A stretch of 64,000 bases of DNA. Source: Haplodiscus bocki. Its lineage: Eukaryota. Position 1 is the first letter of the stretch. Each line of letters begins with the position of its first letter. The DNA is taken from assembly GCA_965655095.1 (NCBI GenBank), contig OZ296658.1, forward strand, positions 71,548,001 through 71,612,000. Direction: 5' to 3'. The translations under genes were made by a program, and so were the position numbers. The notes below the pieces were generated by a model. It saw only the letters and a list, made by a program, of their open reading frames with translations. It did not search any database and had not been told where the DNA came from. This document shows positions 1 to 64,000 of this stretch, piece by piece.

Positions 1-1294
1 TCCCAGGGTTGCTATATTCAGGAGTTGTAGTCATTCTATCAGTTTTGTTAACACTGCTGAAATATTCACAAAACAAATTAGCTCGATCTTTATCATCCTC
101 AGCCCATTTCCTGTCATTCGGGATATCTCTGTAAATACGTGGAGATATTTCTTCACGTTTAAGTTGTCGAAAGTAGCGAAACATTTTGCTTGAGTTTTTG
201 GTAGCAAAAATAGTTTGCTGATATTCACACAGATCTTTGCATAATTCATCGGATAATGTGGCCTGTAGGCTACATTTTTTAATCAAAAGAGTGTTGCACG
301 GTTTAGTTTTCAGACGTTTGACAACTGTATTCAATTTTTTGATTAGATGTGATGCAGAACTGCTGACCCATGGTGCTAAGGACGAGCGATGCAATGTTCC
401 TACTGGCGTAACCTGTTCAATAAGTTGATATATCCAAGAGTAAAATTCTTCGATATTTTTGTCACAGTTACTATAACACTTAGGTACGAAAGGAGTTTCT
501 ATCATGAGAGAAGCGAAAGCATTAAAATCACATTTAGAGAAACTATACTCTTTCTTGTGATTGGTGATATTCTTGTAGTATTTATGATTGCTTTTAATGC
601 AAACACTAAATCGGATAGGATAGTGATTTGAGCTGGGACCGTTTGGCATGACAGAGTTGCATTCAATTATAGACTGGAAGATTTCAGGATCTTTGGTCAA
701 TATGAGATCAAGAATACTGCTTCTGGTGGTATTAAAGTTTACCATTTGAATATAGTTTCGTTGCTCAAATTCATTGATAAATAATCTTTCATATTCATCA
801 GCAGATTCATTGATATTCCAATTGGTTTTTAGAAGATTCATATCACCACCTAGTATATGGTAGTCAGTTTTGTGATTTTCTATAAAATTTAGAAGCGTGA
901 TCCACTCATTAATAGATGCTCGATATTTACTATTTGAGGGAGGGTTATAGACTACAATCAACGCAATTGAGCATGATCCAGCGTCAATAAGGACAAAAAC
1001 AGCTGATTGTCGCAGATAATCCGAAGTAAAAGGAATATTTGTGTGAGGAATATTTCTTTTGATAGCGATTGCTGATCCACCATGTAGGCTGACTCTTTTT
1101 CTTTTATTTTTTAAATTATCCGGTATATCTCTTTCTGCTCTGTAGATGGCATATTTTGGAAGGAAGAATTCAGCATCAGCAAAGTCGGTTGTTGTCCAGG
1201 TTTCGGTAAGCATGAGAATATCGAAATCTTCTCTTGCTGTTAGGTTTGATAACTGATGTCGTTTGTCAAGATTAATCAGACTTTGGCAGTTCAA
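1..1294 (-). CDS. LINE ORF2, partial (APE endonuclease and linker), cut by the window edge
   Basis: Matches 3618-4911; the only difference noticed is A175 vs G3792 (His->Tyr in FRHFRQ). Confidence 0.9.
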   Translation of the reverse strand, partial: MNCQSLINLDKRHQLSNLTAREDFDILMLTETWTTTDFADAEFFLPKYAIYRAERDIPDNLKNKRKRVSLHGGSAIAIKRNIPHTNIPFTSDYLRQSAVFVLIDAGSCSIALIVVYNPPSNSKYRASINEWITLLNFIENHKTDYHILGGDMNLLKTNWNINESADEYERLFINEFEQRNYIQMVNFNTTRSSILDLILTKDPEIFQSIIECNSVMPNGPSSNHYPIRFSVCIKSNHKYYKNITNHKKEYSFSKCDFNAFASLMIETPFVPKCYSNCDKNIEEFYSWIYQLIEQVTPVGTLHRSSLAPWVSSSASHLIKKLNTVVKRLKTKPCNTLLIKKCSLQATLSDELCKDLCEYQQTIFATKNSSKMFRYFRQLKREEISPRIYRDIPNDRKWAEDDKDRANLFCEYFSSVNKTDRMTTTPEYSNPG

Positions 1295-1318
1295 AAGAAA
1301 TACATCATACTGAAATAG

Positions 1319-1945
1319 TCAGTTTTTCTCAGGTAGCTGGTTTGTTGCAGAAACAGCTGCTTGGTTTTTCAGAATTGCATAATCAGATAGGTCAATTTCT
1401 TTGCCGTCAACAAAAAGTTTAAGATCTCTAATTTTGATTAAACTTCTTTCAGTGCCTTGGTTTAGCAGATCTCTGCGTATTTGCAGAATGCGATTTTCAT
1501 TCAGTTTTTCTTCTGGGGATAGCATCCTATTAATGAAAATTGGTTTGTGAAAGGTCTTCATTTTTGGAGCCTTTGATAAAATTTTCCGAACATCCCAAGC
1601 TGATGATAAGGTGAGTATAACTGCGCGCGGTCTTTCTTTATTTCTTACAAATTTTCCTAGGCGCTTTATGTCCATTATTTGCGGGGATTCTTCAAGGTGA
1701 GTTAAGACTTCATTTACAGCATCCATTTCATGATTCAATATCGCAGAAGCTCGATTTTCAGGCGAAACTTGCTCAACGTTTGCTTCAGCTAAATTGTCAA
1801 TTTTTAGTTGAAAAGGAGCATTTGGGGGTAACTTTTTGTCTTTTACAAGATCTGTTTCAATATCTTTTGGCTTATTTATTTCGCGCGCAGGCTCGAGTTC
1901 CGTCTTAATTTCAGTAAGAGAGTTTTGTACTGAATTCACCGAAAT
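1319..1945 (-). pseudogene. 5'-truncated LINE ORF1 lacking the PHD finger
   Basis: Same as the C-terminal 206 aa of ORF1 8553-9437. The ORF-finder start is an internal GTG (Val), preceded by the (AT)n tail of the adjacent copy. Confidence 0.9.
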
Positions 1946-1961
1946 ATATATATATATATAT
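1944..1961. repeat. (AT)9 3' tail of LINE copy / unit junction
   Basis: ...caccgaa-atatatatatatatatat-aaatgag; the full-length copy reads caccgaaat-tttcagc at 9171-9186. Confidence 0.9.
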
Positions 1962-2220
1962 AAATGAGTTCATTGATAACAGTTTCCGTTGTTGTTGTTC
2001 TTGAAATATCTGTCGAATCAGGCTTCAATAGTTTATGCATTCATGATCATCTGTCTTCTGTGGATGCTCCTACACGTTATACATAGGCAAACAAAGTGCC
2101 ATGAGCAGATGTTGTTTTCTTGATATTGTTCAACAAATTTTTTCACATTTGGGTAAGTAATTTCTTATTGATATTTTCATTGTCGGTGATGTTCAAGTGT
2201 TTGGAAAGGACATTAGCTCG

Positions 2221-4911
2221 TTAACAGGCACGATAAAAGAAATTGTCACGTAATAATTCACAGGATATTTGAGGTAAGTAGAACTGTATTTCATTTCGCC
2301 CATATTTCATAACAATATTGGAATCAAAATTTACATCATATTTGTGTGTAACAATACCCGATAACAGAATAATTTCTTTCATCTCCATGAAATATGTCAA
2401 AGGCAAAATTTGCAGGTGAGATAATCTGTCCTTGTAGGAATCTAAATAGCACATCCATTTGGTGATTTTCTTGTTGAAGGCCTCTAGAGCTCTGACATCC
2501 ATTCTTGATAAGGAATAACACTCTGATGCATAGAGAAGTTGGGGGATAATTGTACTCTTGTACAAGAGAAGTTTTGAATATTGCGAAATAGATTTGCTGA
2601 CATTTCTCTTCAACATCTGGAATGTTTTGTTTGCCTTTGCAAGCTTAGTTTCTATATGAGCAGTCCATTTGAGGTTGTTACTTACCACCAGACCCAGGTC
2701 AGTATTTCGAGTACACTCCGCAATTTCCTCAGAGTATATTTCAGGTGAAAAATTTAGCTGTCCCTTGAGCAAGAGATAGTGGCATTTCCTCGAGTTGAAA
2801 AGTAAAAAGCGGGTTTCACTCCAAATTTGCAAGCTCATGAAGTCGTTTTTGAGAAGAAATGATTGAGAGCAGGATCCGATATATAGACCAGATAGGTCGT
2901 CGGCAAAAAGATATGCATATAAATAGAGCAATTCATTTGGTAAGTCATCGATGTAGATAATGAAGCAAAGAAGACCAATAAGGGTACCTTGTGCTACACC
3001 GCAATTGATTTTTTCCACTTTTGAAGTGGCGTTATTGATTTTCACCATTATTTTCCTGTCTGTAATGTATGATGTAAGCAGTGAGTAAAATTTTGAGGAT
3101 AACCCAAGTCGCTGGAGCTTTTTCATCAGAATTACGTGGTCTATGCTATCAAAAGCTCGTTTAAAATCAAACAGGAAGAGCGCAATGCATTCAGATTTTG
3201 TCCATTTCTCATATATATGGGATAAAGTCTTCAGTAATCTTAGCACAGGTGATCGTTTCGCTCTAAAGCCATACTGTAAGTCGTTTGAATGTGGGGAATA
3301 CGTTGCTAACAGCTGGTTGTATACATTTGTTTCAAAAATTTTTGAAATGGTGTTCTGCAAGCTAATAGGGCGATAATTTTCAACAAATTTTTTATCACCT
3401 TTTTTGAATACGGGAACTACTAATGTAAGCTTCCACGTTTCTGGGTAAACTCCCAGACGGGCTACATTTCGATAGATGTTATACAATGGGTGTTGAATAG
3501 CATCTGCGGTGTTTTTGAACAATGCGACTTGAAGTTCATCACGACCTTTTGCTTTATTCACATTGAGTTTGTTTAATGTTTTATAGATTTCAGTCTTTGT
3601 GATCCTGATTGCTGTATTCCCAGGGTTGCTATATTCAGGAGTTGTAGTCATTCTATCAGTTTTGTTAACACTGCTGAAATATTCACAAAACAAATTAGCT
3701 CGATCTTTATCATCCTCAGCCCATTTCCTGTCATTCGGGATATCTCTGTAAATACGTGGAGATATTTCTTCACGTTTAAGTTGTCGAAAGTGGCGAAACA
3801 TTTTGCTTGAGTTTTTGGTAGCAAAAATAGTTTGCTGATATTCACACAGATCTTTGCATAATTCATCGGATAATGTGGCCTGTAGGCTACATTTTTTAAT
3901 CAAAAGAGTGTTGCACGGTTTAGTTTTCAGACGTTTGACAACTGTATTCAATTTTTTGATTAGATGTGATGCAGAACTGCTGACCCATGGTGCTAAGGAC
4001 GAGCGATGCAATGTTCCTACTGGCGTAACCTGTTCAATAAGTTGATATATCCAAGAGTAAAATTCTTCGATATTTTTGTCACAGTTACTATAACACTTAG
4101 GTACGAAAGGAGTTTCTATCATGAGAGAAGCGAAAGCATTAAAATCACATTTAGAGAAACTATACTCTTTCTTGTGATTGGTGATATTCTTGTAGTATTT
4201 ATGATTGCTTTTAATGCAAACACTAAATCGGATAGGATAGTGATTTGAGCTGGGACCGTTTGGCATGACAGAGTTGCATTCAATTATAGACTGGAAGATT
4301 TCAGGATCTTTGGTCAATATGAGATCAAGAATACTGCTTCTGGTGGTATTAAAGTTTACCATTTGAATATAGTTTCGTTGCTCAAATTCATTGATAAATA
4401 ATCTTTCATATTCATCAGCAGATTCATTGATATTCCAATTGGTTTTTAGAAGATTCATATCACCACCTAGTATATGGTAGTCAGTTTTGTGATTTTCTAT
4501 AAAATTTAGAAGCGTGATCCACTCATTAATAGATGCTCGATATTTACTATTTGAGGGAGGGTTATAGACTACAATCAACGCAATTGAGCATGATCCAGCG
4601 TCAATAAGGACAAAAACAGCTGATTGTCGCAGATAATCCGAAGTAAAAGGAATATTTGTGTGAGGAATATTTCTTTTGATAGCGATTGCTGATCCACCAT
4701 GTAGGCTGACTCTTTTTCTTTTATTTTTTAAATTATCCGGTATATCTCTTTCTGCTCTGTAGATGGCATATTTTGGAAGGAAGAATTCAGCATCAGCAAA
4801 GTCGGTTGTTGTCCAGGTTTCGGTAAGCATGAGAATATCGAAATCTTCTCTTGCTGTTAGGTTTGATAACTGATGTCGTTTGTCAAGATTAATCAGACTT
4901 TGGCAGTTCAA
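2221..4911 (-). CDS. LINE ORF2: APE endonuclease + reverse transcriptase (896 aa, prematurely terminated)
   Basis: APE motifs NCQSL, LTETW, YNPP, GDMN, LDLIL, SNHYP. RT motifs NYRPISL, QYGFR, DFKRAFDSIDH, GVAQG, FADD, DLG..W..HI. The coding remnant continues past the stop to 2033. Confidence 0.95.
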   Translation of the reverse strand: MNCQSLINLDKRHQLSNLTAREDFDILMLTETWTTTDFADAEFFLPKYAIYRAERDIPDNLKNKRKRVSLHGGSAIAIKRNIPHTNIPFTSDYLRQSAVFVLIDAGSCSIALIVVYNPPSNSKYRASINEWITLLNFIENHKTDYHILGGDMNLLKTNWNINESADEYERLFINEFEQRNYIQMVNFNTTRSSILDLILTKDPEIFQSIIECNSVMPNGPSSNHYPIRFSVCIKSNHKYYKNITNHKKEYSFSKCDFNAFASLMIETPFVPKCYSNCDKNIEEFYSWIYQLIEQVTPVGTLHRSSLAPWVSSSASHLIKKLNTVVKRLKTKPCNTLLIKKCSLQATLSDELCKDLCEYQQTIFATKNSSKMFRHFRQLKREEISPRIYRDIPNDRKWAEDDKDRANLFCEYFSSVNKTDRMTTTPEYSNPGNTAIRITKTEIYKTLNKLNVNKAKGRDELQVALFKNTADAIQHPLYNIYRNVARLGVYPETWKLTLVVPVFKKGDKKFVENYRPISLQNTISKIFETNVYNQLLATYSPHSNDLQYGFRAKRSPVLRLLKTLSHIYEKWTKSECIALFLFDFKRAFDSIDHVILMKKLQRLGLSSKFYSLLTSYITDRKIMVKINNATSKVEKINCGVAQGTLIGLLCFIIYIDDLPNELLYLYAYLFADDLSGLYIGSCSQSFLLKNDFMSLQIWSETRFLLFNSRKCHYLLLKGQLNFSPEIYSEEIAECTRNTDLGLVVSNNLKWTAHIETKLAKANKTFQMLKRNVSKSISQYSKLLLYKSTIIPQLLYASECYSLSRMDVRALEAFNKKITKWMCYLDSYKDRLSHLQILPLTYFMEMKEIILLSGIVTHKYDVNFDSNIVMKYGRNEIQFYLPQISCELLRDNFFYRAC

Positions 4912-4935
4912 AAGAAATACATCATACTGAAATAG

Positions 4936-5562
4936 TCAGTTTTTCTCAGGTAGCTGGTTTGTTGCAGAAACAGCTGCTTGGTTTTTCAGAATTGCATAAT
5001 CAGATAGGTCAATTTCTTTGCCGTCAACAAAAAGTTTAAGATCTCTAATTTTGATTAAACTTCTTTCAGTGCCTTGGTTTAGCAGATCTCTGCGTATTTG
5101 CAGAATGCGATTTTCATTCAGTTTTTCTTCTGGGGATAGCATCCTATTAATGAAAATTGGTTTGTGAAAGGTCTTCATTTTTGGAGCCTTTGATAAAATT
5201 TTCCGAACATCCCAAGCTGATGATAAGGTGAGTATAACTGCGCGCGGTCTTTCTTTATTTCTTACAAATTTTCCTAGGCGCTTTATGTCCATTATTTGCG
5301 GGGATTCTTCAAGGTGAGTTAAGACTTCATTTACAGCATCCATTTCATGATTCAATATCGCAGAAGCTCGATTTTCAGGCGAAACTTGCTCAACGTTTGC
5401 TTCAGCTAAATTGTCAATTTTTAGTTGAAAAGGAGCATTTGGGGGTAACTTTTTGTCTTTTACAAGATCTGTTTCAATATCTTTTGGCTTATTTATTTCG
5501 CGCGCAGGCTCGAGTTCCGTCTTAATTTCAGTAAGAGAGTTTTGTACTGAATTCACCGAAAT
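4936..5562 (-). pseudogene. 5'-truncated LINE ORF1 lacking the PHD finger
   Basis: Same truncation point as 1319-1945. Confidence 0.9.
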
Positions 5563-5578
5563 ATATATATATATATAT
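5561..5578. repeat. (AT)9 3' tail of LINE copy / unit junction
   Basis: Same length and junction as 1944-1961. Confidence 0.9.
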
Positions 5579-5837
5579 AAATGAGTTCATTGATAACAGT
5601 TTCCGTTGTTGTTGTTCTTGAAATATCTGTCGAATCAGGCTTCAATAGTTTATGCATTCATGATCATCTGTCTTCTGTGGATGCTCCTACACGTTATACA
5701 TAGGCAAACAAAGTGCCATGAGCAGATGTTGTTTTCTTGATATTGTTCAACAAATTTTTTCACATTTGGGTAAGTAATTTCTTATTGATATTTTCATTGT
5801 CGGTGATGTTCAAGTGTTTGGAAAGGACATTAGCTCG

Positions 5838-8528
5838 TTAACAGGCACGATAAAAGAAATTGTCACGTAATAATTCACAGGATATTTGAGGTAAGTAGAA
5901 CTGTATTTCATTTCGCCCATATTTCATAACAATATTGGAATCAAAATTTACATCATATTTGTGTGTAACAATACCCGATAACAGAATAATTTCTTTCATC
6001 TCCATGAAATATGTCAAAGGCAAAATTTGCAGGTGAGATAATCTGTCCTTGTAGGAATCTAAATAGCACATCCATTTGGTGATTTTCTTGTTGAAGGCCT
6101 CTAGAGCTCTGACATCCATTCTTGATAAGGAATAACACTCTGATGCATAGAGAAGTTGGGGGATAATTGTACTCTTGTACAAGAGAAGTTTTGAATATTG
6201 CGAAATAGATTTGCTGACATTTCTCTTCAACATCTGGAATGTTTTGTTTGCCTTTGCAAGCTTAGTTTCTATATGAGCAGTCCATTTGAGGTTGTTACTT
6301 ACCACCAGACCCAGGTCAGTATTTCGAGTACACTCCGCAATTTCCTCAGAGTATATTTCAGGTGAAAAATTTAGCTGTCCCTTGAGCAAGAGATAGTGGC
6401 ATTTCCTCGAGTTGAAAAGTAAAAAGCGGGTTTCACTCCAAATTTGCAAGCTCATGAAGTCGTTTTTGAGAAGAAATGATTGAGAGCAGGATCCGATATA
6501 TAGACCAGATAGGTCGTCGGCAAAAAGATATGCATATAAATAGAGCAATTCATTTGGTAAGTCATCGATGTAGATAATGAAGCAAAGAAGACCAATAAGG
6601 GTACCTTGTGCTACACCGCAATTGATTTTTTCCACTTTTGAAGTGGCGTTATTGATTTTCACCATTATTTTCCTGTCTGTAATGTATGATGTAAGCAGTG
6701 AGTAAAATTTTGAGGATAACCCAAGTCGCTGGAGCTTTTTCATCAGAATTACGTGGTCTATGCTATCAAAAGCTCGTTTAAAATCAAACAGGAAGAGCGC
6801 AATGCATTCAGATTTTGTCCATTTCTCATATATATGGGATAAAGTCTTCAGTAATCTTAGCACAGGTGATCGTTTCGCTCTAAAGCCATACTGTAAGTCG
6901 TTTGAATGTGGGGAATACGTTGCTAACAGCTGGTTGTATACATTTGTTTCAAAAATTTTTGAAATGGTGTTCTGCAAGCTAATAGGGCGATAATTTTCAA
7001 CAAATTTTTTATCACCTTTTTTGAATACGGGAACTACTAATGTAAGCTTCCACGTTTCTGGGTAAACTCCCAGACGGGCTACATTTCGATAGATGTTATA
7101 CAATGGGTGTTGAATAGCATCTGCGGTGTTTTTGAACAATGCGACTTGAAGTTCATCACGACCTTTTGCTTTATTCACATTGAGTTTGTTTAATGTTTTA
7201 TAGATTTCAGTCTTTGTGATCCTGATTGCTGTATTCCCAGGGTTGCTATATTCAGGAGTTGTAGTCATTCTATCAGTTTTGTTAACACTGCTGAAATATT
7301 CACAAAACAAATTAGCTCGATCTTTATCATCCTCAGCCCATTTCCTGTCATTCGGGATATCTCTGTAAATACGTGGAGATATTTCTTCACGTTTAAGTTG
7401 TCGAAAGTGGCGAAACATTTTGCTTGAGTTTTTGGTAGCAAAAATAGTTTGCTGATATTCACACAGATCTTTGCATAATTCATCGGATAATGTGGCCTGT
7501 AGGCTACATTTTTTAATCAAAAGAGTGTTGCACGGTTTAGTTTTCAGACGTTTGACAACTGTATTCAATTTTTTGATTAGATGTGATGCAGAACTGCTGA
7601 CCCATGGTGCTAAGGACGAGCGATGCAATGTTCCTACTGGCGTAACCTGTTCAATAAGTTGATATATCCAAGAGTAAAATTCTTCGATATTTTTGTCACA
7701 GTTACTATAACACTTAGGTACGAAAGGAGTTTCTATCATGAGAGAAGCGAAAGCATTAAAATCACATTTAGAGAAACTATACTCTTTCTTGTGATTGGTG
7801 ATATTCTTGTAGTATTTATGATTGCTTTTAATGCAAACACTAAATCGGATAGGATAGTGATTTGAGCTGGGACCGTTTGGCATGACAGAGTTGCATTCAA
7901 TTATAGACTGGAAGATTTCAGGATCTTTGGTCAATATGAGATCAAGAATACTGCTTCTGGTGGTATTAAAGTTTACCATTTGAATATAGTTTCGTTGCTC
8001 AAATTCATTGATAAATAATCTTTCATATTCATCAGCAGATTCATTGATATTCCAATTGGTTTTTAGAAGATTCATATCACCACCTAGTATATGGTAGTCA
8101 GTTTTGTGATTTTCTATAAAATTTAGAAGCGTGATCCACTCATTAATAGATGCTCGATATTTACTATTTGAGGGAGGGTTATAGACTACAATCAACGCAA
8201 TTGAGCATGATCCAGCGTCAATAAGGACAAAAACAGCTGATTGTCGCAGATAATCCGAAGTAAAAGGAATATTTGTGTGAGGAATATTTCTTTTGATAGC
8301 GATTGCTGATCCACCATGTAGGCTGACTCTTTTTCTTTTATTTTTTAAATTATCCGGTATATCTCTTTCTGCTCTGTAGATGGCATATTTTGGAAGGAAG
8401 AATTCAGCATCAGCAAAGTCGGTTGTTGTCCAGGTTTCGGTAAGCATGAGAATATCGAAATCTTCTCTTGCTGTTAGGTTTGATAACTGATGTCGTTTGT
8501 CAAGATTAATCAGACTTTGGCAGTTCAA
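5838..8528 (-). CDS. LINE ORF2: APE endonuclease + reverse transcriptase (896 aa, prematurely terminated)
   Basis: Translation matches 2221-4911. Confidence 0.95.
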   Translation of the reverse strand: MNCQSLINLDKRHQLSNLTAREDFDILMLTETWTTTDFADAEFFLPKYAIYRAERDIPDNLKNKRKRVSLHGGSAIAIKRNIPHTNIPFTSDYLRQSAVFVLIDAGSCSIALIVVYNPPSNSKYRASINEWITLLNFIENHKTDYHILGGDMNLLKTNWNINESADEYERLFINEFEQRNYIQMVNFNTTRSSILDLILTKDPEIFQSIIECNSVMPNGPSSNHYPIRFSVCIKSNHKYYKNITNHKKEYSFSKCDFNAFASLMIETPFVPKCYSNCDKNIEEFYSWIYQLIEQVTPVGTLHRSSLAPWVSSSASHLIKKLNTVVKRLKTKPCNTLLIKKCSLQATLSDELCKDLCEYQQTIFATKNSSKMFRHFRQLKREEISPRIYRDIPNDRKWAEDDKDRANLFCEYFSSVNKTDRMTTTPEYSNPGNTAIRITKTEIYKTLNKLNVNKAKGRDELQVALFKNTADAIQHPLYNIYRNVARLGVYPETWKLTLVVPVFKKGDKKFVENYRPISLQNTISKIFETNVYNQLLATYSPHSNDLQYGFRAKRSPVLRLLKTLSHIYEKWTKSECIALFLFDFKRAFDSIDHVILMKKLQRLGLSSKFYSLLTSYITDRKIMVKINNATSKVEKINCGVAQGTLIGLLCFIIYIDDLPNELLYLYAYLFADDLSGLYIGSCSQSFLLKNDFMSLQIWSETRFLLFNSRKCHYLLLKGQLNFSPEIYSEEIAECTRNTDLGLVVSNNLKWTAHIETKLAKANKTFQMLKRNVSKSISQYSKLLLYKSTIIPQLLYASECYSLSRMDVRALEAFNKKITKWMCYLDSYKDRLSHLQILPLTYFMEMKEIILLSGIVTHKYDVNFDSNIVMKYGRNEIQFYLPQISCELLRDNFFYRAC

Positions 8529-8552
8529 AAGAAATACATCATACTGAAATAG

Positions 8553-9437
8553 TCAGTTTTTCTCAGGTAGCTGGTTTGTTGCAGAAACAGCTGCTTGGTT
8601 TTTCAGAATTGCATAATCAGATAGGTCAATTTCTTTGCCGTCAACAAAAAGTTTAAGATCTCTAATTTTGATTAAACTTCTTTCAGTGCCTTGGTTTAGC
8701 AGATCTCTGCGTATTTGCAGAATGCGATTTTCATTCAGTTTTTCTTCTGGGGATAGCATCCTATTAATGAAAATTGGTTTGTGAAAGGTCTTCATTTTTG
8801 GAGCCTTTGATAAAATTTTCCGAACATCCCAAGCTGATGATAAGGTGAGTATAACTGCGCGCGGTCTTTCTTTATTTCTTACAAATTTTCCTAGGCGCTT
8901 TATGTCCATTATTTGCGGGGATTCTTCAAGGTGAGTTAAGACTTCATTTACAGCATCCATTTCATGATTCAATATCGCAGAAGCTCGATTTTCAGGCGAA
9001 ACTTGCTCAACGTTTGCTTCAGCTAAATTGTCAATTTTTAGTTGAAAAGGAGCATTTGGGGGTAACTTTTTGTCTTTTACAAGATCTGTTTCAATATCTT
9101 TTGGCTTATTTATTTCGCGCGCAGGCTCGAGTTCCGTCTTAATTTCAGTAAGAGAGTTTTGTACTGAATTCACCGAAATTTTCAGCTCTTTGATAGCAAG
9201 TAAGGAATTGGACTTAGCTTCGGATTTGAAGGCATCATTGTCTCTGCAAGAGCTACAGATCCAGAGACAACCACTAACTCTGCCCATCACAGTGACATCT
9301 CCTTGAGAGAGCCCAGCACATGAACATCCATGATACCAGACACTACAATTGTCACAGGCAATGCCAGAGGGGTCGCCATCTTTCACCACTCTTTTGCAAG
9401 ATCCACATTTCGACGTCGAAGTTGATGTTTTTGACAT
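8553..9437 (-). CDS. LINE ORF1, full length (294 aa): PHD finger, coiled coil, RRM/CTD-like region
   Basis: ATG start. CGSC..CDNC..WYHGCSC..WICSSC PHD pattern. RLGK..RPRAVIL and IFINRMLSPEE resemble CR1/L2 ORF1 C-terminal motifs. Confidence 0.9.
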   Translation of the reverse strand: MSKTSTSTSKCGSCKRVVKDGDPSGIACDNCSVWYHGCSCAGLSQGDVTVMGRVSGCLWICSSCRDNDAFKSEAKSNSLLAIKELKISVNSVQNSLTEIKTELEPAREINKPKDIETDLVKDKKLPPNAPFQLKIDNLAEANVEQVSPENRASAILNHEMDAVNEVLTHLEESPQIMDIKRLGKFVRNKERPRAVILTLSSAWDVRKILSKAPKMKTFHKPIFINRMLSPEEKLNENRILQIRRDLLNQGTERSLIKIRDLKLFVDGKEIDLSDYAILKNQAAVSATNQLPEKN

Positions 9438-12389
9438 TTCAATCGGAAACTATTTGATAAGTTTATCACAACAATTCGACTCTTTGGAAGAGTCGACAAG
9501 TTCTAAGGTAACCTTTTTTAAACAACTTTCATAATATCCATGAGAAAAGTTCGCACGAAGTCGAAACTTACATCAAAACTCACTGCTGTACATATTGTTT
9601 GAGTTGTTTCCTAACTCATGTGATATTCATCACTTTGAGGCATGCTGAACGCGTTAAACATTAGGTACTGTGGAATTCTTGTGAAAAGGCCTCTTTCGGA
9701 AATTTTTCAGCCAAAACCTTGGTGATAAATCAGAAAAATATCTGCATAAAACTGAATGCAACTAACGCTTCATTTTGCATCGCCTACCCAGCATTACTAT
9801 GTCATACATGGGATATTAGGCCAGAGAAATGCGACAAAGTCACTCTTGCCCATCGAAAAGATCTGGGTTTGCAATCGTTTCCGACAAAAAACTCGCCGGC
9901 GAAAAATTTTCGTACAACGAAAATTTTGGGCCCGGTCAATGACGAAGTGGTCAATGCACTTTAGCCAGAAATTAAGTTATCCTCCGATTGCGTTTGTAGA
10001 AAATGAACCTCAAAGTTAAGAAACGAAGTTGGCAATGGGAAGTGTCAAACCTCTTTCGAGAAAGTTGAGAATTTACGGCTTTTTTTGACGAAAACTACTC
10101 GACTTTTTTGGCAAAAACTGTCCCAGCACGCCGCTTAACTGAATAGTATCCCATCAATTTGTGCAAAAGCATTGCCCTTTCAAGTGTTACTCTGAAGAAA
10201 GGACTCAAAATTAAACCCTTTTGCCCTATAAAAACATTAGAAATTCGAAGTTTTTTGGTAATAAGTCGCCAAAAAAAGTTTCGACGGATCAAAATTTCGA
10301 ATACGAAAGATAGTAAAACCGACGTAGTGTTGATAAAAGAATCAGTCAAATGCCGCCAATAATTGCCGAAAAATTTAGATTTGAAGAGATGAAACGCAGA
10401 ATAACGGCGCGGTCGGGAAAAGGAAACCATTTTGACGCTTTTGTGCAAATAGGCTTCTTTCCGCTCGCCTAAAATTTCGACAAGCCTCATGGTTTTGCCT
10501 AGGAGGTTTTAGGTAAATGAAATCAGTAAGTTTTGTCGGCAAAGTTGACGTAAATATGGATTGAGCTCAACGTTGTTGCATCGTCGATTTTCTCAACTTT
10601 CGACGTTTTCTTGGTGTTTGTGACGCAATGCCAAACTTCGCGGTTGCGTGATTTTTGATTTTCAGTTTGCGAGAACGTTCACCAGGTCTGGTTGTCGGAG
10701 TGCTTGTGGAAAAAGTTTTAGTTGACCGTCCTTGAGAAGCAGGTGGGCCGGATTGACTGCTGTTTCTGTAATTGGTGAATGTTGAAGTCGGCGTTGACGC
10801 TAGTGGGGTTGTTTTTTTTGGGAGTAGCCAAGTGTCGAAGCAGGTGTGATCGGAGTTGTGGATGTCCCCGTCGCAAGTGTTGCTGCTACAGGTGTTGGAC
10901 ATGGTGATGGGAGGTTGACACCCGAAGAAGGAGTTGCAGTGGGAGTCGAAAACTGATGAGGTGTTGGTAAAGATGGCCACTCGGTGCACTAACTTTGATG
11001 GAGACTATTTTAAGGAGTGGGAGATCCACCTGGTCGATTTCGAGTTGGTACATTGGAGGTTGGAGCTGCAATTTGAGAATTTCTTTCTCTGATTGGGACG
11101 TTCGTAGACGGATGCTTCCTTTGAAGCGGTATCAAGTTGCCGTAATGCATGACGGATTCTTTCCAGTGCCGACTTCTTTTGTTTGATAATTCACGTCTTT
11201 CAAACATTTCAGTGTGGTGTGAGGACTACGCCTTGTGCTGCAAACTCGGGACTTTGGCCAAACGGTATCACTGGCGTATGTAAGAGCAATTCTTGTCCAT
11301 CTATGTGGAGCCAAGTAGCTTGTGAATGTCTATGGCGGTACGGCGTCGCTGACTCGTGTGACATTGGTCAGGTGCTCGCTGGAATGCTTGTTTCTTCTAA
11401 TGGACAAAATCATGGACATTGGTTGGATAATCCGTTTCCTGGTTGGGGAACATGAGATCCAAAGGTTTCTCGACCGTGCACCAAGAGTTCTGGGGCGTGT
11501 CCTGTGGATTCTTGTTCAGACGAACGATGTGCCATTATCACGTAAGGGAGCTGTTGAGACTAGTTGTTTTGCTTTGCGTTTATGCACTGTGCAATCATGT
11601 TTTAGAGGGCGCGGCTCACGCTCAATGACTGCATTGGACTGAAGGTGAAATGCTGTCGCACGAGATCTCAAGAAGAGACATTGGGTTCTGGAAGAGTCGA
11701 GATTCAAAACTGCTTCGGTCACTGGATTCTATGGGGATGACCGAAACGACTAATCCATTGCTCTATCAGTTCAGTGGCGGTTGTTGATGCTTGCTGGTCA
11801 GGCAGTGGTGTAGCTTCATACCATTTGGTGTAGTGGCGGCCATTCTAGAGGATTACTTTGTGTCCGTTGGATTGCTGTAACGGTCCCATGAAATCAATAC
11901 GATTGTGGTGGAAGTGATTGCTAGCTTCCCAATCCACAATAGCATGGCTGTATGTTTTTGGGGGGTTACTTCGTTTCTGACATTGGCGACAACGACTGAT
12001 GAAATGTTTCACATCTTCTTTCTTGATGAAAACCGGGCCAATAAAGTCTTTGCGTGAATTTTTCGGTAACCTTAGTTACACCTAAGTGTCGTCCAGATGA
12101 AGAAGAGTGAATGGATCCCACCAGATCTTCTACCAAGCTCTGAAAAACTCTTTCATGGAGGAATTGAACGCGACCGTCCGTGTCTTTTAAGGTTGCCGTA
12201 GACTACCTTGGAGGTCATTGTTTTTAGGTAGACGTGACTGTCGAAGCAGCCTTTGACCAGCTCATATGATTCGTCTCCATCTTGCACAATTCGGATGTTT
12301 TTGGTGAGCTAGGGGTCTACAAGGTCAGTCCCGCTGTTATCTGATGCTTTTTCTAACTCCGTTGAGTTGGACGTATACAACGTGAGGCG

Positions 12390-12785
12390 TGTTTGTGATG
12401 CTGCGAACTCTGTAACATTTTGTGGACAAGACGCCATTCTAGTTGATCGATACCACAACCAACTTTAGGCATACTGATCGCTTTGACATCGTTGTCTTCT
12501 GCATGATGTCGAAGAGCGGCTAGACGTGTTCGCAACGAGCAATGCGTTGGTTTGTGGAAAACTGAAACTTTGGGTATGTGATGGTAGGTGTATCGTTGAC
12601 TTGACTCCAGAAATTGTGGCTAAAGTGATCTTGATTGTAGGGTGCTAAACTTGGGGTAGTTTGTCGGCTACCTGCATCTAATGGTTCCTGGAATTCCAGC
12701 TCTCATCTTGAAGTCCCAGGCGATACAGTGAGCGAGAGATTCGTCGAAGTTGAAGATATCGCCAACATCTTCGTGGTACTTGAAG
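12390..12785 (-). pseudogene. TARG1/OARD1 (Poa1p/DarG-like) macrodomain inside Gypsy pol
   Basis: GDIFNFDESLAHCIAWDFKMRAGI ... RYTYHHIPKVSVFHKPT ... AISMPKVGCGIDQLEW, collinear with TARG1 motifs GDLF/SLAHCIS.D..MGAGI/YYLITK..HKPTY/MPRIGCGLD.L.W. Confidence 0.88.
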
Positions 12786-15700
12786 TTTTCACCCTCTATG
12801 TTCGGATTAGCAGCGGATGACGGAATGGCTGGCTGCAGATATTGTGGAGGGGTAGTTAGAACTTCGGTTGGTAAAGTGCTCGGGTCAAGTGCTGGTTTGG
12901 TCTTGAGCCATTCATATACTGATGGCTTCGCGTCTGAGAGATCAGCCACTTTGGAGTCGTGCGGAACTATCTTCACTTTAGCTTGAGTAATGCGGGACAA
13001 CTCATCGGCATATCCAATTGATTTTCGTGGTTCGTGCCGAACCTCGTATTCGAAGGCGGCCAATTTTTCGAGCCACCGTGCTGTCAACCCGTCAGGGTCT
13101 TCGAAGTTGTGCAGCCACTGCAGTGCTCGGCGATCCGTAACGATGGTAAACTTTCGACCCAGATGATAATGTCCAGAATGGCGTGTGAAAAGGACAATTG
13201 CCAATCTTCCGCCTTTGTTGCAGAATATCTGGATTGAGCTTCCGAGAAAACCTTGGAAGCGTAGCCAATGGCACCTAGCAAATGGCGAGAGCAGCGCCCA
13301 ATGCAGTCAAGCATGCGTCTGTGTACAAAATGAACGGTTCTTTCTTTCATGGGAGAGCTTAAATTAGAGTGTTGCGGGGGCGTGCTGGAAGAGTTTTGAA
13401 GGCGATCTGTGCCTCAGGTGTCAAACTCAATGAAGGACTCAGTTAATCTGTGGAGTGGTCGAGCTATCTCTGCATGGTTTTCAACCTAACGGCGGTAGTT
13501 CGATCAATAACCCAAAAAAGGTTTACCTGTCTCACTGGTAGGGATAGGGAAATTTTTGACTGCAGCGATCTTTTCGAGATTTTCTTGTGAACCATTGGCG
13601 CTGAGAACATGTCCCTAAAAGTGGACTTTTGTTTTGATGAACTCGCATTTCAATGGAATTTTTTTTTGGATTTGCTTCTTGAACTCGTTGGAGCACGTCT
13701 CGGAGTCTCTCTAGATGCTCTTCGGGAATTGCAGCAAAGATGATAGAACAGTCCCGGCAGTGTACAGTGGTTTTCAATGTCAGACCTACCGAGACATGTT
13801 CCATTAAACGTTCAGATATGTTGGGAGTTCCCGTGAGACCCATAGGCATTCGGGGTCCTTTGTAAGGGCCAGAAGGTGTGCTAAACGCTGTGAATTCTTG
13901 ATTGTTTTCATCCATTGGTAATTGATGAATTCCCCATGACATATCAATCGTCGAAAAAATGCACTTCTTTCTAGCGTGTCGAAAATTTCTTCGATGGACA
14001 GTTTGGGCCAACAAGACTTTCTTTGTCGATTCAGCTGTCTAGTCTTTTACCGTTCTCAACTTGCCAATATTCTTTGGGACGAGCATGGCTGGTGCGCTAT
14101 ACGGTCTATGACATGGCACCGTAAGACCTTTTTTTGTCAAGAAACGCATCGATCTTTTCTCTTGGATCTATCTTGTAGTGTAAAGGCTGTCTTTGTTTCT
14201 GTAATTTGACTTGCTTTAAACCTGGGTAAACATCAGTCTTGTGGCTTGTGGGATCTTACTTGCCGATGTCCCATTTTTTTTTGAGAAGAAATCTATAACT
14301 TGCACCAGTTCTGCGAACTTCTCTCATTTTGATTGGTAACGCCGGACTGACTAAGTCCATGACGTGCTTGAGGTCCTAACGCTCGTCAACTTCGTTTTGT
14401 TTTTGATTTCGGTGTTGCTGAAACTATGTGGTTTAGCGTTTGTTTTCGAGAGAAATCAGAGGTACTCAAAGTTGTGTTTTCATAGACCGTGATTACTTCA
14501 TCCCCGGCATTTTCAATTGTTACCGGTACATTTTCTTCTGCAAAGCTGAAAAGGACGCCGGGTAGCTCAGCATCTTTCGAAGTACTATTTCGTGCCAAAG
14601 GCTCAAATAGAGCTGGTTTTCCCGTCAATGGAGGTTTCCATTCTAGTGTTCGGGCTGGTAAAATCATGGTGCGTCTAGCAGGCAATTAGATGGTCTCAGT
14701 CGCTCTTACCCGGAAAACTGTGTTTACTTCATGATTGAGTCTACTATGATAAAACGGTACAGGATTCTTCGAATCCAACGGAAGCAGATCTTCAGGAAAC
14801 GAGGGATTGCATTTGTGAGTTCTGAGGAGGTCGAGTTCCACAAGACAGCTTACTTCTGAATCTTTGAGCGTGTGAAATTCGTAGTGTTTTGTTCTGACGA
14901 AGATCGGTAGGCGGACTGTTCCTGTGCCGGTAATTGGTAGCTTGTTTGCAGCCCCTAATTTGGTTTTCGTCGGAAAAAGTTTTCTGTCAACCAATTTTGC
15001 AACTGAGCAAAAACGTCCGAGCTGAGGCAAGACACAATTGCTCTACGATTCAAGACTGCTTCGAGGGTTTAATCAAAAACAGTCAATTTCAGGAAAAGAC
15101 TCCCGTAATCAAACGCTGATCTGAGTGTTTGAATTCGTGGGCCTATCTGTGTGGTATCGTTTCGGCGACCACTTGTGGTTGTAGGCTTTCCTGATTTAAA
15201 GAATCAGTTCTCTTTGACTTCCAGTCACTTCGGAAATGACCAGATTTCAGACAATTGAACCGAGCCTTGCAATCTTTGTATTCGTGCTTTGTTATTTTGC
15301 AATGCTTACTCGCGCTTTTGTTACTGTCGTCTTCGTTTGTTTGTTTTTGCGCTGGCTACTTGAACCGTTGTCCCGATTGTCGTTATCAGAACTGAGAAAG
15401 TGCGTCCTTCCTTGTACTTGTGGATATTGACCCCTAACAGCGCGAGTGCCACTCCTGGAATCATTGCTCAGTGAACGTGAACGCTTCAGGTTCTTGTCCT
15501 TGTTGCGGTTGGAGCCTGTTGGCACTTGGTTGCTTTGCAACTGTGGCTTTTGCAGACTTTGACTGTGCAAGCGGATAAGTTCTTCCAAAGATTCGTTTGT
15601 TGCACTCTGTGCTACTCGGTTAACACTTTGTGTGTCTTTGGAGTTTCCGTTTTCAATTTCCCAAAAAGCGCTTAGCGCCATTGAGGCAGTTAAGGAATCA

Positions 15701-17375
15701 TCCCTTGTTTGGGGCTTTGCTTTGCGCAGTTCCCACTGCAGAGTCTTTTGGCTTAGTCACATAACAACAAACGTGTTCAAGATCATTGGGTCTATCATGT
15801 CCGTAAGGTCACGGTAGGCACGTCTGGCAAGAATGCTGTCATCACAGAGAGAAGTTGCAATATCTTGCCTGGGTTGCTGCTCTACCGCTGAGACGTGCTT
15901 TCAAAATATCGCCGTTGGTTGTGTAATTCTCGGGGAATGCATCAATCAACAAATCGAAATTTGTGTTGTTCTACCGAAGGTGTTATGTAAAGTGGAGAGC
16001 TTTTTCCTTCAGGCGAAGGGCAAGGTAATGCGGTCGGTTTTCGTGTGTCCTAGAGTTCATGCTGACAAAAGGCGTCTGTGTTGAACTATTGATAGTAGTC
16101 TTTGAAATCACCAGTGCCGTTGAAATACTCGGGCATGAGACAAGAGGGAAGTGGAGTGACGTATGGGAAGCCTCGTCCTCCTTGTGCGCTGCCTGGCATT
16201 GCAAAGAAAATTGCTGCTGTGGTATTTGAAGCTTGGGTGTTCGTTGAACCACTGGCTTTATGGTTTGTGACAGGGGAGTTACCTGGGTTGGTCTGAGTGT
16301 TGTTGTCCTTGTTGGACCGTAGGCGGCGTTGGAGGAGGTGAGTTTGACGTTTTCTCTAGCGATTTTTTTTGGTAATTGAAGTTTTAATTCGGTTCATGCT
16401 TCTGGGGTTGAAAGCAGTGGGCACACACTCGGGAAAACCCAAAGAGGATTGTTCAGACACATGTAAGGAAGTAATTTCAATGATTTTCCACTAGATCTTT
16501 GAGTGCTAGGAAGAGAAGGGAGTTGAGGTTCTCCGGTCAAATCTTTCCAGTCTATGCATAGCCTCCAAATGATGGTGATTGCTTCATTGGTGCTGTGTGA
16601 GCAAAATGTCTGGTAATTCAGACAAAGAGTTTTTGGAAAATTTTGCTTGACATTAGTAACACGGTATGTTTTATGTTTCAGGAACAGTATTCGAAAACAC
16701 GGACCTAGGGATGCAGAAATTAACCAATTTTCGTGGCAGAAACTACTGTGAAAGAAATATTTCCTCCGGTTCTGAAGTTTGAGGACTTCTACAAGTGACA
16801 TTTGAACGGTCTGTTTCGTACGGGAGACCGCAAAGTGCTAAAATGATCATCAACAGCGCGAAAATTTGGACGATAAATAACAAAGACAACAGACACGTCG
16901 AAAAGATTGGTCTCGGGCAGGCATCGTCGTAAGATTGCGGCGGACCGATCGGTCTGGGCTTTTGATGCAGTAATACGTACAACGGCAAATCGGAATGAGG
17001 GTGAGAACACGGCATTTACATAGCTTTATGAAAACTCAAGACATGAAGTTCATAAAAACTGCAGAGAAAGAAATTTCGTTTCATCTAAGTACTCATGTGT
17101 GTATCCTATTACTTAGGGGAATGAGGGGTACCGGGTCACCTTCGCCAAGGCTTACAAATATGCGGAATAATTGCCGAAAACACACCATAGCGGTAAGGAC
17201 GCAACAAAGCCTGAAAAACTAGGCATGAACGATTTCCGGATAGATTTTATTGGCATCACTTGAAAACCAGGTATAAGCGAAAAGAAGGCTATGCGAGGAA
17301 AAATGGTTCTAGCCCGGGCCAATATTTGGGAAACTGAGTCGATTTTACAATTTTAAGGAAAAATTTTCAACGGTC

Positions 17376-17393
17376 ATCCCACTTCTGTCACCA
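17376..17393 (-). promoter_or_regulatory. Primer-binding site (tRNA-Leu type) of the Gypsy element
   Basis: Minus strand reads TGGTGACAGAAGTGGGAT, 17/18 identical to the TGGTGTCAGAAGTGGGAT tRNA-Leu PBS, and lies upstream of gag. Confidence 0.75.
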
Positions 17394-18459
17394 TTTTAAC
17401 AATCGCTTCTTTTTTGTCGTTCAAATTGGCTTTAAATAATTTCCTAAATGCCTGGAGCGATTGTTCGATTGTTTGGTTTGATATTTAATCTGATGTTTTT
17501 AGTGGGAAGTTTCTGAAAAACAATTTTGAAAAAGAAGAAACGGCTTCCATTGTTTTCAGTACAAGTTTAACAGAATTTAACAAAAAATATGTTCAGCAAG
17601 AAAGCAGACTTACATATAGCTGGATGGATTGTTGTATGGTGCGGCTTCTTCCATTTTCGTGTTTCTGCAGTTTCGAGTCCAGATGTATTTCAATGATCCA
17701 GATGCTTCTTTTACTATGCTTTTATTAATACTGCCTTAATTTGACAATAATTTTTGCGGTAGGGGCAGGTGAAAAGAGTTCGCAACAAGCAAAATTCAAT
17801 AAAACAGTTGAGAACTGTGAAAAAACTAATGATAGTTGCAGATGATTCGACTTTTTTTTTCACTGCTGAATGGAGGTTAGAACAGGAATGAGTACGCGCG
17901 CATTTAATCAGTCCAGGTGAATTATTGGGACCTGGGACATATTACTCATCTCAATCAGCTAAAAGTCTTTCAGTTATTGCTCCGTAAATGTTTTTTTTTT
18001 TGTTTGTCGTGCGTATTTCGAGAGTGCCTGTTTCAGTCGCAGTTAGCAAATATAGAAAAACTGAGTTATAGTGTGGTTACTTTTTCCTCACTGCTGTTTA
18101 AAGTTTTTGTAGGAAAAAGTACAAAAAACTTGGAAATTCCCAGTCAAGTTCTTCGATGAGAAGGTGCAAAAAAGCGTTGATTTTCAAGTCAAGCCTGCAC
18201 TGTTAAATTCAGTCGTAGTTTTCTCAAAATTTTATGAGGGAAGTTTTTCCTTTGTTGCAATTTGCAAGACCATTTTATAGTCACCTCTAGCAATAGGGTT
18301 CTCATACTGAAGAATCAATACACAGTCCACTTCCTAATTTTTGCGCTTCGGAGTTATGAGGAACAGGTGCAAACCGCGGTTCGGACCTGATTTTTGCGAA
18401 AGAACCTGGATGCGACGCAAAATTGATCTCGAATTAATTTCTTATATGGTAATCTCTAG

Positions 18460-18733
18460 GTGTTCAAAGTGGTCGCAATGACATCCGCATGGCCCACTCG
18501 CCCTATCACCAGAGACAACAAGGTCCCAGCAGCAACAACAACAACAGTAATAGTAATAATAACCCGAACTCGCCCGGTCAAACGCAGGGTAATCGAACAG
18601 TGACGTCTTTACCTTCGATCTCAACTCTTCTTCAGATCAAAGCCGGCTCCTCAATCCAGATCTTCATCTCCTATGTCGTGTTGCCAACATTCTTCAATTT
18701 CATTCCAATCAACAACGTCAGCACTGGTCTCAG
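18460..18733 (+). CDS. Exon A of an extended-Tudor (TDRD-like) host gene
   Basis: tctctAG acceptor, GTGAGT donor. Encodes an N/S/Q-rich linker then IQIFISYVVLPTFFNF (eTudor first strands). Ends in phase 2. Confidence 0.75.
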
Positions 18734-20012
18734 GTGAGTGGCATCAAAACTGATGAAACTTGAATTTTCTTTCAGCCAGCTCAATGAACGTTTTGATTCA
18801 TTTTATTTCACTTTGTGGAAAATATCGCTTAAACTGTTTCTCTTATTCGTTTGGACTTTTGCTTCTGGTTTTTAGTGGATTTTATTGCAAAAGTCTAAGT
18901 GTTCTGATAATCTTGATTAGGCTTGTTGAGGTAGATATAAAGTGGGCTCCTACTGAGCCCGTCATCCACCTTCGGCTTCGATCAAAAATAAAATCTATTT
19001 CAATTATGTGTTGTGAATCTATTTTGATATGAATATTTGTTCGTAGATAAATAATACAAGAAATGAATTCTTTCAAAATTTTCCAATTTATTGCAATACA
19101 ATTTTCAAATTTTATGCAGAAATGTTTCGAAACTGCCCTTGTTTATTACAGTTTTTTTGCTGTTGCTTTACTTTTTTTCGTACTACATTTTGCAACTTAA
19201 TGAGAAATAAGGAATTTCATGCGACGTTTGAAAAATTCAAAATATTCTTTCACAACGCAGCAAAGCTGCGTGGAATACGGGAGTGACCATACGGGCTATC
19301 ATAGTACCGGTGAGAGCGCGCAAATAAAGAAGTGTCCGAAGCCTATCCACATTGGGCGATTGTGTTTTCAAAGGCAATTATCATAAATTTCAAGACAAAG
19401 TTGGCTCAAAATTTTCGGAAAAGTCAATTCGAAAAGCTTTCGTGATAAATTCTTAAAGTTTAATTGAATAAATAATTAGAAAAACCAAAATTTTCGCGAT
19501 GCCACCATCGCCTGTTTATTGAACATAAAATTGAACCGGCGTTCCAAGTTTTTGAGATAACTTTTGAGCTGGAATTTTTTCGAAGAAACCCAAGTTTTCA
19601 AAACACCAAAAACCTTTCTGTATTTTGAGCCTAACAGTCGGCGCCGACGTGGCCGTCCTCAGCTAGTTTTTTATCCTGTCAAGAACTTGCTTTTTTTGAA
19701 GTCATCAGAAACTAGTGGTGTAGTGTAAAGATTCAGAAAAAAACTTTTTAGATACATTTGACTGGTACTTTTCTGTTTTCGCCTTCTTAAAAGTGCCAGT
19801 TTTTGTTGAACATTAGTTTGAAAAAATGAGCAACGGCGTCCTAAAAGGTTATGTTTGATGTATCGATTTTTAAAATGAGACAGTGTGCAAGGTACTTGAT
19901 CAATTTTGCGATTTGAAATGTGCAGTTTGCTTAAAGCATTGTGCATTGTCCTGTAAAATGGCACAACCTAAAATGATGTGATTGACAGTTCGAAAGCCGG
20001 AATGAGACACTG

Positions 20013-20056
20013 GAAGGTACATGTCTCACTTTTTGGAAGGTACATGTCTCACTTTT
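20013..20056. repeat. Short tandem duplication (ggaaggtacatgtctcactttt x2)
   Basis: Two adjacent copies are visible. Confidence 0.8.
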
Positions 20057-20089
20057 GATTGAAAAGCTGGTGTAGTTTTTTAAAAGGTG

Positions 20090-20200
20090 TCAGTTGCATC
20101 TCCGATCAAGGTTTCAAATGTCTTTTGGCATCCGTGATCTCAACTGACAAGTGCATGTTTTTCGAAGTTCAGCTTCTCATCTGTGTTTCAGAAAATTGGT
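20090..20200 (+). repeat. Copy of an old dispersed repeat family (also ~27470-27575, ~31275-31395, ~51190-51290)
   Basis: Shared core tccgatcaa..ttcaaatgt....gaagttcagcttc.c.t.tgtgt. Boundaries are approximate. Confidence 0.6.
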
Positions 20201-21455
20201 ATGCGCAAAGGGAGAGAGAGCATCGCAGGAACTTTTGGAGCTGGCGTTTTCGATTTTTTTTCTTCTGTTATGGTCAAAATTTCCAGTCAGATTTCGAAAA
20301 ACGCCTTGAGGAGCACTTTCGTGTTTTTGAAAACTTGAGCCTCCTCAGGGAGATCCTTTGAGATAATTGCGTATTCCGTACAAAAAATATTTTGAACTGT
20401 TCCAAAAGTGGATAGATTCGAAGGCAGTGAAACCGTTTCATGAAAAAGTCTCCTAATTGGGCACTTCAAACATTATTCGGGAAAAAGCTCCGATCATAGA
20501 AGCTTTTCTCGGAAATAGGAGCACTATAGGCTGGCGGAATGGGGCTGAGTGATTGTGCCCAGATAGATTTTATGCTCAGAATAATTTTAATAAGCGCGAG
20601 AGATATCCGTTCTGTGATGAATCTTCATCTAATATACTTTTCAAAGGTTCTATGTGTTTGCATGCAATGACTATTCTCTCAAAATGAAAGAAAATTGTTT
20701 ATTTGACGTGTTGGTGGTTTCGTGATGGACGATTTCTTGGAAGCTTGGGAATTTGAGGATATTTTGCCACTCAGAGAGTTTATTCCTGATGATTTTTTTT
20801 TGGAACATCCTACAGGACCAGGAATACTCATTCTTGGTAGAATCAACCTTCTGATCGATGAATGTCTAAACTCAAAAAATGTAAAATGGAATGAATAAAA
20901 ACAATTCGTTTGCTTTGTTTTGTTTTGGGAAAGCCGAACTCTTAACTCTCCTTGTTCAATATGTTTCTGATATGAATTTTCATTGCAGAATTCACAAGGT
21001 GAACTACATAAAAGCTACCGCGATAGCCGCTTGGATTTTTTTTGGTGATAGCGCCTTATGGTACCGCAGAGAGAAACTAATAATTTTTGGTACCGAAATA
21101 GTGAAATAATACGAAAATTTTCGACAATGCATTTTATCCCGTAGTCTTTCAAAAGATAGATCCCCAATCTTTTCCATTAAAGTCTGAGACCGTATACACC
21201 ACTACAGACCGGTGAGCAGTGCCGACTCAAAGATTTCTTGCAGGTTGTTCAACAATTGTGGCCTGCCTGAAGTTTTTTTAGTTAAAGTTGAAGTGTTTGA
21301 AGCATGTGAAAAATACCCAAGAGAGGTTTCAATTACCGTATGTAGATTTCAAGAGCATTCGAATTCAAAAATTATCACGAGTAATAAAAAGCTGCTAGTA
21401 ATGGCATTAAAGTTTTCTGAACCCTGTTCATTTCTTTGTTCTTATGTTTCACCAG

Positions 21456-21749
21456 GGAAAAGTTGAACTCTTTACTAACCGAAGTCATCACAGACCCAGA
21501 AAAAGTGTCCATTCGCACAGAACCCAGTTCGGGCAGACCAATCTTCTCTATGGGTCAGTTCTTTGTGGCCGCTGTGAGAGGTCAGCCGAGACGAATCACC
21601 GTGAAACCCGGCCATACTGCCCTCGAGCAGAGTGGCATGCTGAAATTGCAGGACGTGGATTATGGGGGCGAAGCTGTGTTGAGGAGTGATCAAGTTTTTA
21701 TGATTCCCGCTTCTATCGCTGCCGCTTTGTCCACCATCCCTGTTCTCAG
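21456..21749 (+). CDS. Exon B of extended-Tudor gene (Tudor core)
   Basis: Pyrimidine-rich ..tttcaccAG acceptor in phase 2. Encodes GQFFVAAV..RR..LQDVDYGG..SDQVFMIP..IPVL. Donor GTTAAT in phase 2 (weaker). Confidence 0.8.
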
Positions 21750-24700
21750 GTTAATTAGACGAGGGAGCAAACGAAGCGATTACGGACGGATTTCGTTTTT
21801 TTTGCGTTCATCTCCAACTCGCAAAGTATGTGTTTTCGCTGGCAAAGTGTTATTTATTTTTTTTCGCTTTAATTTGATTTTTTTCACGTGCTCTCGGTTC
21901 ATTGTAAATATTTGATCACGTGTCCCGTTCTACTCGAAATGCCACTGAATGAACAGTAAATAAATCGCTAATTAACGCAAAATTCTTAATCTTTTGGAAG
22001 TTAAAAAATTTAGTTGACGTCATCTTTCAAAGTGTTTTTTTACCGAAACGATTAATGCAATTGCATCCATTCACTACTTAAATTTCATCACTTGAAACTT
22101 GGTCGTTCCGCTGACGGCCTGGTAATGTTTATTTTGTATTTTTATTGCAAAATCTGTTTCGTTTTATCATTGGGAATTTCATGAATTTTTTACTTACATC
22201 TTCCGTTGAAAATGCTTTTCAAAACTATCCAAAAATGTTTGGCTGGGTTGTGGCGGGAAAAATTTATCGAACTAAAAATTTTCACAAAAAATGGCGGGAT
22301 AACTTTCCTCTACACCTGCAGGCATGACTTCCAAGCATTTCCAGGTTTCTTCGATTATGGTTGATTCAAATTTTGAAGTTTTATTGTCGATGCAAACCTT
22401 GAAAATTTATCAAAAGCTTGCTTTTTCCGGAAAGCTGCAGCTTCTGGAAAACTATCTTTATTCGAAATTGTCGATAAAGTGACTCCAGGTCGTAAGAAAC
22501 CTTCACTTTTGTCTTGCCACGGTAAAACTAACCGCTGTCTTCTACTTCTAATTTCCTAACTTAAAAGTTAAAGCAGGACAGCTGAGGACTCAACATGGCC
22601 TAATTATGGTTCAGCATTAAGGAAAGAGGACTTTTGAGCTTTTGTTGTACTCTGCCTGTTTTTTTGTTGCGACTTTTTTGAAAGAAATTTCGGAAAAGCA
22701 TTGTTTTTTCTAAACTTCTTTTGCGACTTCTTTACAACATTAATTATTCTCGCCTAATTTATCAACGAACTTTTTAATTGCATGAGAAAGTGAAAAGGAG
22801 CGGATTACAAGCAGCTTGCGGTACCAAAGACAATGTGAGAGCCATTATTTACTTTTTCTTGCGGTGAAACAATGAAAAATGCTACTTTTACTTCTACTTT
22901 TCTAATTTCGAAACGGCTTTGCACGGCAGCTGTATTTTCAACAGAGCCTGAAATTCGAGAAACACTGAAAAAAGTAAGCTCGACCCTCGTAGTTTTTTTG
23001 AGCCTTATGATTATGTTGTTGCATTTTTGTTGGGCAATTTCGCATAAACGCGTGCTTTCTTCTGATCTTTGTCACAGATTTGGGCCGTAAATGACCTCAT
23101 TTTGTTTCTGGACTCATTTGGCATCTTTCCACGGCGAAGGAACACGAAAAAGTTGAGTGTAGGCAGCGTGGGGCATCGTAGATGTTCTAAGAGCACTTAG
23201 TTGCTTTTGAATAGGAAAAACAAGAAGAATTTTTTTCCTTTTGAAAAACGAATTGAAAAATGAATAGCAGGACTAATGTCCTTACTTAAAGGTTGAACTT
23301 TGCTTGAGACTTTTGCGATAAGTGTTTCTGAGCTTTTGTGTAGTTCCTGTTCTCTTAAACTTGTTTTCATTGGGATTTTTCTGAGAAAAATGTTTTTCAG
23401 ATTATCTTCCTCTGGTTCACCGTCTCCACAACCGTATAACTTTTGACCTCATTTTTGATTAGCCCAGATTTTTGTCGTGACAAGACGTTTTGATCGCTCT
23501 GCTGAAACTCTTTTTTTCTTGCGATTAGTTCGCTGCACTGCTTCGCATTTGTGTCACACTTCGAGCAGCTAGTGTCTTGGAGTCGGGATAAGCCACCACT
23601 TTTTGCTTCCGTACTTAACTGCATTTTTTATGCTGTTCTGACTGTGCTGGTTTTGAAGAGTGTTCATGTCGTGCCCTCAATTGTTATCGTTAGTGCCTCG
23701 CGCATGCTCCAGTTCAATTCTCTTCATTTTGATTCATTTTTAGAGGTATTCCCATTTTTTTGCTGGTGTTGACGTTTGTGAAAAATTGATGACCATTATA
23801 CCTGCATTGTTCGTTAAAGTTGTTTTTCCTAATTGCTAGTGAGGTAGAATTGCGTCCTTCTTCGGCATGGGTAACAGTGTTGTGTCCGGCGTTTTTGTTG
23901 AGCAGCAGTGATAGCCGTTTTCAAATCTTCTGCGAAATATTTCAACTTTTGATTGAAAAATTAAACGTTTTCACTTGCATTGTTGGTTAGAAGTGTTTTT
24001 CCGAAAGACTAGTTATCGAATTGGGTCAATCCAGTCCTGATTCAGGTACCTAAAGAGTAGAGTATTTGCGGAGTATCTCAGGGAGGCTTTAATTTTGTTT
24101 TGCAAAATTTTGGAGATATAATTGGGAGTTTTTTTTTCAATGATTACCTGTCGTATCGGGCCTTTCCATCGCTGATATAACTAATGGTGGCCTATAGTTT
24201 CTGTAGAGTATCTGAGAACGACTTTTCTTAGACTTTTTTTCAGGAAAAACCTTAATCCGTCGTTGACATAATTGAAGCTCGTTTTGCTTTGGCTGAGAAA
24301 TGTTTGTCAATGGTAGTGGTCCCACTGATTCCAGCGAGTGAAGCGCTTTTTCAACTACCTCGGGCCTAGTTTTTGCGGATTAATTTGAAGGGCCCATTCC
24401 AATTTTCGTTTGGGAAGTATCTTGACGTGTAATTGAAAAATCGAAAATGTTCTCTCTTTCGGTTTCGGTTAAATGTTTTTTGATCTTAATGTGTGACAAC
24501 TGCGACTAAAATTGAAGATTGAGTTAGAATCCGAGCTTGTTTCTCTGGGATTTTTGAATACATTTTCGCGGGGATTTTTGTTTTTGCCAGTGTTTGCGAA
24601 GAAGAGCTTCGCCTTCGTGTGAATTATAAGCTTCGAAAGAATTTTGCACATTATCGAATGGAAATGTCTTGTACACATTTTAACATTACCTTGGAAGTTG

Positions 24701-25255
24701 CAATATATCAAGAAAGATTTATAGGACTAATATGGGCAGCTGTCAGGTGGCCAGAATTCAATTAATCTACAAAATGTGCTTTCGTTCGGTAGCAGTCGCA
24801 AGTTGATTATCAATGAATTGTGTAAACACGAACAATATTGCGTATATAAGTATTATCGATGCGTATATATTCACAAGTAAAGATTTGAAAAATCTAAAAT
24901 CACCGAATTTTGGATCTTCTCATTTGACTGACATCCCGTAAAGAGAAGTGAGTTTTTGCGGTTTTGGAATTTCTATTCACCTCAGTGAAAGTCTTGGAAC
25001 TTGTAAAAACGGTATTTTTTTTTGGACTTCATTTGGTCAATAGAATTCCCACCTTTGATACACGCTTTTGGTGATTACAAAAATTCCATGTACATGAATA
25101 GATAATACCTGGTATAGGATGGAGTGGAATTCGACAATTATTCTTTTCTACAATGGTGAATCAGGCATTATTCATGCTCTACCAATCGTCTGAAAAGTAA
25201 TGGGGTTACTAACTGAATTTAAATTATAATATTAATTAAGCTTTCTTTTAACCAG

Positions 25256-25437
25256 GTGCAACGGCTCAATCACGGCTCTCCACCCCAACTCGGCCAACAG
25301 GAGATGGACTCCCGAGCAGTGTCAGGTATTTCGACACTTAACTGAGAACTGCACCCTCACAGCCACTGTGGCCAAGGTGTCTATGTCGCCACAAATGTCA
25401 GTGCCTTATTACAACTTCGAACTCTACTCCTCAGACA
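25256..25437 (+). CDS. Exon C of extended-Tudor gene
   Basis: ctttcttttaaccAG acceptor in phase 2. Encodes (R)CNGSITALHP..WTPEQCQVFRHLTENCTLTATV..FELY (SN-like part of eTudor). The donor GTGATG is tentative. Confidence 0.75.
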
Positions 25438-26310
25438 GTGATGACCATTCTTATTTCTTTCATTTCCAACAAAATAATCATCTTTCGAATAAAATTTTAT
25501 CCAAATTTAAAATAGTTTATGGTAGCAGTTGTGATGGCATACAGAATTATTGGTATATTTATAAAATGGTGAGACTTGTCCTGAAGTTGTACTGCTCGTA
25601 AACGCGGTGACCTTTGATTTTTTGAAAGTTTGTTGTCAGTTGGCTCTTTTAAATTAAGTAGAAGTTTAAATTTCAATGGCTAGTTTCTATCATGTTTTTG
25701 ACTAAAATTAGGAGTCAATTCCGTGTACTCTCAAAAAAAGTGTGGTCCTGAAAAAAGGCCTACCAGTGAAGCCAATGCAGAAAGAACTTTGAAAACACCA
25801 CGGTTTTGGGGATTGCGGAGTTCTTCTGCGCCAACCAACCAAAATAAGTTAAAACCCCCTAAAATAGCAAATATATTCTTTCAAAAAATCCAAAATAGCA
25901 AAGGCTCACCCCTTTATGTTTATTGAGCATTACGGACGGCGTCGACTTGTTCATTATTGGAGAAAGTTGACATAAGCAAAGGGGAAGTTTCACAATCTGT
26001 TAATCGCCGAACTACCCTGTTCTCTTCTTTGTCGCAGTTCATGTTCAAATGGCATAACATAAATTTTATCCAAATTTCCTCTACTTTTGTGAACTATATC
26101 TTTCATGATTTTTCCGTCTGGTACTTTTGTGAAATTATCAGTGTTTCATTATATGAATTATATATTTTTCTCTTTCATTTTCTCCGAGGCATCTTTAACA
26201 CCCCTGGTGCCCGTCTTTGGAAAAATAGTTATGTTTTTTCTTCGTGCTATTGGTAAGTTAAGTTGCATAAAAAGTATTGAAATGGTCATCACTGTCTTCC
26301 CTCTCTACAG

Positions 26311-26510
26311 CAGAAGGTGTGGGAAAGAATGTTGCTATTTCTGACGTCATGCGAGCCTTCGAGTATGCCACCTCCGCGACCACTTCTTGTGGCGGAAATC
26401 CGCAGCCTATGACGTCATCTGTTTCAGCAGTCGCTGCAAATGCCCAGAACAATAGCCACAATTCCACGTCTCCCTATCACAACGCATTAACTAATCAAAC
26501 TACTAATTAA
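26311..26510 (+). CDS. Terminal coding exon D of extended-Tudor gene
   Basis: cttccctctctacAG(cAG) acceptor in phase 1. Encodes KNVAISDVMRAFEYA then a low-complexity tail. Stop TAA at 26508-26510. Confidence 0.65.
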
Positions 26511-28249
26511 ATAACTAGTTAATTAGTTAATAACAACAACAATCACCAAAAACCGAGATTTTTTCTGGATGGTATTCGCTTTTACGGCAATCGATCATCA
26601 AATTTGGCACAGGAATTGTTGGAAGATGGAAGATACCCGCAAACTGCAAATTACAAATCTCTCGCTTTTGTCAACGGCTTCGAAGTCGAGGCCACGGAAT
26701 CTACCCGATGAGTCAGAACAGCTACCTGTTGGATTTCTCAAAAGCAACTGCAACCAGAATAATCCGAACATTATACTCGTGAAGTCTATAATGATATTTT
26801 TGGCCTATTCGGGCAATGAGATCCTGGTTGATTGGAAATGATATCTTATCAGTGAAAACTGGAAATCGCAAGTCAATTGAATGAAAAGAATTCGCGTGTA
26901 CTCTCAAACCTTGACAGGTATTTTTGGTGGCCCCAAAGAATGATAAGCCGCTAATTGATTCATCTTGATGTATCTGTAGAATCAAGAAATGAATGTTCTA
27001 TGGACCAATGTGTGTAATTTATATGTAAAATATGATCTAACTATTTAGAAATCCTCTGAATTTGATGTCGTGAGGGTCTCAAGATTGGGAATATTGGAAG
27101 ATAATATTGAGATGTGGATACTTGAAATTTGGCTGCTCGAATAGAGCGCACCGAAATAACCCGTTTTTGCTTTTTACATATTCGGACTGAAGGAAAGAAT
27201 GTGTATTGGAAACCAGCTTATGCTTAGTTTTTAGGACTTCGGAAAATTTTTCTGCATGTAACTTTTTTGGGGCACCTAGTATTGCACATTTTTGCGTTGT
27301 TTACTGAGCAGATCTTGAAATATTGTGTGAAATGGCCAATCTAAAAGGACATGAGTGACAGATCAACCTTTCGAAATGAAGACACTGTGACAGGTACTTG
27401 TTTGAGTTCGACTTCTCCGAACTACTTTTCCCTGGGCATCTGTTTTAATATTTCTAAAAAGTTTAAGTCATGCGTCCGATCAAGTTTCAAATTTCTCTCT
27501 GGACATTTGATGTGTGAACTTTTTGATGAATCAGAATGTGCTGCGAAGTTCAGCTTCGCCTCTGTGTGAATATATTGCATGCAATCCACGGCATTATTTG
27601 AACCTCCAGCTATTTCCTCATCGAAGCCGATTATATTCGCGCTAGCACTGAAGCGCCTTTCCAAAAATTTGCATTGTTTCCAAGAGGCACAAGTAAGTGA
27701 AATCAATGATTTGTTTTTACCTAGCTGTTAGAGTTGACATGGCGTAATCTTGATTGTCTGTTCCAAGAGTTTCTACCGTGAGCCAGGCACTAAGACGCTC
27801 GTTGCACTTCTTAACGCACTTTGCAAGATTTTTCTTTAAATTAATAAAAACTCCGCTTTTGCCTACACTGGGGAGTTTAGCTCCGCATCTGTGTTACACG
27901 TGCCCAGGAAAGTCATGGGGTTATAGCAGACTTTTCTCCGATCCGTTTAAAAATTGCAGGTACATTGAGCCTGGCCTACCGCGCAGCAGTGGAACGCTCA
28001 CAATTGATTTCTCTCCCTTCGGTAGTGAGTATTTTTTGCCGCTTGTTTTGTTGCACATAGTGATTGGGATGAAAAATGTGTTTTGAAATCAGTCTTTTTC
28101 TATTCTGTTCAAAACTTGCTTTTTGTGACGTCTGAGAGAGTATAGTCATCTGATGTAAACGGTTAGAAAAATTTGGATGGTACCCGTTTAATTTCTGTGT
28201 GAGCTTCGTTAATGCCCCAAGTAATTTTTCTGCAATTAATCAACTCACC

Positions 28250-29100
28250 TCTTTAAATGCCTCTCTCGACCCCTCGTCACTTGGACATAGCTCAAAGAAA
28301 CTCAATTATCGTTTAGTCACTGTAATTTATTAGTCTTCTACGGTTGCCGCTTCATTTGGGTCCAGTATTTTTCTTTCGATGAAATTGGCATTGCGTTTGT
28401 GAAGATTCCTTAATTCCTTTTGTTTCTTTCCTTCACTGCATTTTTGAGCATAAATTGCTCAGCTGCTTGAACTGCTGCAATTCTGTCTGTTTCAGTTTGC
28501 CCGCTTGGTGCCTTAGCTGGTGGAATTTGCAAATAGTGGATCAGGGTAAGCTAGTGTTGTTTTGACTGGTACTTTAGCCTGAAGTGTTTTGATTTATCAG
28601 CTCTGTCAAAGTCCAGATTTTGAACCTGAAGCTCATGTAATTCCCTGAGATTAGGGTAACAGAAATTTTTTATTGATAGATGAGTCGAGTTTGTCTCGTT
28701 GCTTGTGGTAAAGTAATGATCAAAGTAAGTTGTAGTGCTTGATCAATTAAATGTATTTCTTGGAATAGTTGGTTTGCTACTGCAATATTTCTAACATTGA
28801 TCAAACTTCGGATGAGTTTTCAAAATCTGGCCTGTTGAGGGTGATGTGGTGGTTGAGAGTTTGCAGCAGCAATTTCGGTTCGATTGATATCCTCAATTTT
28901 TTCCTACCCTCATTTTAAAAGCTGAAGTCTTCTTTCTTGTTTTTCTTCTGGCCTCTGTTATCTCGTGTTTCAGTTTCCTCCAGAACTGGGCGTGAAGAAT
29001 GGATTTTTGCCAAAAAATTTTCATTTTAGATGTTTCATAGTCAAATTTACAGAACTCCATAGTCTGGAGTGTCTAAAATAATGTCTTCATTTTTCGAATA
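28250..29100 (-). pseudogene. Highly decayed LINE fragment (ORF1 end / APE start)
   Basis: NVRNI and ET.LDSSINKKFLLP resemble APE N-terminal motifs; many stops and frameshifts. Confidence 0.35.
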
Positions 29101-29156
29101 TCTCCATTTTTACATTATGCCGAAATGGATGCCTAAATCCAATATTTGAAGCCAAT

Positions 29157-30948
29157 AGTAGTAGAAGAGTGAGCAGGGCGGGAGAGGTGGCGTTCCCCTA
29201 TGTATTTATGTACTAGGATGAGCTATAGCGAGCCGAGAAGGGGCTTCCAGCACAGCCGAGAGCTCTCGGGTGTTTTTGGGTAACGTAAGGCTCGATTCTG
29301 ATTAGCTGACGAAGTTAAAGGGTTTTTCATGCTCGATTCTGATTGGCTGCCGACAACTTTTCGGTTTTGGGCGAAACCCGAGTGTGCTTGGTAATGTTTT
29401 AAGGTATTTAATCGGTAGTGTATTAGTATAAGCCAAAGGGTTTTGCAATGTATAACGATAGGGAGTGGGTTTATTTTCGGCGCTGGGACTTTTTCGAGAA
29501 TTTTTAAGTTTTTTCCAGAGCCCCCGCGTATAATTCTTACGGGCGAGGACTAATTATGACGCCTGCGGATAGCGTTGTGACTCAATGCTATGTAAAGATA
29601 TTGTATTGGAGTTCAAAAAAAGTTTATTAGATAATAAAATTGCGTACGAACACCAGACATAGAAATTGAATTTTTTTTTCAACTTGAGAGGTTGAGTATG
29701 GAATCCATCGCTATCTACAATTATTTTTGGATGGAATTGGGAAAGTCCTTTCTTTAGTTGTTCATACGTAGCAACAGTGTGATTGTTTGTCCGGAAACCT
29801 CTGTTTGTTGACCTAATATTAACTTTTTCATCCAGAACGCGGCGGTACTTGTCCAAGGGGCTATTGCCGTTCTGTTCCAGCGCACGTTTTTTGAGGCGTT
29901 TGCTACTGAATATAAGCTTGTTCGAGACAACATCATAACAGCAGTACATCTTGCTGCAGAGACATAACGTCTCTGTACATCTGAACTCTTGTTTGGAAAG
30001 TCTTGGTTCTCTTTCGTCGTGTTTTTTGTGCTTGTCACAGCACCTTCGGGGGAAGAAATTTGCGACAGCATCAGCAGTGAAACTGTCGCTGCAATCTTCT
30101 GACCGCATTTGTTTCCACTCTGTTTTCATTTCAGGCCGGGTGCAATCTTCCAGTTTTTTCTCGGCAATAGCAAGATACAGCCAATCTGTGTCCATTTCCA
30201 ACTCTTGGAATTTGTTTGCGTCTCATAATCCGGTGAAAAAATTGTGTTACAGTTGCAGCTTTCGTAGTTTTAGACATTGAAGAATGAAGAATCCGGCAAT
30301 GATTTGCTCCTTTTGTTCAATCTGTGCTTTGGCCAGTTCAACTTCATACAATGAATTGTTCACTTAATCTAGTTTTCTGAACAGTTTACTATTAATAGCT
30401 GCATGTGTTTTTTCGTCCTGGAGGTACTTGTTTACAGTGTGTCGGCTGCAGTCCATATTCTAGTAGCCATAGGAGCTATTGGCCAGGAGCTTCATCGTCT
30501 CTGCGACTACACTGGAGTTTGGATTTTCCTCACCTTTTCTCCTTGCGTCTACTGCTGACTGTACAAAGCTCTTGAAACTTTTCTTTGGAGTGTACTCAAC
30601 AAAACGGTGTGTTTTTGTAACAAGTCCCAGTTGCAGATAGAACAAGAGCAGAGGAGGAAGGTTTACACTAATACACTACGGAATACCTACCTTAAAATAT
30701 TACCAAACACACTCGGATTTCGCCCAAAAACGAAAAGTTGTCGGCAGCCAATCAGAATCGAACACGAAAAACACTTTAACTTAGTCAGTTAATCAGAATC
30801 GAGCAACACATAACCCAAAAACACCCGAGAGCTCGCGGCTATGGTGGAAGCTCCTTCTCGGCTCAAGTCGGCTCGCCATAGCTTATCTTAAAACATAGGG
30901 TGCCTCCACCCCCCCCCCCTGACCAGCTCTGCTCACTCTGCTACTACC
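29157..30948 (-). mobile_element. Non-autonomous, internally deleted Maverick/Polinton
   Basis: Imperfect ~280-bp terminal inverted repeats (29157-29433 / 30660-30948) starting AGTAGTAG. CCAAT(A) occurs on both flanks. Internal pPolB remnant. Confidence 0.88.
29680..30650 (-). pseudogene. C-terminal remnant of protein-primed family B DNA polymerase
   Basis: Motif B KLLANSSYG, motif C EMDTD(W), and EPRLSKQEF..LCSKMY; interrupted by stops and frameshifts. Confidence 0.88.
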
Positions 30949-33399
30949 AATATGGTTTTCACTATAATTCACTCATGCGGGGTCGATTTTAATCTTTTAA
31001 ATATGTTCCGGATATTGCACGCGTCCTGGAACGTCTTCTTTCGAATCTCTATATTCCAATTTTGGGAATTCGTGGGCGCCTGCGGAATCATTCTTTTGTT
31101 GTAAAATGCGAAAATTTCCTTTGCATTTGGTTGCCGAAATAAGTGACTGGAAAAGAACTGATTGACAGATCAGTTTTTAAAGTTCGAGACACTTTGTCAG
31201 TTACTTGACTCCGTTAGAGTTGGAATTACCTTTTGATAGACATCTGGTATGACATTTCCAAAAGAATCAATCATGTGTCCGGTCTTGTTTCAAATGTCTT
31301 TCAGGGCATTTTATGTGTTATATTATCTGTGATATCGACTGGCAAGTCAGATGGTGTTCCGAAGTTCCGCTTCGCCTTTGTGTGTGAATATATATTAGAT
31401 TTCACTGGTTGAATTCAGTATTTTTTTTGTCGTATTAGTTCACAAAAGGCGATTCCGAACTTCAGTAGTCTGCTTTTTTTCTCAACCGCGTTAGTCTATA
31501 CCAATTCAACGGAATATCTTGGCTCTTCAATTTCCGCCGTTTTCATTTTTGTTTGGAGAGTATAAAGTCAAATTTCCCACCATTTTCACTAACGTGTGGA
31601 GAGTAACATGTTGAACCATCTATCCAGTTGCTGAAATGTTGAATTTATGTGGGATAGTAATAAACTGTTTCGGACACCAGTCAAGTATCTTTTGCTTGCT
31701 GTCCGAAAATGTTCTTGATCTCAATAAAAAATTATGGAAAAGTTCCTCTCTCCGCATAGAAATCAGTTTGTTGAAAATCTAGTTTTTCGTCTAAAATTGT
31801 ATATACTGAGCTAAGAGCGAGCCTCTGCACCCTAAGGGGCCTTGTTTCGTCTTGAAATTTTCAGCATATTCATTTTTGGCCCACCTTCTACAGAAAATCT
31901 TTTAGCGGTGCTGCACTTCTTGTGATGCATTCCCTTTCAAAGTCATCAATACATGTTCAGTTTGTTCTCTCGTGTATAATGTTGTGTTATCGGAAGGAGT
32001 GCGACGCAAAGTTTTGTTCACAGGGCTTTTCAGTTTTCTTGCTGAATGCTTTCGTTCAACCGTTTTTTAGTTATAGAAGTTAAATAATCTTGCATTCAGA
32101 AAATCATTGTAGGCATTAAAGCAGCATAAACTTAGAATTTCAGCTGCATTTTGGTAATCAGGACGAATGCTCCTTTAAAGAGAAAACATAGGGGCTACGA
32201 AACTCAGCTCTTAATTTCGAGGCACACGCACATGTTCATTGGCACTCTCTTCTTAGTTAGTCACTTTTCCTCCCGTTGAAAAATTAATATAGCGTAGGTT
32301 GGGAAGGAAACTAGATTGCAACAAAATGTTAGTTGCTAAAACTTTCTGCATGAGAATTTCCCGGAGCAAGAATTGCAAGTAAACAGCGGTTTATCGCTTT
32401 TTAGGGTTTTTGCACTTGCTTTAAAGCCTACTGTACCTTTGATGGTTCACGCAAAGCTATGAGGTACTTTTGATGGAAGACATGTCGGGAATTTTTTTTT
32501 GTCCGTAGGAAAAAAGGAGCTAGGAGAAACTTATTGACCAGTTCAGAAACACGGGAAGATTCACCAAAATGGCCAATTTAACAATTCCTAACCGAATTTT
32601 GAAAATTCCTAACCAGTTGAGTTGAATGTGAAGGTTGGAACGTATTTTGAAGCTTCTACTTTGAAAGTTTCAAAAAAACGATTTTTTTCCGCCGAAAACA
32701 AGCATTTTCGAAGTTTCCTACCATCTATTCGTTGCACAAAGTACGCTTCCATTGAAGTCAAGACAGCATCAGCGCATTTGGGGCCACAGAGTGCAGATAT
32801 AATAGTACAGGAAGTACTTTTATTCTTTCAAATTACCATATTCCGGTATCATAAAAACCAAACTTCTTACGCCGGAGAAACCATATTGGCAAAAAATGTT
32901 CGGAAAATTTTATCGCATCTTCCTATGGTCCATAAAACAAAGTAGGAAACCATCAGACCTCCTTCATGAGTTGTACGGGATCCTGAGGTACTACAGTTGA
33001 GGAAATACCATTTAGCTGGAGAAAGTTACAGACGTTTTTTTTTGTTGCCCAAGAAAAAACCATGATGGCAAAAAATTTTTGGCTGCTTTTTTCGGCGAAA
33101 AATATTCTGGAGTTGATTCAGAAAAAAATCAGTCGGCTAGTTGCCATAGGTTTTTAGCTGTTTGCCATTTTTGAAACTTTCTGGATGGTGTCACAAAGTC
33201 TGCTGAAAAGTAAAGAGAGCGTCGACGTTTCACTCAAAGTTCTGAAAAAGACAACGCAAGTTTGGAAAAACTGGAGCAATAGAGACTTCGATGCCTTTGT
33301 CCAAAAAAAAACAGTGGTATTTTGCGCTCACTGGGTTCGCCATGTATTCTAGTTGAATTTTAGATAACTTGGATTCGTTTCGCCGAGACCTTTGCCGAG

Positions 33400-34300
33400 A
33401 AAATTTAAAGAGCATTTGGTTTGGTCGGAATGTTATCGGCAAAATTGTTGGTTTAACATTTCTGTTTTTCACTTGGACAGAACTATATTTACAAATTGAA
33501 TTTCATGAACATTTTTTAAAACGATATTCATAGGAGTCGGCTAATTTTGTTTCGGTAAGTATCAAAGCGTCGTTAACTTTCATTTTAATCGCGGTCGCTG
33601 CTGAATCAAGCGATTGTTATTGATCATTCAGTTTTTTGGAAAAAATACTTCAATCGTGGCCTGGAATTATTGACTGAAGAGTGCTGCCTTGGAGTGATTT
33701 GTTAGACTTTTAACTGTATAAATAATTTACTTGTTCAGAGTTTTCTAAGAGGTACTTTATCCGATGTGTTCTTATTATGTGTGCCGGGAAAAATCTGAAC
33801 GCATTTATTTCGTACACCCTATATAGAATCGTGTGTTTCGATATTACTGGTTGATAGTGAATGACGTTTTTGTGGCGGACTTCTGCAAATGCAAATGGGG
33901 CAATACTGACGTCACACTAGTCTGTCTGATGATACTAAATATATTAACCTGTAACACCGTTACATACCTTTTCAAGTCAATAATTTCCAGTTTAATATGT
34001 ATCAAATACCGTTCAGAACGGAAATTCGATGTGTTGATGCGCATCGTGTCGTTGGCTTCAATATTTTCTCAGGTGTTCTGCTGACATGTGATTATTTCCA
34101 TTGTCAAGTTCTGGTTTGATCGAATATTTGAGGCCGGCAGCATAACAGCAGTTGTGTGTATGTATATATTTGTACTTGGCACTAAGATCTTCCCTTTTCT
34201 TTTGGATTTCCAAAATTAATGAATGTTCTTAAGTATTGTTGTTAATAATAAGGAACGCAGTTAATAATAAGAATTTTTGTTGAACGAATCTTGCTGTTTT
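33400..34300 (+). pseudogene. Highly decayed LINE RT fragment
   Basis: DHSV.., LIVND and (S)DDTK motif remnants in RT order. Confidence 0.35.
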
Positions 34301-34916
34301 TAGTGGCGGTGATTTTAATTTGAAGTGAATAATATCAAAAGTGGCCTCTGTGAATGTTCTTTGCATCAGCAAAATTTAAGCTTGGTGACCGTTCTTCCGA
34401 TGCACACAGAACTATATTTTAGATGTTGCCGATAGTAGCGAAACTCTTTCAGTTCTACAAAAATACGTTGAACCATTTGGGATTGTACTTTTTGAAATAA
34501 ACAAAATGCTTTTAGCATGTTTTTTTTCAGAAATTTAGTCTCTGTTCCTTCTCCGCTTAGATTAAAATCCAACAGTAGAAGTGTCGAGTTCGACTTAACG
34601 CTAAACGTTAATTGCAGTGTGCAATTAATTATTACTAAGCTTTCCATTCGTCAAGATAAATTTTGGAAGATTATTATGAAAGCTGACGAAATAATCAAAG
34701 GTTGAGGTTGCCCAAATTTAATTTACAAAAATTCAAACAGACGGGGCGGGGCGTAGCAAATAGAAAAGCTTCGTTGCTCTTCGTCTTGGGCATGTCATTA
34801 AAATTTTGAAGTTTCAAAATGTGCAATTCTAACTTTGTTACCGCTCTCCAACAACCGTTCGTTCAAATGGTAGGTAACTATTAATACTTTTATGTCATTT
34901 TCTAAATTTAGCTTTG

Positions 34917-35229
34917 GCACTGTTTAGCGTTATGGCTAACGCGACAACTCACCCCATTGACAAAGTGTTGAAAATGATTGGGGGCCTCTAGGGAGAAGAG
35001 AAAAGTAGAGATGACTGGGTAGGTGTAGGTTTTGGGGGGTCAAAGAAGGAAATCTCAAGATACATAGTGTCATTATACAGGTAGCCATCAGTTTGATTGA
35101 AGAGTTTCGTATGGGGAAGATGTATAGGCATCGAACTGTGGGTACAGTACAGAAGTCAGCTGAGGTTGGTCGGGTTAATTCTTTTAGGATTTAGTACTAG
35201 CACAGTCTAGCGTTATGGCTAACGCGACA
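34917..35229. repeat. 30-bp direct repeats (34917-34946, 35200-35229), possibly LTR termini
   Basis: gcac(t/a)gt(t/c)tagcgttatggctaacgcgaca, 28/30 identical. Confidence 0.7.
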
Positions 35230-38200
35230 TTAGTGCTTGCACAAAGAGTGAGAATTACGAAAATTCTTTTCCTGGTGCAACGTAACGTTCCCCATTGACT
35301 CGTGCCGCTGACATGTTTGGCACATGCTGTTTTTCTATTGGTTGCATTCTATGGCAACTTTTTGGAGTCAATCTGTGCTACCCTTTCTATCATTAAATAC
35401 CTTCCTGTGGACTGACGGGACTCTTTTTCTGACATGCTCTCCTAGTTATTCTACTCTGACAAATTATTTAACTCAAATTCCTCAAAATTATTCTCAGACC
35501 ATTTCCGCTTGAAAATCGTCTGAGCCGCAATGCCACTTCTCTCTCAATTCCTCAAAATTACCCAAGGCAAATTCTCCTTGAAAATATGTTTTGAATTATT
35601 TCACTTCCCCATGTTAATCGGATCAAACAGGGGAGCTTTCTCTGTACGATGTTTCGCTGACTTCCCCAACTCCTGCGACAGTAATTGTCAGTTGCGAGTT
35701 TTGATGTGAAGCCAAACCGCAAGCTTAAGTTGGACTCTATACAAATTTTTTACGGGTTTCTACTTAGCAGCAGAACTTTCAAGCAATTTTCCGGAACCAA
35801 TGGATTGAAACAGTCGCAATGGCTTGTCGACGACAACTGACGAAATCCTGCTGTGTTTGACTCCTCTTCTCTTCATTTGCGACAATACAACTCTCCGGGA
35901 TTGTATTGTGGAAACGAACAGTTCTTTTACCAAAGCACCTGAAGCATCTTATCTTGCTGTTGGCCTGTATCAGATTTTCTCTCGAACGCCCCCTTCATTG
36001 CAAGTTTATCTCATTCGGCCTTGTCGCTTGTCCACTCTAACTATTTTAACCATGGTGACCTCGTTATAACACATAACATGGATTTCGGTGAAAAACGGTC
36101 AACCATTTTCGCTGCAGTGAAGCTCACCTGTTCACTCCAGGATGTTTTCACCAACCTTCCAACTGCTACAGTTGGTTTCACTGAAATTCGCAAAGGGCGT
36201 ATGTCGTCGTTCCCTGTCAAGGCATCAGTTGCTTGCTTTGTTCCCGAAATGTCACTGTACTTATGACGCGTTCAATCGATCTCATTCCTGGGATCATCGT
36301 GTGAACTAGGGAGCTGAAATCCTCCGGGATTCTTCAACTTTTCCGAATTTGCATCTGCATTAAGGTCCAAAGCAATTTTTTGTAGATTGTATTAAGCACA
36401 ATTTGTATATATTGGGTAATTTTTTGCTCTTCCCACTTTTTTGAAACGAAACATTTCATCTTCCCGAAAGACGGATGAAAATAATGCCCCATAGATTCTA
36501 GAAGTGAAATTGTGGAAACTTCCGGAATTATTAGTGACAGTACAAGATGGCTCATAAGAACTTTTTTCACGTCATATTGATCGTATAACACTGGCTGCGA
36601 GATTTACAGAACCGGATTCCTGGTTCAAAAAATATTCTGTCTTCAAAGAAAGCATACAGGTTCATCAGTACATCCGAAGCATTTGATATGGTTTCTTGTT
36701 GAACTTTGGCGAACACGTTAGGGTCCAAGCAAATTTTGAAACGGAGAACCATCCAAAAAATGCATTTTCTAAAGGCGCAGGCGCTTCTCAAAAATTAAAC
36801 TTAACCCGTAAATCACTTAATGTTGATCAAAAATTAATACAAATTTTTGATACTTGTCCTGCGTAGCAAGATTAAGCTCTGGCGGCGTTCTTTTTGAATA
36901 ATTTGTCGACAACCGTTTAAATGCCACGACTGTTAAAGAGATCATCATTCGGCGTTGCCCACCAGCAGACAACACGCTGAGTTAGGAAAGAACATGAGCT
37001 CAGAACCCTGCGTTTGGTTTACGGATTAGCAGAGGCGTCCCTCACTCGTTCGAGAATCTTCTCTTCTGTCGGATCTGCAGGATTGGCAGCATCCCTTTAA
37101 AGACTTCTCCGCTGTTCACCGGGTTACCATCAGCATTATTGCTCGGCTTCAAACTTCGTATTTGTTTTCTCGGATTCAAGTGGTCTGTTTGCTCGTCCGT
37201 TTCATCTTTTTCGATGGGATCGCTGTGCTTTTCTTTTACACTCGCACATTTTTTAAATTTCTTGAGAGAATCGTCATAACCTATATCATGTAAGTCGTTT
37301 GAAGATTACTTGAGAAATGCAGGGAAAAATTTTATGAAGTAATTGAAAGAAAAATAGAACCGTTGTCATGGGTTTAACAGCAACATCACTGTTGTTAAAT
37401 TGGTAACAAAAGTTAGATTGATCTAGTTTCAAGAGTCAAACCATTATTTTAACGATAGAGTTTCATTTTTTCAAACTGCCTGTAGCCGTCCTTCCCGGGA
37501 CTTGTCCCTCGCTAACGCTAATTGTGCTCCCTAGCGAAAAACCACTGTTGACGGCAGATAGGGCCCATAGGCTACGAAAATTCACTGAGCACAGGCAACT
37601 GGTGAATTTTTTTGGTAAACCTTCGTTACAAAACGGTTTTTCTAATTCTTTTGAAACCAAAAGTAGAATTGTAAAATTTTGATTTGTAGAGTACATAATA
37701 ACATTCTGTCATTTTAAATCCTGCTCAGTCTAGCAGCAGACTTTTAGACCCCTTGAAACCTGGATTTTTTGAGCATCTAACTTTACCCTAAGTTTGCCCA
37801 ATGTTCCATAACCACACTAACCAACTGCCCCTTTACATTTTGAACCCTACCCCACCAAGCGTTACGCTTCCCCGGTCTTTACAAACGGAATGGTCAGGTC
37901 TCTAACTACATCTACTTAGCGTTGGTTTCCACGTTTTGCGTACTTGTTTTGATTTTCTTGTTGGTTTTGGGCCAAGTTCTCATACTGACACATCTCGAAA
38001 AAATTTATCAGAGTTGTTCCACAACAAACTTCGAAAATTGAGAAGTGCGAACACGGAAAGACGGCTTAGCTGTGTGATTGTTTTTGGAAAATTAGTGAAA
38101 GTAGCACTTGACTTTCACTTCTCATCCCGAACCAACATAGAACGGCCACCCGATAACTTCAGAAATCCTCGTTTTCTGAGAATTTGAAGGCTTTGAGTTA

Positions 38201-39199
38201 ACTCACCACGTCGACATACCCCAGAGCCTGCTCGTATTTTCACGTATACCCAATCATTCGGTTGATGAGAACATTCACTATAGTTGTCACCAATACCAAA
38301 CTCGCCAAAAGTGCCATTGATTATCGCCTGTTATCCTTGTCAAGTAGCTCAATTTCGAATTCCAGTAAAACATCGAGTCCAAAACACCCCCTTGCTCACT
38401 ACAAACAACGCAAATTTCGTCTTACACCAAAAACTTGGACTTCCACTACAACTACCATTCAAGTGAGATTGAGACTCTTCCCAATTACACTCCTGCAGCT
38501 CTAAGTGGGACTTCTACAGCCGTACTCTCTACCGCATTTTTCATCAGATTGGGTGACATTTGGTTAGCAAACCTCGAAATACTTGAAACATTCCTCGTAG
38601 CTTTGGGTACATCTGACGTTTCACTGATAACTCGCCTAAACCTCTTGTCAAAGCATCTCAGACTGCACCAGTAGAGGTCGCGGAACGCTTGATACCAGGT
38701 TATCAAGAGGACGACCGTCTTTACGTCAATTTTCTTTGGACCTCGCCAGGTAATGGCATTTTGTACATAAAGTCGTTTAGAACGGATACGGAGAGCCTAT
38801 TAAACTTTTTGGGACATTTTTCAAAACGTTCATCCAAGTTTTTCCCCATACGCTGAAATGGTCCACTCCGTATTGGCGTCTTGGTGAGTAGCAGCATCTA
38901 TATATCGATAACGGCGTCAACGAGAATTTGTTGACTGTCTAGCCATGAGCATCGACTGAAACTTAATAATTTCCCAACTTTTTCACATTCCATCAATTTA
39001 GAGTTTGAAGAAGTGACTGAGGCTGAATCCGAAACAGAGCTCGACGCAGCTGAGGAAGAAATCACTTTAGAGGCAGCCCCCAACGGCCGGGAATTTCCAC
39101 CAAGTCCACTCCGACACCTGGAGCCGGCTCCCGTGGTGCCGGTAGCTCTGCTAGCGGCACACCTGGATTTTCAACTATCTATCCGACTGTAACCTCATT

Positions 39200-42100
39200 T
39201 CCTCCGTTCACTGGAATGCCAGGACCTCCAAGCGCTGCAATAACGGTTCCATCCTGTTGCAAGCCCGAATCATTCAACGGTTCCGGTGATTTCGATGATT
39301 ATCCCAACAATTCAACACAACAGCCAGGTTGGCCGGCTGGTTTTCAGCAAGACTTGATCATCGACCTCAATAGTTCGCACTTCGCTTGAATGATAATGCT
39401 TTGCAATCCTACACAACCCTGTCCCTGGAGCAACAAGCCGATTACGACCTTCCCGTGAACGCATTTCGACAGAATTACATAACAAACGTCGATCTCCTGA
39501 AGGCGCGTTTGAAAGCTGCCAAGCGGCAACTCGAACAGGAAATCGCCAACTTTTTTTTGCGATTCACAAACCGTAGCACGTCGCGCCAGCCCGCACTTGA
39601 TTGATCAATTAGTCCTCACACGCTTCGTCCAAGGATTACACAGAGTCCCACTCATCGCTAGAAATTGAGGAAAGTGAAACCCAGGACAGTGGAGGAAGCG
39701 CTAACGCTAGCAATAGAACTCGACTCGTTCATTGCACTGGAAAGAACAAACTATCCCGGATCCGCCAGTCGAAGTAACTTCAGTATCAACAAAATTGCAA
39801 CCCCTCAATCTGATTGAATTGACGAACTCGTGCACTCCTTAAGGAAGAATGTGGGCAACATAAAGTGTTCCACCGACAAAAGAAACAATTCCCGTGACAG
39901 AAATAGGACCGATATCATGAATAGAAGCTGAGAACGTAACAAATCCAGGGAAGGCACCCAAAAACATTTCGAGTCATGGAACCGAATTCAACAAAGTTCT
40001 CGGTATTCATACGAAAAGCGAAACAATTCGTGTGAAAAGAATTCTCAATCGGTTCGTTTCGAGCTTCACAGACGACATTGAAACGACGGACGAAACAATT
40101 ACTCACGTTATGGATACAGAAATCAGAGACAGGATAATAACAGACAAAGCCCCCGCACACAAACACGCGAAAACAGGAAACGAATGTTCACCGAAACGAC
40201 AACTTCAAGAAACGCAGGGCTACAATTCCGACATACAAAGTCAGCCATATCGTCATTGTCGACGTATAAATCACTTCTGAAACGAATGCAAAGCACAGTT
40301 CAATTGCAAACGCATCGGACATATCTGCCGTGATTGCAAGGCGCCCAGAGCCAATCTGTTCAACTGAAACCATATATTCCAGCGGGCCTTAGCGCACACA
40401 TGAATACAGAGAATGGCCCACCACGAACAATTGTTTTGAATTCAGTGGTTGACCTTCGGAGTGCTTTTGTTGCCATTCAAGTGTGTGATAAATTGATCGA
40501 AGCAGTCTGTGATTGCGGAGAAGTGTTTTTGTCTGAGCTCAGTGCTTTTCGAGGACCTGTGGAAGACAAACGGGATCAAAGTGCAACAAGAACCTCAAGG
40601 CTGCTGATGGCCTACCTACCGGCGTCGATGGGTTCCCCTTACGGTTGGCAACAAACATTATGAACATCAATTTCATGTGTTAGAGAACACTGAGACTGAC
40701 TATTTACTGGGATTAGATTTCCTGGAAGGTAATCAATATGATTCTCTGTTTTCTCGGATGGAAATGAAACTCGATCCAACCCATTCCGTTCGGATGTATC
40801 ACAAAGCTTTCGACTATCACACCAATACGGTTTTTGGAGTCGTAGCGAGCGAAGCTACCCTGGTACCAGCAAGCCATACCAGAATTCTTCCAGCACATAT
40901 CCCACTTTGGAATGGACCACCCGTCTCCCTTAATGCTGTCTTGCAGCCCCAAAGCGAGTTTTTCCATGAAAACACTTTCTCTGTTCCAAATAAATTGTTC
41001 AACTACTCCTATGAAGTTATTCCAATTGCTTCAGAGAAAAAAGCTGACTCTCATATGACTATCTATAGCAACACAATCCTTGGATTCTTTGAAGTTATCC
41101 CTGATGGATTGTTGAATGGTTTTAGCCCCACACCGAAAGCCCTAACCCTCAAGAATTTTAGCAAAAACTGTGTCAGGTTACCCATTCAATTGATCCCAGC
41201 ATTCCAGATTGCCAAAATATTTAGAGACCTGATCCAGGATTTCAAGCATTTTTTCAAAAAGTGAATGGGACCTTGGCAAGTGCGACGCTATAACACATAA
41301 AATCGAACTTTATCGAGGTGCTAAGCCAGTGAAGCTCCCGAGCCCACGGATGCCCTTGCACAACAAGCAGGATTTGCAAGATAAAGTCGACGTTTTGTTA
41401 GAGAAAGACTTGATAGCCCCTTGTCATGGCCCATACAGCGCCCCCGCCATGTTGGTGCCCAAGAAAAATGGGAAACTACGCCTCGTCATACATTTCTGCC
41501 AGCTCGACAAATAAACAATCAAGTCTAGCTGGCCGATCTCATCAAAAGAAGAAATCTTCGACACATTAAACGAAGCGCTTTTTTTTCTACAATCGATTTG
41601 TCCGCACGTTTTTACCAAGTCCCAAGCGACACCACCAGTCAGAACTTCACCGCTTTCAGTACTCATGTCTGTTCCTTCATGTGGCTTCGCATGCCAATGG
41701 GTCTCACAGGGAGTCCAAATGCTTTCCGAAATTTAATGAAGCACATTTTGCTTGGTCTCACATGGAAGTCATATGTGTACCATATTTGGATGATTGCATC
41801 AAGTTTTCGAGGACCCCAGAGGAAAACGTTTCACGACTCCGCGAAGTTTTTCAACGCTTTGACGATGATAACCTGTAACGGAATCCTGCAAGATGTTCCT
41901 TTTTTCAAACCAAAGTGCAGTTCCTCGGCCACATACTAAAGATGGCCTCCAAGGTGACTCTGAAAAACTTGATGTCTTAAAGGGGTTCCCCATTCCATAA
42001 AAAAATCAAACTGAAGTAAACTCTTTCCTGGCACTAGCATCCTGTTACAGGCGCTTTGTCTCCAATTTCGCAACCATTGCCGCCCTCTCCACAAGGCGAG

Positions 42101-43930
42101 TGAAACTTCTTCTGTGTTACCTTGCTCTGAAGAAACCCAGGACGCTTTTGAGACCCTGAAGTCCCGCTTAACGTCAACACCTATTTTGGCCTTTCCGTGT
42201 CTCCAACGGCCTTTCATTCTGTATACTGATGCAAGCCAGTTTGCCGTTGGAGCTGTTCTCGCTCAAGTTCAAGATGGTATGGAAAGAGCCATTTGTTACT
42301 AATCCAAAGCACTTTTGAAGTCGCAAGGAAAATATTCATCAACTCGTCGCGAACTCCTTGCCATCGTAACTTTCACCAAACATTTCCGTCACTATTTGTT
42401 GGGAAGGAAATTTACGATAGTAACTGACCATGGGGCACTCCAACGGCTACACAATTTCAGAGACTCGGACTGCACGACAGTCCGTTAGTTAGAAAAATCA
42501 TCGTCGTTCGATTACACGGCTCGCCATAGGCCCCGGACGTCAATCGGTCATGCCGATGGCTTTTCAAGAATTCCCCTCCCATGAAGTCAAAGTTGTTGCA
42601 CACATTAGAAGCCAAATTGATTCCCTACATCAAAATGAAATCAACCAGTGGGAGCATTCCATCATGACACAAAAGAATGAGGATGACCATGCATCTACCA
42701 GTTCAGAGGAATGGCTTAACTTAGAACTTCTGCCAAATTCGCATTGTTCCCCAGAAGTTCGAATTGCCCCGAATCACTACCAGGAAATAATTGGCGACCT
42801 TTTGCATTCCACAGACTCCCTCACACATTGTGTCTCCGCTGACTTCAAAGTATCAGCCGGCTTAGCCCGAAATATTCGGAGAAATTTTTCGACAATCCTA
42901 ACAATTTGGATTATAGATTGAATTCACTGTGGCCTCAAAGGATAGCCGATCAGAAAAGGCACATTTACCATTTAGTTACCAAAAAATGTTCCATAACAAG
43001 CCAACTTATGGAGCGTGGCGCGTCTTCCTCGAGCGCATGCGGAGGGAAACGCGTTTCATCAAATTAGCATGCCCTGCATCGGTTGCCGTCCCGACAAACT
43101 CGAGTGGCACCTGGTTCGACAACTCATCCAGGTCACATTCAAGGCATCACTGGTTGCAATCGTTGTGAACCTTAAAGAGGAACTTGTCAGAACCATGAAC
43201 GCAAGCAACGAAGGCTGTTGGTCGGTTAGTCAAAGCGCAACAAAACTTGAGACATGTCAGAGAATGGGTAAGAAAAGGATTGACACCCCGAAACAATGAG
43301 CTTCAAGGAGTACCCCCGTTTAGGATGGCAGGTGTATAACCATTTAGCAAGCCTCTATCTCCATTAGGACGTACTTTGCCGAAAATTTGAACCCCTTGAC
43401 GGCAGTAAGCCTTATGTCCAATAGATTATCCCTCCCGCCTTGGTCTCTGAAATTATTACATCACTGCATAACTCAACCACGGCAAGACATTTGGGTAGCT
43501 ACAAGATGATTGAGAAAATACGGCAACGACGTTACTGGCCAGGATTCAAGGTGGACGTCAAAAAACATATTCGCTGTTGTGATCGCTGTCAAAAGCGAGC
43601 TGGACTTCCGAAGACACACCGACATTCTCTCATTGACTGGTGGGTTATTTACTCGTTCCATTACATTGGCTTGCATTTTTTGGATCTTTCCCGATATCGA
43701 ACAATTGTCAGTAAATTTTTTAAATTGGCGATCAGTTCAAGTGGCACGAAGCTACTCCACTGCCTGATCAGCGAGCTGAAACCACTGCCAACGCCCTACT
43801 TAACCACTGGATTTTCGTTTCGGATGCCCTCATAGCATACTTGCCGCCCAAGGTCGAAACTTCAAGTCAGAACTTTTCCAACATTTAATGCGACGGCTAG
43901 AAGTTGATAAAACGCGGACTACGTCCTTCC
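39200..43930 (+). mobile_element. Decayed Ty3/Gypsy element (gag-PR-RT-RNaseH-Macro-IN), truncated inside integrase; leader may extend to ~37900
   Basis: gag KPESFNGSGDF/ALRLNDNAL; PR IEAVCDCG..YLLGLDFL; RT SAPAMLVPKKNGKLRL, MPMGL, VPYLDD; RNase H FILYTDAS, RELLAIV; IN HLG..YWPG..CDRC, ending at KTRTTSF. Confidence 0.93.
42772..43170 (+). pseudogene. TARG1/OARD1 (Poa1p/DarG-like) macrodomain inside Gypsy pol
   Basis: GDLLHSTDSLTHCVSADFKVSAGLA ... HIYHLVTK ... NKPTY ... ISMPCIGCRPDKLEW, read across frameshifts. Confidence 0.9.
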
Positions 43931-45134
43931 GGTGGGATAATAGGTGTCTGTCTGCATGAACGGTCAGGAAGGATTGTCATAGTTGGTCGAAAATTGGAGG
44001 AGAGTTTCTGCGGTGACAGTATAGGACTGCAGAGACGGGGGAAGGAAGAGCAGAGATTTCATCGACGAGTTCGTGGGACTTAAAGTTTTGTAGAAATTGA
44101 GGAGTGCGGATTAATTGAATTGTTAATGCTCTCATGACAGAACTATCTTGAAATCTAAATTGTTTCTTGGGCGACGGAGAAGTTTTTTTAGGTTGAAATT
44201 GGACTGTTTTTTAGGGAAATCGGGCAGAGCGTTGTCCTAAATGTAGTCGAGGAATGGCAGTTAGAGAACGACGCCGTTTGAAAACACCGCCATCGAGAGT
44301 TTTTACAGCAACAGCTAGTGAACTGGCACCAAGGATATGCATTAGCCGAGACACATCCATTTCAGGAAGCTCAAAACAGAATACTATCTGAGAAGTGAAG
44401 ACTCAGCACACGACAAGCCCAGCGAAAGGCACACAAGAGTCAGCAAAAATTGGGGAGTGGGGCATCAGGCGAACAGATCCCACACAAACGAAGCCGGCGG
44501 AACGAAGGCCAGAGAAGCTGGAGGGCGCTTTTGTGCCATAGCGAAAAAGCAGCTCCAATTGAGGATACTCAAGGCGCCCTTGCTGTGCGGGAAACCCATC
44601 GGGTGCGCCAGGCGTACATCGCGGGCAGCGACGAATGTTTCCTAGAAAACGGCGCAGCCCCTCCAGGCCGCAATGATCGTAGACCTGACGGAGTGCTGGT
44701 GTGGTGAGGGTCCGATTGATCAGTGTGATGAAAGTTAACAGGCGGCCGGCTGCCTGAACAGGAGGGTCATCTGGCGTCGGAGATTTGTCCAGGTGAAGAC
44801 ATTTTAGCAACAAGTTTGCACGTCCGAAAAAAGAGTGGCGGTGTCAGCTTCTGGAGCACAGCATAGGAAGTGATATGAGGTATCATCTGGTGTATGATCA
44901 TCGTTGAAGTCGGTGGGGAGGGTCAAAATTAACTGCCGTAGAAGGCGTAATATGCGCAGAGTTAGACGATTTAGAGGTTAGTTGGCTTCGCAACGAGCCG
45001 AGCTTTTCGAGTTGTTCCTTTGAGCGGTTCATGAGTTCTTTGTGCGTGTGATTGAGGTCCGGGAGACGGGACCGGAGGTGCTTTACTTCAGCAGTCAGGC
45101 ATATCACTTGAGATTGGAGAGCAGCTTGCTTCAT
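43931..45134 (-). pseudogene. Decayed 5' part of a LINE (coiled-coil ORF1-like region and APE start) abutting the truncated Gypsy integrase
   Basis: Coiled-coil ORF 44898-45134 and a weak APE-like NFKSHELVDEI segment. Abrupt junction at ~43930. Confidence 0.35.
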
Positions 45135-46217
45135 TGCCTCAAGAAAACAAGATATTTACATCAGCTTTAGAAAGTTTGAAGAAAAGAAGCCATATACAAT
45201 TGAAACTATATAAAGTGAAATTTGGAGAGTATGACAAATAATTAATTTTTAAAACAGACGGATACTTTTAGAGGAGTCTTGTGAGATTATTGAGTAGATA
45301 ACATGAATTTAAAGTATAATAAAATGAGATTAAAATTAATTTACGAAATTGTTCGTTTCGTACAGTTTGTTTATTTAAGGCGAGTTGAGGGTACTTGATT
45401 TTCTGACAAGTCACCTGTGCTGTTGATAAAGTCACCTTTATCTTGTTGGCGCCTCGCTGTTTCCAGTGGTATCTGCGCGGCGCCTCGCTGTTATTGTTTA
45501 TTTTTTGCGTTGACGACCGCTAGCTATACCTTCAACAGTCGTAAATTTGTTTGTCTTGTTCCTTAAGTTGTCCTTTGGATCATTATGACTGTCTTGCCCA
45601 TTGAATAATTGCAAGTAGTATAATTTTGTTGGCCTCTCGCGGCTCCGACAACTAAGTCCTGATGCGACAATGAAATCGCCCAGTAAGGCGAATTTTTTCT
45701 CGACCTGCTTTCTCTTCTTCAAAATTAATGCTTTGGACCCGCTTTTCAATTTTTTTAGATTGTTTAGACATAAGCTAGTGTTCTGTTTTCAGGCTTGCTT
45801 TCTACGTTTATTGTAAGTCTACTTATCAATTCTTCGGAATTATTCTACGGCAAATTCCGCTTGCAAATTGTCTTCGTCGCAAATCTTTTTACTTCTTCTG
45901 AAATATTCGGCTTGAAAATTGTCTTAGACGCAATTCCTTTTTGATTCCACTAATTTTTTTCGGAAGACAATTTCCACTTCAAAATCTACTTGGAATTCTC
46001 TCGTTCCAATTACATAGAAAGTATGATAATAATTCTTTCTCTGCCCCATGCTCGTGTGATATAAGTAACATCAGATTTTCCACCAAAAGAAAATCATGTT
46101 ACTATTATAACCTATCTAGCTTCTCTTTTCGAATCAAAGTTTCAAAAACCAGATTTGGACACATCAAGATTGAAATATTGATAATTACATTACATAAAAA
46201 AGTACTTAATTGTTTAA

Positions 46218-46260
46218 CTAGTTATATCAAGTATCAAAACTAGTTATATCAAGTATCAAA
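46218..46260. repeat. Short tandem duplication (ctagttatatcaagtatcaaa x2)
   Basis: Two adjacent copies are visible. Confidence 0.8.
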
Positions 46261-46849
46261 CACATACCATGTAAAAAGCAGAAAGAATTGCTCTGAATTC
46301 GGATGATCCACCATTTGATGATGACAAGTGAACTCTGTGAAATTCATAATTGTTCTGAACTTTTTCATATGGCCTCAACAGAACTAACTTTGAATTATAA
46401 TGATATAATCGAAAAATCTGGTAATTCTACCATGAAACCTCTCTTTGACAAAGGTTTTTTTGGTAGCTGGGAAAATGTGTTGTTGAAAGATTACTTAACA
46501 TTCAAAAATGGACGCAGGGGTGTATTATGATTTCATCGTCCTCAACAATACCTGTCTAGCGTGCATATTGTATCGCTCTAGCTCAAAGTCTATTTTTCTC
46601 TACTTCTTTAATGGTTTCACGTTTTAGTCCCCTAGTTTCAGCTGAGGTTACTATTCCACCGAAGGTGTGCCAGATTCGTATTGTGGTCGCGAATACTTAT
46701 CCAATGGTGCATAACAGTTCATTCATGCTGAAAGGTTTATACTTTCTACATGTTTACGAAAGGGATTCCTCAATGGAAATAGTTGAAGCCTGGGTGGCTT
46801 TTAATTTTTTTTGCCTTTTGAACTTTTTTGAAAACCATTTTTCTGAAAA

Positions 46850-49200
46850 CTATGATTGAAGGAAACATGTAGTTTTCTGGTTACGCTGATTAGTGCATAG
46901 CAATGCGAAATAACCTGGACCGCGTATGCCCACAGTCACTCACAATGATGAGATAGTGTGGGATCCGCAAGCAGGTAGAGATTGCTGTAGTGAAGTTTGA
47001 CCGTTTGTTTCAAGTGATTCTTGAAATGTTTTGGAAGTCGAAATCCTTCCATTTTTGGTGAAGATTATACAAGAATCGTCGGCCATTCTTAACCATCTTG
47101 AAGAATTGAAGATGATCGTCCACCCATAAAAGCGAGGATTTACGTTTTTTTAGATGGTTTTCAATCCTTATTGTTTGTCACACAGTTCTCTCTCATCTTT
47201 GAATAAATAGAACAACCGACGATGCATAACGATAATTAACAAGTTACGATTGGCCTAATTGTCGAAAAACTGGTTGTGTTTAAAAACTCGTCCATTTTGT
47301 TCGCGTTTTGAAGATTGTTTTTGAATTTGAAGTAATCATTTGAGGAGAATGATGAGCTATCTTTCTCATATTGTACTCATACTCATGCAACTTTCGTGAT
47401 CGTATGTAGGAAAACATCAAAGGGTTGTTTGTGGGATACCATCGTCCACTTGGTTTCATCTTCAAGCTTCGTTAATGTTGTGCCTCCAGAAAATTTGATG
47501 TCGTTTACTACATAGCTAGTAGATGCAATATTCTCATCCGTCAGACCCTGTGCATTTCCAACAACTTTTAATGTGACACATCTTTTCTCAGCTTCCTCGC
47601 AAAAAGGATTTTTCGGATAATTTGCAGTTTTTATCTTTTCTATGTGATATCGCGACGACTAGCTCCAAAGCGTAAAGTAACGAAATGTGTCCAGTATGAT
47701 TCATCTCAAATAAGTCTTTTTCATGGTATAATATGTGGTATGGTAGAAGCTCTTCTAAAAATACATCAAAACAATTTTATGGTAAATGTGGTATGTAGCT
47801 TATTCTGGTAGAAACTCCTCCAAAAATACCCCTGCTATGGCTCTACACCAAATCAGTGGTGTTGTAAAACTAGCCTGTAGTTGATTTGGGTAGCTATTCT
47901 TCCAAGAAATACTCTTGCTATGACTTTACACTGAAACGGAGGTGCTCCAAAATACTTTTTCTATGATTAAATGCTTAAGCTATGCTTGTCAGCACTGAAA
48001 TATGAAATTTAAAGAATAATTTCCCCAGATTGCTGATGTGTCATTCAGGGCTCAAATCTGCAATCTTTGTACTACTTCCAGGCAAGACCAAGCACTGGTT
48101 GTAATTCCTTCTGTATTTCATTTATTGGTGGTTTATATGTGTCTCAATCATAACTTCAGCTCGCCTCAAAAATTTGACTCATTCACACCTGTTTTTTCCT
48201 CGCTTTTTTAATTTGCAATTAGTGTTGCGTAAAAATGGTGAAGTCAACAGGTCGAGGAAATAGTCTATATTTCGTGAACACAGACATTTTCCAACATCAT
48301 ATCCGATATAAAAACAAGGGTCTGAACAAAATTTAGGCGAGGCTTTCCAAACTTTTCCCCGTGGATAATATTGAACAATTTAATAACTAAAATGTTCTCA
48401 TTTAATGACTTCTTGCATTTTTCAGAGAACTTTCTGCCTCTTTGTCCTGAATTTGTGCTGCAATTACTAGCGACATTTTTCGGTTAATTGTGAAATTAAA
48501 ATATCAAACTGTCCCATCTCAGTATTCCAATTAAGATTAATAATGATCTCTGTTCTTAAAGTATAATGTGAAAAAAATCTATCTACGACTCCGATTAATA
48601 CTGTTCTTGACATTTTTTCTCCTTTCAGCGCTTCGCAGTTCTGTAGCCACCGTCGCTTTATTCTTCATCAAATCAGCATTTCTCTAAATTACAGGCTGAT
48701 GTTAAATTAAATTGTAAATTGCTGAGATTGTATAATACCAAACTAGGTAATGCAGAATAGAATTGCCCCTTTTCCTGATGTTATTTCGTTCGATATCAAA
48801 CGAATAAAATCTTTCAACTTATCTTCTTTTCATTTACTAACACCACTGCCGGTTAACCACATGAATCTGTTCGTTAGTTTGTACTTATTCCTAAATAGAA
48901 CTTTCCAAAATATTAATCCAATGTCAAACCTGGGCTGCTTGAAAATTTCGTCAGGTTGCTGTTAATGTTGAGGGCAATTCTTCTTGAGCAGGTTTCCAAA
49001 AATGATCGTTTCCGCTATATGACGAGGGAGTTCCTAGTGAAAGGCGTTCTCTCATAAAGACGAAGGGATGTCAAAGAATCAATTCTAGTTCTGTGTAAAA
49101 ATTAAGATGCAGTTTCAGTTCAAATAGAAGGATAAAAATGCACCATTGGCGAGAATTTTAAATTCGACAATTGGACAATTCGGGAAATTAAATTTTATGG
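46850..49200 (-). pseudogene. Highly decayed LINE ORF2 relic
   Basis: Remnants resembling RGNSIL, KYRLF (NYRPIS), GIPQ and W.DH in LINE order; interrupted at ~47720-47970 by a short repeat cluster. Confidence 0.45.
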
Positions 49201-51649
49201 ATTGCACATGTTTGAATCCCAGAATATTAGATTGGTGCCTTTTTTTAGAGTTAGGGCGCTAACTTGGCATGAAACATTTAGTAAGCATTCTAAGAAGCAA
49301 TATCAATGAGAATATCCTCAGTCGAAATATTTCGCTAGCTCTGAAACTCGACCGTAACAGCGTTATCAACTCTATTTCCTGCTATGCTGAAACTTTTCAA
49401 GAAGACTAAAGTTGTGGAATTTGTCAGCGAGAACTCTACCATGCGTGAGTCCGTCAGATTGAGAACTTAGGCTACAAAATTTATTGAGAAGTGTTTTCTA
49501 GGAAGCCTTTCATGTCATGATTAAAAGTGATTGCCGTTCGTGTCAGTTAGACTTTGGACTAAAGTTTTGGAGCCCTAAACATCACCTGTGATTTCATCGT
49601 GGAGCATAAATGCAAAGTTTTCTGTAAAACACACCCGCGTTGTAGATAAAAAGAAGGGAAATGCTTGTAAGTCCATACGAACTTTGACTAATCAACCGTT
49701 GATTTTTGAAACGATTGCTTGTGTCTGGAATAGACTTCTTCAAATAGGCACAGTGGAATGCGACTGGGCGAGGCTGACCGCTAAAGTGAAACGTATTAGT
49801 ACCTGCCTATTTCTTGTATTTATTTTCTTGCTTCCTTGAGGCTAGAGCGAGCGTTACTCTCAGATTTCAAGTACTTGCACTAGTCGGAGCTTAGACTAAA
49901 ATATTCAAGTATTTGGATTCAAATGTTCTTAAATTTGTCACATTAATTCGCATCGGTTTTCCCTTTATTCAAAATGGTGACCATTCACGCCCCTGAAATT
50001 TTGTTGTTTCCCAAAGCGCCGTAAAATTGCTCACTGTTCAAAGCATGGAATTTAGCCAGTGAACGTTTGTATGCTCTGAAATTTTCACGCTTTCATTAGT
50101 CTGCAGTTTTTAGACGCTATGGCAATTTTTGCTAAATACTAATTGAGTTTTTCTACAAATTTTGACTGAAAGGTAAAATGAGTATTGAAACCTGTTTATG
50201 CTTAGTTTTTTTATCCGGTACAAAAACTTTTTGCTGTCATCAGAAAGTCTAGTTATCTAGTGTAAACGTTGAAAAGTGGCCTCTTTTTGGCTGGTACTTG
50301 TTCACTTTCGCGGTGTCTACTGTGGAAACTCCTGAAGCATTGAGCAGAAAAATGGCGTAGCCTGAAGAGACATGATTGACATAAAAATTTTTTGACTCTG
50401 CCTAAGTTTTTTTCGAAGCTTTTTACACATTCTTATTGAAAGCAAGAATGTGTATTGGAAACCGGGTCATGCATGGTTTTTTTATCTTTTCCAAAATGTG
50501 CATTTTAAGACCCATCGGAGATTTTAGTCATGTTGTGTAAACTGTCAAAAAGGGCCTTTTCTGAAAGATATTGGCTAGTACTTTTCATTTTTACGTTCTG
50601 AATGTGCAAATTTCTTAAAAATTAGTCTGAGAATGAACAGCAGCGTTCAAGAAGGTAATGTTTTAACATGTTTCGAATATAAGACAGTGTGGCAGTGTAT
50701 TAGGTGTCCCCGAAAAATCGTTACTTGTGGACCTTTCGAATTCTCAAAACTCAAACTTCTTTCGAATCGGCGCATACCTGTCGATCTTCAAATTTAACAC
50801 ATGCCCTGAATCTCAAATTTTGAAAATTAAGGTTCAGATTATGGAAGTTGTTTACATTTATTTGACTGAAATTATGCAACTTTCTCTTCAATGTTTCAAT
50901 CAAGAGACAAGTCTTCATGATTGACAAGTGAGATGGGCAACTTTTGAAGCTGTTTTGACTCCTGTTGACTATTATTAGTCTTTTTGTGAGCTCTGAATGA
51001 TTTACATGTGAGGTTTTTGGGACAGTTCGTTCTGTTCATTTTTGCGTTGTTTAATGTGTAAAGCTTTGAACCTCTGGGCTGCAAAATGGAGAAGCCAAAA
51101 AGACATCATCGACATCAACTTTTTGAGTATTAGACATCGTGGAAAGGACTTGTCTCAATTCGATATTTTCGAACTACTTTTTTTAAACATCTGTTTCCGA
51201 TCAATGTTCAAATGTGTCTCAGGACCTCTGATTTGTAAATTTTGATCTTTACTGGCCAGTGAGAATGTTTTTGCGCTTCGCCTCTTTGTTAAACAGTTCC
51301 AGATTTGGAGTTGATATACTTGCACAAGCAAGTGTTATATCACAGCCTTTTGACACTTTGTATTTTTCTAATCCGTTCACAACTCGGAAATGTTCGTAGA
51401 TTTTGTTCACGAGCTCTTGCTTTCTTACAATTTTTTTCATTGACTCTCGCGTAGTTGCAACAATTTTTTAAACCGGGCCATTTTTTCAACGCGTCAGCTT
51501 GTTCTCATTATGAAACGAAGAAACTGCTATAACTTCGTACTCGTTACTGTGTAAAAGTTTTCAAGAATTTTCAAATTTTTCAAAGTTGTTTAATATTTCA
51601 ATCAGTACTTTTCATAGTACAGTGGCCTCTTAAAAAGTGAAGTATACTT

Positions 51650-53820
51650 GGTCCATTTACTAGTATTTCGTTGGCACAAGTGTTGCAAAGCACAAGTTCA
51701 TATCTCTGTTGATGAGGGCGAAAAATCCAATAATAAGCGAAGAGATGAAGGACACACAATACATATACCACAGCTGAAATACCATGAGCTGACGCCTATC
51801 ATGCAAGGTGTTCTTCAAGAAGAGGCGCCATACAACTTATTTTAGTCCCAGTAGTGAGCATGGAGATGTCTTAACGAGCAAATTTAATGAAAGTCTCCAT
51901 AGATAGTTTAAAGCCTGGCATCATCGATTCCTTCAACGACGAGTTTCACCGAACAATATTGGAGAGTCTGAACAAGGTTATTCTAACTGTGAAGAGAATT
52001 GGCTGAAAGATCAAAAGCGATTATAGCAATATAACAGGAGAGGTAATGTTGAAGTGTTTGATCAACTGTATTTAAATTGAGACAGTGTTGGTGAAATAAT
52101 CGGAAGCTTGACGATTGTTTCGAGGACGCTAGACGAAGGCATTTTAGGAAATGACATTTCAATGGCACACCGAATAAACTCAAGCTTGTTAGCTACACCC
52201 ATCATTGTCCTTTTGTCTTCCAGAATTGCCCAAGCTGTACTGCTTCACAAGAAGACATTAGTTCATTGCTATGAACCTTTATCAGGACATTACCCGAGGC
52301 TGCATGAAATTTTTAAAGCTGATGAGGAATGATGACAGACTTGGGTCTCTGGACGAGAAGAGGAATAATCTTCTTCAGTTGGAACGAGAAGCTGTACAAA
52401 GTTAATGGACTGTTTGAAGGAGGATCTTTCAGGGGTAAAAGCTGCGTGATGGTGTCAACTGTTTTACTGGAGTTTTCAACTCATCAGAGCAAAGCGATGC
52501 GATTTTAAAAGAAATTACAATTCTTTAAGACCATAGTCTAATTCTATGACTGACAAACCCTCAGCTGAGCATTCCATTAAAGTGCTTTCACATATTTTTC
52601 GCCCACTTACAAAGAGTAAGTGAACTGTATAAGGACATTTAAGTAGGTTTGAGTCTTCGGTGCCCAAATTTTTATGTGTGAGACGTAGAAAAACGACGAC
52701 ACCAACCAAGATATCGGATGGGCCAGGCGACGATTTTTTAGGGAAAGTTCGCGGATTGCATCCGAGCGCAATTTTTACAGTCATTGAAGGAAGTAACATG
52801 TGAATGTCTAGCATCTGAAGTACCTAAATGACGTCCAGTGTACTCAATTGCGAGTAAGTTATCGAGAACGGCAAGGTGGCATTGACTTGAACGAGCATAT
52901 TCTGTGGCAATAGGAGCAAATTTAACCGCCACGTTTTACGACATCATAAAAGTGGATGCCACAATGATGTAAATTTTTATGGACCAATTTCTTTACTCAT
53001 TTCTTTGAGTAAAGTTTTCGAACGTGTAATACATGGTAGATTGTACAGGTATTCGGAAAAATTTAACCTAGTTGATAAGTTTTCCTGTTTCTCCCCAAAA
53101 CATTTCACAATAGACTGTGTTGCCAAATTAACAGAGAATATCAGAACACGTCCGGATGAAAGTGTAAATTGTAGTGTGGTTTTGGATCTCCGGAAACTCT
53201 TTGAAACTGTGGATCATTTTTTGCTACATGAAATGGAATCTTTTGGTGAAAAAAAATATCGCTCAGGATTTTACAAAATAGCTTCTAGAGTGACATAAGT
53301 AGAATATCTGATTGGTTCTTTCTAATGAGCTATCACTGAAGGCAGAGAAATTGATCTTGCTGAATTTCAAATTTAGAATAGCTTCTACTGTGGAAATTGT
53401 CGTAATTGAATTAACCATAAAGTCTATTGAATATTCAAGTTTTTTGGGTGTTTTGGTCAATGGAAAACTGAAACTTTATCTGCATGTAAATGGAATCAAA
53501 CCCAAAGTTGCTGGACCTTCTGAGATCGAAGCGAAAATGCGAAACTTTGTTCCTAAAGGTTTTGTTGAAGTTATTCATTCTCTGCAAAGATAAAGTATTC
53601 GACTCATTAAAATCAAGAGTAGGCTTGATGTTATTTCAGAAGTACATTGTTTATACGTGGAAGACTTTCAAAATTTTGTATGCGAAACTTGCAATGGATC
53701 ATGAAATATTGATAATATAAATACTTCTTCTTTAAGTTCTCTTCGAGAAAATCAACTAGAGGATCTCAGCATGCCAATTTCACAGAGAAGACCCAGAAGG
53801 AATCTAATAAACTCGTTTTT
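51650..53820 (+). pseudogene. Decayed LINE ORF2 (APE+RT) relic
   Basis: PISLL..SKVFERVIH.RL, LDLRKLFETVDH and FLGVLVNGKL motifs. Confidence 0.7.
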
Positions 53821-55199
53821 TTTTAAAACATGAAAGTAAGCTGCTTTTTTATAAAACATGAAAGTAAGCTGCTATATGAGTTCAACCGGAACGATTTACT
53901 CGATCAAATTTTGGCCTCATGAATGGAACTGACTTGTTCATGCATTTGGTGACTTATTCATACAATTAAATGATTACCTTGTGAAGATCGGTTTAAGGAA
54001 ATGATCTTTTTTGCGTACCCAGTCAGGTTGAACCATGCCTTCTTTAATTACTCTGTAGGTCTCGGAAGCATAATGACAACTCTTACGAGTTTTGGCAGTT
54101 GTAGTTCAGAGTACGAGGGAAGGGACAAGAACGGAATAACCCACCTCGGAGTTTCGAATTTTTGTGCTCGGATGTTTTTTCCTTGCATTTTTTTTATTTT
54201 TTGCTTTTTGGCCGATTTCTGCAAATTTTAAATAAGAATGAAAAATACCCTGTCAATAGGCACAAGATGTTCCGCCCAATATAAACTTTCATTTTTGAAT
54301 AAAAATCCAACTATCCTTAGGAATTTTTTACTTGACGAATATCTCATCTTTCTGTTTTGCATATTTGTTTAATTTGAAATATTTTGCGCTTTGATTAAAC
54401 TGCAGTTTTTTTGACGCTTTGGGATTTTTTGCTGAATTCGAATTTTGATTCTTTGTACAATTTTTGATTGAAAGGAAGTGTGTGTATTGAAAGCGGCTTG
54501 TGCATACTTTCTCATAAAATCTTGTCCGATACCTTTCGGCGTCATCAGAAAAGCTAGTTATCGAGCACACACGTTCAAAAACAACCTCTATTTGATAGAT
54601 AATTTTTCATTCTTGCGTCGTTTATTTTGAGACTGCTCAAACATTTGGTAGCAAAATGGCGTAGTCCGAAGAGGTTACTGACATATCAGTTTCTTGATTG
54701 AGACAGTGTGGCAGGTAACTGTTCATCTTCGCGTTTGTTCACTGTGCAAACTCCCCATGCATTGGTATTCAATCGCCTGACGTGGAAAGACACGACTGAC
54801 AAATCAATTTTTTTTCACTGCGGCATTGTGGTGGCTACTTATTTATATTTGTGTTTTACTGTGGAAACTCTCTTAAACGTTGGGCATCAAAATGGCGCAA
54901 CCTGAAAAAATATGAATTACAATTCAATATCTTGACTGAAGCCTTGTGACCGGTAATTGTTTCAATTAAACTTTTTCGAACAAACTTTTGATTGAGAGCT
55001 GGTTTAGGATATCTGAAGGTGCGAATCACATCTTTTATCATGTATTCAAATGTAATTCGCTATTTTTGATATCAACTTACAAGAAGTCAGATTGTGCTGC
55101 AAAATTCCGTTTCACCTCAGTGTTTGTTTTTCTAAATTCTTAGTGCTCAATGCCTTGCTCTCTTGGTGCCTCTGTTTTGTTAAGTGCTATGGCTTTGTA

Positions 55200-55950
55200 A
55201 ATAATTGTTAGTTCGGGAGAAGGCTTGCCCCTGCAGCCGTTTATCTGCTGGTTCAGTGGATGATGAACCAACCACTAGCATAATCAGTTTCAAGTTTTGC
55301 ACTGCTGCTTGAGAATCGGCGGAGGATTCACGATAGATTATGGGACTGGCTGAGTTTGCTGCTAATTTACGAGGTAACAAATTTCGTGGATCAGCCGAAG
55401 GCGAAAAATATTGTAATGACTAAGTCAACCTTTTTTCCAGACCATTAAATCTATTTCCCCGACACTTCTCTATCACCTGTTGTTTTCATCCGCTGTTGCT
55501 TTTTCTAGGCTGTGAAACTACCTTTCAAAAATTGGCTCTCAAATATTTGCTGCTGTGTGTCCAAGTAGACGAAAATAGTTGAATTTGTGATATTCACCAG
55601 ACTTTTATCCTTCTGCCTTCCAGTTCACCTTTCTCACAAAGCATCCAGCTGCATTGGCTACAAGTCTGCATGAATTTTCCCACTTTTGACGATATCTTCC
55701 GGGATGGTACTTTTTAGTGCTGTACACAGAATTCTCGAAATTTCGTTCTTTTGCCTTCCAATTGAACTTTCAGCTACACACTTCGATCAATTTTTCACCC
55801 ATAGATAAAGTCCCTTTTGGTTTCTAAATGCTTCAATAGTCGAGCCCTCAGGTGCCAAATCTCCGAAATACCACAATTTAGTGGCAACAACGCATTGAAA
55901 TTAGCTCCGAAAAAAGCGCCAACTTGAAACTGACGTTCTCCAAACTACTT
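55200..55950 (-). pseudogene. Possible decayed LINE RT fragment
   Basis: Weak DL.I.I and GF..ST-like remnants only. Confidence 0.25.
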
Positions 55951-58900
55951 AAAGTAACCCTGCTATACCTGTCACTCATGATCAGTTAAGTCCTATTTTG
56001 AATTTCTTGATGTGGAAGTGTTAATTATGTACAAAATTTCGAATGTTTCCCACACTTTAATGACCAACATAACTTTGAACTGAATGAAATGGGTTGAAAT
56101 TTTGTTAGGTTGAAGGGGTGAACAGTTGAATTGCAGAGATTGAAATTCAATGAAAAAGTCACATGAAATAACACCTCAAGCCATGAGTTCTCGTAGAAAC
56201 TATAAATATTCTGTTGCACTGGGCTTGCGCGCTGCTTGTTTTTCAATGTAACCGCGGCAAAAGTTACGTTCTTCTAGCAAAAAAAAATGACCATCTGATA
56301 GGCTTTTCAATGAGCTTTCTCAAGGTACCTTCTTTCGTTTTTTCTTATTCGTTTATAGTGTATTTTTTATTATTTTAATCAAAATTTTGCTGAGTTAGGA
56401 AAAATAACTTAGTCGCATATCTTTATCACACTACTGTATGACACAATTGAATAACTGATGGTCATTCGGAGTTGAAGCTACCGATTTCTTGATAAGGTGC
56501 GCTGGTTAAGGCGGTGCTAACTTTGGGGTAGCGCGAGTTAACAAACGCGACTACAGATGTGATTTTTTGTGTTTTCGAGGCCCTTTCGATTGTCAACTCT
56601 TCCCTGCGTTGCAACAGTTTTCGCTCACGTGTGGTTGCTTCTGCGGGGCTCAAACTGGGGCGTTCCCGGCTGGTTACGCTTACACACTTTACAGGACCTT
56701 CCCCTGGTCCTTCATCAGAATCACGAGAGTATTGAGATGGAAATATTCTGGTCTCTTTGCTACTGCGTCCCTTGAACTACCGCATTTACATGATTGGACG
56801 ACGCGCCAAATCCGAGAATTTTTTTGAAGAGACACATTACGGCAAGTCTCGCAATGGCGCTCGCTGCCTTTGGCTATTGAAAAAATTAAAAGAAAACCAA
56901 AATATTTGCGGAATGTATTCGTATTTCTGTCGATTTTGAATTGTTCAAAGGGTCACTTTCAAATTTGTCGAGCAAGTGATGCCTGTGGATTTCGAATATA
57001 CACTTGGATAGGTCTTGTAAGAGATTTCAACTTGATAAACGCTGTGGTGTCACGAAAATTGCGTTAAATAATTGACTTAAGTTGGAAATACAGGAATGGA
57101 AACGGGAAATATGAAAGAGTTTCCTGTTAGAAGCTAAAATGGAAAATTTTTATAAGGGTAATCCCATAGCGACAATTTCAGGAGATCATTCTGTTGGCAT
57201 GGTGGCCGGAGTATAGGAGTTCTGCCGAACCATTTCGAAACTGCGCGATGGAATCCCGTTTTTAGCGGAATCTTTCTCCAGTTCCTGAGTTTCAGTGCAT
57301 TAATATACAAGAGGCGCAGTGGCACTCCGATGTAATGCCTAACTATCTGCGTATACCGAAAAACCTGGATACACATTTTCCAGAGAGCCTGTAATTGCTG
57401 AATTCTATTGCAAACTCAAAAAATATACCGCCAAAGCCGTTATGAAATACATTTTTCCTGGTGGATATTTGGATTGTCTATCAGTAATGCTCATTTTATA
57501 ATTTTTAAAGGGTCTCAATTGTTCAAAAGATAAAAACAGTTTTTAAGAACCCATTTTTTCATTTCCTTCCGAAGAACATTTTGGAGGAATTTTCTTTCCA
57601 CAAAATTTAACTCACTGAAAGTATGTTTCGGCAATTTTCTGCCTATTTGTACTTTCGAAAGCGCTCTCTACGCATTAACTCGTGACGGCAGGATATCCGT
57701 GGAATTTGGAATCCAAAATTTTCAAGTTAGCGGCCGTAATGGTTGAATATCTGGACTTATGTACGAGATTCGATTCGCTTCAGGTTCATTTTTCGCAAAG
57801 AAGGAATCATTCAATGGAATAATAATAAAGCTGGCTGAAATCCGAGCTCATATTATTATTGGCTTTGAAAACAGTGAAACGAAAGTAAGTCCTGAAAAAT
57901 GCGGGCTTTATTCTTTTCCGCCTATGTTTATTATTAGGATTTGAAATCATCCACTCGAAACGGTGCATTTTCTACGTTTACTTGCCAATTGTCCGGGCAA
58001 ATGCAGAGATTGTGACTTTGAAAATTTTTCATCACCAAATTGTAGCGAATTTGCCGTAGATTGCGAATGAAATAGTAAGATCTCTGAAAACGTACGAAGT
58101 TTGGGTTTTTTCTAATAGATAGATTTTTCGAAACTTGAATTTGTTTAAAATCTCTAAACGTGGCATATTTGCTGTAGAATGCATATCAAATCGAATTATT
58201 TCAATAAAACGTCTTTTTTTCACTTGAATTGAGGGTTTTCTGCAGAAATCAGAAGAATTTTAAATTTGGAAAATTCATCAAATATTGACGAAGATAGAAT
58301 ATTTTCGAGAGTACGCTTTCATCCTTCTAAAAGATATCTTTAGAATCTTGTTTTTGATATCCAACACAAATTGTTTGAAAGAAATAAAATTTTTTCATGA
58401 TCCTAATAACAAGCAACGCCTTTTGCTTGCGGAGAATAACAAGCCAAGAATTTATGGGGTCGTCGCTTACCGTAAGGCTCAAAATTCTGATAGGGAAGCC
58501 CTTGTTGTTTTAAAGTTTCTTTGTAAAATTTTGCATACCATAGAGAAGTTCTGTAATCCTCCGAATGTCCGCCACCGTTCTCGCAGCATTTCTAAGGCGG
58601 ATAATGCAGAGTGGGACCGAAATCGATTATTATATATTGAACATTGAAACGTCCTGCTTGTGATCTTTTTGCCGTGTTGGGCATATAATCGAGGTTGGCT
58701 GTTATTCACCTCAGCCAAAAACATGCACGGTGATTTGGCCAAACTGGAGGATTTTCGAATGGCTGATAATCAAGGGATAACGGGCTCATCCGGAAATTTA
58801 ATAGGTTTACCGGTAAAAAAACTTTCTCTGGAGACAGTCTGGATTTTTTAAGTGTACCAACAGTAAGTTTAATAATTCGTCAATTTTTGGACCATATATG

Positions 58901-61900
58901 CGAGCGTCCTTATGGCCTAGAGTTGACCTAATTATATTTGCAACTATAAAACGTCCAAAGTGTAACCATTTTGTTGAGGTTTGCGTATATTCATTCGGGT
59001 TTGGCGGTTTTAGGCAAAAAATGTGGTGGCAGAAGTGAATTATAATTGAAGAATGGAGGTCATGGAAATTTCTTTGTTAGTTTTTCGCATTTTTTTGCGC
59101 CTTCAGCAAATGGGGAATCACAAAGTTTTTCCATTTTTTCTTTCCCAAAAACTCGTTTTTTTTTGCGAAAAAAAATAGCAAATGGGCGTAGGGGGTAGCA
59201 CGATTTGTGGACGATTTCGAAATTGTGGTAAAATTCGTGTCGTTCAGATTGTCAATTCAACCAACTTTGTTGAATTTGGATCAGTTCAATGTGAGTTTTG
59301 TAGTTCGTCGAAAAAAAAACAAGTCGGGACTGGCCAAAGCCGACGTTGGCCATGGGGCTGAGTTTACTTATAGGGGAGGCCTCAATGTTTTCAATTGTTT
59401 TGATTTCTCTCCTTGAAAATTAGTATACCGAAGGGAAGAAAACATTAAATCGTCACTGAATTTCCCGCCGTAAATTCTCAGGTAGCAGAAATTAGAAGGG
59501 TTGATGATCGATGGACAAATGGGGGACTATCGCCAATTTTTTTTGGGTTTTCGCAGAAGGTCAGCCGAAAGGCATTCATGGTAAGGGGAATGTTAGAGAA
59601 GTGAATAGTCGAGGGATAAATACTGGTGGATAGTCGAAAAATGATTAGAATGACGGATAAACGAGGGTTAAATGTTTGTTTTCCGAAGTTTTTCCGCCAT
59701 ATGCATAGGAGGCTATTACGAAAACTTTCCGCGTTTTTGTTTCCTGGTTTAAGCAAATGGGTGTAGCACGACCATTTTTCGGGGTTCGCTACATTCTCCA
59801 GAAAATGGGGAACGTTTTAAGTACATCAAAAAATGAAGCAACTATGTTGAAATTGTCTTGATCAATATGACTCCGCTCTATTAAGAAAAAAATCAAAACA
59901 GGCCAAGAATGTCGGCACCTTTCGTACGGCTCAAAATACGGAGTACATTTTCTTGTTTGAAAAAATTCTACTTTGATATACTTTTTGGTATAGAATATAA
60001 GAAAACAGTTCATAATGGGATTCGAACCCGCTACCCGTCGATTCGGTTGATTTTATAAGGGGTTATTACGAAAATTTTGGACTGGAGGTCCATAATTTTC
60101 TGAGAAATATGTAAATTTTTGTACAGTTTCTGGTATAAATTGTTTCAAGGGAGTATCACGAGCCTTTAAAACGTTCGACACTGTCGAAGAAGGACAGTTG
60201 CATGAAGGAGTGCAAAAAGATGCAACGAGGTCCGAGTTGGATCGTTCGATATGAGCTTTGTCATCTCACGAAAAGTCACTACAGTAGTCAGCCTCTTTCC
60301 TAAAAGTTAAGAGCCGACTAAAAACGAGCCAACAAGGACGGGAGTCACTGCCGCCAGAGCGGCCAGTTTACTCAAAGTGGGAGCCGTTATTTTTTCTGAT
60401 TAGTTTTGGTATTTTTGAAGAAAACTCTAAACCGAAGGGAAGTTTCATAATTTCCCTATTGCTCGCCAGGATTCGCACAGTTTTTTTGGGCTGTTAGCGT
60501 GGTTAACCCAATTTTTACTGGGGTGTACAACGAATATCCTTATGTTTTTATGAAAAAAAAAATGTTCTGTATTCTTGAACAAAAGTTCAGCAAACCCTCG
60601 ATTATCTGCCAACATTCGCCCATTGGCTGACCTAATTGGCGGATAATCGAAAAAAAGGTTTGACAATTTTTCTCCGAAACCATAGATTTTCAAGGAAAAC
60701 TCAGGATACCAAGAGAGCAGTTCCGTAATAACTTCAATTTTCCGCCAATAGTTGAGACGTTCAGCAATCCGTCACTTCAATTATTGCGCAGATTTTTTGG
60801 CCGATCAACGAGTTCTTTGGTAGCATTTTGTTTTATTTTACTACCGAAAAATGTTTACCGAAGAGTTGGTCAATTCAAAGTGAGAACAGCGCCTACGAAA
60901 AAAACGGTCACTGTAATAGTCGGACCTTCTGTCAAAGCGTGGACTAAAAAAGTGACTGAATTGATCGGCATCCTTTCATTAATTTACTATATTAAGGCGG
61001 CGACTAAAAATACAGTATAGTGTGTGTTCATACATAAATTGGTGTGATCAAATTACAGAATAAGGTGTACGGTTCTGTTTAGATGAACGCTCTGAACCAT
61101 TTTCGTTTTTAATTTTTTTTCGGTCAGCGCGAAAAGAAAGTGTTTTTTTATTTAGCGAAAGTAGTTGAAGAAGCCACAATGTTTTCTCCAATTAATGGAG
61201 AATTCTTCGTATTCCGCATGGATTGGCGACGGGTTTATCATCCCATTTTCCTACATCATCCCACTAGAGCGCCACTGATACTGAACTTAGTGAGTGAGGT
61301 TGATGAATTACTTGGAACTCTAAAAAAACTGTAAAAAGTTTGACGATTTTTTGCTATTTCTGATGCGTGGAAAAATCCTCAAAATCGAAATGGATTAAAT
61401 TTTTTGGGAGCTGCTGTATGGTTAAGGTATATTCACCAATAACATAACTCGTTGGATAGTGGATTGTTCAATTGCTGCTATTATTGATCCGAAAGATATA
61501 AAAAAAATTGAACTGAAAACGCCCGAAAACTCGCTTCTCACACCCAATTCCATATTTTCTTTAATTCCCACCGGGAGGATCACCCCCCCCCACCGTTTTC
61601 ATAGACTGAACAATCGATCCTTGCCCCGAAACCCCAAAGAGTATGATAGACAAGGACCGAACCAACTGGGACCGCAAAAGCTGGGGACTGAAACTCCCGG
61701 TTGGGGAAAAGAACAGGAGACTGAAAAATAGAAAAAAAATACTTACGAAAAAAATTTTAAAGGGTCAGTCAGCCGCAAGACAGAAAAAAACAGAAGTGAA
61801 AAGATGAAATTAATTAATAGCCGATGTTTTGAAGAATACTCATGATTCCGGAATACAAACTGCTTCAAACAATTTTTCGGAAAATTTTGGATGTTGTTAA

Positions 61901-61949
61901 TGCAAGCCAAAGAAAAGATGGTCATTTTTCTTCAAAATATTGTATAGCT

Positions 61950-64000
61950 TACACGCGCGATAAATGAGACTTCTTGATCTCGATTTTTTTCTGCAAACAG
62001 GTAACAGACGTCTTTTCTTGTGAAATGTTTTCGGCACTGTTTATCCATCGTTTTCGAAGTGATAAGTTCGGAAAGAAGCCCTTAAGACAACGTTTCAGAA
62101 GTTCACTCAGTTCCATCACATAGAGCTCCTGTGGCGAGATGCTCGAAATATGATCAAGTTTTCTTTTCTTGAAGATGACTCCGAACTTTTTTTCTGTTAA
62201 GAATGAATTGTTTGGTGATTCAGTGTTCAACGCAGTTCCATAGATCTAAATTCCGTCTGTAATAATTGTTTCGATTCATACTTTGTACATCACCACCAAC
62301 AATTTTTGTGGATATTACTTTTCGTATCCTATGCAATATACTGGAAAATGTTTTCATTTTTCTCACTATTCTGTCAATGTGGCCTTTGAATGAAAATTTT
62401 TCATGAATAATTACTCCCAGGTACTTTTTCACTTGATATTGATACTTGTTTGTTCAATAGTTCTAAGCGTGATTTCTCTTTTGCTATATTTTTCTACGGA
62501 AGTCCTCTAATGTTCTTTTCTCTGTGTGTTGCTGGTTCTTTCGGGTCGCATATTAGAGCCGTTTCATCCGCGAAGTTGATTGTTTGCATTGAAAGCAAAT
62601 GGTCACTAATATCATTTGTATAAATCAGAAAAAGCAATGGTCCGAGAACAGATCCTTGGGGTTTTCAAATCTATTATTGACATTCCTGAAAATGTTCCTT
62701 TTACTTCTCTATTGATGTCGACTCCCTGGATAACTTTCCAAAAGATATAAACATTTACTCTTTGTCCATAGTTTTGCAGCTTTTCGAGTAGTAGTGAATG
62801 GTTTACTGTATCGAATGCTTTCTGAAAACCAGGAAACAAAGCAACCAAGTGGTTATTATTGTTATTCTGTGCCTCGAGAAACTCTTCACTGACGATGGAT
62901 AGTGCATCGACTGTGCCTCTATTCATCCTGAATCCGAATTCGTGATATTTGAAGATTTTGAATTTCTTGAAAACTACATTTTTTGAAGGAATTTTTCAAA
63001 TACTCTGGAGATTGTGTTAATCAATGTAATTGGTCTGAAATCCCTGGCTCTTTAAAGCTACCTGACTTGTGTAGTGACAATTCTAGTATATTTCATCTTC
63101 GGAGGAAAATACTTTTGACCAATTATGTCGTTGAATAACTTTAGCAGGAATGGTACCAGAGCAAATGAGAACTCTTTCAAGAAATAGTTTGATATTTCTG
63201 AGTGATCGCATGATTTTTCGTTTAACTAATTTTCATCGCTGTAAACCTGATTCTCACTTATGTCTTCCTGAAAAATCGACTGAGTGATGTTCCAGCTGGG
63301 TTGAGATTCACAGGAACGTTACTTATTTTACTAGCAAGATTTTTTCCGGAAACGAAAAACCTTTAAGCTAATCGGTCTCCACGTGACACTGATTTTTTGT
63401 ACTTTGTTGGTTGAGATAGATTTGGCTGAGTTTGAATATTTTTTGTCCATTCTGGAGCTTACTTCCCGTTTATTCAGTGTTATACTTTTTTTGCTCTGCG
63501 TAATAAGGCTTTTTGTGTTGTTCCTCTTCTCTATCTACATCTTTCTTCTGTGTGATGTGGGGTCTTTGAGGTATGTCCTTCTTAGTCTTTTTCTTTTGGA
63601 ATGCTTTTACGGAAAACTTTAGTACAACAATCCTGTTTCGACTTGATTTTATCAGTGGACACTATTCATCAATAGTATGAACAAGACAGTTAGTTGGCGC
63701 AGCACGTCAAGCTTCTGATCTATAGAAAAACTGTTCAGATATTTTTTATGAATAAATTTTGTAGATAAATTACCGCTCTGACAAAAGTTTCGGGATTTTC
63801 AAGTTTTTGATAGTCCCTAATGTTAGCATTATATTTTTCTGAATCATCTCCGTTAACAGCATAGACCATTACGTGATCACTGACTGTTCTTAAAACTATT
63901 CCACTTTTGCTCATTTCGCAATTTGAAAAAATAACATCAAGACAGGAGCCGTGACCATTATTGTTTAATCTCCTAGTGGCTTTCGGAGTTTTCGAGGTCA
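61950..64000 (-). pseudogene. Decayed LINE ORF2 (APE end + RT), runs off the right edge
   Basis: SCLDVIF..SDH (APE); GFRMNRGTVDA, FQKAFDTVNH, FADET, KYLGVIIHEKFSFKGHI (RT). Confidence 0.85.

What the first reader, a model, noticed from the sequence alone, without database searches (positions are those of the whole stretch)
1..9590. Near-identical head-to-tail LINE concatemer with one repeated 5'-truncation junction
Seen: one full-length copy is followed, in element orientation, by copies that start at exactly the same base inside ORF1 (equivalent to 9179). Each is fused to an identical (AT)9 tail through a 2-bp AT microhomology, with no spacer or TSD. The period is exactly 3617 bp. Established: independent TPRT insertions give variable truncations and tail lengths. 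Inference: the junction formed once and was then amplified. Possible routes are self-insertion into ORF1 with homology-guided 5' joining, microhomology-mediated duplication followed by unequal crossover, or rolling-circle copying of a circular DNA/RNA. This would be a LINE turning into a macrosatellite. An assembly artefact is also possible.
Basis: partly seen in the sequence, partly recalled or inferred. Interest (0 to 1): 0.72.

Follow-up and report, generated by a model that had tools for sequence, protein, structure and literature searches.

The report
Recent in-place tandem copying of LINE
An old, resident jumping gene (a LINE) in a coral genome has recently been copied head to tail about three times at one spot, most likely by DNA breakage and recombination at its AT-repeat tail rather than by new jumps; this is a clean early-stage example of a known way that mobile elements become tandem repeats.

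Summary
On the minus strand, a full-length APE+RT LINE (window 9480 to 5563) is followed by units that all restart at the same ORF1 base (equivalent to 9179). Each restart follows an (AT)n tract, and the period is 3617 bp.

The array continues left of the window. It has a third junction, (AT)8, with the same restart base, and it ends in a 625-bp partial unit joined to (AT)11.

The whole 11.8-kb block sits between one 5-bp target-site duplication (TCTTT) inside an older repeat, so this is a single insertion locus.

Three facts point away from repeated retrotransposition:
- All units lack the 36-nt 3' end that 25 of 25 other readable family copies carry.
- All units share 23 private substitutions with a neutral pattern. 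These are found nowhere else in the 1.5-Gb genome.
- The units differ from each other by one base and one AT repeat.

The most likely history is that an aged resident copy was recently rearranged at its (AT)n tail. One junction formed, then expanded by unequal recombination.

An RT template-switch origin and an assembly error are not excluded. The read evidence was uninformative.

This is a known kind of event (tail-to-internal non-LTR tandems, PMC5932611). Earlier notes of this scan record other LINE-derived arrays in the same genome.

The parts
1..1945 (-). Right-hand 1945 bp of truncated unit T2. The unit continues left of the window to L032:8331 (C11:71546331). It carries the only inter-unit substitution, at window 175.
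1944..1961 (.). (AT)9 tract at junction J2. Its first AT overlaps the ORF1 restart base of T2.
1946..5562 (-). Truncated unit T1 (3617 bp). It holds the (AT) tract, the 3'UTR without the canonical 36-nt end, an intact ORF2 (2221-4911) and ORF1 from the restart base to its stop.
5561..5578 (.). (AT)9 tract at junction J1
5563..9480 (-). Full-length resident LINE copy, with the 5' end at about 9474-9480 including a few extra bases. Like the other units, it lacks the family's canonical 36-nt 3' end.
5838..8528 (-). ORF2, 896 codons, with an AP-endonuclease domain and a reverse transcriptase domain
8553..9437 (-). ORF1, 294 aa, with a weak PHD-like zinc finger at its N-terminus. It is in frame with ORF2 across a single UGA.
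9179..9180 (-). Breakpoint X in ORF1. The truncated units start at the base equivalent to 9179.
8555..8555 (-). Equivalent of breakpoint Y, the first base of the ORF1 stop codon. The leftmost partial unit (outside the window, L032:7706-8330) ends here against (AT)11.
9481..9485 (.). Right copy of the 5-bp target-site duplication TCTTT. The left copy is at L032:7679-7683, directly before (AT)11.
9481..10000 (.). Older high-copy interspersed repeat that hosts the insertion. Its other half is L032:7100-7683. Paralogous copies show the uninterrupted site.

Best explanation
A single full-length LINE inserted long ago by ordinary TPRT into an older repeat, leaving the TSD TCTTT and an (AT)n tail. 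It then decayed neutrally, like its siblings. Much later the locus was rearranged at the DNA level, with every breakpoint lying on an (AT)n tract.

Proposed steps:
1. The 36-nt 3' end next to the tail was lost.
2. A break or stalled fork in the self-complementary (AT)n tail was repaired by copying 625 bp of ORF1 (Y back to X) from the same element. The copy rejoined the tail through AT microhomology. This created one tail-to-ORF1 junction and a 625-bp direct repeat 3 kb apart.
3. Unequal sister-chromatid or homologous exchange between these repeats, and then between whole 3.6-kb units, raised the count to the present state: one full-length copy, two units and one partial unit.

Shown: the anatomy, the single TSD, the shared private variants and the missing 3' end. 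Inferred: that the process acted on DNA, the order of steps, and the repair pathway.
For: - Single locus. One 5-bp TSD brackets the whole 11,797-bp block, and paralogs of the host repeat show the empty site.
- One junction, three times. The same ORF1 base is used each time, and each of the three unusual junction types (tail-to-ORF1, 3'-deleted UTR next to the tract, and the Y|(AT)11 end) exists only here in the 1.5-Gb genome.
- Not canonical retrotransposition products. All 25 other readable copies keep an invariant 36-nt 3' end before (AT)n, and every array unit lacks it.
- Old template, young copies. The array sequence has 23 substitutions seen in no other sampled copy (0.60% of 3819 sites). 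This lies within the singleton load of other copies (0.2-1.4%).
- The private changes split 13 nonsynonymous, 5 synonymous and 5 noncoding, which is a neutral pattern.
- Short sequences containing these private variants hit only the array, 4 and 3 times.
- The units differ from each other by 1 substitution, a derived singleton, and one AT repeat.
- The 625-bp partial unit is identical to the full-length copy. About 7.5 differences would be expected had both existed since the insertion.
- DNA-level tandem duplication affects this family elsewhere. A 1803-bp duplication on C8 includes 645 bp of non-LINE flank.
- The 3' flanks of L072 and L073 are identical, as are the 5' flanks of L019 and L020. 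This shows a 12.4-kb duplication on C4.
- Expanded TA repeats form cruciforms that provoke breaks (PMC13669725 abstract; PMC1851657).
- Tail-to-internal non-LTR tandems that expand by unequal exchange are documented (PMC5932611).
Against: - No read-level confirmation. Only Logan contigs were available, and the tool skipped both (AT) tracts.
- The founding event needs two or three breakpoints, all on (AT)n. The Y junction has at most 1 nt of microhomology.
- Y coincides with the ORF1 stop codon, which a DNA-repair model leaves to chance.
- The 'aged resident copy' argument assumes the 23 private variants arose in place. A lost or unassembled diverged source would void it.
- A 625-bp templated insertion is long for end-joining repair.
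- No intermediate (n = 0 or 1) allele was seen.
Confidence: 0.6

Rival explanations
1. RT-mediated origin. In one aberrant TPRT event the family's reverse transcriptase made (AT)n, engaged the RNA internally at Y, copied to X, then jumped to a new (AU)n or 3' region and copied on. It did this either once (a founding dimer later expanded by unequal crossover) or serially, as end-to-end template jumping or rolling reverse transcription of a 3617-nt template.
For: - An (AT)n tract sits at every novel joint, as expected if the RT lays down (AT)n at each initiation. Tails in the family vary from (AT)4 to more than (AT)30.
- A single TSD surrounds everything.
- There is AT microhomology at X.
- R2-type RTs make head-to-tail products by template jumping (PMC11371274).
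Against: - The units carry 23 private, neutral-pattern variants with no source copy in the genome.
- All units lack the 36-nt 3' end conserved in 25 of 25 other readable copies. An RNA from this copy should therefore be a poor template.
- If the partial unit dated from the original insertion, it should have diverged from the full-length copy. It is 625/625 identical.
- Serial jumps would need the same two switch points three times.
- None of the 25 other readable copies shows internal initiation.
Confidence: 0.2
2. Double insertion. A second, 5'-truncated copy inserted by TPRT into the (AT)n tail of the first (McGurk-Barbash route). Tail-adjacent deletions and unequal exchange followed.
For: - This is the commonest documented route to tail-to-internal non-LTR tandems (PMC5932611).
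- Flanks after the tails of this family usually start with A-rich sequence, so an AT tract is a plausible nick site.
- A TSD made of AT repeats would be invisible.
Against: - It needs a donor with the same 23 private variants (none found), or mobilisation of a copy that lacks the 3' recognition end.
- It needs two separate deletions, each ending exactly at a body/tract boundary, plus homogenisation.
- There are zero differences between the units.
Confidence: 0.08
3. Assembly artefact. The junction, or at least the copy number, is not real.
For: - Near-perfect unit identity.
- No spanning read could be examined.
- At the array's private sites, the public contigs laid on the region all show the family-consensus base. 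However, contigs drop minority variants.
Against: - Three different novel junction types, a unit-specific SNP and an (AT)8 versus (AT)9 difference are resolved without any N.
- Assemblers tend to collapse such repeats rather than invent them.
- Both ends of the array are anchored in a TSD-bounded site.
Confidence: 0.08
4. A 3617-bp extrachromosomal circle (DNA or cDNA) was amplified by rolling-circle replication and re-integrated into the resident element.
For: The period is exact and a single junction is repeated. Rolling-circle replication is one of the proposed routes to TE tandems (PMC5932611 introduction).
Against: - The left end is not a homologous join. It is a Y|(AT)11 junction lying directly on the original TSD.
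- No evidence of a circle is available.
Confidence: 0.04

Closest known systems
Tail-to-internal tandems of non-LTR retrotransposons that expand by unequal exchange (Drosophila; McGurk & Barbash 2018, PMC5932611)
   Same: The 3' end or tail of one element is joined to a 5'-truncated neighbour. One junction is then multiplied, as an early step from TE to satellite.
   Different: In Drosophila the dimers are attributed to two independent insertions. Here the units share the resident copy's private mutations and all lack the family's 3' end. One TSD encloses everything, and the array ends in a 625-bp partial unit joined to the original tail. This points to DNA rearrangement rather than a second insertion.
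R1 tandem array on the D. melanogaster X chromosome (as described in PMC5932611)
   Same: A LINE array with an identical junction in every unit, explained as one founding dimer plus unequal exchange.
   Different: R1 units are separated by a 33-nt duplication of the rDNA target. Here only an (AT)8-9 tract lies between units, and there is no target sequence.
Head-to-tail arrays of telomeric LINEs (HeT-A/TART/TAHRE)
   Same: Same-orientation LINE chains with tail-to-internal junctions.
   Different: Those arise from successive TPRT onto chromosome ends, with variable truncations. This array is 20 Mb from the end of a 91.8-Mb contig, has a TSD and has identical junctions.
End-to-end template jumping by R2-type RT, and head-to-tail transgene repeats in PRINT (PMC11371274)
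   Same: Could give concatemers with identical joints in a single event.
   Different: That work is in vitro or with an engineered R2. Here the template would lack the family's conserved 3' end, and the copies reproduce an aged genomic copy.
Other LINE-derived tandem arrays noted by this scan in the same genome (s1-359373, s1-382648)
   Same: Same genome. Pieces of LINEs were copied head to tail in place.
   Different: Those have 25-47 copies of 1.4-1.7-kb internal pieces of dead LINEs. This one has about 3 units that still hold intact ORF2s, and a unit boundary on the element's own tail.

Membership tests
APE-type LINE (non-LTR retrotransposon) | ORF2 with an AP-endonuclease domain followed by a reverse transcriptase domain | tested here: met
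   Pfam hits: Exo_endo_phos 9e-9, Exo_endo_phos_2 1e-9, RVT_1 1e-21
APE-type LINE (non-LTR retrotransposon) | Dispersed copies with a fixed 3' end, a variable tail, variable 5' truncation and a short TSD | tested here: met
   25 copies have the same 36-nt 3' end followed by (AT)4 to more than (AT)30. Six copies have different 5' truncations. A 5-bp TSD is present at this locus.
APE-type LINE (non-LTR retrotransposon) | Assignment to a named clade (CR1/L2-like is suggested by the PHD-like ORF1 and the microsatellite tail) | not tested
   No RT phylogeny was run. The PHD hit is below Pfam's cut-off (16.9 against 24 bits). The clade label rests on my own knowledge only.
TE tandem formed by double insertion (McGurk-Barbash type) | The second unit is an independent transposition product, with its own intact 3' end and a target duplication or distinct truncation between units | tested here: not met
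   All units lack the canonical 3' end. The truncation is identical three times. There is no target sequence between units. The private variants are shared and no donor exists elsewhere.
Tandem array amplified from one founding junction by unequal exchange | Identical junction in every unit, and units far more alike than family members are to one another | tested here: met
   Three junctions use the same ORF1 base. There is 1 substitution across about 11.5 kb of units, against 1.1-2.8% divergence from other copies.
Tandem array amplified from one founding junction by unequal exchange | Copy-number polymorphism by whole units among individuals | not testable with these tools
Telomeric retrotransposon array | Terminal location and variable truncation from successive end-additions | tested here: not met
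   The array lies at 71.5 Mb of a 91.8-Mb contig. It is bounded by a TSD and has identical junctions.
Penelope-like element partial tandem (pseudo-LTR) | RT with a GIY-YIG endonuclease and a single ORF | tested here: not met
   The element has an AP endonuclease and two ORFs. No GIY-YIG hit was found.

The most novel reading that the evidence does not exclude
The array was written in one event by the LINE's own reverse transcriptase. The RT would have used a transcript of this resident copy, or a 3617-nt circular or end-defined RNA, and made serial template jumps that each began with de novo (AT)n synthesis. That would be natural, in vivo concatemer synthesis by a LINE RT.
Probability: 0.1. 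Interest if true: 0.7.

Novelty: new member of a known kind. Interest (0 to 1): 0.3.

Why it matters
This locus captures the earliest stage of a TE-to-tandem-repeat transition. The founder copy, the target-site duplication, the founding junction and the partial end unit are all still readable. It shows that the element's own self-complementary (AT)n tail is the breakpoint of every rearrangement.

The locus offers a concrete place to measure how fast such arrays grow among coral individuals. It also allows a test of whether microsatellite-tailed LINEs are predisposed to seed macrosatellites.

It does not reveal a new mechanism. Three intact ORF2 copies in tandem are a curiosity rather than a demonstrated function.

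Tried and rejected
- Tandem Repeats Finder found nothing because its longest period is 500.
- Read support was sought in 4 public runs. All were Logan contigs, the tool skipped both (AT) tracts, and no listed contig bridged a junction. The result is uninformative.
- The look-up of encoding contigs was tried with the array's exact ORF2 to find other assemblies.
- A scan of metagenome contigs for the junction was empty. The family's canonical 3' end is also absent from that collection, so the blank means nothing.
- Folding of the canonical 3' end, to see whether the missing 36 nt form a skip-prone hairpin, gave only a 4-bp stem. The energy was no better than shuffled sequence (z = 0.6), so no support.
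It was rebuilt from loci already held.
- Rejected: (AT)n-microsatellite-targeted insertion. The 5' flanks of other copies are not (AT)n.
- Rejected: Penelope-like pseudo-LTR.
- Rejected: a subfamily with the short 3' end or with an ORF1-only form. Neither junction occurs elsewhere.
- The big protein searches were not used, because the domain content was already clear.
- N-masked stretches next to two other copies (L059, L064) were left alone.
Full report
**What is there**

The window is G000:C11:71548001-71612000 of a 1.5-Gb genome. Public runs that hold the flanking sequence are labelled as coral or coral-reef samples.

Window 1-5562 is identical to 3618-9179 at a shift of exactly 3617 bp, apart from one base (175 A against G).

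The element lies on the minus strand:
- ORF1 (9437-8553) has 294 aa and a weak PHD-like finger.
- ORF2 (8528-5838) has 896 codons with AP-endonuclease and RT domains.
- The two ORFs are in one frame, separated by a single UGA. Another note of this scan, s1-376477, says the same.

**Full extent of the array**

I fetched the 18 kb to the left of the window. In element orientation the order is:
1. Right flank.
2. Full-length copy (window 9480 to 5563).
3. (AT)9.
4. Unit T1 (5562 to 1946).
5. (AT)9.
6. Unit T2 (1945 to L032:8331).
7. (AT)8.
8. Partial unit T3, only 625 bp (L032:8330 to 7706).
9. (AT)11.
10. Left flank.

All three truncated units begin at the base equivalent to window 9179. T3 stops at the first base of the ORF1 stop codon.

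**Boundaries and target site**

About 20 other full-length copies begin 25-30 bp upstream of the ORF1 ATG. The full-length copy therefore ends at about window 9480, not 9590.

Both flanks belong to one older repeat with thousands of copies. In paralogs that contain both halves (L042, L043, L046), the left and right flank alignments overlap by 5 bp. The intact site reads ...AAAAGTCTTTGGAAGAG....

At our locus TCTTT stands directly before (AT)11 on the left and directly after the element's 5' end on the right. The entire 11,797-bp block is therefore one TSD-bounded insertion locus.

**The family**

This young subfamily has roughly 40-46 copies (46 first-look candidates). They are 96-99% identical to the array.

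Among the 27 other loci examined (plus four 3' ends):
- All 25 readable 3' ends share an invariant 36-nt terminal segment followed by (AT)n. The tract ranges from 4 to more than 30 repeats, with one (ATAG)-mixed tail.
- Six copies are 5'-truncated, each at a different position.
- No copy is followed directly by family sequence.

Every array unit lacks the 36-nt end, and the 3'UTR runs straight into the tract.

Whole-genome pattern searches find three junction types only at this locus:
- the 3'-deleted UTR next to the tract;
- the tract joined to ORF1;
- the Y|(AT)11 end.

**Age argument**

I compared the array with all sampled copies site by site.

- The array has 23 substitutions that no other copy shows, out of 3819 sites covered by at least 8 copies (0.60%).
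- Independent copies carry 0.2-1.4% singletons, so the array lineage is as decayed as a typical family member.
- The 23 changes split 13 nonsynonymous, 5 synonymous and 5 noncoding. This is what neutral decay gives, not what an actively selected master lineage gives.
- Short sequences spanning the private pairs occur 4 times (full-length copy, T1, T2, T3) and 3 times (full-length copy, T1, T2), and nowhere else in the genome. No donor copy is present.
- The units differ among themselves by one derived substitution and one AT repeat.

If the private changes arose in place, the copying happened in roughly the last 1-2% of the element's residence time. T3 cannot date from the original insertion: about 7.5 differences would be expected over 625 bp, and none is seen (inference).

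**Mechanism**

These facts fit a recent DNA-level rearrangement of an old resident copy better than new retrotransposition.

All breakpoints lie on (AT)n. This tract is self-complementary, and expanded TA repeats are known to extrude cruciforms and break (PMC13669725; PMC1851657).

The minimal founding structure is the full-length copy, then (AT)9, then the segment X+1 to Y, then (AT)11. It can arise from a break in a tail of about 20 repeats, repaired by copying 625 bp from 3 kb away and rejoining through AT microhomology.

The resulting 625-bp direct repeat is a ready substrate for unequal exchange, which yields exactly the observed series of identical units ending in a partial one. Loss of the 36 nt is a further tail-adjacent deletion of unknown date.

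The same family shows an unambiguous DNA-level tandem duplication elsewhere. On C8, a 1803-bp unit includes 645 bp of non-LINE flank, with 12 mismatches in 1819 bp. There is also a 12.4-kb duplication on C4.

Earlier notes of this scan report two larger LINE-derived arrays in this genome. I did not check them.

**Rivals**

- An RT template-switch origin explains why an (AT)n tract sits at each joint and why one TSD encloses everything. LINE-type RTs do jump between templates (PMC11371274). However, it needs a template that lacks the family's conserved 3' end, and a source with the private variants that is not in the assembly.
- Double insertion into the tail (PMC5932611) needs the same missing donor plus two precise deletions.
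- A rolling-circle product does not explain the left end.
- Misassembly cannot be excluded. The only public data were contigs, the tool skipped the (AT) tracts, and no contig bridged a junction. Three novel junction types, a unit-specific SNP and a tract-length difference argue against it.

**Unexplained**

- Breakpoint Y coincides with the ORF1 stop codon.
- The Y junction shows almost no microhomology.
- When the 36 nt were lost is unknown.

**Comparison and verdict**

This is a new example of a documented route from TE to tandem repeat: tail-to-internal non-LTR tandems and their expansion (PMC5932611). It is caught very early, with all landmarks intact, and has the twist that the founding junction looks like DNA repair at the element's own AT tail rather than a second insertion.

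Interest is modest.

**Tools unavailable or exhausted**

- Both metagenome scans were blank, and blank for the family as a whole.

Noticed in passing
window 8520-8560: ORF1 and ORF2 of the LINE are in the same frame, separated only by one UGA (…EKN*LFQ…). ORF2 has no ATG until codon 28. The leftmost partial unit of the array ends exactly on the first base of this stop codon.
   Followed up: partly
L080/L069 (G000:C8:91042738-91047842): The same LINE family has a 1803-bp tandem duplication. Its unit is 645 bp of non-LINE flank, plus the tail, plus the last 1.13 kb of the element. There are 12 mismatches in 1819 bp, so it is older than the array studied here.
   Followed up: yes
L019/L020 and L072/L073 (G000:C4:105041819-105057788): Two full-length copies 12,367 bp apart have identical 5' and 3' flanks. 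This is a 12.4-kb segmental tandem duplication that carries the element.
   Followed up: partly
L067 (G000:C9:31305631-31308932): The long (AT)n tail of one copy is followed at once by the reverse complement of the family's 5' end. This is a tail-to-head inverted pair of elements.
   Followed up: no
L032:7100-7683 and window 9481-10000: The host of the insertion is an old interspersed repeat. It has more than 3000 first-look candidates in the genome at 74-80% identity. It was not classified.
   Followed up: no
L084/L030 (G000:C8:13176276-13179647): One copy has a tail of mixed (ATAG)n and (AT)n units instead of pure (AT)n.
   Followed up: no
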